A stretch of DNA of 64,000 bases from an uncultured delta proteobacterium (lineage in GTDB: Bacteria; Desulfobacterota; Binatia; DP-6): contig CAWFFN010000009.1 of NCBI GenBank assembly GCA_963815115.1, forward strand, positions 704,001-768,000, read 5' to 3'. The position numbers were made by a program, and so were the translations under genes. Of the stretch, positions 1 through 64,000 are shown one piece after another (position 1 is the stretch's first letter; each line of letters begins with the position of its first letter). Under the pieces are notes generated by a model. It searched no databases, was not told where the DNA came from, and saw only the letters and a list, made by a program, of their open reading frames with translations.

Positions 1-10151: not shown

Positions 10152-10168
10152 CGTGAACGGCGTTCACG
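10152..10168. promoter_or_regulatory. Palindromic operator-like site
   Basis: CGTGAACG-G-CGTTCACG is a perfect 8-bp inverted repeat in the divergent intergenic region. Confidence 0.4.
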
Positions 10169-10379
10169 GCCCGGTCCCCTCCGTCGCCGCGTGCCCGTCG
10201 CGCCGCTTCTACGGACGCGCTCGACGCCGATGAAGTGCGGAGCCCGTGATTCTCTCCCGGTTGACGTTTGCTCCGGACAGCCCTTTGGCTAGAGTGCGCG
10301 CGCGGAGACGGCGATCGTGCCCCGGCTCTGAAGAGCAAGGAGATCGGGATGGCGTTCCCGGAATGCAAGAGGACCGGCA

Positions 10380-11150
10380 ATGAAGAAGATCGTCATCATC
10401 GGTGACTGCGCCGGAAAGGCGACCCTCTATCGCGGCACGCTCGAGGCCGAAGGATTCGAGGTTCACGTCGACGCCGACGGGGAAGGCGGGCTGTCCACCA
10501 TCGAACGGCTCGAGCCCGATCTCGTGCTGCTCGACCTCGCGCTGCCGAGGATGAGCGGTGTCGAGGTGTTGGCGCGGCTTCGCGAGTCGGATCGGTCTCG
10601 GAAGCTGCCCGTGGTCGTGCTGTCGGACGCAGACCAGCCTTCGTGGCTGGAGCACGCCCTGGAAGCCGGTGCCACGCAGGCGTTGCCGGAAACCGTGAGA
10701 CCTGAGAACGTGGCCGAGATCGCTTGCAGCCTACTCCCGCTCGGTACGGATCGTGTGCCCGGGGGAGCGTCCATGGGGAGAATCCTCATCGTCGACGACG
10801 ACAGTATTCTCCGGTCAATCTTCACGCACCTCCTGAGCAGAATAGGGTATCAGGTGGATGCGGCATCCGATGGGCAAGAGGCGCTCAGCAAGGCGAATGC
10901 GCACGAACCGGATCTGATCGTTCTCGACATGCTGATGCCGAAGATGGACGGCATAGAGTTCCTGCGCGCGTATGACGTCATAAAGACGCATCCCAAAGTC
11001 AAGGTCATCACCTTCAGCATCAGCGATGAACCGCAAACGGTCAAAGAGGCCCTGGCGCTGGGTGTCATCGGATACATGACCAAATCACAGTTGTCCCCAC
11101 GGGGCATGGTACAGGTGATCGAGGATACCTTGGCACGCGACAAGACCTGA
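10380..11150 (+). CDS. Response regulator with two tandem receiver domains and no output domain
   Basis: REC1 has PDLVLLDLALPRMSG. REC2 has ILIVDDD...PDLIVLDMLMPKMDG...YMTK. Confidence 0.85.
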   Translation: MKKIVIIGDCAGKATLYRGTLEAEGFEVHVDADGEGGLSTIERLEPDLVLLDLALPRMSGVEVLARLRESDRSRKLPVVVLSDADQPSWLEHALEAGATQALPETVRPENVAEIACSLLPLGTDRVPGGASMGRILIVDDDSILRSIFTHLLSRIGYQVDAASDGQEALSKANAHEPDLIVLDMLMPKMDGIEFLRAYDVIKTHPKVKVITFSISDEPQTVKEALALGVIGYMTKSQLSPRGMVQVIEDTLARDKT

Positions 11151-11405
11151 TCGCGCCGCGCCCGTGGACGTGCGCTGGATTCTCCCGGGGCGAGCGATGA
11201 ACCCGACCCGTGCGCGGGCGGACGGCAGAGAGTGAGCAGTCAACGATACCGACGGAGGCGACGATGAAGCAGGCTAGTAACAAGCGACTTCGCGCGGCGC
11301 GCTCCGCGGACGAGCTCGCCCGACCGGCTGCGGGGGTCGACCGGGAGAACGTGGTCGACGAGTGACCCGAGCGGGCCTCGCGTCCCTGAGTCCGGGCGGC
11401 GTCCG

Positions 11406-12977
11406 ATGAGCGACGTGCTGGCGGTGCATGGCCCCGCCGTCGCCGGGTCGGCGCGCGTGCTGACGCCGGACGCGCTCGCCTTCGTCGCCAGCCTCGCCCG
11501 TCGCTTCGAGCCGCGGCGCCAGGAGGTGCTGCGGGCGCGGCGCGAGCGGCAGGAGGCGCTGCGCGCGGGCGCACGCCCGGACTTCCTCGCCGAGACCCGG
11601 TCGGTGCGCCAGGGCGACTGGACGATTGCTCCGACACCAGACGACCTGCAGGACCGGCGTGTCGAGATCACCGGTCCGGTCGATCGCAAGATGATCATCA
11701 ACGCGCTCAACTCCGGCGCCCGGGTGTTCATGGCGGACTTCGAGGACGCCAACGCGCCGCTGTGGGAGAACGTCGTCGAGGGGCAGGCGAACGTGCAGGA
11801 CGCCGTCCGCCGCACCATCACGCACGACGTCCCCGGCGGTCGCACCTACCGGCTCCGGGAGCGTGTCGCCACGCTGCTCGTGCGCCCGCGGGGATGGCAT
11901 CTCGTCGAGAAGCACCTCCGGCTCGACGGCGAGCCGGTCTCCGCCAGCCTGGTCGACTTCGGGCTCTTCTTCTTCCACAACGCCCGCGAGCTGCTGGCGC
12001 GCGGGAGCGGACCGTACTGCTATCTTCCCAAGCTGGAGAGCCACCGCGAGGCGCGGCTGTGGAACGACGTCTTCTGCGCGGCGCAGGACGCGCTCGGCCT
12101 TCCGCGCGGAACCATCCGCGCCACCGTGCTGATCGAGACCGTCCTGGCCGCCTTCGAGATGGAGGAGATCCTCTACGAGCTGCGCGAGCACGCCGCCGGG
12201 CTCAACGCCGGTCGCTGGGACTACATCTTCAGCGCCATCAAGAAGCTCGGCCACGATCCGGCAGCGGTGCTGCCCGATCGCGCGCAGGTGACCATGACGG
12301 CGCCCTTCATGCGGGCCTACACCGAGCTGCTGGTGAAGACCTGTCATCGGCGCGGCGCGCACGCCATCGGCGGCATGGCGGCGTTCATCCCCAGCCGGCG
12401 CGATCCCGGGGTGAACGCGCGCGCCCTCGCCGCGGTGCGCGAGGACAAGCGCCGCGAGGCTGGCGACGGCTTCGACGGCACGTGGGTGGCGCATCCCGAC
12501 CTGGTCCCCGTGGCCCAGGAATCGTTCGACGCGGTGCTGGGAAGCCGCCCGAACCAGACGCGGCGCCTGCGCGACGACGTCGCGGCCGACGCGGCCCGCC
12601 TGCTCGACTTCCGGGTACCGGGTGGCCGGATCACCGAGGCGGGCGTGCGCAACGACGCCAGCGTCGCGATCCAGTACGTCGAATCCTGGCTGCGCGGGAC
12701 GGGGGCCGTCGCGCTCTTCGATCTGATGGAGGACGCCGCCACCGCGGAGATCGCGCGCGGGCAGCTCTGGCAATGGCGGCGGCACGGGGCGACCCTCGCC
12801 GACGGACGCCAGGTGACGGCGGCGCTCTACGAGCAGCTGCGCGACGACGAGCTCGGCAAGCTGCGCCGCTTCGAGGGCGATCGCTTCGACGACGCCCGCG
12901 CCCTGATCGACCGGCTCGTGCTGGCCGACGAGTTCGCCGACTTCCTGACCGTCCCCGCCTACGAGCTGGTGCCATGA
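11406..12977 (+). CDS. aceB: Malate synthase A
   Basis: Motifs [52 protein letters not shown] and [10 protein letters not shown]. Confidence 0.97.
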
Positions 12978-13723
12978 CCGCGCTCGACGACCTCGGCGCG
13001 GCATGGCGCGCCGCACACACGGTCGTCGTCCTCACCGGAGCCGGCATGTCGACGGCGTCGGGGATCCCCGACTTCCGCTCGCCCGGCGGGCGCTGGTCGC
13101 AGTACCGCCCGGTGACGATCCAGGAGTTCCTCGCCAGCGAAGACGACCGGGCTCGCTACTGGCGTTACAAGGGTGAGACCTGGCAGGTGATCAGCGCGGC
13201 CCAGCCCAACCCGGCGCACCTGGCGCTCGCCGAGCTGGCCGACGCCGGCCATGTGGAGCTGCTGGTCACGCAGAACGTCGACGGGTTGCACGAGCGGAGC
13301 GGCTTCCCGCCCGAGCGGCTGGTGACCATCCACGGCACCGATGCGGCGGTCGAATGCGTGCGCTGCGGCCGGCGCGCCGCACGCGCGGTGGCGCAGCAGG
13401 CCTGGGAGGCCGGCGCCGCCGTGCCACGCTGCTCCTGCGGCGGTCCCTGGAAGCCGGCGACGATCTCCTTCGGACAGGCTCTCGTGCAAGCCGACCTGAT
13501 CCGGGCGCTCGAGGCGGCGGGGAGCTGCGACCTCCTGGTGGCGGCGGGTACGTCGCTCGTGGTCGGTCCGATCAACGAGATGGTGCCGCGCGCGCGCCGG
13601 GCCGGCGCGCGCGTCGGCATTCTCACCGCATCCGAGACCCCCTTCGACCACGTCGCGGAGTGGAAAGTCCCGGCGCCGCTCGCGACGGTCCTGCCCTCGC
13701 TGCGCGCGCTGGTGCTCGGCTGA
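12974..13723 (+). CDS. cobB: NAD-dependent protein deacylase, Sir2/sirtuin family
   Basis: [24 protein letters not shown], zinc-binding CVRC...CSC and GTSL. ATGA overlap with the aceB stop. Confidence 0.9.
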
Positions 13724-13741
13724 AGGTCGGCCGCGGGGCGC

Positions 13742-14476
13742 TCAGCCCTCGATCAGCCGTGCCCGCAGGCGTGCGATCGCCGGATCGGTGACGCCGGCGG
13801 CCAGCACGTAGTCCTCCACCGACCCGAAGCGAGCGCGCAGGCGCTCCAGGAACTCGACGATCGTCTCCGGGTTCGCGTGCATGGTGTCGGGCGGCAGCGC
13901 CGCGAGCATCGCGCGGTAGCCTTCCAGCGAGTTCAGCCGATCGACGATGGCATCCAGGTTTTCCCGCGTGGCCACGTAGTCGGCCACGATTACCTCGTCG
14001 GCGACGCCGAGGAGCCCGAGCACGATCGCCGAGATCACGCCGGTGCGGTCCTTTCCGGCGGCGCAGTGGAAGACCGCCGGCGTCTCGGCATCGGCGAGCA
14101 GGCCGACGACGCGCGCGATACGATCTCCCGCCAGCTCGGCCATGAACACGTACCGGTCCGCGAGGGTGATCTGGGCGACGCGCTCGCGATCCTCCTCGCG
14201 CATCTCGCCATCGTAGAGCGGGACGTGATGGAAGCGTACATCGCCTTGCGCCAGCGGTCCCTGGCCCTCGGAGCGAACCTCGGCGCTCGAGCGCAGGTCG
14301 ATCACGTCGCGGAGTCGGATCTCGTCGCGCAGATGCGCCACGTCGGCGGGCGTCACGAGGTGCAGGGCGTCGCTGCGGAAGACCTGCCGCCAGCGGACCA
14401 TGCGACCGTCGGCGGTCGGGTAGCCGCCCAGGTCACGGAAGTTGAGGCAGCCCTCGAGGTTGATCAGGCGCTGCAT
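13742..14476 (-). CDS. Protein tyrosine/serine phosphatase (Y_phosphatase3 family)
   Basis: NFRDLGGY, FRSD, IDLR and the active site HCAAGKDRTG. Confidence 0.92.
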   Translation of the reverse strand: MQRLINLEGCLNFRDLGGYPTADGRMVRWRQVFRSDALHLVTPADVAHLRDEIRLRDVIDLRSSAEVRSEGQGPLAQGDVRFHHVPLYDGEMREEDRERVAQITLADRYVFMAELAGDRIARVVGLLADAETPAVFHCAAGKDRTGVISAIVLGLLGVADEVIVADYVATRENLDAIVDRLNSLEGYRAMLAALPPDTMHANPETIVEFLERLRARFGSVEDYVLAAGVTDPAIARLRARLIEG

Positions 14477-14659
14477 CACGCGAGAAGGACGAGGACCCGA
14501 AGGGCGAGCACCCCGTATCCCTAGCAGGCGGGTCGTTCCATGGCGACAGGCGACCGACCAATGCGCCCTGCGCGCCTCACCAGAGGCGGATGGCGCTCGG
14601 TGGCGGACGGTGCTCGGATCGTGGGATAAGCGAACCTGCGCGGGGGTGGGGGTGATCGG

Positions 14660-17600
14660 ATGAGCGAAGTCAGCCCCAAGCGCGCCGAACATACTCGGAT
14701 CGTGTCGCGCCTGCCGGTGTCACCCGGGGTGCGCGATCTGTTCGTCGGCCGCGAGGCCGAGCTCGGTCGCCTCGGCCGCGCACTCGATCGGGCGATCGGC
14801 GACGAGGGACGACTCGTGTTCCTCGTGGGCGAACCCGGCATCGGAAAGACCCGCATCGCTCGTGAGCTCGTGGTCCGCGCAGGCGCCCTCGGCGTCGCGG
14901 CGCGCTGGGGACGCTGCCAGGAGACCGAGGGCGCGCCTCCGTACTGGCCGTGGGTGCAGGTCCTGCGGGGCAACGAGCGGATCGAGCCCCAGGTGGATGA
15001 CGCGCTCGCCGCGTTGCTCGCCGATCACGTGCCAGGACCCACCGCCGCGTCCGCAGCGGAGTCGACCCACGCGCGGTTCCAGCTCTTCGAGACGATCGCC
15101 GGCGCGCTGCGGCGGATCTGTCTCGAGACCCCGTTGCTCGTGGTCCTCGACGATCTCCACTGGGCGGATGCGGCGTCGTTGCTCCTGCTGCGGTTCATCG
15201 CCACGGAGCTCGCCGACGCCCGCGTGCTCGTCCTCGGCACGTACCGCGACGTCGAGATGCGCCAGGGAGCAGGCGCCGGGATGCTGCCGGAGCTCGCGCA
15301 TGTCGGTGAGCGAATCTTCCTCACCGGGCTCGCGGAAGCCGAGGTGGCGCGCTTGCTGGCGGCGCGCGCGGGCCGCGTCCTTCCGGACGGCGTCGTGACG
15401 ACCGTCCATCAGATCTCGGAGGGCAATCCCTTCTTCGTCGAGGAGCTCGCGCGCACGCTGGAAGGGGCGCACGAGGCTCCGCCGAGCCCCCTGCACATCC
15501 CCGACCATACGCGCGACGTCGTCCGGTACCGTCTGCGGCCTCTCTCCGAGCGCAGCCGACTCGTGCTCGGCGTCGCCTCGGTGCTGGGGCGGGAGTTCGC
15601 GGTGTCACCCCTGGCAGCGGTCGCCGGGCTTGCGCCGCACGACGCCCTGGAGGCGCTCGACGAAGCCGCCCGGCTGGGGCTGGTGACCGCGGCGGAGACT
15701 GCACACGACACCTGGCGCTTCACCCACGCCCTCGTCCGCGAGACGGTCTACGGCGACCTTCCGGCGCCGCAACGCGTGCGACTCCATCGAGGCATCGGCG
15801 AGCAGCTCGAGTCGCGCGGCCCGGCGGAGGTAACCCGGCGGCTCCCCGAACTCGCGCACCATTTCGCCTCGAGCGCGAGCCTCGACCGCGGCGGCAAGGC
15901 CACCACGTACGCGCGCGCCGCGGGTGAGCAGGCGCTCGCCCGGCTCGCCTACGAGGAGGCGGCGGCCTACTTCGCGCAGGCGATCCGATCGATCAGCTTC
16001 GGCGACGCGGATGCCGGAACACGCATTCGGCTGATCCTGCAGCACGCCGACGCGCTCTGGCGTGCGAACGATACCGCCGCGGCGCGGGCGACGAGCCTCG
16101 AGGCGGCCGAGATCGCGCGCGGGGTCGACGGCACGCTCTTCGCCGAGGCGGTGATGGGCTACGCCGCGACCTTCACCGCGGAGATCGGGCTGCCCGATCC
16201 CACGCTGCTGGTGCTGCTCGAGGAGGCGCTGACGGGGGCGCCCACGGGTGCGGTGGCTCTCCGAGCGCAGCTCCTCGCTCGCCTGTCCTTCGCGCTCTCC
16301 CTCAACCCTGCCGCGGCGGGGCGGCGCGAGCAGCTCAGCGCGGAGGCGCTCGATCTCGCGCGCGCATCGGGCGACGCGCGCGCGCTGACGCGGGCTCTCC
16401 TCGCGCGCTACTTCGCCCTCCTCGGTCCGGATCGCATCGAGGAGCCGCTCGCGCTGGCGGACGAGGTCGTGCGGGTGGCGGAGGCGAGCGGCAGCACGCC
16501 GACGGCGCTCGACGGACGGCTGCTGCGGATCCCGCTCCTCCTGATGCTTGGCGACGTCGCCCGCGTCGACTCCGAGATCGCGCTCATCGTTCCCCGTGCC
16601 GAGGCGATGCGCCTCCCGTACGGGCGGTGGCTGACTCGCTGCGTGCAAGCCTTGCGCGCGTTGCTCGCCGGACGCTTCGACGACGCCGAGCGGCTCGCCG
16701 GCGAAGCGTTCTCGCTCGCGCCGGCTCTCGACAACCTGATCGCGCCGGTGTTCTTCGCCATCCAGCTCTTCCACGTGCGTCGAGAGCAGGATCGCGCCGT
16801 CGAGCTGGCGCCGCAGATCGCGCTCATCGGAGAAGGGCACGCCTTCCTCCGGTCGTGGCGGTACGGGATGGCGTTCCTTCACTTCGTCATCGGGGAGCAC
16901 GCGACCGCCGCGCGGGAGCTGGCGGCGCTCGCGACCGAGCGCTTCACCGAGCTGCCGCGTGACGGGAACTGGCTCCCGGCGATGGTGAATCTCGCGGAGG
17001 TGGCGCACGGGGTCGGCGACGCCGAGTGCGCGCGGCATCTGTACGAGCTGCTGCGTCCGCACGCGGCTTCGGCGGCCGTGGTCGCCGCCGCCGTGTGCCT
17101 GGGCTCGGTCGAGCGCTACCTCGGCATGCTGGCCGTCACGCTCGGTCGCCCGGATGCGGCGGCGGCGCACTTCGAGGCCGCGCTCGCGGCGCATGTCCGG
17201 CTCGACGCGCCGGTGTACCGGGCGCGCACCGCGTTCGCGTATGCACGCCTGCTCCGGCGACGCGCCCAGCCGGGAGATGCGGAGCGCGCCGCCGCGCTGC
17301 TCGCGGACGCCCACGCGACCGCCGAAGCCCTCGGCATGGCCGCGTTGCTCCGGGAGATGCGTGAGGAGGCCACCGTGCCGGCGCGGCCCGCGCCCGCCCC
17401 GCGGTCGGCAACCGCGGAGCTGTGCGCGGACCGATACGGCTGGATGCTCGTGTTCGACGGCGTCGAGGCCCGGGTGCCGGATTCCAAAGGCGTGGCGTAC
17501 CTGGCGCACCTGCTCGCCGCGCCGGCCGAGCACGTGAGCGCCGTCGACCTCGCCGGCGTCCCGTCCGGCGGCGATGCCGGCGAACGGCTGGACGCGCGGG

Positions 17601-17950
17601 CGCGCGCGGCGGTGCGGCAGCGGGCGAAGGATCTCGAGGGCGAGCTCGCCGAGGCCGAACGAGCGAACGACCTCGGGCGCCTGGAGGTCATCCGTGCCGA
17701 GCTCGACGCGCTCGCGGACGAGCTGGCGCGCAGCCGAGGGCTGGCCGGCCGGTCGCGCCGCGTCGGCTCGGTGACGGAGCGGGCACGGGTGAACGTGACG
17801 CGACGGATAGCGGCGGCGCTCCAGAAGATCGCGGCGGTCCACCCGGCCGCGGCGCAGTACCTCGAGACCACCGTGCGCACCGGCACGGCCTGCGTCTTCC
17901 TCCCCGACCCGCGCTTCCCGGTGCGCTGGACCGTCCGTCCCCGGCGCTGA
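14660..17950 (+). CDS. Large AAA-ATPase / TPR transcriptional regulator-like protein
   Basis: FVGREAEL, Walker A GEPGIGKT, Walker B LDDLHWAD, GNPFF, FTHALVRETVY, a helical repeat region and a C-terminal ERARVNVTRRI...VRTG motif. Confidence 0.85.
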   Translation: MSEVSPKRAEHTRIVSRLPVSPGVRDLFVGREAELGRLGRALDRAIGDEGRLVFLVGEPGIGKTRIARELVVRAGALGVAARWGRCQETEGAPPYWPWVQVLRGNERIEPQVDDALAALLADHVPGPTAASAAESTHARFQLFETIAGALRRICLETPLLVVLDDLHWADAASLLLLRFIATELADARVLVLGTYRDVEMRQGAGAGMLPELAHVGERIFLTGLAEAEVARLLAARAGRVLPDGVVTTVHQISEGNPFFVEELARTLEGAHEAPPSPLHIPDHTRDVVRYRLRPLSERSRLVLGVASVLGREFAVSPLAAVAGLAPHDALEALDEAARLGLVTAAETAHDTWRFTHALVRETVYGDLPAPQRVRLHRGIGEQLESRGPAEVTRRLPELAHHFASSASLDRGGKATTYARAAGEQALARLAYEEAAAYFAQAIRSISFGDADAGTRIRLILQHADALWRANDTAAARATSLEAAEIARGVDGTLFAEAVMGYAATFTAEIGLPDPTLLVLLEEALTGAPTGAVALRAQLLARLSFALSLNPAAAGRREQLSAEALDLARASGDARALTRALLARYFALLGPDRIEEPLALADEVVRVAEASGSTPTALDGRLLRIPLLLMLGDVARVDSEIALIVPRAEAMRLPYGRWLTRCVQALRALLAGRFDDAERLAGEAFSLAPALDNLIAPVFFAIQLFHVRREQDRAVELAPQIALIGEGHAFLRSWRYGMAFLHFVIGEHATAARELAALATERFTELPRDGNWLPAMVNLAEVAHGVGDAECARHLYELLRPHAASAAVVAAAVCLGSVERYLGMLAVTLGRPDAAAAHFEAALAAHVRLDAPVYRARTAFAYARLLRRRAQPGDAERAAALLADAHATAEALGMAALLREMREEATVPARPAPAPRSATAELCADRYGWMLVFDGVEARVPDSKGVAYLAHLLAAPAEHVSAVDLAGVPSGGDAGERLDARARAAVRQRAKDLEGELAEAERANDLGRLEVIRAELDALADELARSRGLAGRSRRVGSVTERARVNVTRRIAAALQKIAAVHPAAAQYLETTVRTGTACVFLPDPRFPVRWTVRPRR

Positions 17951-18123
17951 TCGGGTCGGTGTTCACGGGCGGCGGCCGGACCGCGCCGGGGAACACTGTT
18001 CCGCGGCACGGAACGCCCTCTCGGTTGAAGGGAGAGTGGCTAGCGAATGCGCGTCCGATCGCCGGGTAGGGGGTTCACCGGGCGCCGGTCCCCGGCGCAT
18101 CCGCGAAGCGACGCGGACGGCCG

Positions 18124-19791
18124 ATGCGGTTGACCCTTGCGGCACTGCTCGTCGGGAGCTGGATCCTCTCCGGCGCTGCCCATGCAGCGCTGCCGACGCC
18201 GGGATGCAAGGACTCGCAGGGCGGGGGGTTCACGTATGTCGGGACGGTGAATCCCGGCACGGTGACTCCCGGCGGTCCGCCGCCCGGCGTCCCGCCGGTC
18301 GACGTGGGCGCGATCAGCGTCGTGACCACGGACGGCCCTGGCGGCTCCAGGGAGGTCGCGGTCCACGGCGGCAATCTCGACGTGGTTCACTTCGGAGCAG
18401 GGCTGGGCCAGCTCTTCGCAGGCGCCGCGAGCATCGACGCCTTCGTGCACGCCGAGATCGGCTCGATCCACCTGGCGGCGAGCGCCGCGGCGGAGACATT
18501 GCCCTTTCGATACGCGGCGCCCTTTCCCGGCGCGCTCGGGGAGAACCCCTTCTACGCGCAGGCAGAGGTGAGCATCGCTGGGTGCTGCGACGATGTCGTC
18601 ACGGTGCCCGCCACCCGGAGCGCCCCGAACCCAGGCGACCCGACGACCGTCACGCTGCAGGTAGGCTACAGCGGCAACGAAAAGGCCGGCGCGGACTTCG
18701 ACATCGACCTGCGGAACGCCCCGCGACCCTCGGCGTTCCTCTCGCTCGCCGATGGCACCGATCTCGGCGGCGTCATCAGCGGAACCCGGACGCTCGGCAA
18801 CGTCCCCGTGCTGACGCCCATCGCGCTGCGCTTCTGCTTCGGCGGTGGGCTCGCCGTGACCGCCGGGCACGGCCTGCCAAACCAATTCTACGGCACGGTC
18901 TACCAGCACGGGGGGGACATCGGCTCGGACCATGCGTTCTACGACGCGCTCAACACGGCGGAGATCGCCCTCACCAACGCGGACGGCGCCGGGGCCACGG
19001 GTGCCACCGGGCACGACTACGCCACGTTCAGCGGCGGGTCGACGATCACGACGACCACGACCACGACGACGACCTCGACCTTCGTGCCGCCCGCGACCCT
19101 GCCGAGCTGCGCGGGGTACTGCGGTGACGGCGTCGTCCAGGCCGACTGTGCCGAGACCTGCGAGTGTCCGATGGCGGGCGACCTGGCCGTCGCCGTATGT
19201 GACGTGGGAACGGCGATACCGTCCCTCACGCCGGACTGTGCCCGCTGCGCCGGCTGCCAGGTCGATCTGTCGCCGTGCTCCGCGGGGACCACCACGTCCA
19301 CGACCGTTCCGGGACCCGCGACCACCACGACCACGTCGCTCTCGTCGAGCACGAGCACGACGGCCGCCCCATCGACGACGACGACGACTCTTCCCGGCGC
19401 CTGCGAACCCGCGCCCATGTTCGACTCCCTCGACTGCCGGCTCGGCGCCTTGCTCGATCGGATCGACGGCGAGTCCGACCTCGGCCCCTTCGGGCCCAAG
19501 CTCGAGCAGGCGCTCTCGAGAGCCAGGAACGACGCGGAGGCGGCGAGAGGGATGTGCGCTTCCGCGCAGGTGCGAAGCGCGCGGCGGCGGCTGAAGATGG
19601 CGATCCACGACATGATCCGGTACGCGCGTCACCTGAAGACCGTCGCGGCCCGCAAGCAGCTGCCCGCCACCATCCGGAACGCACTCCTCGCCGCGGGCGA
19701 CCCGATCGGGCGCGACCTGGGACTCCTCAAGAGCCGGCTGCAATGCCCGTCCGATTCCGGCGCACGGGGAACCCCGGAGGTATCGCCGTGA
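18124..19791 (+). CDS. Secreted protein with Thr-rich linkers, a Cys-rich module and a basic helical C-terminal domain
   Basis: Signal peptide (AAHA), two poly-Thr tracts and CGDG..Q..C.E.C. Confidence 0.8.
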   Translation: MRLTLAALLVGSWILSGAAHAALPTPGCKDSQGGGFTYVGTVNPGTVTPGGPPPGVPPVDVGAISVVTTDGPGGSREVAVHGGNLDVVHFGAGLGQLFAGAASIDAFVHAEIGSIHLAASAAAETLPFRYAAPFPGALGENPFYAQAEVSIAGCCDDVVTVPATRSAPNPGDPTTVTLQVGYSGNEKAGADFDIDLRNAPRPSAFLSLADGTDLGGVISGTRTLGNVPVLTPIALRFCFGGGLAVTAGHGLPNQFYGTVYQHGGDIGSDHAFYDALNTAEIALTNADGAGATGATGHDYATFSGGSTITTTTTTTTTSTFVPPATLPSCAGYCGDGVVQADCAETCECPMAGDLAVAVCDVGTAIPSLTPDCARCAGCQVDLSPCSAGTTTSTTVPGPATTTTTSLSSSTSTTAAPSTTTTTLPGACEPAPMFDSLDCRLGALLDRIDGESDLGPFGPKLEQALSRARNDAEAARGMCASAQVRSARRRLKMAIHDMIRYARHLKTVAARKQLPATIRNALLAAGDPIGRDLGLLKSRLQCPSDSGARGTPEVSP

Positions 19792-21431
19792 CGGCGCCGG
19801 CGCGCGACCTTCACGGTCGAATCGGCCCGTCGCGCGTGCGACGAACGCCGACGGCCCTGATCACCGTCTGGCTCCTGCTCTCGTGGGCGTCGGTCGCTGC
19901 TGGGGCGCATGGTCAGCCGCACTGCTCGGTGCGGCACGACGGGGCGCAGGTGATCGCCGAGTTCTCGTCGCAGGACGCTCGCAGGGGCCACCAGATGACG
20001 TTCGACCTCGTCACCTCGGGCGGTCCTCCGGAGCGCCGCACCAGCTCCCTCGCCATCGCACGCGGCGGGCGTCTGGTCCTGAAGCTCGAATCGAACCTCG
20101 CGGGCACCGCCGCGCTCCGGGTCCATCTCACGGTCGGTGTGGGCTTCCGCGGATTCCACGAGTTCGACCTCACCAGCGGCGACGGCCGGATGTTCGAGGG
20201 CACCGTGGACGGCCGGGCTCTCGTGCCGTTCCGGGTCGATTCGGGCCTTCGCACGCTGGCCTTCGCCGACGGCAAGCCCGGGCCGCGCGTGAAGGAGAAG
20301 CCGTTCGTCCGCAAGGGACTCCGTCGTCTCGCCAGGCAGGCGCTCGAGAGCTCGTGCCTGGACGACCCCTCCGGCGGGTCGGTCGCCGAGACGCGCGGGC
20401 TCCTGGACAGCTGCGACCTCTGCCAGACCGGATGCATCGGCAAGTTCTTCTTCCGCTGCGGCGCCGAGGCGGTGGCGTCGGGCGCCGGATGCGCGCTGGG
20501 CCCGGTCGCGTGTGCCGCCCTCTTTGGCGCGTCGGGGTACGACTGCTCGGACGGCACCATCGACTGCGACGACGCCTGCCTGGCCAGCAGCGACTGCTGC
20601 GCCGTCCCCTGCGCCGGCGGACACGGCGACGCCTGCGGTCGCAGCTGCTCGGAGGACGCGGTGTGCTGCGGCGGCCAGTCCTGCTGCTCCTCGGGCGAGC
20701 AGTGCTGCGGCACCGTGTGCTGCGACTCCGTGAACAACGACATGCACTGCGCGCAGCCGAGCACCGGGCTGTGCTGCTTCAACGACCACATGGGTGACGT
20801 GTGCGGCAGCCAGCAGTGCTGCCCGACCGACAAGCCGGTCTGCCGCGATCCCGCGCACGTCACGTGCTGCGCGCCGGACAGCGGCGACGTCTGCGGCGAC
20901 GACTGTTGCCCGGCGTCGGCGCCGATGTGCGTGCACCCGCTCGGCGTCTGCTGCGCGCCGGAGAACGTGTGCGGCCAGGGCTGCTGCGTGCCGCCGAACG
21001 TCTGCCAGGCCGGCGGCTCGTGCTGCACTCCCGACCGCGTGTGCGGCAGCAACTGCTGCGAGGGGGAGGAGACCTGCCTCGACCCGGCCCGGAGCCTCTG
21101 CTGCGGCGGCATTGCCAGCAAGGTCTGCGGCAGCAACTGCTGCGGGCCGGACGAGACGTGCCTCGGCGACAGCTGCTGCCCGATCGCGCAGGGGTGCGGC
21201 GGCACGTGCTGTCCGGCCGGCGAGCTCTGCACCGATCCGGCGACGCACACGTGCTCGGCATGCGACCCCGGGACCGCGCCGTGCGCGCCGCTGGGCGGCG
21301 GGCCCGCGGTCTGCTGCGCGCCCGGGGTCACGTGCTGCGCCGGTCCGCCGCCGCAGTGCTGCGCCAGCGGCTCGCAGCTCTGCTGCGGGACGCCGTTCGC
21401 CTGCCACGATGAGTCGTTCTGCCTGCGCTGA
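19788..21431 (+). CDS. Secreted extremely Cys-rich protein (tandem CG..CC repeats)
   Basis: GTGA overlap with the previous stop and a hydrophobic signal region. The C-terminal ~330 aa consist of C/CC repeats such as CGSNCC, CGDDCCP and CGQGCC. Confidence 0.8.
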   Translation: MTAPARDLHGRIGPSRVRRTPTALITVWLLLSWASVAAGAHGQPHCSVRHDGAQVIAEFSSQDARRGHQMTFDLVTSGGPPERRTSSLAIARGGRLVLKLESNLAGTAALRVHLTVGVGFRGFHEFDLTSGDGRMFEGTVDGRALVPFRVDSGLRTLAFADGKPGPRVKEKPFVRKGLRRLARQALESSCLDDPSGGSVAETRGLLDSCDLCQTGCIGKFFFRCGAEAVASGAGCALGPVACAALFGASGYDCSDGTIDCDDACLASSDCCAVPCAGGHGDACGRSCSEDAVCCGGQSCCSSGEQCCGTVCCDSVNNDMHCAQPSTGLCCFNDHMGDVCGSQQCCPTDKPVCRDPAHVTCCAPDSGDVCGDDCCPASAPMCVHPLGVCCAPENVCGQGCCVPPNVCQAGGSCCTPDRVCGSNCCEGEETCLDPARSLCCGGIASKVCGSNCCGPDETCLGDSCCPIAQGCGGTCCPAGELCTDPATHTCSACDPGTAPCAPLGGGPAVCCAPGVTCCAGPPPQCCASGSQLCCGTPFACHDESFCLR

Positions 21432-21435
21432 GCGG

Positions 21436-22626
21436 GTGCCGCGGCCGCGCGCCGCGTTCCTCGCCCTCACCGTCCTCCTCGTCGCGGCCGTCGCCGCGGG
21501 CGACTGCGGCGAGTGCACGATCCCGACCGACTGCGTGCCGTCCTTCAGCCGGTGCGTCACCACGACGTGTACCCCGGATCACTGCTGCACCGACGTCCCG
21601 GTCGACTGTGACGACCACCTCGCCTGCACGATCGACACGTGCAGCGAGGCGTTCGGCTGCCAGCACGCCGACGCGTGCAACGACGGGAACCCGTGCAACG
21701 GCGAGGAGTCCTGCCTCCCGTTCGGCACCGAGCACCTGTGCCTCGAGGGTGTCCCGCTCGACTGCGACGACGGCGACGCCTGTACGGCCGACCAGTGCCG
21801 TCCCGACGGCTGCGCGCACGATGCGCTCGATTGCGACGACCACGATCCCTGCACCAGCGACGCATGCGACCACGCGACCGGCTGCACCCACACGGCGATC
21901 GCGGGCTGCTGTACGACCGACGCGGCCTGCCGCGGCGACCCCTGCGTGCAGGGCGCCACGTGCAGCGGAGGGATCTGCCGGGGCGGCGTACCGGCCGACT
22001 GCGACGACCGGAACGCCTGCACGACCGACGCCTGCGACGGCGGCCTGGGATGTGTCCACGCGCCGATCGCCTGCAACGACGGCGACCCGTGCACGCGCGA
22101 CGCGTGTGATCCGTCGATCGGGTGCACCCACGCAGGCGTGGTGGGATGCTGCAACGGCGACGCCGATTGCCGGAGCGACCCGTGCATCGCCGGCCGGACA
22201 TGCGTGAGCCACTCCTGCATCGGCGGGGCACCGGCGAATTGCGACGACGGCGACCCGTGCACGACGGATCGCTGCGTGGCGAACGTCGGGTGCATCGCGG
22301 ATGCGGTGACCGGCCCCGCGTCGGCACGCTGCGTGTGCGACCGGGCGATGCCCGCATCGTGCAGCGGCGTCGTCGTCCCGCAGCCGCTGGAGGCCGCCAT
22401 CGTCCGCTCGTGCGCGCTCACCCGGCGCGCCACCGCCCCGGGAAGCCCCATGGAGCGCGCGCGAAAGCTGGCCGGCCGGGCGGCCCATCGCTTCGCGAAG
22501 GGTGCGTCGATCGCGACCCACGCGGGAGTACAGTCTCGGATCGGACCCGCGTGCGCAGGCGCCCTCGGTGCGCTGCTCGACGACGACCGCGACAGGGTCC
22601 TCGTCTTCCGTAGCACGCTGCCGTAG
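21436..22626 (+). CDS. Secreted protein with CDDGxPCTxDxC (Dictyostelium-type) Cys-rich repeats and a helical C-terminal domain
   Basis: Signal peptide, then repeats CDDHLACTIDTC, CDDGDACTADQC, CDDHDPCTSDAC, CDDRNACTTDAC, CNDGDPCTRDAC and CDDGDPCTTDRC. Confidence 0.8.
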   Translation: MPRPRAAFLALTVLLVAAVAAGDCGECTIPTDCVPSFSRCVTTTCTPDHCCTDVPVDCDDHLACTIDTCSEAFGCQHADACNDGNPCNGEESCLPFGTEHLCLEGVPLDCDDGDACTADQCRPDGCAHDALDCDDHDPCTSDACDHATGCTHTAIAGCCTTDAACRGDPCVQGATCSGGICRGGVPADCDDRNACTTDACDGGLGCVHAPIACNDGDPCTRDACDPSIGCTHAGVVGCCNGDADCRSDPCIAGRTCVSHSCIGGAPANCDDGDPCTTDRCVANVGCIADAVTGPASARCVCDRAMPASCSGVVVPQPLEAAIVRSCALTRRATAPGSPMERARKLAGRAAHRFAKGASIATHAGVQSRIGPACAGALGALLDDDRDRVLVFRSTLP

Positions 22627-22676
22627 CGGGAACCGGCGGGTGGACGGCGCGCGGGCAGGGGGAGTAACTCGGAGCC

Positions 22677-23108
22677 GTGACGCGTCGGCAGTGGATGCTG
22701 TCCGCGTTCTTCGTCGCCGTGATCGCCCTCAAGGTCGCGGAGGCGGCTCTTCGTCTCGAGAGCTGGCCCCTCACCGACGTCCGCATGTTCTCGGCGCGCG
22801 TGCCGCCGTGGGTGACGCCGTTCGACGTCACGCTGCTCGCGACCCGCGGCGGTCCCTGGTTCCCGCTCACGGCGTTCGATCTCGGGCTCGGTCCCGACGG
22901 GCTGCGCCGCCGCTTGCCGCCCGACCTGAAGGTGCTGCCCGCTGCGTGCGGGGAGCTCGGGCGCCTCTACAACACGCAACACCCCGGCGCGGGAGCGCTG
23001 GCGGGCCTGCGTGCCCGTGTGCGGCGCGTCCCGAGGCCCGGAGTTCCGAGCGAGCCCTTCGATCAAACCGTCGAGTGTCCGCTCGCACCGCCGTCCGCGG
23101 CGCGCTGA
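22677..23108 (+). CDS. Membrane-anchored hypothetical protein with a WPxxxxxMFS motif (HTTM partner, SdpA-like by inference)
   Basis: N-terminal TM helix followed by ESWPLTDVRMFSA. The stop lies 2 nt before the HTTM gene. Confidence 0.65.
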   Translation: MTRRQWMLSAFFVAVIALKVAEAALRLESWPLTDVRMFSARVPPWVTPFDVTLLATRGGPWFPLTAFDLGLGPDGLRRRLPPDLKVLPAACGELGRLYNTQHPGAGALAGLRARVRRVPRPGVPSEPFDQTVECPLAPPSAAR

Positions 23109-23110
23109 CG

Positions 23111-24310
23111 ATGGGACGCCGGCTGCTCGACGCGTGGCGCCGCTACTGGTTCTCCCCGGCATCCCTCACCAACCTCGGCATCGCACGCGTCCTGCTCGCC
23201 GCCATCCTGCTCTGGCTCGACGGCACGACCCGCTTTCTCGGCGTCGCCACGACGCCGTCCGCTTTCTGGACGCCGATCGGGCTCCTGCGCGGGCTGGGAA
23301 TCAGCCAGCCCGGATTGCCCCTGCTCGAGTGGCTGTCGTCGGCGAACGTGGTGCTGCTCTGCGCCGTTGCCCTCGGCGTCTTCACGCGCCCGGCGCTGGC
23401 GCTGCTGTTTCCCCTCCAGCTCTACCTCGAGTCGCTTCTCAACTGCTTCGGCAAGGCCTCCCACGGCACGATCCCCGACCTCTACGCGCTCCTGTTCCTC
23501 CTGCTGGCGCCGTGCGACCGGGGCTTCGCGCTCGGCGCGATGTGGCGGCGCGCGCGGGCCGCCGGCACCGCGGCCGTCGCTCCGCCGAGCCGCCAGTCGT
23601 CCTTCGCGGGCTGGCCGCTCGACCTGCTGTTCGTCGAGCTCGCCGCGTACTACTGTCTCTCGGGGCTCTCCAAGCTGCGCGACGGCGGCCTCGCATGGGC
23701 CGACGGGTATGCGCTGCAGTACTACCTGCTGCTCATGCGTACCGACGGCGGCGTGTGGCTCGCGTCCCATCTCTGGCTCTGCACGGCGCTGTCGGTGCTC
23801 GTTTTCGCGTTCGAGCTCGGCGCTCCGCTCGGCATCGTGCGCCGCTGGCGTCCACTCGTCCTCGGCGGCGGCCTGCTGTTTCACCTCTCCACCTGGGTCT
23901 TCATGGACATCTGGTTCTGGCCCATCGTGGCCCTGTACGCGCTCTTCGTGCCGTGGACGCGGCTCGGGACGGCAGCCGCGCGCAGCACCGGGTTCGCGCG
24001 CGGCTCGCTACGCGTCGCCTACGATGGTGGCTGTTCCTCCTGCCGGCGGACGGTGTCGGTGCTGCGCGACCTCGATCTCGCGAGCACGCTCGCCTTCGTT
24101 GCCGTGGCGCCGCCGGCGCGCGGAGGCCACCTGTCGGGCGGCCACGTCGTCGTGGGCACTCGCGGCGACGTCGACGGCCTGCGCCGCCTCGCCTGGGCGC
24201 TCCCGGCCGCGTGGCCGCTCGCGCCGCTCCTCTACATCCCCGGAACGTCGTGGCTCGGACGTCGCCTGTGGAGCGCCATGGCACGGCTGCGCGCGGCCGC
24301 TTCGCCTTGA
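23111..24310 (+). CDS. HTTM-domain membrane protein fused to a DCC1-like thiol-disulfide oxidoreductase (DUF393)
   Basis: WRRYWFSP, LGIARV, FGKxxH, Y..SGLSKL..GG..W, FELGAP and FH. The C-terminus has YDGGCSSC and 'WPLAPLLYIPG'. Confidence 0.8.
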   Translation: MGRRLLDAWRRYWFSPASLTNLGIARVLLAAILLWLDGTTRFLGVATTPSAFWTPIGLLRGLGISQPGLPLLEWLSSANVVLLCAVALGVFTRPALALLFPLQLYLESLLNCFGKASHGTIPDLYALLFLLLAPCDRGFALGAMWRRARAAGTAAVAPPSRQSSFAGWPLDLLFVELAAYYCLSGLSKLRDGGLAWADGYALQYYLLLMRTDGGVWLASHLWLCTALSVLVFAFELGAPLGIVRRWRPLVLGGGLLFHLSTWVFMDIWFWPIVALYALFVPWTRLGTAAARSTGFARGSLRVAYDGGCSSCRRTVSVLRDLDLASTLAFVAVAPPARGGHLSGGHVVVGTRGDVDGLRRLAWALPAAWPLAPLLYIPGTSWLGRRLWSAMARLRAAASP

Positions 24311-24342
24311 CGCTCCGGCCGGGCCGGGGGCACCATCGGTGC

Positions 24343-25134
24343 GTGACCATCGACCAGCACATCCTCCTGTCGGATCTGAACTACGCCGAGGCCCTGCGCG
24401 AGCTCACCCGCCGCGCGGGCGGGGTCGTGCACGACGAGGACGGGCTCCTCTGCTACGCGGGCCCCGATCCGTTCCCCGTCCTGATGAACGGCGTCATGCG
24501 CACGGGACCCGGTCCTTCCGCGCCGGTCGTGCTCGAGCGCGCGCGGGCCTTCTTCGCGCCGCGCGGCCGGGGCTATACCGTGCACGTGCGGACGCACGCC
24601 GACGCCGATCTGCGGGCGGCGAGCGAGCGCGCGGGCCTGACGCTGATCGGCGATGCGCCGGGCATGGTGCTCCACCGGCGCCTCCCCGACGCCGCGCCGC
24701 CGCCCGGCGTCGAGCTCCGGCGTGTGAGCGGCGACGGCGACGTGAAGGCGTTCGGTCGCATCATGGGCCAGGCCTACGCCACCTACGGCATGCCGTCCGA
24801 GGTCGGGCCCGCGTCGTTCCCCCATCGCGACGTCTTGATCGCCCCGCACATCGCCGCGTTTCTCGCCCTGCTCGACGGAGAGCCGGTCGCCGGTGCCATG
24901 GTGATCGTCACGCACGGCGTGGGCGGCGTGTACTGGGTGGGCACGCTGCCCGAAGCGCGCGGCCGCGGGCTGGCCGAGCTGTGCACGCGCGCCGCGGGCA
25001 ACGCGGGGTTCGACCAGGGCGCTCACATCGCGGCCCTGCAGGCCTCGGTGATGGGGGAGCCGATCTACCGGCGCATGGGCTACGTGGAGGTGACCCGATA
25101 TCCCTTCATGGTGCAGCTCAGCCCGCCGGCCTGA
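24343..25134 (+). CDS. GNAT family N-acetyltransferase
   Basis: VYWVGTLPEARGRGLA, LQASVMGEPIYRRMGY. Confidence 0.9.
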   Translation: MTIDQHILLSDLNYAEALRELTRRAGGVVHDEDGLLCYAGPDPFPVLMNGVMRTGPGPSAPVVLERARAFFAPRGRGYTVHVRTHADADLRAASERAGLTLIGDAPGMVLHRRLPDAAPPPGVELRRVSGDGDVKAFGRIMGQAYATYGMPSEVGPASFPHRDVLIAPHIAAFLALLDGEPVAGAMVIVTHGVGGVYWVGTLPEARGRGLAELCTRAAGNAGFDQGAHIAALQASVMGEPIYRRMGYVEVTRYPFMVQLSPPA

Positions 25135-25186
25135 GGAGTTCTCCGCGCGGCTTGACTGCGCGGCCGCTTCGCCGGATGGTCGCGCG

Positions 25187-26188
25187 ATGGAGCGCATCGG
25201 CGTCGTCCCGTTCTGGAAGAGCTACGATCGCAAGGCCGTGCTGCGCACCGCGCAGCTGGCCGACGATCTGGGCTACGACTCGATCTGGATCCCGGAGGCG
25301 TGGGCCTACGAGCAGTTCCAGCTCCTCACCGAGATCGCCCTCAACACCAAGCGGCTGAAGCTCGCGACCGGCATCGCCAACGTCTTCAGCCGTTCCGCCG
25401 GCCTGCTCGCGATGAGCGTCGCGACGCTCGACGAGATCTCCGAGGGCCGCGCCCTCCTGGGCCTCGGCACCAGCGGCAAGCTCGTGATCGAGAACTTCCA
25501 CGGCGTGCCCTACCGCAAGCCGCTCACGCGGCTGAAGGAGACGGTGGGCATCTGCCGCGCGCTCTGGCGCGGCGATCGCCTGCAGCCCGAGCTGAGCACG
25601 CTCTTCGATGCCCGGCACTTCAAGCTCGAGATGACGCCGGTGCGCTCGAACGTGCCGATCTACATCGCCTCGCTGCAGGAGAACGCCATCCGCGAGGTCG
25701 GACGCATCGCGGACGGCTGGGTGCCGACCTTCTGGCCCTATCGGCATCTGTCCGACGGGCGCGCCCTGCTCGACGAAGGCGCGCGCGCGGCAGGTCGCGA
25801 TCCCGCCGCCATCGAGATCGCGCCCTTCATGGCGATCGTGCCGCTCGACGACACGGACGCGGCGCGCGCCATGATCAAGCCGCTGGTCTCGTTCTACATC
25901 GGCGGCATGGGTGCGTACTATCACGCGCTCTTCTGCCGCTACGGCTTCGAGGACAACGCCAATCAGGTGCGCGCGCTGTACGACGCCGGCGAGCGCAAGC
26001 AGGCCGCGGCGGCGGTCAGCGACGAGCTCATCGACGCCATCGCGATCTGCGGGCCGCCGGCCCACTGTCGCGAGCAGCTCGCCGAGTGGCGCCGGCACGG
26101 TGTCGGGCTCGCTCTGATGAACCTTCCCACCGGCGCGCCGTTCGAGCTGGCGGAGATGCTGCTGCGCACGATGGCGCCGGCGCGCTGA
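25187..26188 (+). CDS. LLM-class flavin/F420-dependent oxidoreductase
   Basis: GYDSIWIPEAW, LATGIANVFSR, TLDEISEGR..LGLG, PIYIA and ADGW. Confidence 0.9.
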   Translation: MERIGVVPFWKSYDRKAVLRTAQLADDLGYDSIWIPEAWAYEQFQLLTEIALNTKRLKLATGIANVFSRSAGLLAMSVATLDEISEGRALLGLGTSGKLVIENFHGVPYRKPLTRLKETVGICRALWRGDRLQPELSTLFDARHFKLEMTPVRSNVPIYIASLQENAIREVGRIADGWVPTFWPYRHLSDGRALLDEGARAAGRDPAAIEIAPFMAIVPLDDTDAARAMIKPLVSFYIGGMGAYYHALFCRYGFEDNANQVRALYDAGERKQAAAAVSDELIDAIAICGPPAHCREQLAEWRRHGVGLALMNLPTGAPFELAEMLLRTMAPAR

Positions 26189-26263
26189 GGACGTCGCGGG
26201 GACCGTGTTCGCGGACATGCCGTCGGGTTGCCGCTCCCGGACGGAGCCGTTAGAACGCCCGTA

Positions 26264-28905
26264 GTGACCGGCGACGAGGTTCGGCAGAGCTTTCTCGACT
26301 TCTTCCGCGAGCGCGGTCACACCATCGTGCCGAGCGCGCCGCTGGTGCCGGCCGACGATCCGAGCCTGCTGTTCACCAACGCCGGGATGGTGCAGTTCAA
26401 GCAGGTCTTCCTCGGCTCCGAGACCCGTCCCTACACCCGCGCCGCCGACAGCCAGAAGGTGCTGCGCATCAGCGGCAAGCACAACGATCTGGAGCAGGTC
26501 GGGCGCGACACCTATCACCACACCTTCTTCGAGATGCTCGGCAACTGGTCGTTCGGCGACTACTGGAAGCGCGACGCCATCGTGTGGGCGTGGGAGCTCC
26601 TCACCACCGTCTGGAAGCTGCCGAAGGACCAGCTCTATGCCACCGTCTATACGACCGACGACGAGGCCGCGACGCTGTGGCTCGAGGTGACCGACATCGG
26701 CCGCGACCGGGTCAGCCGCTTCGAGCAGGAGAACTTCTGGGAGATGGGCGAGACCGGCCCGTGCGGTCCCTGCTCCGAGATCCACATCGATCGCGGGCCC
26801 GCGGCGTGCGACCGGCAGGGCGAGCCGCATCCCTGCGCCGTGAACGGCGGCTGCGCGCGCTTCATCGAGCTCTGGAACCTGGTCTTCATCCAGTACAACC
26901 GCGACGCCGCCGGCACGCTCACGGAGCTGCCTGCGAAGCACGTCGACACCGGCATGGGCTTCGAGCGCGTCACGGCGGTGCTCCAGGGCGTCCCCAGCAA
27001 CTACGACATCGACGTCCTCCGTCGCGTCATCGCGTCCGCCGAGCGGCTGGCGGGCAAGCGCTACGGTGCCGATGCGCGCGACGACGTGTCGCTGCGCGTG
27101 ATCGCCGACCACGCGCGGGCGGTCACCTTCCTGGTGCAGGAGGGGATCGTGCCGTCGAACGAGGGACGCGGCTACGTGCTGCGCCGCCTGCTGCGCCGGG
27201 CCGCGCGGCACGGAAAGCTCCTCGGGCTCGACCGGCCGTTCCTGCACGAGGTCGTCGGCGCCGTGGTGGAGACGATGGGGCGCGCCTATCCCGAGGTGGT
27301 GCGGGCCGAGGAGACCATCCGGCAGGTGGTCCGCGCCGAGGAGGAGCGCTTCGCCGCCACCCTCGACCGGGGCCTCGCGCTCCTCGCCGACGAGGTCGAG
27401 CGCGCGCGCGCGAGCGGCGGCGCGACGCTGCCCGGCGGGGTCGCCTTCCGGCTCTACGACACCTACGGCTTCCCGCTCGACCTCACCGAGGACATCCTCG
27501 CCGGCGAGGGCATGTCGGTCGACCGCGAGGGCTTCGACCAGGCCATGAGCGCGCAGCGCGAGCGGGGCCGTGCCGCGCGCCAGTTCGCCGACGCCACGGC
27601 CGCACCGGAGCTGCTCGAGCAGGGCGCGCTCGTCACGCGCTTCGTCGGCGACCACGTCCCCGAGCTGGACTCGGAGGTCCTGGCTCTGGTCGCGGGCCGC
27701 GAGTCGCGCCGCAGCGCGCGCGAGGGCGACGAGATCGACGTCATCACCGCGGAGACCCCTTTCTACGCGGAATCGGGCGGCCAGGTGGGCGACCGCGGCT
27801 GGCTCGTCACCGATGCGGGCGCTCGCGTGGAGATCCTCGACACGCATCGCATCGCGCCCGCCGTGATCGCGCATCGCGGCGTCGTCCGCCAGGGAACGCT
27901 GACGGTGGGCGACCGGGTGCACCTCACCATCGACTCCGCGCGCCGGGAGGCGGCCCGCCTGAACCACTCGGCCACGCATCTGGTGCACGCCGCGCTCCGC
28001 CACCGGCTGGGGGCGCACGTCAAGCAGGCGGGCTCGCTGGTCGATCCCGAGCACCTGCGCTTCGACTTCAACCATCATGCAGCGGTCGGTGACGACGCGC
28101 TGCTCGCCGTCGAGGACGAGGTGAACGCCTTCGTGCGGGCCAACGCCCCGGTGACCACCGAGGAGATGAGCTACGACGACGCCATCCGCGCCGGCGCGCT
28201 GGCCTTCTTCGGCGACAAGTACGGCGATCGTGTCACCGTCGTGCGCATGGGCGACTTCTCGATCGAGCTCTGCGGCGGCACGCACGTCGCGCGCACGGGC
28301 GACATCGGCTTCTTCCGGCTCGACGGCGAGAGCGGCGTCGCGGCCGGGGTGCGGCGCATCGAGGCCACGACCGGGCAGGGGGCCATCGCCAGCGTGCGGC
28401 GGGAGATCAAGAGCCTCGACGAGGTGCGCGACCTGCTCGGCTCGGAGGACGTCACGTCCAGGATCGAGCGCCTGCGCGTCGACCTGCGCGAGAAGGACAG
28501 GCGCATCGCGGAGCTGCAGGGCAAGCTCGCCGGCGGCGCCACGCGCGACGTGCTGGCGGACGCCCGGAGCGTCGACGGGATCACCGTGCTCGCGACCCGC
28601 ATCGACGGCCTCGACGACAAGGGGCTGCGCGAGATGGCCGACCGCCTGCGGGATCGCATCAAGTCGGGCGTGGTCGTGCTCGGCGCCGCGCTGGGCGAGC
28701 GCGCCGTGCTCCTGGCTGCGGTCACCAAGGATCTCACCGGGCGCTATCACGCCGGCAACATCATCAAGCAGCTCGCACCGCTGGTGGGCGGGGGCGGGGG
28801 CGGCCGGCCCGACTTCGCGCAGGCGGGCGGCAAGGAGCCCGATCGCCTCGATGCGGCGCTCGCCGCCGCCTACGAGCTGCTCGGCGCGGGAGGCGACCGG
28901 CCGTC

Positions 28906-28909
<4 letters not shown>
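26264..28909 (+). CDS. alaS: Alanine--tRNA ligase
   Basis: [50 protein letters not shown] and [13 protein letters not shown]. Confidence 0.98.
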
Positions 28910-29865
<956 letters not shown>

Positions 29866-29890
29866 ATCGGTCGCGGCCCACCGGGCGATC

Positions 29891-30319
29891 GTGACGGTCA
29901 CGACGCGCGGGCGGCGCCTGCCGAGCCTGGCAGATCGGGTCGCGCGCCGCGGGCGACGCCTGCTGGCGGCGCTCCGGCTCCCCGGTGCGGAGCTCTCGCT
30001 CGTGCTGGTGTCCGACACGGTGATGCGGCGGCTGAACCGTGACTGGCGCGGCGCGGACCGGCCCACCGACGTGCTCTCGTTCGCGCAGGCCGAGGGCGCG
30101 GGCGGCGCGCCGCAGGGGCTCCTGGGCGACGTGGTCATCTCCGTCGACACCGCGCGCCGGCAGGCGGCCGAGCGCGCGGCGCCGCTGACGCGCGAGCTCG
30201 ACCGTCTGCTGATTCACGGGGTGCTGCACCTCCTCGGATACGACCACGAGCGCTCGCCCGCCGAGGCGCGGCGCATGCAACGCCGGGAGCGCCAGCTCGC
30301 CCGGCGCCTCGACAAGTGA
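29891..30319 (+). CDS. ybeY: rRNA maturation endoribonuclease YbeY
   Basis: [25 protein letters not shown] and [11 protein letters not shown]. Confidence 0.95.
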
Positions 30320-30337
30320 GGCGGACGAGGGCGGACG

Positions 30338-32002
30338 ATGGGCGACCTGGCGATGGTGGGGACGAACGGCGCCGGCGGCGCCACGGTGGCGGTTGCCGAG
30401 ACGCCGCGGTGGCGCTTCGGCGTGCCGCTCGCCGCCCTCAGCGGGCTCTGCCTGGCGGCCGCGTTTCCCTCGCTGGAGATCGCGCCGCTCGCCTGGATCG
30501 GCCTCGTGCCGCTGCTGCTCGCGATCCGCGGCCGATCGCCCCTGCGGGCGTTCGGGCTCGGCTGGATCACCGGGACCGTCTTCTATCTCGCCACCTGCTA
30601 CTGGATCGTCTACACCATCGGACACTACACCGCGTTGCCGCGACCGGTGGCGGCGGGCGTGCTGTTCCTGATGGCGGGCGCGCTCGGGTGCTATCACGGT
30701 GCCTTCGCCCTCGGCGTCGCCTGGTTCGAGCGCCGCCGTCTGCCCTCGATCTGGCTGGCGCCGGCGCTCTGGGTGATGCTCGAGTGGCTGCGGGGATGGT
30801 TCTTCATCGGCTTTCCGTGGGCCGCGCTCGGCTACTCGCAGTATCGCTTCCACGACCTCGTGCAGATGGCCGAGGTGACCGGCGTGTACGGCGTGTCCGC
30901 CGTGCTCGTCCTGTTCAACATGGTGGTCGCCGCCGTGCTGCTCGCGCGCGGCCGCGGGGCGCGGCGCAACCTTCCGGCGCTCGCCACGCTCACGCTGCTC
31001 CTCGTCGTGCTCCTCGGGCTCGGGCGCTGGCGTGTCGCCGAGCTGGATGTGCTGCCCGCCGCCGGCCACATTCGCGTCGGTCTGGCCCAGGGCAACGTCG
31101 AGCAGGACAGGAAATGGGATCCCGCATTCCAGGACGAGACCATGCGCCGCTACCGCGAGCTCACGCTCGCCGCGTCCCACGAGCATCCCGCGCTGATCGT
31201 CTGGCCGGAGACGGCCGCGCCGTTCTTCTTCCAGGAGGCCGGACCGCACCGCGACGACGTGCTGGCGCTGTCCCGCGAGGCCGGCGTGCCCATCGTCTTC
31301 GGCAGCCCCGCCTTCCGGCAGACCGCGTCGGGGCGCCTCCAGCAGCTGAACCGCGTCTATCTCGTCGACGCCAGCGGTCGCGAGCTCGACACCTACGACA
31401 AGATGCAGCTCGTGCCCTTCGGCGAGTACGTTCCCTATGCGGGCGTGCTCTTCTTCGTCAGCCAGGTGGTGACGGCGGTGGGGCAGCTGGGGGCCGGGAT
31501 CGTGCCGACCGTATTCCAGATCCCGGAGGGCCGCTTCGGCGCGCTCATCTGCTACGAGGGCATCTTTCCGGCGCTCACGCGGCGGTTCGTGGACGGCGGA
31601 GCGCAGTTCCTGGTCAACGTGACCAACGACGCCTGGTACGGCAATACCTCGGCTCCCTACCAGCACCTGGCCCAGGCGGCGTTCCGCACGGTCGAGAACC
31701 GCGTGCCGATGGTGCGGGCGGCGAATACCGGCATCAGCGCCGTCATCGACGCCGACGGCCAGATTCGCTGGGAGGGCCCGCTCTTCGAGATGCTGTGGCA
31801 CGTCGACGAGATCCAGTGGACGGGCGTGCGCACGTTCTACACCCGCTACGGCGACGCGTTCGTCTGGCTCTGCGTCGCGGTGACCGTGGCCGCGATCGTG
31901 CTCGGCGTTCGCCGGCGCGGCGGCGCACGCCCGAGAGGATGGCGCGGCGACGGCTCCGGTCGGGAGCACCGAGCCGTCGCCGGAAGCCTCGGCAGTCAGT
32001 AG
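30338..32002 (+). CDS. lnt: Apolipoprotein N-acyltransferase
   Basis: TM N-terminus, GFPW, QGN, WPETA, YDKMQLVPFGEYVP, ICYE, TNDAWYG and RAANTGIS. Confidence 0.95.
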   Translation: MGDLAMVGTNGAGGATVAVAETPRWRFGVPLAALSGLCLAAAFPSLEIAPLAWIGLVPLLLAIRGRSPLRAFGLGWITGTVFYLATCYWIVYTIGHYTALPRPVAAGVLFLMAGALGCYHGAFALGVAWFERRRLPSIWLAPALWVMLEWLRGWFFIGFPWAALGYSQYRFHDLVQMAEVTGVYGVSAVLVLFNMVVAAVLLARGRGARRNLPALATLTLLLVVLLGLGRWRVAELDVLPAAGHIRVGLAQGNVEQDRKWDPAFQDETMRRYRELTLAASHEHPALIVWPETAAPFFFQEAGPHRDDVLALSREAGVPIVFGSPAFRQTASGRLQQLNRVYLVDASGRELDTYDKMQLVPFGEYVPYAGVLFFVSQVVTAVGQLGAGIVPTVFQIPEGRFGALICYEGIFPALTRRFVDGGAQFLVNVTNDAWYGNTSAPYQHLAQAAFRTVENRVPMVRAANTGISAVIDADGQIRWEGPLFEMLWHVDEIQWTGVRTFYTRYGDAFVWLCVAVTVAAIVLGVRRRGGARPRGWRGDGSGREHRAVAGSLGSQ

Positions 32003-33627
32003 CGCACCACGAACTGCCCGGGCAGAGACACGGCGCCCGGGCCGGGCAGACCCTCGTAGAAGTTCAGAGTCCCGTTCGTACTTGCCGCGACGCAGAACAC
32101 GCTTGCGAGCGTCACGGGGGCCGCGGTCCCGATGCTGAGCGGTCCGGCAGCCGAGCCCGCCTCCGTGATCGCTCGACACGAGGACTGCCCGAAGCAGCCG
32201 GACGTTCCGGGTGGTCCGAAACCCTGCCCCGGGCAGAAGTTGCCATCGGAGGGGCGGGAGTAGGAAGCGGCCGTGGTGAGCGGTGAAAGATTGATGCTCG
32301 TCAGCGCGAGGTGTTGACCGTCGATGCACTGGATCGACGGCAGGCCAAGCATGCAGGGATGTGCGGCGTCGGCGCCACCCGTCGGGCAGTCGCGCGTCAG
32401 GCCAACCGAGCTCGTCGATGTGCAGGGCAGACCCGTACGGGGACCGCGATCGCATGTGCCCGTCGCGGGGCTGCTGGGGCTGGCGGCTACCGGCGAGCCG
32501 CCGGCCCGGCAGCGCGGGCACGCCTGGCCCACGTTGCCCGTCATGTAGATGTCCGAGACCAGGGAGGCGTTGATTGCCGACGTGCCGGTGGATAGGTCGA
32601 GCGTCCCGCTGGCCGGCGCCTCGTAGGCGTTCAGCACACAGAAGCTGTACGAGGGGATGGCCGTATTGGGGGCCTCCAGCGGGGCGCCGAAGTTGCAGCC
32701 CGCGGCGGTGCAGTCGGGCTCGGTGCTGTTGACGCCGGGTGTGGTGGACGTCGCGCCGATCGTGCAGCTCGGGCCGCTGCAGCTGAGCCCGAACCGGTTG
32801 GTAGCGCCGTCCCGAGCCAGGCTCTCCTGGGCGACCGAATCGGCGCCTCCGACGTCGAGTCCGCCGCAGGGGAGGGTCTTGAGCACGACGTTCGATCCAT
32901 CCCTCGCATCGCCGCATGTGCCAGCGGCGGCGGTGGTGGTGAAGTCCAGGCTGCCGGGAGGCTGCAGGAGCATCGTGAAGTCCGCGATGCACGAGTCTCC
33001 GATCGCCTCGAGGTCCATCTGGTTGCCGATCGGTTGCGTGCAGTCGTTGCCGGGCTTGCTCTCCAGCTTGACGAAGCAACCCTTCGACGGGTCGGCGCCG
33101 CCATCGTATCGCGCCTTGGCCTTGTCGATGCAGCCGCCGAAATTCGGGTCCTCCGGCTTTCCGGGCGTCGCTGCTTTCTGGAAGCACACCAGGATGCTCT
33201 TCAGCATCCTCGCGATGCAGCGCTGCTTGCCCACGCCGCAGGACGACTGATCGAGGGGCGGCGGGTCGATACCGGCCATCAAGGCGTCCACGCAGGAGTC
33301 GACGCGCACTTCCGCCGCGGCGGTGTCGTCGAACGTGGCGCAGTCGTTGCCAGGCTTGCTCTCGAGCCTCTGGAAGCAGCCCCTGGCGGGATCGGTGCCG
33401 CCGTCGAACTTGGTCCTCGCCCGGTCGATGCAGCCGCCGAAGTCCGGGTCGGGTGGTCGGCCCGGGGTCTCGGCCTTCTCCTCACACGTCAGCAGCGAGG
33501 CGGCCTTCGTCGCCATGCACTTGTTCTTGGCGGCGATACACTTGCGCTGCATCGCCCACGAGCCTCCGCTCAGGAGGCATGCCGTGGTCAGGGTCGTGAC
33601 GAAGACAGCCGTCGATCGGTGGATCAT
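31996..33627 (-). CDS. Secreted Cys-rich hypothetical protein with two ~90-aa internal repeats
   Basis: Signal peptide and a duplicated module 'C..K.C.....L.C..KA.TPG.P.DP.FGGCID.A...DGG.DP..GCF..LESKPGNDC'. It ends in GLPGPGAVSLPG. Confidence 0.8.
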   Translation of the reverse strand: MIHRSTAVFVTTLTTACLLSGGSWAMQRKCIAAKNKCMATKAASLLTCEEKAETPGRPPDPDFGGCIDRARTKFDGGTDPARGCFQRLESKPGNDCATFDDTAAAEVRVDSCVDALMAGIDPPPLDQSSCGVGKQRCIARMLKSILVCFQKAATPGKPEDPNFGGCIDKAKARYDGGADPSKGCFVKLESKPGNDCTQPIGNQMDLEAIGDSCIADFTMLLQPPGSLDFTTTAAAGTCGDARDGSNVVLKTLPCGGLDVGGADSVAQESLARDGATNRFGLSCSGPSCTIGATSTTPGVNSTEPDCTAAGCNFGAPLEAPNTAIPSYSFCVLNAYEAPASGTLDLSTGTSAINASLVSDIYMTGNVGQACPRCRAGGSPVAASPSSPATGTCDRGPRTGLPCTSTSSVGLTRDCPTGGADAAHPCMLGLPSIQCIDGQHLALTSINLSPLTTAASYSRPSDGNFCPGQGFGPPGTSGCFGQSSCRAITEAGSAAGPLSIGTAAPVTLASVFCVAASTNGTLNFYEGLPGPGAVSLPGQFVVRY

Positions 33628-33733
33628 CGCCTTCCTCCCTTCTTGAACCGACCCCGAACCCGACCTGCCCTCCACATCGGGTGCGGGTCCGGAAACCTGG
33701 CAGGAGCGACCACGGCGGTTCACCCCCCGACGA

Positions 33734-34987
33734 TCAGCGTCCGGCGGCAACCAGCGCCGCGACGGTGAACCAGTCGTCGGTCACACCCGCTTTCTCGCCC
33801 TGGTGGAAGTACCAGCCCTGCTCGCCCGGGAAGCGCGGACTGGGAAGCGACACCCTCGTCGCGTGCTCGAGCTGCATGTCGACCATGACGACCGCCGGCG
33901 CGAAGGGCATCTCGTCTTCGTAGGCGATCGCGTTGCTGCCCGGGACCGACTGCCGGAAGCTCACGTCGTTGATCCAGATCTTCCACAGCTCGCCGGAGCG
34001 ATCGTAGATGTCGGAGTACGGGATGCCCCAGCTCTCCTTGTCGACGAAGAGCACGCGCTTCGAGTAGGCGTACTGCGGCAGCTTCGACGTTCCCTCGAGC
34101 ACGTACACCTTGCGCTTCTCCCACACGTCGTCGAACGCCCAGTCGACCTTGTCGTGCCACTTGACGGGGAAGTGCTCGGCGTGGGCGACGGCGAGGATCT
34201 CCTTCTCGCCGAGGTACTTCCAGTCCATCCAGGCGACCTGCCCGGCGTAGCCGTAGTAGCTGTCGACGTCGGTGTCCTGACCGAAGAGCGCGTCCGAGCG
34301 CTGCGCGCTGGACAGCCGCCGGACACGCCGGAGCGATGGGAGATAGAGCCAGGAGTCGTCCTGCTTGGAGGACTCGATGTAGCGGTTGCCGAGCGCGCCG
34401 ACGCCCTTCAGGTCGAAGGGCTCGAGGATGGGATAGAGACCCTGCTGCGCTCGATAGCCGTTGGGGTTCGGCTTCTCGGGCTTCGGGTCGACGTAGAGGC
34501 GACCCGTCCAGAAGAGGCGGCGGAAGTGATCGAGGAGAAAGTGGCGCTCGACCGCCATCGGGCCGTTCGGCGGGATCGAGCCCGTGTCGGCGTCGAAGTT
34601 TCGCAGGTCGGTGTCGTCGATCCCGTTGACGAACCCGTACTCGTAGTTCCACATGATCTTGAGCGCGAGCTGCGGGTCCTTCGGATCGAGGTTCGGGAAC
34701 GGCTGCCCGGCCACGTAGTTCTGGACGGTCAACCCATCCGCCGACAGCTTCACCTGCGGCGCGTACCTCTCGGTGGCGTCCTTGTAGGCCTTCGGCCACT
34801 CGACGCGCTTCGGCTCCGTGACCGTGATCGGGAACCCGCGCCTGACGCACCACTCCATCCCGGGCGAGAGGAGTCCCCTGGCCTTCTCGACGTTGCCTGC
34901 GTTGATCGTGTCTCCGGGTACGACCTCGGCTCGCGTATGCGCAGCAAGGATCATGACTGCTGCAATCGTCCAGAGCGTACGGTGCAT
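33734..34987 (-). CDS. DUF1329 domain (outer-membrane lipoprotein-sorting-like) protein
   Basis: GDTINAGNV, G.PFP, KIMWN, WLYLPSLRRVRRLS, YAYSKRVLFVDKE and YDRSGELWK. Confidence 0.88.
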   Translation of the reverse strand: MHRTLWTIAAVMILAAHTRAEVVPGDTINAGNVEKARGLLSPGMEWCVRRGFPITVTEPKRVEWPKAYKDATERYAPQVKLSADGLTVQNYVAGQPFPNLDPKDPQLALKIMWNYEYGFVNGIDDTDLRNFDADTGSIPPNGPMAVERHFLLDHFRRLFWTGRLYVDPKPEKPNPNGYRAQQGLYPILEPFDLKGVGALGNRYIESSKQDDSWLYLPSLRRVRRLSSAQRSDALFGQDTDVDSYYGYAGQVAWMDWKYLGEKEILAVAHAEHFPVKWHDKVDWAFDDVWEKRKVYVLEGTSKLPQYAYSKRVLFVDKESWGIPYSDIYDRSGELWKIWINDVSFRQSVPGSNAIAYEDEMPFAPAVVMVDMQLEHATRVSLPSPRFPGEQGWYFHQGEKAGVTDDWFTVAALVAAGR

Positions 34988-35276
34988 GCATCCCTCCAGC
35001 TCGACTGCTGCCGTGGATCGTCCACGGCGCGTCTCTCGAAGACAATCGTCTGATGTGCCGGCCGGCACCTCGTGATCGTCCCGACCGGGCGATGTGCGTG
35101 TACCGTCGTACGGTGCCCTCCGCCCGACGGATCACCTTCGGCGAAGCATTCCTGCCGAGACCGGGCCGGTGATCCGATCGCGCGGTCGTCCCGTACGTGG
35201 AAGGGGGAGCCGCAACGACCTCGAGCGCGTGACGATGTCGTCCCGTTTCCGAATGCTACCGGCCCGCTGCGAGCGC

Positions 35277-35903
35277 ATGGTCGACAAGCGCCCGATCCGC
35301 GAGTCGCTGCGGATCGCGAAGGTGGCCAGGCCGTCACGAGACCGAGCCGATGCGGACGACGTCGCCCTGCTGCTGGCCGTGGCCGGTGGCGATCGGGACG
35401 CCTATGCGATGCTCTACCATCGTCACAGCGCGGCGCTGCTCGGCTTGCTCTTCCAGATCCTTCGCAGTCGAGCCGAGGCGGAGGACGTGCTGCAGGAGGT
35501 CTTTCTCCAGGTGTGGAGACAGGCGGGCGACTTCGACGCGGAACGCGGAAAGCCCGCCGTGTGGCTCGTGATGCTGGCCCGCAGCCGCGCGCTCGATCGC
35601 CTGGAGACGATCGCGGCACGACGGCGGACGCTCAACCGGTCGTCGGACGCGATCTCGGAGAGCGCGCCGGACGCCGCCGAGCACGCGATCTGGGCCGAGG
35701 ATCGCTCCCGGCTCGTCGAGGCGCTGGCCGACATCCCCGATGCGCAGCGCGAGGTGATCCTCCTCGCGTACTTCGGTGGGCTCAGCCAGACCGAGGTGGC
35801 CGTGCGCCTCGACAAGCCCCTCGGCACCGTCAAGTCGCTCGCGCGGCTGGGGCTGGAGAAGCTGCGGAGACGGCTCCGGCTCCGGAACGAGGACGTGCGA
35901 TGA
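35277..35903 (+). CDS. ECF RNA polymerase sigma factor (SigK/RpoE-like); start uncertain
   Basis: AEDVLQEVFLQVW, WL...ARSRALD, LAYFGGLSQTEVA and PLGTVKS. Confidence 0.9.
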   Translation: MVDKRPIRESLRIAKVARPSRDRADADDVALLLAVAGGDRDAYAMLYHRHSAALLGLLFQILRSRAEAEDVLQEVFLQVWRQAGDFDAERGKPAVWLVMLARSRALDRLETIAARRRTLNRSSDAISESAPDAAEHAIWAEDRSRLVEALADIPDAQREVILLAYFGGLSQTEVAVRLDKPLGTVKSLARLGLEKLRRRLRLRNEDVR

Positions 35904-36682
35904 AGCACGTGGACGCGCACGAGATGCTCGCGCTGCATGCGCTCCGCGCGCTGCGGCGGCGAGACGCGCAAGGCGTCGAGGCGCATCTCGACGGGTGCGA
36001 GGCGTGTCACGCCGAGCTGGTCGATCTCGAGGAGGTGGTGGCGGAGCTGGCCCGAGCCGCACCGCCTCTGACGCCGTCCGAGGACGCCACCAGGCGGATC
36101 CTCGACGTGCCCTCGGGCGCTCCGGCCGAGCGACGTGCCCGTGGCGGCCGGCGTCCGGCGACTATCCGCGGTGGACGGTGCCGTGGCATGCGGCCGCTGC
36201 GGATCGTGACGGGCCTCGCCGTCGCTGCCGTGCTCGCGATGCTCGTCGTCTCCCACATGAGCCTGCGGCGTCGCCTCGAGCGCGCCACGGCGATGCTGGC
36301 TCACGGGCAGGAGCTGCTCGCCTTCATGAGCTCGCCGGAGGTCGTCACCTTCGCCCTCACGCCCGCCGACCCGATCCCCGATGCCCGCGCGCTCGTCTCC
36401 TATGACCGGCGCTCGGGGCGGGTCGTCGTCGTGAGCTTCGATCTGCCGCCGCCGCCCGCGGGCAAGGTCTACCAGCTGTGGCTCATCGCGGACGACGTGC
36501 GACCCGGCGGGATACTGCCCTCCGACCGGGGCGCAACGGTCGTGCGCGCGCGCTCGTCACCCGACAGGCGCGACGGTCCGTTCTTTGCCATCACCGCGGA
36601 GCCTTCTCCCGGAGAGCCGGATCCGACCGGCGACATCGTTCTCCTGGGGGGACCGTCCCGGTCGCTGCGGTCTGCACGCTGA
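35900..36682 (+). CDS. Anti-sigma factor (zinc-binding HxxxCxxC, RskA-like C-terminal domain)
   Basis: HLDGCEAC, a TM helix, LPPPPAGKVYQLW and FAITAEP..G...PTG. ATGA overlap with the sigma gene. Confidence 0.88.
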   Translation: MKHVDAHEMLALHALRALRRRDAQGVEAHLDGCEACHAELVDLEEVVAELARAAPPLTPSEDATRRILDVPSGAPAERRARGGRRPATIRGGRCRGMRPLRIVTGLAVAAVLAMLVVSHMSLRRRLERATAMLAHGQELLAFMSSPEVVTFALTPADPIPDARALVSYDRRSGRVVVVSFDLPPPPAGKVYQLWLIADDVRPGGILPSDRGATVVRARSSPDRRDGPFFAITAEPSPGEPDPTGDIVLLGGPSRSLRSAR

Positions 36683-36718
36683 ACGTCGAGCGCCGCCGGG
36701 CGGAGACGTGGAACCGGT

Positions 36719-37216
36719 TCAGCGCTCGCGCGCCATGATCGCGCGTTCCTCGGCGTTCATCTTGTTCCGGATGCGCGAGCCGTTGCCGAGATGACGCACG
36801 GAAGGCGGTCCGCCCTCCGAGAAGAGCTCCTCGTAGGGCTGCGCCGGGACGTACTCGGCCGGCTTGTGATCGCCGATCTCGACGCCGAGCAGCTTCTCGA
36901 CCAGGTCGACGTCGTACATGCGGATCGCGTCGTAGTCGGTCAGCAGGGCGCACACCTCGACGCAGATGTAGCAGCCGATGCATTCCTGGAAGCGGTCCTG
37001 CACCGGCTGCACCCCGCGGCCGGCGACGCTGCCCGGCGCGAGGTATTCGATGCACTGCACCGGACAGAACTCCGGGCACTTGCCGCACGGGAAGCAGAGG
37101 TTGACGTCCATGAACGCCACCTCGCGCGGGCGTTTCTTCTTCTCCCCGGATTCGTCGGGCACGTCCGGGACGCGCTCCTCCTTGAGCCGCCGCCGGATGA
37201 CGTCGATCGCCGACAT
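36719..37216 (-). CDS. 2x[4Fe-4S] ferredoxin-like protein
   Basis: CFPCGKCPEFCP and CIGCYICVEVC. Confidence 0.88.
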   Translation of the reverse strand: MSAIDVIRRRLKEERVPDVPDESGEKKKRPREVAFMDVNLCFPCGKCPEFCPVQCIEYLAPGSVAGRGVQPVQDRFQECIGCYICVEVCALLTDYDAIRMYDVDLVEKLLGVEIGDHKPAEYVPAQPYEELFSEGGPPSVRHLGNGSRIRNKMNAEERAIMARER

Positions 37217-37349
37217 GGCGGCACTCTCGCATGCGCGTGAGCAGGTGCCAACCCGGTATCGCGGCGGCGGACCGGGTCGGCCGCCGAAGTTTTGGTCTGG
37301 ACCGATCGCGAGGCGCCGCTAGGGTGACACCTACGAAGGAGGGACCGAC

Positions 37350-37700
37350 ATGCGCCGACTCATCCCGCTCGTCATCACGGCATTCCTGGCGACCAGCGTG
37401 TTGCCCGTGTTCGCCGCCACCGTTCTTCAGCGCGAGAACAAGCAGGAGCGTCGCATCCAACGCGGCATCAAGAACGGGAAGCTCACGCCAAAGGAGACGA
37501 CGCGCCTGCGCAACCAGGAATCGGTCATCAACCTGCAGCGGGCCCAGGCCAAGCAGGACGGCAAGATCACCGGCCGCGAGCGCGCCGACATGCAGCACGA
37601 TCTGAACCGACTCAACAAGGACATCCACCGCAAGAAGTACAACAAGAAGCGCGTGCACTATCAGAGCCACCATCACCACCACCATCACCACCACCGCTAG
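37350..37700 (+). CDS. Small secreted basic helical protein with a C-terminal His9 tail
   Basis: AAGGAGG RBS, signal peptide, QERRIQRGIKNGKLTPKE repeats; ends in HHHHHHHHHR. Confidence 0.8.
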   Translation: MRRLIPLVITAFLATSVLPVFAATVLQRENKQERRIQRGIKNGKLTPKETTRLRNQESVINLQRAQAKQDGKITGRERADMQHDLNRLNKDIHRKKYNKKRVHYQSHHHHHHHHHR

Positions 37701-37729
37701 GCGAGGGACGGTGGCCCGGCCGCCGCGCC

Positions 37730-38146
37730 TCAGCCGTGGCGCGCGAGCACGGCACTCGTCAGGACGGCGAAGAGCATGATCATGAGCGCGGCGAAGGGGT
37801 GCTGGGTGGCGATCGCCCCGGCGGCGACCCCCACGCAGGACCCCGTCAGGCGCCCGTCCTCGCGGCGCACGAACGAGATGATGCCGAGCACGAGCGCGGC
37901 GAACCCCAGGACGGCAGAGGTCGTCGCGATCCGTTGACGCCACACGCTCGGCGCGCTCGCGGGGTCGGTGGCCTGTGAGGCCGGCGGCAGCCCGAGCGCC
38001 CGGCGCCCCACCCACGCGATCCAGCCGCTCTCCCAGCCGGAGACCGGCTCCGTCTCGGGCGACACCCACCCGGGAAGCAGCGCGAGACCCAGCGCGAAGA
38101 TCCCGACGGCGAGACCAGCCCAGCCGAACTCCCGACCCCTGGTCAT
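37730..38146 (-). CDS. Small integral membrane hypothetical protein
   Basis: 138 aa with 3-4 hydrophobic segments. Confidence 0.6.
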   Translation of the reverse strand: MTRGREFGWAGLAVGIFALGLALLPGWVSPETEPVSGWESGWIAWVGRRALGLPPASQATDPASAPSVWRQRIATTSAVLGFAALVLGIISFVRREDGRLTGSCVGVAAGAIATQHPFAALMIMLFAVLTSAVLARHG

Positions 38147-38256
38147 CCGGGAAGCCCTCTATGCGTTCGCGCGGCGCCGGCGCAACCTGCGGCTGCGGGA
38201 TAGCTCGCGCCGCACGACGCCATCCGGTATGTTCGGCCGTCATGGAGCGGGGCAAG

Positions 38257-39390
<1,134 letters not shown>

Positions 39391-39394
<4 letters not shown>

Positions 39395-40005
39395 GCGGCA
39401 GCACGCGGGCGGCGGAGATCCTCGCCGCCACCGGCGCGGTGATCACCGGCAGCCACGTCGTCTACACCTCCGGCCGCCACGGCAGCGCCTACGTGAACAA
39501 GGACGCGGTCTACCCGCATCCGGTGCACGTCTCGGAGCTCTGCCGGCTGTTCGCCGATGCCGCCGCGCCCTGTCGCCCGGAGGTCGTCTGCGGGCCGGCG
39601 CTCGGCGGCATCATCCTGTCGCAGTGGACGGCCCATCACCTCGGTGCCCTCGCGGTGTACGCGGAGAAGGTGCCGGAGGGCGGCCTCGCGCTGCGCCGGG
39701 GCTACGATCGCCTCGTCGCGAGGCGGCGGGTTCTGGTGGTCGAGGACATCCTCACCACGGGCGGGTCGGTGCGGCAGGCGGTCGCGGCGGTGCGGGCCGC
39801 CGGCGGCGAGGTGGTGATGGCTGCCGCCCTGTGCAATCGCGGCGGCGTCACCGCCGCCGAGCTCGGCGTGCCGGCGCTCGCCTCGCTGGTCACGCTGTCG
39901 CTCGACTCGTGGGAGGCGTCCGCGTGTCCGCTCTGCCGGGACCACGTGCCGATCAACACCGACGTCGGCAAGGGCCGGGAGTTCGTGGCGTCGCACCATG
40001 CGTAG
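39391..40005 (+). CDS. pyrE: Orotate phosphoribosyltransferase
   Basis: HVVYTSGRHGSAY, GPALGGI and the PRPP motif VVEDILTTGGS. Confidence 0.9.
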
Positions 40006-40693
40006 GCCGGCCGCTGGCCTCATTCCGTGGGTGTTCTTGCTCGGGCTCCCGGGCTGCATGCGCACCCTCGGGCTGGAGCCGCCGCGGCTCGATCCGTCGG
40101 CCACCTTCTCCGCCTATCGCACGCACGACGGCTTCACGATCGCCCGCGCCGAGGGAGGAAAGTCCGGCAGCATCGATCCGGCAGGATGGTCGGGCTGGGC
40201 GCCGACGTTCCACGTCGTGCTGGCAGGATCGACGATCGCCGACCTCCGTCTCGAGTCGCCGGGACACGTGGAGATCCGCGATCCGGCCAACCCGGGTGGT
40301 CCGCTCATGGGAGAGATCGTTCCCGCCTGGGAGGACGGGGCGATCCGGCTGACCATGCGTGCTCCGAAGGAGGAGACGCTGCACACCCGGTCGTTCCGCC
40401 GCACGGAGACGACCTCGGGGCTCGCCGTGCTCACCCGCAACACGCAGATCACGCTCGACATGCGTGGAACGTATCGCGGGGAGGTGCGGGACGAGAGCTC
40501 CCTGCCCGACGGCTGGTACCAGGTCGGCGTCTGGGAGCCGTCCGGACGCCGGGTGTACGAGAGCAACGTCCCACGTGACTTCACCGTCGCCGAGGCGGCG
40601 GCGGTGGCGGTCGCGCTCGACGCGGAGGTCGACTTCATCCGCCGCACGGCAACCAACGCGTATCGCGGCTCGATGGGTGGCTTCGAGCGCTGA
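39998..40693 (+). CDS. Hypothetical lipoprotein
   Basis: Lipobox-like LPGC after a hydrophobic stretch; overlaps the pyrE stop. Confidence 0.6.
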   Translation: MRRPAAGLIPWVFLLGLPGCMRTLGLEPPRLDPSATFSAYRTHDGFTIARAEGGKSGSIDPAGWSGWAPTFHVVLAGSTIADLRLESPGHVEIRDPANPGGPLMGEIVPAWEDGAIRLTMRAPKEETLHTRSFRRTETTSGLAVLTRNTQITLDMRGTYRGEVRDESSLPDGWYQVGVWEPSGRRVYESNVPRDFTVAEAAAVAVALDAEVDFIRRTATNAYRGSMGGFER

Positions 40694-40845
40694 GCGACGG
40701 AGGCTCTGCGGTCTCGCGGCCCCCTTCCCCAGACGAGGGCGGAGGTGGCATGCTCCGCGCACGCGGGAGGACAGCAAGGTCGCATCGTAGCTAGCCGCCT
40801 CCGCCCGGGATCCCCGGGCGGGGTTGACGGAACGGAGGCAGGACG

Positions 40846-41625
40846 ATGCGGGGACGGCTCGTCGGCGGGCTCACGATCGCCGTCGTGGTGCTGGTCGCGC
40901 GCCAGGCAGGCGCGGCGGCCTTCTACATCCAGGAGCAGAGCGTGGCCGGCACGGGGCGCGCCTATGCGGGCGAGAGCGCCGTCGCGGACACGCCGGCGAC
41001 GATCTTCTTCAACCCCGCCGGGCTGACCTACCTCGAGCGCCCCCAGGTGATGGGGGCAGGCTACGCCATCCTGCCCGACGCCAGCTTCGACGACAGGGGG
41101 ACGACGGCGCGAACGCCGGCGACCTTCGGCGCGTTTCGCCGGGTCGGGGGGAACGACGGAGGCAATCCCTACGGGCCCACAGCGCTGGGCAACTTCTACG
41201 CCTCGATGCCGGTCGTCCCCGGACGGCTCTGGCTCGGGCTGGGCGCGACGGCGCCGTACGGCCTCCTCGTGGTCTACAACTCGACCTGGTTCGGGCGCTA
41301 CGACTCGACGAAGAGCCGGCTCGTGACCTTCAACTTCGCGCCCACGGCGGCCGTGCGGGCGACCGACTGGCTCTCCCTCGGCGTGAGCCTCAACATCGAG
41401 CACGCCTATGCACTGCTGCGCAGCGCGCTGCCGAACGCGACCACGCCGGGCGGTCCGACCGCGAAGAGGTCATGCCCCTCGGGCACGCCTGCGTGGCGCA
41501 GAGCGGCGTTCGCTTCTGCCCGACGACGTCGCTCGCCCAGCGCGTCCCGATGCGGGACGGCGTGCCGCTCGACGTCGACGTCACGCTGCCGGCCACGGGC
41601 GACGGTCCATTCCCCGCCATCGTGA
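40846..41625 (+). pseudogene. fadL: Truncated FadL/OmpP1/TodX outer-membrane long-chain fatty acid transporter (N-terminal ~195 aa only)
   Basis: Signal peptide, then FYIQEQS..GRAYAG, TIFFNPAGL, APYGL and WFGRYD. Similarity is lost after ~41435 and the frame runs into nonsense over the next gene. Confidence 0.75.
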
Positions 41626-43184
41626 TGCTGCATGGCCTGGGAGGGACCAAGACGGACTTCGAGTCCCTCACGCCCGCCGGCACCAGCAACGCCACCTTCC
41701 ACTACAACAACGTCTTCTTCGCGCAGCGCGGCTACGCGGTGGTGAACTACAGCGCCCGGGGATGGGGCAACTCGTGCGGGGTGCCGGCATCGCGCACGCC
41801 CGCGTGCGTGCACGGCTGGATCCATCTCGCCGACCAGCGCTGGGAAGCGCGCGACGCGCAGGAGCTTCTCGGGCTCATGGTCGACGCCGGCCTCGCCGAT
41901 CCCGACGGCCTGGGCGCCACCGGCGTATCCTACGGCGGCGGGCAGAGCCTCGAGCTCGCCGGGCTGCGGGACCGGATCCGCGGCGGCGACGGGAAGCTCG
42001 CGCCCTGGCGCAGCCCGGGCGGTCGCCGGCTGCGCATCGCCGCCGCCTGGCCGCGCTGGCCATGGGTCGATCTCGCCGCCGCGCTGTTGCCGAACGGACG
42101 CTTCCGCGACGACCGGGCGCGCAGCGTCCTGTCGACCGGCAAGCCGATCGGGGTCGACAAGCTGAGCTATGCCGAGATCCTGCTGGCGATCGCCCAGAAC
42201 TCGGCGTTTCTCACGATGCCGAACGAGGATCCGACGTGCGACCTCAGCACCTGGGCCGCCGCGCTCGAGGTGGGCGAGCCCTATGCGGTCAAGGTGCGGG
42301 CCGTCGAGGACGAGCTGCACGCCTTTCACGGCGCCGTCGGCCTGGTGCGCCGGCGCCGCCCGGCGCCCCTGCTCCTGATGTCCGGTTTCACGGACGACCT
42401 CTTTCCCGCCTCGCAGGCGCTGCGCGTTCACCTCGCGCTGCGCCACGAGCGGCAGGCGGTGCTCCAGCTCGGCGACCTCGGCCACCCCAGAGCGCAGAAC
42501 AAGCTCGACGAGTACGCCCTGTACAACGAGCAGGGCGCGCGGTTCTTCGACTCGTATCTGCGCAAGATCGGCACGCCGCCCGCACCGGGCTCGGTGACGG
42601 TGTTCACGCAGACCTGCCCCGCGACCGCGCCCGCAGGCGGGCCGTTCACGGCGGCCGCGTGGGAGGATCTCGCCACGGGGACGTTCCGCCTCGGCGATGC
42701 GGCGCCGCAGACGGTGACGTCGGATGGTGGCGACCCGGCGGTCGCGATGGCCACCGACCCGATCCTCGGCTTCGGCGCCTGCGCCATGGTGCCGGCGCGC
42801 GATGCGCCCGGCACGGCGGTCTACACCGCAGCCAGCCCCGGCTTCACGCTGATCGGCCAGCCCACCCTGACGGCGCACGTGCGCACGAAAGGGCCTTTCG
42901 GGCAGATCGTCGGACGCCTGTGGGACGTCCGACCCGATGGACAGCAGACCCTGATCGCGCGCGGTGTCTATCGCCTGCGCCCGCACCAGAAGGGCCGTAT
43001 CCTGTTCCAGCTCGAGGGCAACGCCTACGAGTTCGCGGCCGGCCATACCGTCCGCCTCGAGCTGGTGGGCAGCAGCCCGCCGACCTTCCGGCCGAGCAAC
43101 GGCACGTTCTCGGTGACCGTCGAGGAGGCGGAGGTCGCGCTGCCGACGCTCGGGGGAAGCCCGTCGGGGGCGTTCCTCGAGTGA
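41472..43184 (+). CDS. CocE/NonD (peptidase S15-like) alpha/beta hydrolase
   Basis: RDGVPLDVDV, MLHG.GG, GYAVVNYSARGWG, nucleophile GVSYGGG and a C-terminal jelly-roll (GHTVRLEL). It ends in SPSGAFLE. Confidence 0.85.
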   Translation: MPLGHACVAQSGVRFCPTTSLAQRVPMRDGVPLDVDVTLPATGDGPFPAIVMLHGLGGTKTDFESLTPAGTSNATFHYNNVFFAQRGYAVVNYSARGWGNSCGVPASRTPACVHGWIHLADQRWEARDAQELLGLMVDAGLADPDGLGATGVSYGGGQSLELAGLRDRIRGGDGKLAPWRSPGGRRLRIAAAWPRWPWVDLAAALLPNGRFRDDRARSVLSTGKPIGVDKLSYAEILLAIAQNSAFLTMPNEDPTCDLSTWAAALEVGEPYAVKVRAVEDELHAFHGAVGLVRRRRPAPLLLMSGFTDDLFPASQALRVHLALRHERQAVLQLGDLGHPRAQNKLDEYALYNEQGARFFDSYLRKIGTPPAPGSVTVFTQTCPATAPAGGPFTAAAWEDLATGTFRLGDAAPQTVTSDGGDPAVAMATDPILGFGACAMVPARDAPGTAVYTAASPGFTLIGQPTLTAHVRTKGPFGQIVGRLWDVRPDGQQTLIARGVYRLRPHQKGRILFQLEGNAYEFAAGHTVRLELVGSSPPTFRPSNGTFSVTVEEAEVALPTLGGSPSGAFLE

Positions 43185-43222
43185 GCTTGAGGTCCGCGAG
43201 GCACGTGACCTAGAATGTCCGC

Positions 43223-44014
43223 GTGCTTCCGCAGCGCGTCGACACCGGCCCCTACGAGACGACCCAGCCTCTCGTGCGGCGGGACCTCGTGCGTGCCACG
43301 GCCGTGGAGGCGATCCCGCGATGGTACAGCCCGTGGGGCCATCTCGCCTTTCCGTCGTTCGTCGGGATCGGCCTGATCGCCGTCGCGATCGCATGGCTCG
43401 ACCGGCCGAGCGCCTGGGAGCTCATGGTGGTCCCGCTGGTCCTCGTCCTGGTGAACCTCAACGAGTGGCACGTCCATCGCAACATCCTGCATCGCCGGTC
43501 CTGGCCGCTGGAGATCCTCTTCTGGCGTCACACGCCCGAGCATCACGTGATCTTCGTACGCGACGACATGGCGATGCGCTCGACCCGCGAGTTCCGCCTC
43601 GTGCTGATTCCCTTCTACGGCATCCTCGCCATCTTCCTGACCTCCCTGCCCATCACGGCCGCCCTCTGGTTCCTCGTGTCGCACAACGTCGCGCTGCTCT
43701 GGGTCGCGTGCACGATGGGCTACGTCGTGGCGTACGAGTGGCTGCACCTCTCCTACCATCTGCCGGCGTCGAGCCCGATCGGCCGCAGCGCCCCGATCCG
43801 CGCGCTCCGCCGCCATCACGCCACGCACCACACGCCCGAGCTGATGCAGCGCTGGAACTTCAACGTGACGGTGCCGCTGGCGGACTGGCTGCTCGGCACG
43901 GTGTATCGCGAGGCGCCGCGCCGCACTGCCACCGCAAGCGCCTCCGTTCCTAGGCCGCGTCCGGCGGCGGCTCGCGATCGAGCTGGTAGAGCCGCGCCGC
44001 GTTCTCGCCCGTGA
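43223..44014 (+). CDS. Sterol desaturase / fatty acid hydroxylase family membrane protein
   Basis: His boxes EWHVHRNILH, HxxxHH, YEWLHLSYH and RHHATHH, plus NFNVT.PLADW..GT. Confidence 0.88.
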   Translation: MLPQRVDTGPYETTQPLVRRDLVRATAVEAIPRWYSPWGHLAFPSFVGIGLIAVAIAWLDRPSAWELMVVPLVLVLVNLNEWHVHRNILHRRSWPLEILFWRHTPEHHVIFVRDDMAMRSTREFRLVLIPFYGILAIFLTSLPITAALWFLVSHNVALLWVACTMGYVVAYEWLHLSYHLPASSPIGRSAPIRALRRHHATHHTPELMQRWNFNVTVPLADWLLGTVYREAPRRTATASASVPRPRPAAARDRAGRAAPRSRP

Positions 44015-45122
44015 CGGCGCGACGTGCGTCGGCGGGCAGGTCGGCGGTGAGCGCGTGCAGCTCCTGGAGGTAGTCCCCGCCGTGGTCGCTGTGCGGGAAA
44101 TCGCTCGCCCAGAGAAAGCGGTCCGCGCCCACGTGACGGATGATCGGTGGAAGCGCACGCTCGTCGGGATCGGCGGCGACCCAGCACTGGCGGCGCACGT
44201 AGTCGCTCGGGCGCTCGCGTAGCCCGAGCGTGACGCGGAGCGCGCCGGTGGCGAGCGCGTCCATGCGGTCGAGCCAGAAGCCCAGCCATCCCGCCCCGGA
44301 CTCGAGCACGACCAGCTTCAGGCGGGGGAAGCGATCGAAGGTGGCGAACTGGAAGAAGGTCGAGAAGGCCTGCTGCACCGCCTGCGGGAAGAGGAGCTGC
44401 AGGTACCAGATCTGCTGCGGCACGGCCTCCGGCCAGGTGAGGCCGTCGAAGCGGCGGTGGAGGTCGCGCGAGGGTGGGTCGATGCCCGTATGGAGGGCGA
44501 CGGGGACGTCCAGCTCCTCGGCTGCAGCCCACACCGGGTCGTGGTGCGGGTGTCCATGCGGCAGACCGCTCCAGGTGAACGGCAGCACGAATGCGCCGCG
44601 TGCGCCGGCCCGTACCGCTCGGTGCAGCTCCGCCGCCGCCGCCGCGGGATCGCCCAGGGAGAGGTGGGCCACCGGAACCAGGCGGCCGCGGCTTCCCGAG
44701 CAGAACTCCTCGATCCAGCGGTTGTAGGCGCGCGCGTGCGCCAAGGCATAGGCGGGTTCCGGGGTCTCCGCTTCCCATTGTAGGCCGAGCGTCGGGTAGA
44801 GCACGGCGTGCGAGAGCCCCTCGCGGTCGAGGAGTGCGAGGCGAGCCGCGGGCTCGGTGGCAGCCGGCGGCGCGTTCTCCGCGTAGTGCCCCGAGAGGGC
44901 TGCCGCCGCCAGCTCGTCCAGACTCCGTCCCATGCCCCCGAGCCCACCCAGCATCTCGGACGTGGTGAGCCGGGCGGGTCGCCCGTCGATCTCGAGCACA
45001 TCGCGACCGTCGCGCCCGCGGCGGACGCGGATCGCGCGCGCGCGCCAAGCCGGATCGAGGTAGCGCTCCCACAGCTCCGGCGGCTCGAGCACGTGACCGT
45101 CGGCGTCGACGAGGCCGGCCAT
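43950..45122 (-). CDS. Amidohydrolase_2 family protein
   Basis: VDADGHVLEP, VLYPT, RAYNRW, LESGAGW and WASDFPHSD. Confidence 0.92.
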   Translation of the reverse strand: MAGLVDADGHVLEPPELWERYLDPAWRARAIRVRRGRDGRDVLEIDGRPARLTTSEMLGGLGGMGRSLDELAAAALSGHYAENAPPAATEPAARLALLDREGLSHAVLYPTLGLQWEAETPEPAYALAHARAYNRWIEEFCSGSRGRLVPVAHLSLGDPAAAAAELHRAVRAGARGAFVLPFTWSGLPHGHPHHDPVWAAAEELDVPVALHTGIDPPSRDLHRRFDGLTWPEAVPQQIWYLQLLFPQAVQQAFSTFFQFATFDRFPRLKLVVLESGAGWLGFWLDRMDALATGALRVTLGLRERPSDYVRRQCWVAADPDERALPPIIRHVGADRFLWASDFPHSDHGGDYLQELHALTADLPADARRAVTGENAARLYQLDREPPPDAA

Positions 45123-45205
45123 GCCGTGATGCGATAGCGACACGGCGGGCGCCCGTCAAAGCTGCGCACGTTGCTCGCGGAATCGGCGCCCGGGACGCGC
45201 GGGTC

Positions 45206-46015
45206 TCAGCCGGCCGCGGGAGCGCCCGTCGGTGTCGGCCGCCGCAGGTAGCGAGCGGGCGACTGACCGAACGTGTGCCGGAAGGCCGAGATGAAGGCGC
45301 TCACCGACGCATAGCCGGCGTCGAGCGCGACTGCCGTGACCGAGCCGCCGGCGCCGAGGGCCTGCAGCGCGTGCCTCAGCCGCAGCTGTTGCCGCCAGGT
45401 GCCCAGGGTCATGCCGGTCTCCGCGCGAAAGATCCGTTGCAGCGTGCGCGCGCTGGCGCCGCTCTGGCGGGCGAGCGCGCTCAGGGTGCGGCGATCGCCC
45501 GGCGTGCCCTCGAGTCGCTCGGCGATGCGCCGAGCGCGCGAGTCGCGCGGCCACGGCAGGTGGACGCCGCTCGAGCGCAGCGCGCGGATCTGATCGAGCA
45601 GCACCGCGAGCAGGTGCCGGTGCTCGGGCACCCGCCGGTCGAGGCTCCCGAACTCGAGCGAGCGCAGGATCACCTCGCGCAGGAGCGGCGGCACGTCGAC
45701 GATGCGGAGGTCGCAGGGCAGGTCGCGCGCGACGCGCGGCTCGATGTAGAGGGTGCGCATCGACACGGGTCCCGACATGCGGATCGCGTGCTCGAGACCG
45801 GCCGGCATCCATACCCCGCGGTGCGGGGGGACGATCCACGAGCCCGCCGCGGTCGACAACGTCATCACGCCTCGGACGGCATAGACCAGCTGGTGCCAGT
45901 CGTGGATGTGCTCGGGCACCCGGTGGCCGCTCGGGTAGTCGTGCGACAGGCTTCGCACGCAGCCCGGCCGCGGCTCGGGGGACCATACCAGTGCAGCTTG
46001 TCGCTTCCGCGACAC
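45206..46015 (-). CDS. AraC family transcriptional regulator (cupin + HTH)
   Basis: HxHDWHQLVYA, WMPAGLEH, SARTLQRIF and GYASVSAFISAFR. Confidence 0.93.
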   Translation of the reverse strand: MSRKRQAALVWSPEPRPGCVRSLSHDYPSGHRVPEHIHDWHQLVYAVRGVMTLSTAAGSWIVPPHRGVWMPAGLEHAIRMSGPVSMRTLYIEPRVARDLPCDLRIVDVPPLLREVILRSLEFGSLDRRVPEHRHLLAVLLDQIRALRSSGVHLPWPRDSRARRIAERLEGTPGDRRTLSALARQSGASARTLQRIFRAETGMTLGTWRQQLRLRHALQALGAGGSVTAVALDAGYASVSAFISAFRHTFGQSPARYLRRPTPTGAPAAG

Positions 46016-46080
46016 AACCTGGCACTATGGCGCAAGACGGCCGTCGCGTGAAGCGCTACGGGTCGTCCCGGGAGGACGAC

Positions 46081-46440
46081 ATGACGGCCAACGGCGTTTT
46101 CTACGTGTTCGCGCTCGTATCGGACCTGAAGCGGAGCAAGCGGTTCTACGGCGAGACCCTCGGCTGGAAGCTCGGCACCGACGAAGCCGACGTCGCTGGC
46201 TTCGAGTTTGGTGGCGGTTACCTCGTCATCCATACCGACGATCGGCCGCCTGACGCACGCCACTACCCGGGCGGCATGCACGTCGCCGTGAAGGTCGACG
46301 ACGTCGAGGCCGAGCACGCGCGCCTCGCGAAGTGCGGCGTCGCGGTCGGTGAGCTGCGCGACCAGCCATGGGGCGAGCGCAACTTCTACTTCGACGACCC
46401 GGACGGCTACCTCTGGGCCTACGGACAACCCAGGCGCTGA
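46081..46440 (+). CDS. VOC/glyoxalase family protein
   Basis: GGAGG RBS; VSDL.RS.RFY...LG, VDDVEA and QPWGERNFYFDDPDG. Confidence 0.92.
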   Translation: MTANGVFYVFALVSDLKRSKRFYGETLGWKLGTDEADVAGFEFGGGYLVIHTDDRPPDARHYPGGMHVAVKVDDVEAEHARLAKCGVAVGELRDQPWGERNFYFDDPDGYLWAYGQPRR

Positions 46441-46503
46441 CGCGCGAAAGGGAGGAGGGCCGATGACAGCTTTCACGAAACCCCCCGCGCGGCGAAGACG
46501 GGC

Positions 46504-47268
46504 TCAGGCGGCGATCGCGGCCGACCGACCGCGGTGACGCCGGTACATTTCCAGGACCCAGCCGACGCCGGGACGCGCTGCGACGGATTCACGGACGCGT
46601 GTCATCGGTTCCGGCATTCTGCGCTGCGGTGGATAGGGAAATTCCGGAGGTACAACCAGCGGAGAAAACAGCGCCGCCGCGGTCAGGTCGGCGACGCTGA
46701 AGCGGTCTCCCACGAGATATCCGGAAGGTTGCAGCTCGCTCTCCAGTCGGTCGAGCGCAGCGAACGTCTTCTTTCGGCTGACCTCGACGCTGGCGTCGTC
46801 GATCTGCAAGCGCTTCCGCAGCACGAGGCTCATCATCGGAAAGGCCATGCGCATCGCGACTCGAGTGGCCAGGCCGCTCTCGGAGGAGAAGGCGGAAACG
46901 ACGAAGCCGGGGTCGGACAGCATCAGGTGAAATCCGACCCGCCGGATGTGCGGCCCGAGCTCCTCGTCGAAGAACTCCTCGAGCTCCAGGGCGCGGGCGC
47001 GCTGGACCGGATCACGAGGATAGAGCGGCGGCTCTGGGAAAGTCTCTTCGAGCGCGGCGATGATCCGCGTGGAGTCGTGAATCGTCCTCCCGTTCAACTG
47101 GAGGACCGGCACCGCCGTTTGCCCGGTCATCTTCTTGACCGTCGAGGCGTGGAAACCCGGGACCAGAGGACGGCGGACGTGATGGACGCCCTTGTAGTCG
47201 AGCGCCCAGCGCGCCTTCTCGTTGAAATGGGAAAAGATGAAGTGCCAGAGAACCGGGTGCTGTTCCAC
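46504..47268 (-). CDS. Glutathione S-transferase family protein
   Basis: SHFNEKARWALDYKG, VPVL, DSTRII and YLVGDRFSVADL. AGGAG precedes GTG 47268. Confidence 0.9.
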   Translation of the reverse strand: MEQHPVLWHFIFSHFNEKARWALDYKGVHHVRRPLVPGFHASTVKKMTGQTAVPVLQLNGRTIHDSTRIIAALEETFPEPPLYPRDPVQRARALELEEFFDEELGPHIRRVGFHLMLSDPGFVVSAFSSESGLATRVAMRMAFPMMSLVLRKRLQIDDASVEVSRKKTFAALDRLESELQPSGYLVGDRFSVADLTAAALFSPLVVPPEFPYPPQRRMPEPMTRVRESVAARPGVGWVLEMYRRHRGRSAAIAA

Positions 47269-47328
47269 TGCGAGACTCCTCACGGTTACGGCCGTCGCCG
47301 GCAGATTTGCATGAGGATTGGACGTCAC

Positions 47329-47358
47329 CGTCTACGGGCTGAAGTTGACTATGTCAAC
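47329..47358 (-). promoter_or_regulatory. GST promoter (TTGACA-17-TAGACG) with a palindromic operator over the -35
   Basis: GTTGAC-TAT-GTCAAC at 47344-47358 overlaps the minus-strand TTGACA (47352-47357). The -10 is at 47329-47334. Confidence 0.6.
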
Positions 47359-47940
47359 ATCAGAACACGGGAGCAGGCGTGCCGTGCCACCATGGCAGCC
47401 TTCGCCCTGGGGGTGGTCGGAACGGGTGGGCCGCAGCCCTGGCGCCGTACCGGGATGCACGAACCTTTCTGCGTGGGGCCGGCGGGGACGGCGCGGGGTC
47501 TTCTACCAGCGCACTCGCCATAGGCGACCCTGCTCGACGGCTTGTCCTTGTTTCCACCGTCATTTTCCCTTGACTGGAGGCTCGGTCGTATGTGAGGAAA
47601 CTAGCCGTCGATGAAGTGCAACAGGCTAGGGAGGGGCGAGGGTAGCGCGGTCTCTCTGACGAGCGCCATCAGATCGCGCGGTGTACCAGACGCGCGTGTG
47701 GGCTCCCGGTGACTCTCCTGGCCTGCTTCCCCTTGCTCGGGCTGCTGACGTACCCGTCCGCCGCACCGTCGACGAGAAGGCACCCAAAGCCCAGCTGCCC
47801 GAGCCGATCGGGTGCTGGTCACTCTCGCCTTCGATAACACCAGCCATTCCCTCTTGCACATGAGCGAGATCCCCCAGTCGTCCACGGGAATGCCGGGAGA
47901 GCGACATTGGAGTCGGAACGACAAGAGGAGGGGAACCCCC

Positions 47941-48546
47941 ATGGGACGATCGGCTGCTTCTCTTGGATTCTGGGTCGGCATCGTGGCTGCGGCCACCGTC
48001 GCCGGGTGTGGCAGCGTCGAGAAGCAGTTCCTCGACGCGCTCAACGCATCAAGCGAGAAGAAGGTGTGCGTCCAGCCAAGTGAACTCGGGGTCACGGTGT
48101 ACTCGAGCCGGGACGGGAAGGCTTACCTGGCGGCGGAAGATCCGCCCTTCGGCGGACCACCGCCAGTCAAGGCTCTCGACGCGCTCCGCGCACGCGGCTA
48201 CGCCCAGAAAGAGCCGTACATGATGCAGGTAAACTACGCGCCGCTTCCTGGGTATGAGATCACGGAGAAGGGGCGACCCATTTTTCCGAGGAACGGGCCC
48301 GTGTGCATCGGCGAAAGGCACGCGACCGAGATCATCGACTATACCGAGTCCCAAGGTGGTGGCCCGGTCCAGGGCTCGCAGGTCAACTTCAAGTACGAGG
48401 TCGAGTTCAACGATCTGATCAAGGACTTGGGGCTAGCGGAGGAATTGAGCAAGCACTTGACCCTCCTGCGCAACACCGAGGGCAAGGGCCAAGCCATGTT
48501 CGTCAAGACCAACAAGGGTTGGCGCCTGGAATCGGCGATGTGGTGA
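47941..48546 (+). CDS. Hypothetical lipoprotein
   Basis: GAGGAGG upstream; lipobox VAGC; ends in FVKTNKGWRL. Confidence 0.75.
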   Translation: MGRSAASLGFWVGIVAAATVAGCGSVEKQFLDALNASSEKKVCVQPSELGVTVYSSRDGKAYLAAEDPPFGGPPPVKALDALRARGYAQKEPYMMQVNYAPLPGYEITEKGRPIFPRNGPVCIGERHATEIIDYTESQGGGPVQGSQVNFKYEVEFNDLIKDLGLAEELSKHLTLLRNTEGKGQAMFVKTNKGWRLESAMW

Positions 48547-48678
48547 GGCTCCCCGGTGACTCCAAGCTAGACCAGACGCGGGCCATTTCCTCGCCATCGT
48601 GCCTGCTCGGCTCGGCTCCGGCGCGGAGGATGAGCCAGCGATGTGGTCGAGATGGCAGGAGTGTAGACCGGAGAGGAC

Positions 48679-49104
48679 GTGATCCGTTTCGTCGGCACAG
48701 CGACCGCCGGTGTCCTGTTCGCCCTCGGTCTTCTGCATGTCTACTGGGCCGGAGGAGGAGGGTGGGGGACCGACGTGACGATTCCGAAGCAGGGCGGCCA
48801 GCCGCTGTTCCGGCCGCGCCCGGCTGGAACCCTGCTCGTTGCGATCCTCCTGCTCTCGGCGGGCCTCGTCGTGTCGGGCCGGGCCGGGCTCTGGGGCATC
48901 GCCTTCCCTCGTTGGCCCTTCGTCGTCGGGACCTGGGCTCTCGCGGCCGTCTTCGTCGGCCGTGCCGTAGGCGACTTCAGGTGGTTTGGCCTCTTCAAGC
49001 GGATGAGAGGAACGGCCTTCGCCCGGTGGGACACGTGGCTCTTCGTCCCGCTCTGTCTGCTTCTCGGTCTCGGATGCCTGGTCGTGGCCCTCGGCGAACA
49101 TTGA
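48679..49104 (+). CDS. DUF3995-like membrane protein
   Basis: LHVYWAGGG.W, RAVGDFRWFGLFK, FARWDT..F.PLC. Confidence 0.8.
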   Translation: MIRFVGTATAGVLFALGLLHVYWAGGGGWGTDVTIPKQGGQPLFRPRPAGTLLVAILLLSAGLVVSGRAGLWGIAFPRWPFVVGTWALAAVFVGRAVGDFRWFGLFKRMRGTAFARWDTWLFVPLCLLLGLGCLVVALGEH

Positions 49105-49129
49105 GACGGGATCCCCGCGCCGACAACAC

Positions 49130-50365
49130 TCAGGCGACCGGCACGGACACTTCCAGCGGCGCCTTCCGACCGCGCACGTGGACCGCGCGGGGCGCCGACA
49201 TGGCGATGCCGTCGCCGAGCTGTTGCCGGGTCGCATCGGAAACGAGGACGTCCACACCCTCCACCTTGGTCAGCTCCTGCAGCCGCGCCGCGACGTTCAC
49301 CGCGTCGCCGACGATGGTGTAGTCGCGGCGCTGCGGCGTCCCGATGTCGCCCAGGACGACCGTGCCGGTGTGGACGCCGATACCGATCCGCAGCGGCGGC
49401 TCGCCGTGTCCTCCCCGTTCCGCGCCGAGCGCCGCGAGGGCCGCGCGCATCGCCACCGCGCACCGCACGGCGCGGGAGGCATGGTCCGGCTGCGGGACCG
49501 GCGCACCGAAGTACGCCATCAACCCGTCGCCCAGATACTTGTCGAGCGTCCCGCCGTGCGCGAAGACCACGTCCACCGTACGTTCGAAGAACACGTTCAG
49601 GAGCGCGACGACGTCGGGCGCGGGCATCGCTTCGGCGAGCGGGGTGAAGTCCCGCAGGTCGCAGAAGAGGATCGTCACCTCGTGCGTCTGGCCGCTCACT
49701 GCAAGCACGGACGACTCCGCGAGTTGCGCGGCGACCTGCGGCGAGAAGTAGCGCTGGAGTCGCTCGCGGCGCCGCTGCTCGTCGGCGACCTGCTTGACCA
49801 GCACAGAGGACCGGCCGCTCGCATAGGCGAGCACGACGCCGATCAGCGCGATCCCCATGACCGTCATGACCATGACCCCCCTGTCCCAGCTTCCGCTGCG
49901 CAGCATGAGGACCACTTCGCAAGCGGCGGCGACTGCCGCCGCGACCGTGAGGCGCCGGCGGTCGAGGGCGAGCGATGCGAGCACCAGTAGGCCAACGTAG
50001 TACAACGCCGCGTGGGCCGAGAGCCTGGACGCGTCCGGATCCAGGCCGGCTGCGCGCAGCGCGTCGATGATCCGTGAGATCAGGAGCAGGAGCATCGGCA
50101 TGTCGACGAGGGCGATCGCCAGGCTGCCGGCCCGGGCGATCCGTTCCGAGCGGATGCCGCCCACGAGGAGCGCCCCCGCCGCGGCGGTCCAGCCGATGAG
50201 GAGGCCGACGGGCGCGCCGATCCAACCCGGCATCGTGAGCGCGAACAGCGTCTCGACCGCGCCCGCCAGCAGCAGCCCGACGAAGCGGAAGGCGTTGATC
50301 CGCCGTGCGTTGCGGAGCCGCTCCGCCTCGAGCGCGGCGTGCACGGCACGGTCGCCGTCGCCCAT
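49130..50365 (-). CDS. Membrane-bound class III adenylate/guanylate cyclase
   Basis: TM N-terminus, [30 protein letters not shown] and [12 protein letters not shown]. Confidence 0.93.
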
Positions 50366-50441
50366 GCCGGCGTCACTATCCCATCGCCGTCCGGCCCGTC
50401 GAGGACGGCGTTTTCGCGCGCGGCGTCGGCCGGGCGACCCG

Positions 50442-51492
50442 CTAGGCGGGCACGCCCTCGATCACGCTGACGCGGGCAGGCGTGGGGACGATCTTCGTCA
50501 GCCGGAAGCCGGCCGCGTCGAACAGCGCGCGGAACTCCGACTCCGAGCGCTGGCGGCCGCCGGTGCACACCAGCATGTTGACGTCGTTCGCCGCTGCCCC
50601 CCGGCTCTCCAGCGACTGCTCGATCCGCGGCGGATAGACGCCCTCGACGATCAGCAGCTTGCCCGTCGGGCTCATCGCGCGGTGGCAGTTCGCGAGGATC
50701 GTGACGGCCCGGGCATCGTCCCAGTCGTGGATGACGTGCTTCAGCATGTAGGCGTCGGCCCCGCCCGGTACCTGCATGAAGAAATCGCCGGCGACGGCCG
50801 CGCAGCGCTCCGCGAGACCCGCGTCAGAGATCTGCTGCGTCGCGCGTTCCACGGCCGCGGGCCGGTCGAAGACCGTCCCCTGCAGCGCTGGATGCGCTCG
50901 CAGGATGCCGATCAGGAGCGCTCCGTTGCCGCCGCCGACGTCCACCAGGGTGCGCAGCGGCGCGAAGTCGTAGGCAGCCGCCACGGCGACGGCTGCGAGG
51001 CGGGTGAAATCGGCCATGGCCGCGTCGAAGTTCGCGGTCTCCTCGGGATCCCGTAGCAGGTCGTCGAACGGATCGGTGATGCCCCGGCGCCGATACGCGG
51101 GCTCGCCGGTCTGCACGCAGTATTCGAGATCCTTCCAGGAGTCCTGAACCCGGGTCCCGGCGAAGAGCATCACCGACGCGCGCATCGAACCAGGGACGCC
51201 GGCGCGTAGAGGCTCTCCGAGCGGCGTCAGCGCGAACCTTCCGTTCTCCTGCTCGTCGAAGATGCCGACGCTGGCCAGGAGCCGCATGACGCGGTTGAGC
51301 GACGCCGCGTGGGTCGCGGTCGTCCGGGCCAATTCACGCATAGTGACGGGGGCCGTCGGCGAGCAGGTCGGCCAGCCCCAGCTTCGCCGCCACGTGGAGG
51401 GCGCGCGAAACGTAGTGGCCGATCGACATCTGGTAGAGAGCCAGCTGCGGCGGTAGACCTTGAGACTGCGGAGCGCCCTCGTGCGGTGCCAT
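50442..51492 (-). pseudogene. SAM-dependent O-methyltransferase (Methyltransf_2 with dimerisation domain), frameshifted by one extra base near 51335-51352
   Basis: ATG 51492 reads MAPHEG...SRALHVAAKLGLADLLADGPRHYA* (TGA 51334-51336). The next frame continues ELARTT..LNRVMRLLAS...VDVGGGNG...GDFF...KHVIHDWDD. Confidence 0.85.
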
Positions 51493-51673
51493 CGTATCCT
51501 CGCGTTCCCGCCGCCAGCGGCGCGGTGCACCTCACCCCGACCCGGCGCGCACCGCTCAGCGTGGCAAGCGACTTCCATCGGACCGCTAACAGAGTCGTTT
51601 CGCCGACGTCAAGATCGATCCGTGGCGCAGACCCCGCAAGCAGCAAAGGGCCTGGCCGAGCCGGAGCCTCACT

Positions 51674-52867
51674 CTAGCCGAGCGCCGAGGCAATCGCGGC
51701 CAGCGCGCGGTCGGCCTCCGCATCGCGCAGCACCAGCGGGGGAGCCAGGCGGACGACCGTGTCGCTGTGCAGCGTCCAGTTGAGGATCAGCCCCCGCTGC
51801 CACGCCTGGCGGACGAAGCGATCGCACGCGCCGGCGTCGGCGAACGCGAGCCCGAGGAGCAGGCCGATGCCGCGCACCCCCGCCAGGCCGCCGCGCCCCA
51901 CCAGCGCGCGCAGGCGGCGCAGCATCTCCTCTCCGAGCGCGGCGGCGCGCTCGACGAGACGATCGCGCAGCAGGATGTCGAGCGCCGCCAATCCCGCCGC
52001 GCAGGAGACGGGATGGCCGCCGAACGTCGTGACGTGGGCGAGCGGCGGGTTCTCGCCGAGGGTGCGCATGAGCGCCGGAGCGCCGACGAACGCTCCCAGC
52101 GGAAGCCCGCCCCCCAGAGCCTTCGCCAGCACGAGGAGGTCGGGAACCACGCCCCAGTGCTGGTGGCCGAAGAGGCGCCCGGTCCGTCCGAACCCGGTGA
52201 CCACCTCGTCGAACACGAGGAGCGCGCCGACCGCGTCGCAGCGCCGCCGGAGCGCGGCGAGGAAGTCGCTTCCCGGGACGCGTACGCCGGCTTCCGCCTG
52301 CACCGGCTCGACGATGACCGCGGCGGTGCGCTCGTCGATGCCCGCGAGGGCGCCGACGTCATCGAAGGGCAGCAGGTCGACCCCTGGCAGCAGCGGTTCG
52401 AACGGCCGCCGGTAGAGCGCGTTGCCGCCGACCGAGAGCGCGCCCCAGGTATCTCCGTGGAAGCCTCCATCGAAGGCCACGAAGCGGGGCCTTCCCGTCG
52501 CCTTGCGCGCCGTCTTGAGCGCGCCGTCGACGGCCTCCGCGCCACTCGACGTGAAGTAGACGGTGGAAAGCGGCGGCGGCAGCAGGCCGGCGAGCTGCGC
52601 CGCCAGGCGCACCTGGGCTTCCTGCACGAACTCGCCGTAGACCATGACGTGCAGGTGGCGAGCCGCCTGCGCCGTCACCGCGGCCACCACCTCGGGGTGC
52701 GCGTGCCCGACGTTGGCGACGCCCATGCCGGCGAGCAGGTCCAGGTACTCGCGTCCCTCGACGTCGCGGACCACCGCACCCCGGGCGTCGGCGACGACGA
52801 GGCCCATCGGTGCGGACGACGTCTGGCAGACGTGACGCAGGAAGAGGGCGCGCAGGTCGTCGCTCAT
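51674..52867 (-). CDS. Class III PLP-dependent aminotransferase
   Basis: YLDLLAG, GHAHP, SGAEAVDGALK, EPVQAEAG, DEVVTGFGRTG, the PLP lysine in LAKALGGG and TTFGGHP. Confidence 0.93.
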   Translation of the reverse strand: MSDDLRALFLRHVCQTSSAPMGLVVADARGAVVRDVEGREYLDLLAGMGVANVGHAHPEVVAAVTAQAARHLHVMVYGEFVQEAQVRLAAQLAGLLPPPLSTVYFTSSGAEAVDGALKTARKATGRPRFVAFDGGFHGDTWGALSVGGNALYRRPFEPLLPGVDLLPFDDVGALAGIDERTAAVIVEPVQAEAGVRVPGSDFLAALRRRCDAVGALLVFDEVVTGFGRTGRLFGHQHWGVVPDLLVLAKALGGGLPLGAFVGAPALMRTLGENPPLAHVTTFGGHPVSCAAGLAALDILLRDRLVERAAALGEEMLRRLRALVGRGGLAGVRGIGLLLGLAFADAGACDRFVRQAWQRGLILNWTLHSDTVVRLAPPLVLRDAEADRALAAIASALG

Positions 52868-54048
52868 GCGGGCTCGATCTCCAGCTCCGGGGGCGCCGGC
52901 AGGCCGAGCAGGGTCCGCAGCGGCGCGCGCTGGCCGCGGGGCCACGACAGGCGAGGCCGCTGCATGCGGCCCGGCGCGCAGACCCGCGCCACGCCGAGCC
53001 GGCGGAGCGTCTCGACGTCCGGCTGGATGCCGGAGAGGCCGACGCACTCGACGGCGTGCGGCGGGATCATGTCGCGCAGCGACCCGAGCGGGCGGATCCA
53101 CACCGTCCGCCGTCCCGGCGCCGTGAGGGACGTCCGGTCGTTGCCCACCAGGACGGTTCCTCCGACACCGGCGAGCACGGTGGCGCCGGCCCACTCGGCC
53201 TGGGCGACGGCCGCACGATGGGCGCCGCGCTCCTCGATCTCCAGCGGTCCGGGCGGCAGCGTTCCGCCGAGAGCGTCCAGCGCTGCGGCCAGGCGCTCGG
53301 CGAAGGCATGCGTGTCTCCTTCGACGTACACCGCGTGCGGCGACAGGCAGCCGCGCTGATCGTGCAGGGCCACGTCCATCGCGATCTGCCCGGCGAGCAC
53401 ATCGGCGCCGGCGGACGCCTCGCGGCCGATGACGACGATGCTCGACCGCTCGCCGTGTGCGATGACACGATCGCCGAGACGCCGGGCGAGCGCCGCGAGC
53501 GTCACGTCGTGGCCGGTGGCGACGACGACGTCTGCCTGCCCGAGCGCCGCGCGCTCGCGCTTCTCGTCGCCGCCCGGCCAGTAGGTCGTCACGACGGTCT
53601 CCGCGAGCTCCGCGTCCTCGGCCGCGAGCGCGCGCCGGAAGGCGGTCGCCGAGCACGGATCGGCGCGGCCGGACTTTATCAGCACCGCGGCGCCGGCGAG
53701 GCAGCCGAGCGCGATGGCCGGCAGGGCGAGGGCCGGTACGTTCGAGGCGAGCACGTGCGCGACGAGCCACGGCCGTAGCAGGGGTCCGCCCGTCAGCTCG
53801 CGCTCGACCAGCGCGAGCATGACGTCGACGTCGAGCGCGGCCGCCGCGATGGCGACCCCGGCGTCGACGACGGGCGGCGACAGGCGCGCGACCGGCGGCA
53901 GCTCGTCGTGCAGCGAGGCGTCGTCCCGCCAGCGGGCCGCGGCGGCCGCGAGTGCGGCCGCCACCTGCCGTCGCGGCCGGCGCGCAAGGCAAACGCTCGC
54001 CTCGCGCGCGGCTGCCACCTCGCGCGCCAGCTCGGCGGCAGGGATCAC
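52864..54048 (-). CDS. LuxC-like acyl-CoA/acyl-protein reductase
   Basis: HVLASNVP, W.GG, ATG, HG.RSS and catalytic DQRGCLSPH; G.MQRP...W. GTGA/ATGA overlaps with both neighbours. Confidence 0.85.
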   Translation of the reverse strand: MIPAAELAREVAAAREASVCLARRPRRQVAAALAAAAARWRDDASLHDELPPVARLSPPVVDAGVAIAAAALDVDVMLALVERELTGGPLLRPWLVAHVLASNVPALALPAIALGCLAGAAVLIKSGRADPCSATAFRRALAAEDAELAETVVTTYWPGGDEKRERAALGQADVVVATGHDVTLAALARRLGDRVIAHGERSSIVVIGREASAGADVLAGQIAMDVALHDQRGCLSPHAVYVEGDTHAFAERLAAALDALGGTLPPGPLEIEERGAHRAAVAQAEWAGATVLAGVGGTVLVGNDRTSLTAPGRRTVWIRPLGSLRDMIPPHAVECVGLSGIQPDVETLRRLGVARVCAPGRMQRPRLSWPRGQRAPLRTLLGLPAPPELEIEPA

Positions 54049-55107
54049 GGCACCAGGTCCGCGAGCAGCAGCCCGCACCCTCTCGGCGCCGCGTCCGGCA
54101 CGCGCCCGACCACCGCGATGCCGTCGTCGCCCGCGGTGCGACCGAGGTCTTCCGTCAGCACGACGGAGACGGAGCCGGCGTTGGCGAGATCGTGATGGCA
54201 GAGGAGCCCGACGGTGCCCGCGGGCACCGGCGCCAGCGTGTCGGGGTCGAGCACGCGAGTGCGCAGCCAGGGGGGCGCCACCAGCCGGCGCGGCGCCAGG
54301 CTCCGGCCGGCGAACCGATCGCGGAGCACGCTCTCGTAGCGCTGCGAGCAGAGCTCGGTCATACCGTACTCGTTCACGCAGAAGTAGCCGGCCACGCCGA
54401 GCTGCGTCCAGCACGCCCGGAGAAAGCCGGCCCGCGAGAGGGCCCGCGGCATGCCCTTGGCGCCGCCGGTGTCCATCACCCGGCTCGCCGGGCCGAGGCG
54501 AACCGCGGGCGTCGCGGCGAAGAGGCGCACGAAGCCGGCGGTCGGTCCCGCGACCAGCACGGCCTCGCCGCAGGCTTCGAGCTCGCGCAGGCGGTCGGCC
54601 AGCCGGCGGAGATCGAGCCCGTCCGCGCCGCCGAACCACTCGGCGTCGGTCCCGCTCTCGGCAGCGATCCACTCGCACATGCGCACGAGGGAGGACTCGG
54701 GCCGTTGCGGCGGCGGCGGAAGGAGGAACAGCGCCGGCAGCCTCGCGCCGTCGGGCAGGAGGAAGCGCGCGAAGGTGGTCAGGGCCGACGCTCGGTAGAG
54801 GTCGAGGTGGGGCACGAGGTGGCGTCCGCGCGCCTCGGGCCCGCCGCTGGTCCCGCTGGTGCGGAAGACGGCTTCCGGCGGTGCCGCAGGCGAGGTCGGC
54901 GTGCCGGAAGGCCGCCGTCGGCACCGGCGGCACGTCCTGCCACGACCCGACCGTGGCCGGGGTGACGCCGCGGCGCTCGCAGAAGGCGCGATAGGGTGCG
55001 TTGCGCGCGAACTGGTGCGCGAAGACGCGCGCCGCCCAGGCCTCGAACGGGAAGGCGTCGTCGCGGGTGGCCCGGATGACCGCGGCCAGCTCGGCCTCGA
55101 GAGACAC
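54045..55107 (-). pseudogene. LuxE-like acyl-protein synthetase, frameshifted near 54883 (real or sequencing indel)
   Basis: Frame 1 reads FAHQFARNAPYRAFC...VPPVPTAAFR. Frame 2 reads PEAVFRTSGTSG...MDTGGAKG...NEYGMTELCSQ.Y...DLAN..S...TEDLG...GR....PRGCG. Confidence 0.85.
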
Positions 55108-55112
55108 GTGGC

Positions 55113-55141
55113 AGCCTAGGAAGCACGCCCGAGGGTGTCAA
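55113..55141 (-). promoter_or_regulatory. Sigma70-type promoter of the luxE-like operon (leaderless geometry)
   Basis: TTGACA (55136-55141), 17 nt, TAGGCT (55113-55118), 5 nt, GTG start. Confidence 0.65.
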
Positions 55142-55227
55142 CGCGTCTCGTGCGGCCGCCGGGCAAAACCGCATCACGGGCTGCGCCGCAGCTTGCCGCC
55201 GCGGAGCCAAAGGGCTACCCATCGCCA

Positions 55228-55575
55228 ATGCCTGCGCCGATTCCCGACAAGTACGAGCTCTATGACCAGGCGGTGGATCTGGTCGCGGACGGCAAGCTGG
55301 ACGATGCGGTCGGACGATATCGCGAGGCAATCGTCGTCGACGCCGACTTCGCCGACGGCTGGCAGGGGCTCGCGCTGGCGCTGAACGACCTCGGGCGGCA
55401 CGCGGAGGCGATCGAGGCGGGAAAGCGTCTCTGCGAGCTCCAGCCCGACGACGTCCTCGCCCACACGACCTTGTCGCGGCTCTACCAGGCGGCCGGCATG
55501 GTTCCGGAAGCCGAGGCCGAGGGCGCCAAGGCGCGCGTGCTCGACTGGAAGCGCCAGCTGAAGGAAGGGGAGTGA
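55228..55575 (+). CDS. Small tetratricopeptide-repeat protein
   Basis: TPR pattern AVGRYREAI..DADFADGW.GLA and QPDDVLAHTTLSRLYQ; EAEAEGAKAR. Confidence 0.85.
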   Translation: MPAPIPDKYELYDQAVDLVADGKLDDAVGRYREAIVVDADFADGWQGLALALNDLGRHAEAIEAGKRLCELQPDDVLAHTTLSRLYQAAGMVPEAEAEGAKARVLDWKRQLKEGE

Positions 55576-55859
55576 AGGCGGCGCCCATGAAGGAGCGCAG
55601 TGACGGCGAGATCCTGGCCGGGCTGATCGAGCGCAGCCGGCTGCTGATCGCGCTCTCCGAGGACATCCCCGTCGAGACCAAGCTCGAGACCCAGCCGCTG
55701 CTCAAGCAGCTCGAGCAGCTCCTCGACGCTCCCGACGGCGAGCACGACCTCGAGCGCATCGAGACGACGCACGCCCTGCTGTTCGACACGCTGGCCGACT
55801 ACCCCGATCTCGAGGCGCTGCTCGGTGCCATGCGCCACTTCTTGCCCGGCCCGGCATGA
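55572..55859 (+). CDS. Hypothetical acidic helical protein
   Basis: 95-aa ORF overlapping both neighbours by 4 nt. Confidence 0.7.
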   Translation: MKAAPMKERSDGEILAGLIERSRLLIALSEDIPVETKLETQPLLKQLEQLLDAPDGEHDLERIETTHALLFDTLADYPDLEALLGAMRHFLPGPA

Positions 55860-57046
55860 GCGCGCTCGCCGGCATCCGCGTCCTCGACCTGACCCGCTTC
55901 CTCGCGGGGCCGTTCTGCACCGCGATCCTCGCCGACCTCGGAGCGGAGGTGGTGAAGATCGAGGCCCCGAAGGGCGGCGACGAGGGACGCTACGGGTATC
56001 CACCGGTCGACGGCGTCCCGGTCTTCTTCCTCGCGCTCAATCGCGGCAAGAAGGGCATCACGCTCGACCTGCGCCAGGACGAGGGCCGCGCGCTGCTCCG
56101 CCGCCTGCTGCCGCACTTCGACGTGCTGGTGGAGAACTTCGCCGGCGGCACGCTCGCGCGCTGGGGCCTTCTTCCCGCCGACCTCTGCCGGGAGCACCCG
56201 CGTCTGATCGTCGCCAGCCTCTCCGGCTTCGGCCAGACCGGTCCGTGGCACGAACGGCCCTCGTACGACATCATCACGCAGGCCGCGAGCGGCTTCATGT
56301 CGCTCACCGGATTCCCGGAGAACCCGCCGACGCGCGGTGGCGGCTCGCTCGGCGACTACGTCCAGGGTCTCTTCGGCGCGATCGGGGTGCTCGCCGCGCT
56401 CTGCGCCCGTGCCAGCACCGGCCGCGGTCAGGCGGTGGACGTGTCGAGCCAGGACGCCATGTTCTCGCTCCTCGACAGCTGGCCCGCGATCTTCGCCGCG
56501 TCCGGCCGCCTGCCGGCGCGCGTGGGGAACCGCCATCTCGGCACCGCTCCGTACGACTGCTATCGCGCCAGCGACGGCTGGGTGGTGATCGCGGTGGCGA
56601 GCAACAAGCTCTTCCGCACGCTCGCCAGTGCCATCGGCCGGCCCGAGCTGGGCGAGGATCCGCGCTTCCGCAGCGTCACGGGCCGCGTCGAGCGCAGCGA
56701 CGAGATCAACGGGATCGTCGGGGCGTGGGTCGGCCAACACACGGTCGAGGAGGTGGTGGCTGCGCTCGGCCCCGGCGGCGCCGGCGTCCCGTGCTCACCG
56801 GTGTACACCGTCGATCAGCTGCTCGGTCACCCGCAGCTGCTGGCGCGCGAGATGATCCGGCGCCTTCCTCATCCGACGCTGGGCGAGGTGGTCGTGCCCG
56901 GCGTGGTGGTGAAGCTGTCCGAGACCCCGGGGGCGGTGAGCCGGCTCGGACCCGAGATCGGTGAGCACACGGCGGAGCTCTACCGCGGGCTGCTCGGACT
57001 CTCCGACGAGGAGCTGGCCGGGCTGAAGACCCGCCAGGTCATCTGA
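55856..57046 (+). CDS. CaiB/BaiF family (class III) CoA-transferase
   Basis: LAGIRVLDLTRFLAGP, LADLGAEVVKIE, NRGKK, DVLVENF, SGFGQTGP and GEHT. Confidence 0.95.
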   Translation: MSALAGIRVLDLTRFLAGPFCTAILADLGAEVVKIEAPKGGDEGRYGYPPVDGVPVFFLALNRGKKGITLDLRQDEGRALLRRLLPHFDVLVENFAGGTLARWGLLPADLCREHPRLIVASLSGFGQTGPWHERPSYDIITQAASGFMSLTGFPENPPTRGGGSLGDYVQGLFGAIGVLAALCARASTGRGQAVDVSSQDAMFSLLDSWPAIFAASGRLPARVGNRHLGTAPYDCYRASDGWVVIAVASNKLFRTLASAIGRPELGEDPRFRSVTGRVERSDEINGIVGAWVGQHTVEEVVAALGPGGAGVPCSPVYTVDQLLGHPQLLAREMIRRLPHPTLGEVVVPGVVVKLSETPGAVSRLGPEIGEHTAELYRGLLGLSDEELAGLKTRQVI

Positions 57047-57058
57047 TCGCGACGGTCG

Positions 57059-57376
57059 CTATGGGTTGGCGGGCGCCGCGGCGGCCGCGGTGCGGGCCTT
57101 CTGCAGGTCGGTCTGGCACTGCGTCAGCCGGCCCTCGGTGACGGTGAGCTTGCCCTCGACGTCGACCCGCTTGTTCTTGCAGTCCACCATCGCCTCGTCC
57201 TGCTTGATCACCTGATCGCGCAGGGAGGGCGCTCCCTGCGGCCCGTAGCCGTAGAGCACCCAGCTGGCGAAGAACCCGAAGCCGAAGGTCACCGCCAGCA
57301 CGAGCAGCCGCTGTGTCCAGTTCCACACAGCTTCCTGGACGCGCTTTTTTGCTTCCTCGTCCTCTTGGCTTGCCAA
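57059..57376 (-). CDS. Small single-TM coiled-coil hypothetical protein
   Basis: GGAGGGGG RBS before TTG; TM helix followed by a heptad-rich tail. Confidence 0.65.
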   Translation of the reverse strand: MASQEDEEAKKRVQEAVWNWTQRLLVLAVTFGFGFFASWVLYGYGPQGAPSLRDQVIKQDEAMVDCKNKRVDVEGKLTVTEGRLTQCQTDLQKARTAAAAAPANP

Positions 57377-57486
57377 CGGGCACCCCCTCCAGGTTTGCGG
57401 CGCTGCTCATAGCGCCCTTTGCCGGGGCGGTAAAGTGCCCGCGCCGCGGACCGCGCGTGCCCGCCGGAACTCGCGACCGTCCAGGA

Positions 57487-58014
57487 TCAGGCGATGGGCG
57501 CGCCGCGCCGGGTGGTCAGATATTCACGCACCAGCCGCGGGCAGCGGCGCAGCGCCTCGTCCGCGTTGCGAAACGAGGCCTCGTATACCCACTCGCCGTA
57601 CACCCAGGCGTCGAGGGAGGACTCGGCGCCGATCCGGACCTCGACCAGGCGCTCGCCGATCGGATGGGCCGTGATGATCGCCCGCAGCGCCTCGCCCGAG
57701 TCCACCAGCACGCCGCGGCCGCCGGGGGGTACCGGAAGCGCCGCCCGCACCTTCTGGACGCGCGGCTCGGGAACCCGTTCCTTCTCGAGGGTGTGGATGA
57801 TCGCCCAGCCGCCGACGGGAACCTCGACCTCGTTGAACCACTTGAGGTTCAGATCGGTCAGGCGTCGCTGCGCCCGGTCCTGCTCGAAGCCGATGCCGGA
57901 GCGGAAGAAGCGCAACGCCACGCGCGGCTGGTCGATGACCATGCCATGGGCGTCCTTCTGCTGGTCCACCCACCAGCGGTTCTCGAGCCCGGGCCGGTCT
58001 CCCTTGCCACCCAC
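57487..58014 (-). CDS. Hypothetical protein
   Basis: 175-aa natural-looking ORF (MGGKGDRPGLENRWW...) divergent from the SDR gene. Confidence 0.6.
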   Translation of the reverse strand: MGGKGDRPGLENRWWVDQQKDAHGMVIDQPRVALRFFRSGIGFEQDRAQRRLTDLNLKWFNEVEVPVGGWAIIHTLEKERVPEPRVQKVRAALPVPPGGRGVLVDSGEALRAIITAHPIGERLVEVRIGAESSLDAWVYGEWVYEASFRNADEALRRCPRLVREYLTTRRGAPIA

Positions 58015-58074
58015 GCCGGCCAGGCTAGCCGAGCGTTGCCGGCGCGACAACCTTTGGCTACACCATCGGCGCGG

Positions 58075-58875
58075 ATGCAGACCTGGCGGCCGTTCGAGGG
58101 GGAATGGGGTGTGGTGCTGGGCGCCTCGAGCGGCTTCGGTGCCGCCACGGCGCGCGCGCTGGGACGGCACGGGATGAGCATCGTCGGCGTCCATCTCGAC
58201 CGCAAGGCGACGCTTCCGCTCGCCACGGCCGTCGAGGCCGACGTGCGCGCGGCCGGTGCCGAGGCCCATTTCTTCAACGTCAACGCCGCCGACCCCGACA
58301 AGCGCGCCCAGGTGTGCGATCGAGCCCGGGAGCTGACGGGCGGGAAGCCGGTCCGCCTCCTGCTGCACTCGCTCGCGTTCGGCACGCTCAGGCCGTTCGT
58401 GAGCGACGACCGGGCCAAGCAGACGACCAGGCTGCAGCTCGAGATGACCCTCGACGTGATGGCGCACAGCCTCGTCTACTGGGTCCAGGAGCTGCACGGA
58501 CGCGGGCTGCTCGGCGAGGGCAGCCGCGTGTTCGCGATGACCAGCTCGGGTGGCACCCGGGTCATGCCGGCCTACGGCGCGGTGTCGGCGGCCAAGGCGG
58601 CGCTCGAGTCGCACGTGCGCCAGCTGGCGCTCGAGCTGGGCGCCGCGCGCATCACCGTCAACGCCATCCGTGCCGGGGTGACCGACACTCCCGCGTCGCG
58701 CAAGATCCCGGCCGCCGAGCTGCTGTTCCAGGAGGCGGCACGGCGCAATCCCGGCTGCCGCCTGACCGTTCCCGAGGACGTGGCGGGCGCGATCGTCGCG
58801 CTGTCGCTGCCGGGAGCGGCCTGGATCAGCGGGAACGTGATCGGCGTCGACGGCGGTGAGGACGTGACTGCGTGA
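58075..58875 (+). CDS. SDR oxidoreductase, enoyl-ACP reductase (FabL/FabI-like)
   Basis: LGASSGFG, a Yx6K catalytic motif (YGAVSAAK), LALELG and VDGG. Confidence 0.85.
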   Translation: MQTWRPFEGEWGVVLGASSGFGAATARALGRHGMSIVGVHLDRKATLPLATAVEADVRAAGAEAHFFNVNAADPDKRAQVCDRARELTGGKPVRLLLHSLAFGTLRPFVSDDRAKQTTRLQLEMTLDVMAHSLVYWVQELHGRGLLGEGSRVFAMTSSGGTRVMPAYGAVSAAKAALESHVRQLALELGAARITVNAIRAGVTDTPASRKIPAAELLFQEAARRNPGCRLTVPEDVAGAIVALSLPGAAWISGNVIGVDGGEDVTA

Positions 58876-59278
58876 GGCGCGCCCGCTCCACCAGCCCCGG
58901 GCGCCGGTGCCCGTTGACACCGCGCACGAAGCGATACGCGAAGGTGTCCGCCTTGCGCTCGGCGTCCGCCCACAGCACGTAGTGCCCCAGCTCGTGGTAG
59001 ACGGTCTGGATCCACTTGCGCTCGGAGTTGTACTTCCGGCCCTTCTTCCAGTTCTCCGGGTGCACGAGGTGGATCTTGCCGTCCTCGTAGCAGCGCCCGG
59101 CCGTCCGGCCCCAGTCGAGGTACTCGTACCAGTCCACCCGGGGGGCCCTCAGGTGGTAGAACCGGCTGAGTGACCGGATCGCGAGCCGGAACTCGGCCTC
59201 GCGATGCTCCCGGAAGAAGTCGGTGAGCTGCCGGTCGATGGCGCGGCGTTCCCGCACGCCAGGAAGGATCATGCGCAT
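58826..59278 (-). CDS. Small HExxH zinc metallopeptidase-like protein (ImmA/IrrE-like motif)
   Basis: YHELGHY followed by ERKADTFA. Confidence 0.65.
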   Translation of the reverse strand: MRMILPGVRERRAIDRQLTDFFREHREAEFRLAIRSLSRFYHLRAPRVDWYEYLDWGRTAGRCYEDGKIHLVHPENWKKGRKYNSERKWIQTVYHELGHYVLWADAERKADTFAYRFVRGVNGHRRPGLVERARLTQSRPHRRRRRSRSR

Positions 59279-59459
59279 TTGGGTGTTCGCCTTGGCTTGT
59301 GCCAGGGCGCCCGCGCCCCCCCTTCCGGGCGTCCTGAGGGCTCGACACTACCGGCGGCGGAAGTCCCCTGTCAACGCCGATCAGGCCGGATAGAAAGCTG
59401 GCGCTACCAGAGTCGGAACCCCGACGCAAGGCGGCCGTGCGACGGGTGCGGCGCGCGCT

Positions 59460-59705
59460 TCACTCCTTGGGCATCGCCGCCTTGGCCTTCTTGAAGGCCT
59501 CGGCCGCCTCGTCCTGCATGCCGTCCTTCAGCGCCTTGTCGCCGTCGTTGTAGAGCTTGCCGGCCTCGCCGAGATCCTTCCCCTCGGCCTGGGCTTTCTT
59601 GATCCTCGGCAGGAGCTCCTTCTTGAGCTCGATCGCAGTCTGAGCGTGGGCAGCGCCCGCGACGAACGACAGGGCGAGCAGGCAGAGGCCGATGGTGCGG
59701 CGCAT
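59460..59705 (-). CDS. Small secreted Lys/Ala-rich helical protein
   Basis: GGAGGG RBS; signal peptide ending AAHA. Confidence 0.75.
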   Translation of the reverse strand: MRRTIGLCLLALSFVAGAAHAQTAIELKKELLPRIKKAQAEGKDLGEAGKLYNDGDKALKDGMQDEAAEAFKKAKAAMPKE

Positions 59706-59781
59706 GAGAGACCCTCCCCTCCGTAAAGTCCCGCCGAATTACCTGGAGGCCGTCGCAGAGTGCAAGGGGGGACCGGCGCCC

Positions 59782-60258
59782 TCATTCGCCGCCGAGGTGG
59801 CGATACGCGCCCTGAAAGAACAGCAGCGGCCGCCCGCCCCGTGCCTCGGCGTGCCGCACCTCGCCGACGTGGATCACGTGATCGCCGCCCTCGTGCGTCT
59901 CCACGATGCGGCACTCGACCCGCGCCAGCGTGCCCTCGAGCACCGGCACGCCGTCCTCGTTCGTGCTGTAGGGAAGGTCGCCGAACTTGTCGCCGCCCGA
60001 CTTCGCGAAGCGCGTCGACAGCTCGCGCTGGTCCTCGGCCAGGATGTTGACCACGAACAGGCGCGAGTCGAAGAAGTGGGGATGGGTCTCCGCCTTCTTG
60101 TCGATGCAGATGATGAGGAGCGGCGGCTCGAGCGAGAGCGAGGTGACGGCGTTCGCCGTGAGCCCGTAGGGCTGGCCCTTGGAATCCCGCGTGGTGAGGA
60201 CGGTGACGCCGGTGGCGAACAGGCCCATCACGCGCCGGAGCTCCTTCGCATCGAACAT
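59782..60258 (-). CDS. Flavin reductase family protein (HpaC/DszD-like)
   Basis: RRVMGLFATGVTV, TANAVTSLSLEPP, GGDH and PLLFFQGAY. Confidence 0.93.
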   Translation of the reverse strand: MFDAKELRRVMGLFATGVTVLTTRDSKGQPYGLTANAVTSLSLEPPLLIICIDKKAETHPHFFDSRLFVVNILAEDQRELSTRFAKSGGDKFGDLPYSTNEDGVPVLEGTLARVECRIVETHEGGDHVIHVGEVRHAEARGGRPLLFFQGAYRHLGGE

Positions 60259-60267
60259 CAGTGCGGT

Positions 60268-60306
60268 CCGAGACTCCGTCTCGAACCGAGACGAAGTCTC
60301 GGTTCG
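60268..60306. repeat. Nested palindrome able to form two alternative hairpins
   Basis: CCGAGACTCCGTCTCG-AAC-CGAGACGAAGTCTCGG (16-bp stem, 1 mismatch) versus CGAACCGAGAC-GAA-GTCTCGGTTCG (11-bp perfect stem). Confidence 0.7.
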
Positions 60307-60330
60307 TTGTCCACGCTGCGGCCCCCGCAG

Positions 60331-61161
60331 TCAAACCTTGGAGCGCGGTGGTCCGAGCACCCATCCCCCGCCGCCGGGGTCGCGGTACCAGCCGCCCGCG
60401 GCGTGGGTTCCCCCGTCGACCGGCAGCGTCACGCCGGTCACGTAGCGGGAGAGGTCGGAGGCCAGGAACACGGCGGCGCCGGCGACGTCGGCGGGCTCGC
60501 CCGGCCGGCCCAGTGGAACGATGTCCGCCCAGCGCGTGCGCTCGGCCGGCGGCACCATGGCGGCGAGCCCTTCGGTCAGGCAGATGTCGGGCGCGATCGC
60601 GTTCACGCGGATGCCGTGCGGCGCCAGCTCGAGAGCGAGCGTGCGCGTGAGGCTCACCACGCCCGCCTTGGCGGCGGCGTAGGCGGCGTAGAGCGGGGCG
60701 GCGCGTCCCGCTTCGATGGAGACCACGTTCACGATGCTGCCGCCCCGGCCGGCCGCGATCATGCGGCGCGCGACGAGCTGCGTGCAGTGCATCACCGACT
60801 TGGCGTTCGCGCGCCAGAGCGCATCCCAGCCCTTCTCCTGGCTGTCGATGAACGCGGCCGCGAAGGTGCCGCCCGCGTTGTTCACCAGGACGTCGACGAC
60901 ACCGCCGAACCGGGCGCAGGCGGTCTCGAGCGCCTGACCCACCGCCTCCGGATCGCGGGCATCCGCCGCCAGCGTGAGCGCCGCGCCGCCGCCCGCGGCG
61001 ATCTCCGCCGCGGTTTGCTCGGCGGTCTCCGGGTTCAGGTCGAGCACCGCGACCCGGGCGCCGAACGCGGCCAGCCCCAGCGCGATGCCCTTCCCGATGC
61101 CCGCGCCGGCGCCGGTGACCAGCGCCGCGCGGCCGGCGAGCGATGCGCTGTCCGGCCCCAT
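60331..61161 (-). CDS. Classical SDR family oxidoreductase
   Basis: TGAGAGIG, NNAG, YAAAK, IRVNAIAP and VDGG. Confidence 0.93.
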   Translation of the reverse strand: MGPDSASLAGRAALVTGAGAGIGKGIALGLAAFGARVAVLDLNPETAEQTAAEIAAGGGAALTLAADARDPEAVGQALETACARFGGVVDVLVNNAGGTFAAAFIDSQEKGWDALWRANAKSVMHCTQLVARRMIAAGRGGSIVNVVSIEAGRAAPLYAAYAAAKAGVVSLTRTLALELAPHGIRVNAIAPDICLTEGLAAMVPPAERTRWADIVPLGRPGEPADVAGAAVFLASDLSRYVTGVTLPVDGGTHAAGGWYRDPGGGGWVLGPPRSKV

Positions 61162-61171
61162 CGGACCGCGC

Positions 61172-61615
61172 TCAGCGCGGTGTGTACGCGACGAGCACGC
61201 GCTCGCCGGTGCGGAAGCCGTCGCGGAAGCTGTCGGCGTGGCTCGCCCAGCCCTCGGGATACTTCTTGGCGTAGGCCTCCATCAGGCGCTCTTCGAGCTT
61301 GGCATCCTTCACCAGCGCGCCGGTGGCCTCGAAGCTCGGTCCCTCCCGCGCGCCCACGGCGATGCGCGCCCGGGTGCGTCCCGCCTTGATGCGCCGGACG
61401 CGCCAGGACGACGGTCGCGTGCCGACGTAGACCTTGCCGCCGTCGGAGAAGAACCAGATCTCGGACGCGGACCCGAGCTGCCCGCCCTTGCGCTCCGACT
61501 GGATGTAGACGTAGTGCGCCTCGCCCAGGGCCTGCTCGACCTCCGGGGTCAAGCCGGCCCACGCGGTGCAGAGCGCCAGGAGGACGGCACAGCAGGCCAC
61601 GGCGGGTCGGCGCAC
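61172..61615 (-). CDS. Split beta-barrel flavin/F420-binding protein (DUF2255/PNPOx-like) with signal peptide
   Basis: SEIWF..DGGKVYV, SWRVRRI and YAKKYP. Confidence 0.65.
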   Translation of the reverse strand: MRRPAVACCAVLLALCTAWAGLTPEVEQALGEAHYVYIQSERKGGQLGSASEIWFFSDGGKVYVGTRPSSWRVRRIKAGRTRARIAVGAREGPSFEATGALVKDAKLEERLMEAYAKKYPEGWASHADSFRDGFRTGERVLVAYTPR

Positions 61616-61725
61616 GCTTGGAACCTAGCGACCGAGGCCCCTGGGTTCAAGGCCATCCTGCTTGACCGCCGGGGCAAACGCGTGCAGCCTTGGCGGCTCT
61701 CACAAGCCAAGGGGGTACTCATCCG

Positions 61726-62571
61726 ATGCGCACGCGATTCGCGGTCGTCACCGTCGTGCTCGGGGTCCTGGCCAGCTACGCGCTGGCGCAGACGCCCGAC
61801 AACGACAAGCTCATCAAGTACTATCGCAAGAAGAACAACGTCCCACCCGCCCAGGCCGTGGCCGTCACCGACCTGAAGGACTCGCCGATCAAGGGCGCCA
61901 AGCAGGGCGTGCTCCAGGTCGGGACCGCGCCGCAGGTGCGCTCGGTGCCGTTCACCATGTCACCCGACGGGCGCTACGTGATCTTCGCCGCCGCCGACGA
62001 CATCACCGTCGATCCGTCGAAGGCCGTGATGGGCAAGATCAACATCAAGGACGAGCCCTTCCGCGGCAACAAGGACGCGAAGGTGACCATCGTCGAGTAC
62101 TCCGACTTCCAGTGCCCGTTCTGCGCCAAGGGCTACACCACCTTCGAGCAGCAGGTGATGAAGGACTACGGGGACAAGGTGAAATTCGTATTCAAGGACT
62201 ACCCGCTGCCGTTCCACCCCTGGGCGGAGCCCGCCGCGATCGCCTCCGAGTGCGCCAAGCAGCAGAAGGTCGACGCCTTCTGGAAGATGTACCACGGCTT
62301 CTTCGACAACCAGAAGGACGTGAACCCCACCAACGTGAAGGACAAGGCGTGGGAGTTCGTTGCGGATCAGGGCCTGGACAAGGCGAAGTTCGACGACTGC
62401 TTCGACAACAAGAAGACGCAGGCGGCGGTGAAGGCCGACGTCGCCGAGGGGCAGTCGGTCGGCGTGACGGGGACGCCCTCGTTCGTGATCAATGGCCGGC
62501 TGCTCGTGGGCGCCCAGCCCTACGAGCAGTTCAAGGCCGTGATCGACGACGAGCTGGCCGCGGCCAAGTGA
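61726..62571 (+). CDS. DsbA/thioredoxin-fold disulfide oxidoreductase
   Basis: Signal peptide, EYSDFQCPFC, PLPFHPWA and GVTGTPSFVING. Confidence 0.92.
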   Translation: MRTRFAVVTVVLGVLASYALAQTPDNDKLIKYYRKKNNVPPAQAVAVTDLKDSPIKGAKQGVLQVGTAPQVRSVPFTMSPDGRYVIFAAADDITVDPSKAVMGKINIKDEPFRGNKDAKVTIVEYSDFQCPFCAKGYTTFEQQVMKDYGDKVKFVFKDYPLPFHPWAEPAAIASECAKQQKVDAFWKMYHGFFDNQKDVNPTNVKDKAWEFVADQGLDKAKFDDCFDNKKTQAAVKADVAEGQSVGVTGTPSFVINGRLLVGAQPYEQFKAVIDDELAAAK

Positions 62572-62708
62572 TCTCGAGCTAGCCGAGCGCGCATCCGGGT
62601 GCGGGAGCCGGTCGCGAGACGACGGCCGGCTCCCCGACCCTTCCGCACCGCCGGGTCGCCGGATGCCTTTTCGGAGAGCGCGGCGGTGTGATACGCGCGC
62701 GAGCCGCG

Positions 62709-64000
62709 ATGGCTCGCATTCCCGGCTTCGACCACCAGACGGGCGCATATGTCGACTGCCGGGTGGCCCGCGGCTTTCCGCTCGGCGGTATCGGCGCGGG
62801 CGGTCTGACCCTCCAGACCGACGGCGGGTTCGGGGAGCTGCGCGCCAACAACAACTGGATGTGCCCGGTGCGCGGGCTGCGGGGGGCGTTCCATGCGCTC
62901 CACGTACGCGCCGGCGAGCGCACCGACACGGTCGTCCTGCGACGGACGTGCGACGGCGGCGACGAGTACGCCGGCGCCAGACCGGTGCGTGGCACGACCT
63001 TCGTCGGGACGCTGCCCTCGTGCACGCTCCGCTTCGACGACGAGCTGCCGGTCCGCGTGAGCCTGCACGCCTTCACGCCGCACCTGCCACACGACGTCCG
63101 CGAATCGACCCTGCCCGCCGCCGTCTTCCGCTTCGCGCTCGAGAACCCCGGCCCGGTGGCGGTCGAGGCTTCGATCCTGTTCTCCTTCGAGAACGTGCTC
63201 GGTCGCGGCGGGACGGGTCATCTCGGCGTCGACCTGGGACCCGGCAACGAGCTACGGGGCGTTCACCAGCGCGTCGTCTACGACAGCGTCGCGGGCAACT
63301 GGCAGGAGCCGGTGACGATCGACGGCCGTCCCGGCGTGCGCTTCCTGACCGACCAGCGCTTCGACGCGCGCTCGCACCGCGCCGGCGTGACCGGCGAGTA
63401 CCTGCTGCTCGCCGACCCGCTGCCTGGGGTCGAGGTGACCGTGTGCGACGGCTGGGATGCGGGCGCGCGTGCGGCGAGCGTCCTCGAGGAGTTCGCGCGC
63501 GACGGGCGCGTGTCCTCGCATGCGCCGGGCCGGCGTGGCGAGGACGGCGGCTGGCGCCCCGCCGCCGCCGTGGCGGCGACAACGACGCTCGCGCCGGGAA
63601 GCGACGCGGAGCTGGTCTTCGTCCTCGCGTGGTGGCTGCCGGCCCACGTGACCGAGCCCTCGCTCTGGGGTCACCGCGGCGCGGGCCCGCACGACGGCAC
63701 CCGCGTCGGGCACGTCTACGAGCGCCACTTCCCCTCGATCGACGCGGTCGCGACGCACGCCGTCGCAGAACGCGAGCGCCTCGAAGCGGCCTCCGCGGAG
63801 GTGGGCACGCTGCTCGCCCGGTCCACGCTGCCCGGCTGGCTGGTGCGGGCGATCCGCAACTCCATCGACTCGACGTTGTGCAACAGCGTGGTCCCGGCGA
63901 GCGGCGCGCTCTACACGCTCGAGGGCGTCGACTGGCACTGGCCCATGGGCGGCCTCACCGGCACCAGCGACCAGCGCCTGTCGGCGCATCCCTACACCCA
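62709..64000 (+). CDS. GH116 (non-lysosomal glucosylceramidase-like) glycoside hydrolase; 3' end beyond the window
   Basis: My translation from ATG 62709 gives MARIPGFDHQTGAYVDCRVARGFPLGGIGAGGLTLQTDGGFGE..., AFTPHLPHD..ESTLP.AVF.F.LEN. The PLGGIGAG motif marks the GH116 N-terminal domain. It is absent from the ORF track because it has no stop in the window. Confidence 0.82.
   Translation, partial: MARIPGFDHQTGAYVDCRVARGFPLGGIGAGGLTLQTDGGFGELRANNNWMCPVRGLRGAFHALHVRAGERTDTVVLRRTCDGGDEYAGARPVRGTTFVGTLPSCTLRFDDELPVRVSLHAFTPHLPHDVRESTLPAAVFRFALENPGPVAVEASILFSFENVLGRGGTGHLGVDLGPGNELRGVHQRVVYDSVAGNWQEPVTIDGRPGVRFLTDQRFDARSHRAGVTGEYLLLADPLPGVEVTVCDGWDAGARAASVLEEFARDGRVSSHAPGRRGEDGGWRPAAAVAATTTLAPGSDAELVFVLAWWLPAHVTEPSLWGHRGAGPHDGTRVGHVYERHFPSIDAVATHAVAERERLEAASAEVGTLLARSTLPGWLVRAIRNSIDSTLCNSVVPASGALYTLEGVDWHWPMGGLTGTSDQRLSAHPYT

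Follow-up and report, generated by a model that had tools for sequence, protein, structure and literature searches.

The locus belongs to an uncultured soil bacterium of the Candidatus Binatia and lies within a stretch of 64,000 nucleotides, which in its whole length is called here the window. It comprises three genes on the minus strand, in the order luxE-like (55107-54045), luxC-like (54048-52864), and class III aminotransferase (52867-51674), referred to below as the trio. The features are the following:

55113..55141, minus strand: promoter-like element, TTGACA, a 17-nt spacer and TAGGCT (read from the sequence)
54873..55107, minus strand: luxE-like acyl-protein synthetase, N-terminal part, in the frame of GTG 55107 (Pfam LuxE E=0.0032, 16.9 bits, below the cut-off)
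54876..54880, minus strand: +1 frameshift site in luxE, one extra C in CCGCCGG relative to the orthologues (DNA alignment with three same-genus orthologues)
54045..54878, minus strand: luxE-like, C-terminal part, with the P-loop FRTSGTSGG and the C-terminal PRGCGL, which holds the presumed acyl-accepting cysteine (Pfam LuxE, 33 bits)
52864..54048, minus strand: luxC-like acyl-thioester reductase, 394 aa, predicted catalytic Cys234 in DQRGCLSP (Pfam LuxC PF05893, E=1.1e-35)
51674..52867, minus strand: class III aminotransferase of the trio-linked clade, 397 aa, with PLP lysine K249, Asp139 and the Glu192/Arg373 pair kept (PF00202, E=1.3e-98)

The three genes are joined by overlapping start and stop codons, GTGA between luxE and luxC (54048-54045) and ATGA between luxC and the aminotransferase (52867-52864); both overlaps had been reported in an earlier, sequence-only reading of this DNA, and both were located. 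That reading had also placed a TTGACA-17-TAGGCT promoter before luxE. The element is present (TTGACA at 55141-55136 and TAGGCT at 55118-55113) and, in 4/4 same-genus genomes, both hexamers (as TTGACA and TAnnCT), their spacing and the GTG are kept; the spacer sequence varies. A sigma-70 consensus scan nevertheless found 0 sites, the element not being counted because its second hexamer fits in only 3/6 positions. The GTG start of luxE (55107) stands 5 nt past TAGGCT, which implies that the mRNA would be leaderless or nearly so.

The luxE-like gene postulated for this operon was confirmed in its family and in its FRTSGTSGG and PRGCGL motifs, but not as one open frame, since there is a +1 frameshift near 54878. 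Alignment of the DNA with three same-genus orthologues places the two parts (N, 55107-54873; C, 54878-54045) in different frames, whereas in those orthologues they share a single one; public contigs did not extend over this position. The N part shares 53-77% identity with the N-terminal ends of intact orthologues, and the C part scores above the Pfam PF04443 cut-off (33 bits versus 24.9; 33.6 bits in a whole-genome scan, in which this frameshifted gene is the sole LuxE match). The motif (R/K)GC(S/G)L is invariant in 15/15 LuxE homologues, 8-20 residues from the C-terminus, and corresponds to the TRxxKGCxLS described for luminous LuxE (PMC9157457). We infer that this short cysteine tail replaces the C-terminal subdomain of adenylate-forming enzymes, the absence of which is judged from protein length (~354 aa) only. 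An intact luxE orthologue matches 7XC6_E, although weakly (E=2.1e-10).

The luxC-like protein is recognized by Pfam PF05893 with 123.7 bits (cut-off 21). Its DQRGCLSP motif is present as previously read, and six residues (D230, Q231, G233, C234, L235, and S236) are invariant in 11/11 aligned sequences. A profile of the 11 homologues matches 7XC6_A (E=4.7e-35) and aligns the DQRGCLSP cysteine with that of YDQQACFS, the counterpart of Cys234 in luminous LuxC being Cys296. The best structural match of the AlphaFold model (pLDDT 91.5) is also 7xc6_A (Z 37.7, rmsd 2.5, 378 residues aligned), followed by an entry with Z 32.4. By this model, the protein is a luxC-like reductase with a predicted aldehyde-dehydrogenase-like fold closest to LuxC. 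The model aligns to LuxC residues 44-455 with only 10 residues left beyond, so the reductase would have no counterpart of the segment P460-P488.

The aminotransferase scores 330.8 bits against PF00202, and the AKALGGG assigned to it as PLP lysine motif is found at residues 248-254, with the lysine kept in all groups aligned. Asp139 stands where ArgD, OAT and GABA-AT hold the carboxylate-binding arginine, and it is always aspartate in the trio-linked clade: the motif reads HGDT in 19/19 trio-linked enzymes versus HGRT in 12/12 ArgD. The arginine at this position salt-bridges the substrate carboxylate in AstC (Arg141; PMC3590144), as does its OAT counterpart Arg180 (PMC9136103), and the position is taken by Lys183 in putrescine aminotransferase (PMC4244111); D139 lies opposite Lys183 in an alignment to YgjG. 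A second, separate aminotransferase type, located upstream of luxE in other phyla, has leucine there. Among NCBIfam models, those for acetylornithine transaminase (362.8 bits) and LysJ (314.5 bits) match best, with all scores below the curated cut-offs (362.8 bits versus 457 for NF002874, and 340.7 versus 410 for TIGR00707); of the solved structures, the nearest is that of the Thermus acetylornithine/acetyl-lysine aminotransferase, 1VEF (E=1.2e-82). With these nearest relatives in sequence, ArgD and LysJ, the enzyme shares the PLP lysine and the Glu/Arg pair for glutamate/2-oxoglutarate; it differs in the aspartate, in a three-residue MVY insertion, and in not being linked to arg genes. In a quick tree, the 19 trio-linked enzymes form one clade (SH-aLRT 99) apart from the 12 ArgD (support 99). 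The earlier reading had named as a danger that this could be the genome's only argD-type enzyme, and the check came out in its favour: the genome holds 7 PF00202 matches, the best of which directly adjoins argB in a canonical argB-argD pair (C5:983445-985420), with argC at C8. Taking together the separate clade, HGDT instead of HGRT, the scores under the cut-offs and the argB-argD pair elsewhere, an identity as ArgD was rejected. The aspartate-for-arginine switch offers a simple sequence marker to separate both groups. Automatic annotation currently gives trio-linked aminotransferases ArgD-like names.

Regarding the surroundings, an O-methyltransferase (PF00891, E=8.5e-51) had been suggested as a partner. 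It does lie on the same strand, but it starts (ATG 51492) 181 nt past the aminotransferase stop, it carries a +1 frameshift in a stretch of five C near 51350, and tblastn found no match to it at related loci (0/20 and 0/80, i.e., 0/100). Neither this gene nor the downstream adenylate cyclase is related to the trio beyond being its neighbour. The statement that no luxAB or luxD is nearby agrees with Pfam scans of the ORFs picked around the unit, which named no lux gene (for luxAB, this covers the window only), and with a whole-genome search in which LuxD (PF02273) was not found. The scans of the chosen ORFs found no acyl carrier protein or thioesterase around the trio either. The genes that recur in the neighbourhood at other loci, namely prfB, groES/EL, a SpoU methylase, KpsF, lipid A acyltransferases, TamB, and GpsA, point to a core-genome context.

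The three genes are collinear in 14/14 loci of the same family and in 3/6 loci of other families; at one more of the latter (L032) luxC and the aminotransferase are adjacent and luxE was not found by tblastn. A luxC-like gene occurs in 164/201 sampled Binatia genomes. Among 41 Binatia genomes, all those with LuxC (39/39) have the aminotransferase at at least 58% identity, while the two without LuxC have only an ArgD paralogue at 39-43% (orthologue in 0/2), and even genomes in which it is unlinked from luxC (G039, G031) retain the orthologue. On a wider scale an aminotransferase is adjacent in 60/80 loci from Binatia, Nitrospirota, Myxococcota and others, counts which come from genome relatives and not from independent samples. 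In 46/80 loci it is just downstream of luxC (52-79% identity, 44/46 within 503 nt) and in 14/80 just upstream of luxE. There are also 16 of 76 evaluable loci, mostly from Verrucomicrobiota, in which luxE-luxC has no aminotransferase in the fetched flank, so the reductase pair can work without this enzyme. Conversely, luxE was not found beside luxC by tblastn in 7/80 loci; the aminotransferase is nonetheless retained downstream in four of these (three labelled Nitrospirota, one Candidatus Troglogloeales). Natural fusions of the two enzymes also exist: P0004 (830 aa, on 5 contigs) and P0005 (870 aa) each combine a complete LuxC domain, a linker, and a complete aminotransferase domain that carries HGDT. 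Conservation of the linkage in relatives, which had been proposed as a check, thus holds within the family and across the wider loci, in the co-occurrence and in the fusions. Widespread and clearly under selection, this three-gene module adds a dedicated aminotransferase, in a conserved partnership, to the LuxE-LuxC acid-reducing pair, otherwise familiar mainly from bioluminescence and from copies in flagellin glycosylation islands.

Altogether, the trio is probably a self-contained module, driven by ATP and NADPH, that would first reduce a carboxylic acid to an aldehyde and then aminate this to a primary amine, with glutamate as donor; every chemical step of this route is deduced from homology. 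The LuxE-like enzyme would adenylate the acid with ATP and bind the acyl group in thioester linkage to the cysteine in its flexible C-terminal RGCG tail. From this tail, the acyl group would pass to Cys234 in the LuxC-like reductase, where NAD(P)H would reduce the thioester to free aldehyde, and the aminotransferase, with PLP on Lys249, would aminate it. The donor is likely L-glutamate because the Glu192/Arg373 pair for 2-oxoglutarate/glutamate is kept. For the luminous LuxE-LuxC pair, it is reported that the acyl group passes from Cys364, in the C-terminal motif of LuxE, to Cys296 of LuxC (PMC9157457; PMC12041015), and counterparts of both cysteines are conserved in the trio proteins. In this sense, the comparative evidence supports the original suggestion that luxEC and a class III aminotransferase would form an acid-to-aldehyde-to-amine unit which does not serve light production. 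The module appears to be part of core-genome metabolism and not a natural-product cluster; most Binatia have apparently inherited it, and it also occurs in Nitrospirota, Myxococcota and others. For biocatalysis, it may also be of interest as a possible compact set of enzymes that turns acids into amines.

Several known systems are comparable. The luminous LuxC-LuxE complex (7XC6) shares with the trio the two protein families, the pair of thioester cysteines and the reductase fold. The trio differs in lacking luxAB nearby and luxD genome-wide, in being coupled to an aminotransferase, and in its low scores against the luminescence equivalogs (55.4 bits versus 750 for LuxC, NF052251; 33 versus 550 for LuxE). 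Its reductase is also ~85-95 residues shorter (394 aa versus a deposited chain of 477 residues, numbered to 488) and lacks the C-terminal cleft-forming segment. By analogy, the trio would share with TamH, PigE and TabE/TabA the passage from acyl thioester to aldehyde to primary amine via a class III transaminase, and it is a variation on this logic, itself already known. PigE reduces a thioester and, like TamH and the P0004/P0005 proteins, fuses reductase and transaminase. TamH is described as a thioreductase and a transaminase in one chain (bioRxiv 10.1101/2025.08.11.669332). These systems are encoded in secondary-metabolite clusters and work, with other types of reductase, on fatty acyl chains bound to a carrier protein, whereas the trio has a LuxE-type activating enzyme, no carrier protein and a core-genome setting. 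The PigE model gives 289.7 bits (cut-off 850), and the LuxC profile had no match to the PigE structure 4PPM. The flagellin glycosylation islands of Aeromonas also carry luxE and luxC without luciferase in a non-luminous setting, there with acyl carrier protein, ketoreductase and glycosyltransferases, and the pair is thought to add lipid to sugar; in the parts of that report considered here, no class III aminotransferase is named beside it (PMC7874193).

Other explanations of the gene arrangement can be considered. Synteny within one bacterial family can persist without any functional link, and the 16 loci without an aminotransferase fit the idea that the adjacency is inherited gene order, with the aminotransferase working independently of luxE-luxC. 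This is extremely improbable, as the linkage recurs in several phyla with differing surrounding genes, LuxC and aminotransferase agree in presence and absence within the class, their stop and start codons overlap, and LuxC-aminotransferase fusions exist. It is also very unlikely that the enzyme is a second ArgD/LysJ-type aminotransferase in an alternative arginine or lysine branch, in which luxE-luxC would replace the kinase and reductase ArgB/ArgC or LysZ/LysY. The chemical equivalence of LuxE plus LuxC to such a kinase plus reductase, the top NCBIfam models and 1VEF speak for that branch; against it stand the scores, all below their cut-offs, the aspartate in every trio-linked enzyme, the canonical argB-argD pair and argC already present, and the retention of ArgD in genomes without the trio. 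The single PF02784 decarboxylase match in the genome, which may be LysA, also counts against it.

Within the preferred acid-to-amine route, the substrate and the state of the module in this strain have to be weighed. The invariant aspartate in place of the carboxylate-binding arginine means that the aldehyde/amine substrate most likely lacks a distal carboxylate, which would set it apart from substrates such as N-acetylornithine, ornithine and GABA; it could have a group that is polar or positively charged, the aspartate narrowing the substrate class without naming the substrate. The sequence-only reading had mainly favoured a long-chain fatty acid, with a fatty amine or amino-lipid precursor as product. 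Luminous LuxEC is reported to reduce myristic acid (PMC9157457), and in the biosynthesis of tambjamine BE-18591 TabE and the class III transaminase TabA are described to make dodecylamine, TabE being grouped with LuxC in one cluster of a sequence-similarity network (bioRxiv 10.1101/2025.08.11.669332). Some neighbours at other loci (lipid A acyltransferases, KpsF, TamB, GpsA) are envelope or lipid genes as well. A fatty substrate is nonetheless doubtful: Asp139 occupies the anchoring position where a hydrophobic residue, such as the leucine of the upstream-of-luxE type, would suit a fatty chain, the modelled reductase lacks the P460-P488 segment, reported to roof a >40 Å hydrophobic cleft in luminous LuxC (PMC9157457), and neither acyl carrier protein, thioesterase nor LuxD was found within the searches above. 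A more specific proposal, which we regard as speculative and rather improbable, is an undescribed route of primary metabolism from an acid to the matching small polar or cationic amine, for instance a diamine from an omega-amino acid, with the aspartate binding the positive charge of the substrate. If true, it would be a new biosynthetic entry to amines and polyamines by carboxylate reduction in abundant soil bacteria, independent of amino-acid decarboxylases. The carriers, mostly uncultured soil lineages, include Binatia, Nitrospirota and Myxococcota. As for this strain, there is a substantial chance, somewhat short of even, that the unit is a decaying remnant which makes no product, the frameshifts in luxE and the O-methyltransferase both being real; a real luxE frameshift would leave the module inactive here. 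Two +1 frameshifts within 3.6 kb and the lack of a second luxE are consistent with decay, and rpoB and rpoC, which span ~8 kb in total, each read through as a single open frame, so indels do not pervade the whole assembly. On the other hand, both events are a single extra C in C runs, that of the O-methyltransferase in a five-C homopolymer, which is the usual signature of sequencing error. The luxE halves are otherwise intact and 72-81% identical to the same-genus orthologues, luxC and the aminotransferase are intact, and so is the trio in 14/14 same-family relatives fetched.

The luxE-luxC-aminotransferase trio is a real and conserved operon. In the window its genes and the flanking elements, in a region of about 72% G+C, are laid out as follows:

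55141-55136 and 55118-55113, minus strand: promoter-like element, TTGACA and TAGGCT with a 17-nt spacer, 5 nt 5' of the luxE GTG
55107-54045, minus strand: luxE-like gene, GTG start, split by a frameshift
54048-52864, minus strand: luxC-like gene, 394 aa (Pfam LuxC, E=1.1e-35)
52867-51674, minus strand: class III aminotransferase gene, 397 aa (PF00202, E=1.3e-98)
51492-50442, minus strand: O-methyltransferase gene, ATG start, its true start 181 nt past the aminotransferase stop

The start-stop overlaps claimed in the sequence-only reading are both there (GTGA between luxE and luxC, ATGA between luxC and the aminotransferase gene), as are all of its catalytic motifs: FRTSGTSGG and the C-terminal PRGCGL in LuxE, DQRGCLSP in LuxC, and AKALGGG in the aminotransferase. 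The TTGACA-17-TAGGCT promoter that it placed upstream is present, but a consensus scan leaves the site uncounted because the -10 hexamer has three of six matches. TTGACA, the spacing, TAnnCT and the GTG are constant across four same-genus genomes and the spacer sequence varies, a pattern which lends modest support to a genuine promoter. Since the -10-like hexamer ends 5 nt before the GTG (55105-55141), the message of the trio may be leaderless or nearly so.

Among 41 genomes, the own one and those of close or class-level relatives, 39 have a LuxC-like gene, and loci were fetched from 20 of those bearing it, 14 of the same family and six of other families. The linkage of the aminotransferase gene to luxEC, whose persistence in relatives had been named as a check on the proposed pathway, is kept: the gene order is identical in all 14 same-family loci, and the aminotransferase gene adjoins luxC in four of the six other-family loci, one of them (L032) without luxE by tblastn. 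In two other-family genomes the aminotransferase orthologue is unlinked, lying 10.5 kb off (G031) or on another contig (G039). A search for the aminotransferase in the same 41 genomes gave bimodal identities. Every LuxC-bearing genome (39/39) has a copy at 58-84% identity, all 41 have an additional paralogue at 36-47%, and the two genomes lacking LuxC (G026 and G034) have the latter only. Across Binatia, 164 of 201 genomes carry a LuxC-like gene, a tally that takes in three unpublished genomes (G097, G190 and G194), all positive; it is absent from three of the families searched (f3, 0/16; f14, 0/13; f16, 0/3).

Beyond the class, a pattern scan of the genomes of 185,579 species gave 421 confirmed relatives, the best 80 of which supplied a wider set of loci; the labels of their records include Binatia, Nitrospirota, Myxococcales, Verrucomicrobiota, Thermoanaerobaculia, Elusimicrobia and Armatimonadota. 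Among these best 80 of 421, luxE was found in 73, and an aminotransferase gene (52-79% identity) lies directly 3' of luxC in 46, within 503 nt in 44 of them. A more distant aminotransferase (35-42% identity) lies directly 5' of luxE in 14, and no aminotransferase was seen within the fetched DNA in 20, four of which have less than 200 nt after luxC. Related genomes are kin and not independent samples, and the trio linkage recurs in differing gene neighbourhoods. The strongest sign that the reductase would hand its product to this particular aminotransferase comes from gene fusions. A search for longer LuxC relatives returned five proteins, and two of them, P0004 (830 aa, seen on five contigs) and P0005 (870 aa), each join a full LuxC domain, through a linker of 40-60 residues, to a full aminotransferase domain with the HGDT motif. 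P0003 is LuxE joined to part of LuxC; P0002 was not counted as a fusion, its junction being garbled, probably by a frameshift artefact.

The assignment of the reductase is supported by structure comparison. A profile of 11 LuxC homologues had a sole strong match among solved structures, the LuxC of Photobacterium phosphoreum (7XC6_A, E=4.7e-35), with the catalytic cysteines aligned. The AlphaFold model of the luxC-like protein (pLDDT 91.5) has the same chain as its top structural match (Z 37.7, rmsd 2.5 over 378 residues; model 1-384 on chain 44-455). In luminous LuxC, the segment P460-P488 of the neighbouring subunit is reported to roof an L-shaped hydrophobic cleft, over 40 Å in length, that accommodates the C14 chain (PMC9157457). 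Unlike that enzyme, the luxC-like protein has no counterpart of the roofing segment, since it stops 10 residues past the aligned part; this only hints that its acyl group may not be long-chain. A prediction of the LuxC-aminotransferase complex gave a score of 0.00 ('no answer'), which counts neither for nor against an interaction.

The aminotransferase is not ArgD, judging from its sequence and from the rest of the genome. The organism has seven class III aminotransferase matches, and the top-scoring one (contig C5:983445-984554) directly adjoins argB (C5:984731-985420), so the possibility that the window's enzyme is the only one of argD type fails. As argC is present on contig 8, the arginine pathway is complete without the window's enzyme, and an alternative arginine route through the trio is ruled out. 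The window's enzyme also scores below the cut-offs of the NCBIfam ArgD models. In a quick maximum-likelihood tree, 19 trio-linked enzymes, 12 ArgD sequences and 8 enzymes of the upstream type (those encoded 5' of luxE) formed three separate groups, each with SH-aLRT 99; one row labelled ArgD (G029) was left out of the ArgD counts because it grouped with a different paralogue.

The three groups differ at a position of the active site related to substrate recognition. The motif is (F/Y)HGDT in 19/19 trio-linked enzymes, FHGRT in 12/12 ArgD and YHGL(T/S/G) in 8/8 upstream-type enzymes. At the place of the HGDT aspartate, Arg141 of AstC is described as forming a salt bridge with the carboxylate of succinylornithine (PMC3590144), and Arg180 of human OAT does so with that of ornithine (PMC9136103). 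AcOAT, OAT and GABA-AT are reported to share this arginine, and the putrescine aminotransferase YgjG has Lys183 there (PMC4244111). A HMMER alignment against YgjG (4UOX), its numbering hand-counted from the printed alignment, places Asp139 of the window's enzyme opposite Lys183 and Met48 opposite Phe91, and shows three residues (MVY) inserted immediately ahead of the position of Gln119, through which YgjG binds the far amine of putrescine. We infer that the substrate of the trio aminotransferase would lack the distal carboxylate of ornithine-type substrates and that a polar or cationic group would sit well beside the conserved acidic side chain. The pair Glu192/Arg373 (Glu235/Arg413 in OAT) is retained in 19/19 trio-linked enzymes, which makes glutamate and 2-oxoglutarate their likely co-substrates. 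The upstream type, with leucine at the Asp/Arg position, has neither the Glu nor the Arg of the 2-oxoglutarate pair and is a different enzyme; its leucine would fit a hydrophobic aldehyde. Another paralogue of the same genome (C5:145152), which we take to be BioA, also carries YHGDT. The likeness between the HGDT motif and BioA rests on this single paralogue, as no literature was found linking 'Asp147' with diaminopelargonic acid.

The production of a diamine was also considered. The genome has a pyruvoyl-dependent arginine decarboxylase (C5:890403-890933, 203.8 bits), one PF02784 match and a weak spermidine-synthase-like match; no match to the arginase/agmatinase family or to OKR_DC_1 was found in it (marker-count completeness 100%). 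Few Binatia genomes have the agmatinase family (21 of 201, the unpublished G170 among them), and it is not enriched in the families devoid of the trio (f3, 0/16; f14, 2/13; f16, 0/3). The idea that trio and agmatinase complement each other was dropped, there being no such pattern across the 201 genomes, and that the trio makes a diamine therefore stays speculative.

The conversion of acid to aldehyde to amine suggested in the sequence-only reading is plausible, and the trio is filed here as a variation on an already known type of pathway, from thioester to aldehyde to amine. PigE follows this logic; it was rejected as a LuxC-aminotransferase fusion, since the LuxC profile gave no match to its structure (4PPM). 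Similar chemical logic is described for TamH and for TabE/TabA of tambjamine BE-18591 (bioRxiv 10.1101/2025.08.11.669332). Like the window's pair, the luxE-luxC pairs reported from flagellin glycosylation islands lack a luciferase, and their role there is given as putative (PMC7874193). No paper describing a conserved luxE-luxC-aminotransferase operon was found in the literature covered, which leaves out subscription journals, where one may exist.

The claim of a luxE-like gene stands as to family and motifs, but not as to a single reading frame in this assembly. The first 78 codons (to 54873) and the other 277 (54878-54045) are in different frames; the C-terminal part reaches 33 bits, above the Pfam LuxE cut-off of 24.9, whereas the N-terminal part alone, at 16.9 bits, is below it. 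(R/K)GC(S/G)L is found near the C-terminus in 15/15 aligned LuxE homologues, and in luminous LuxE the corresponding motif is given as TRxxKGCxLS, with Cys364 as acyl acceptor (PMC9157457). An ESM Atlas search with an intact orthologue returned LuxE-family clusters only. The gene is single-copy in its genome. Alignment of the DNA with three same-genus orthologues, in which both parts share one frame, places a single additional base near 54878.

Whether this base is a sequencing or assembly error or a true mutation leaves us leaning slightly towards error. The luxE break and that of the O-methyltransferase gene are each one surplus C within a C run, in the latter case a five-C homopolymer; the two luxE halves are otherwise intact, and the gene is in one frame in all 14 fetched same-family relatives. 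In favour of a true mutation, the slightly less favoured explanation, rpoB and rpoC (about 8 kb) are one open frame each, so indels are not everywhere in the assembly. Public sequencing runs bear little on the site: the best contained 0.12 of the sampled words, and contigs from four runs miss 54870-54880. A GC3 hidden-Markov scan gave 237 candidate frameshifts on three contigs with a loose filter (6/6 inspected were false or ambiguous) and 66 on five contigs with a strict one, yet the latter missed the luxE site itself; at eight candidate junctions a Pfam check found no single domain clearly divided between frames. The scan is thus too crude for a genome-wide estimate.

The O-methyltransferase, which the sequence-only reading had added to the operon, is not part of the unit. 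Besides the gap that separates it from the trio, it is itself frameshifted, with 52 codons from ATG 51492 to a stop at 51336 and then another frame to 50442, the break falling near 51336-51355 (C run near 51350). With tblastn, neither this gene nor the adenylate cyclase gene behind it (PF00211) was matched in any of the 20 Binatia loci or of the best 80 of 421. On the divergent side, the trio neighbours a small TPR protein and a family III CoA-transferase; the latter lies within the fetched stretch of 14/14 same-family loci (75-90% identity, tblastn) and beside the trio only inside this family.

Clustering of ORFs in the best 80 of 421 loci gave no conserved fourth partner gene, local neighbours only. 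A zinc-dependent alcohol dehydrogenase gene directly 3' of the aminotransferase gene in six loci (L045, L052, L059, L066, L078 and L103) suggests that some lineages may also reduce the aldehyde to an alcohol. Loci of Verrucomicrobiota type have an MFS transporter gene between luxE and luxC in four cases (L070, L090, L100 and L107) and a 6-pyruvoyl-tetrahydropterin synthase (PTPS, QueD-like) gene after luxC in five (L070, L087, L100, L101 and L111), with no aminotransferase within the fetched flank of these variants. The upstream-aminotransferase arrangement is found in L085, L088, L091, L093, L095, L097, L098, L106, L110 and L112 (labelled Myxococcales, Deltaproteobacteria, Coxiellaceae and others) and in the Verrucomicrobiota loci L080, L083 and L086; in eight loci the aminotransferase comes after a conserved protein (about 494 aa) that matches no Pfam family. 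The genes that recur as neighbours elsewhere serve housekeeping or the envelope: prfB, groES/EL, a SpoU methylase, KpsF, lipid A acyltransferases, TamB and GpsA. Genes for a carrier protein, a thioesterase, or a polyketide or peptide synthetase were not seen around the trio, which is core-genome metabolism and not a natural-product cluster.

Two further stretches of the window deserve mention. Positions 47261-49132 (about 1.9 kb) are lower in G+C (about 0.65-0.68), the GC3 model gives them no clear coding frame, and the long ORFs tested there had no Pfam match. At 40828-41625 (plus strand), an ORF of a FadL/TodX-type outer-membrane transporter covers profile positions 2-176 of 421 only, after which the coding signal moves to another frame, that of an S15 (X-Pro dipeptidyl) peptidase (40791-43184, plus strand); either the gene is truncated or its frame, too, is disturbed.
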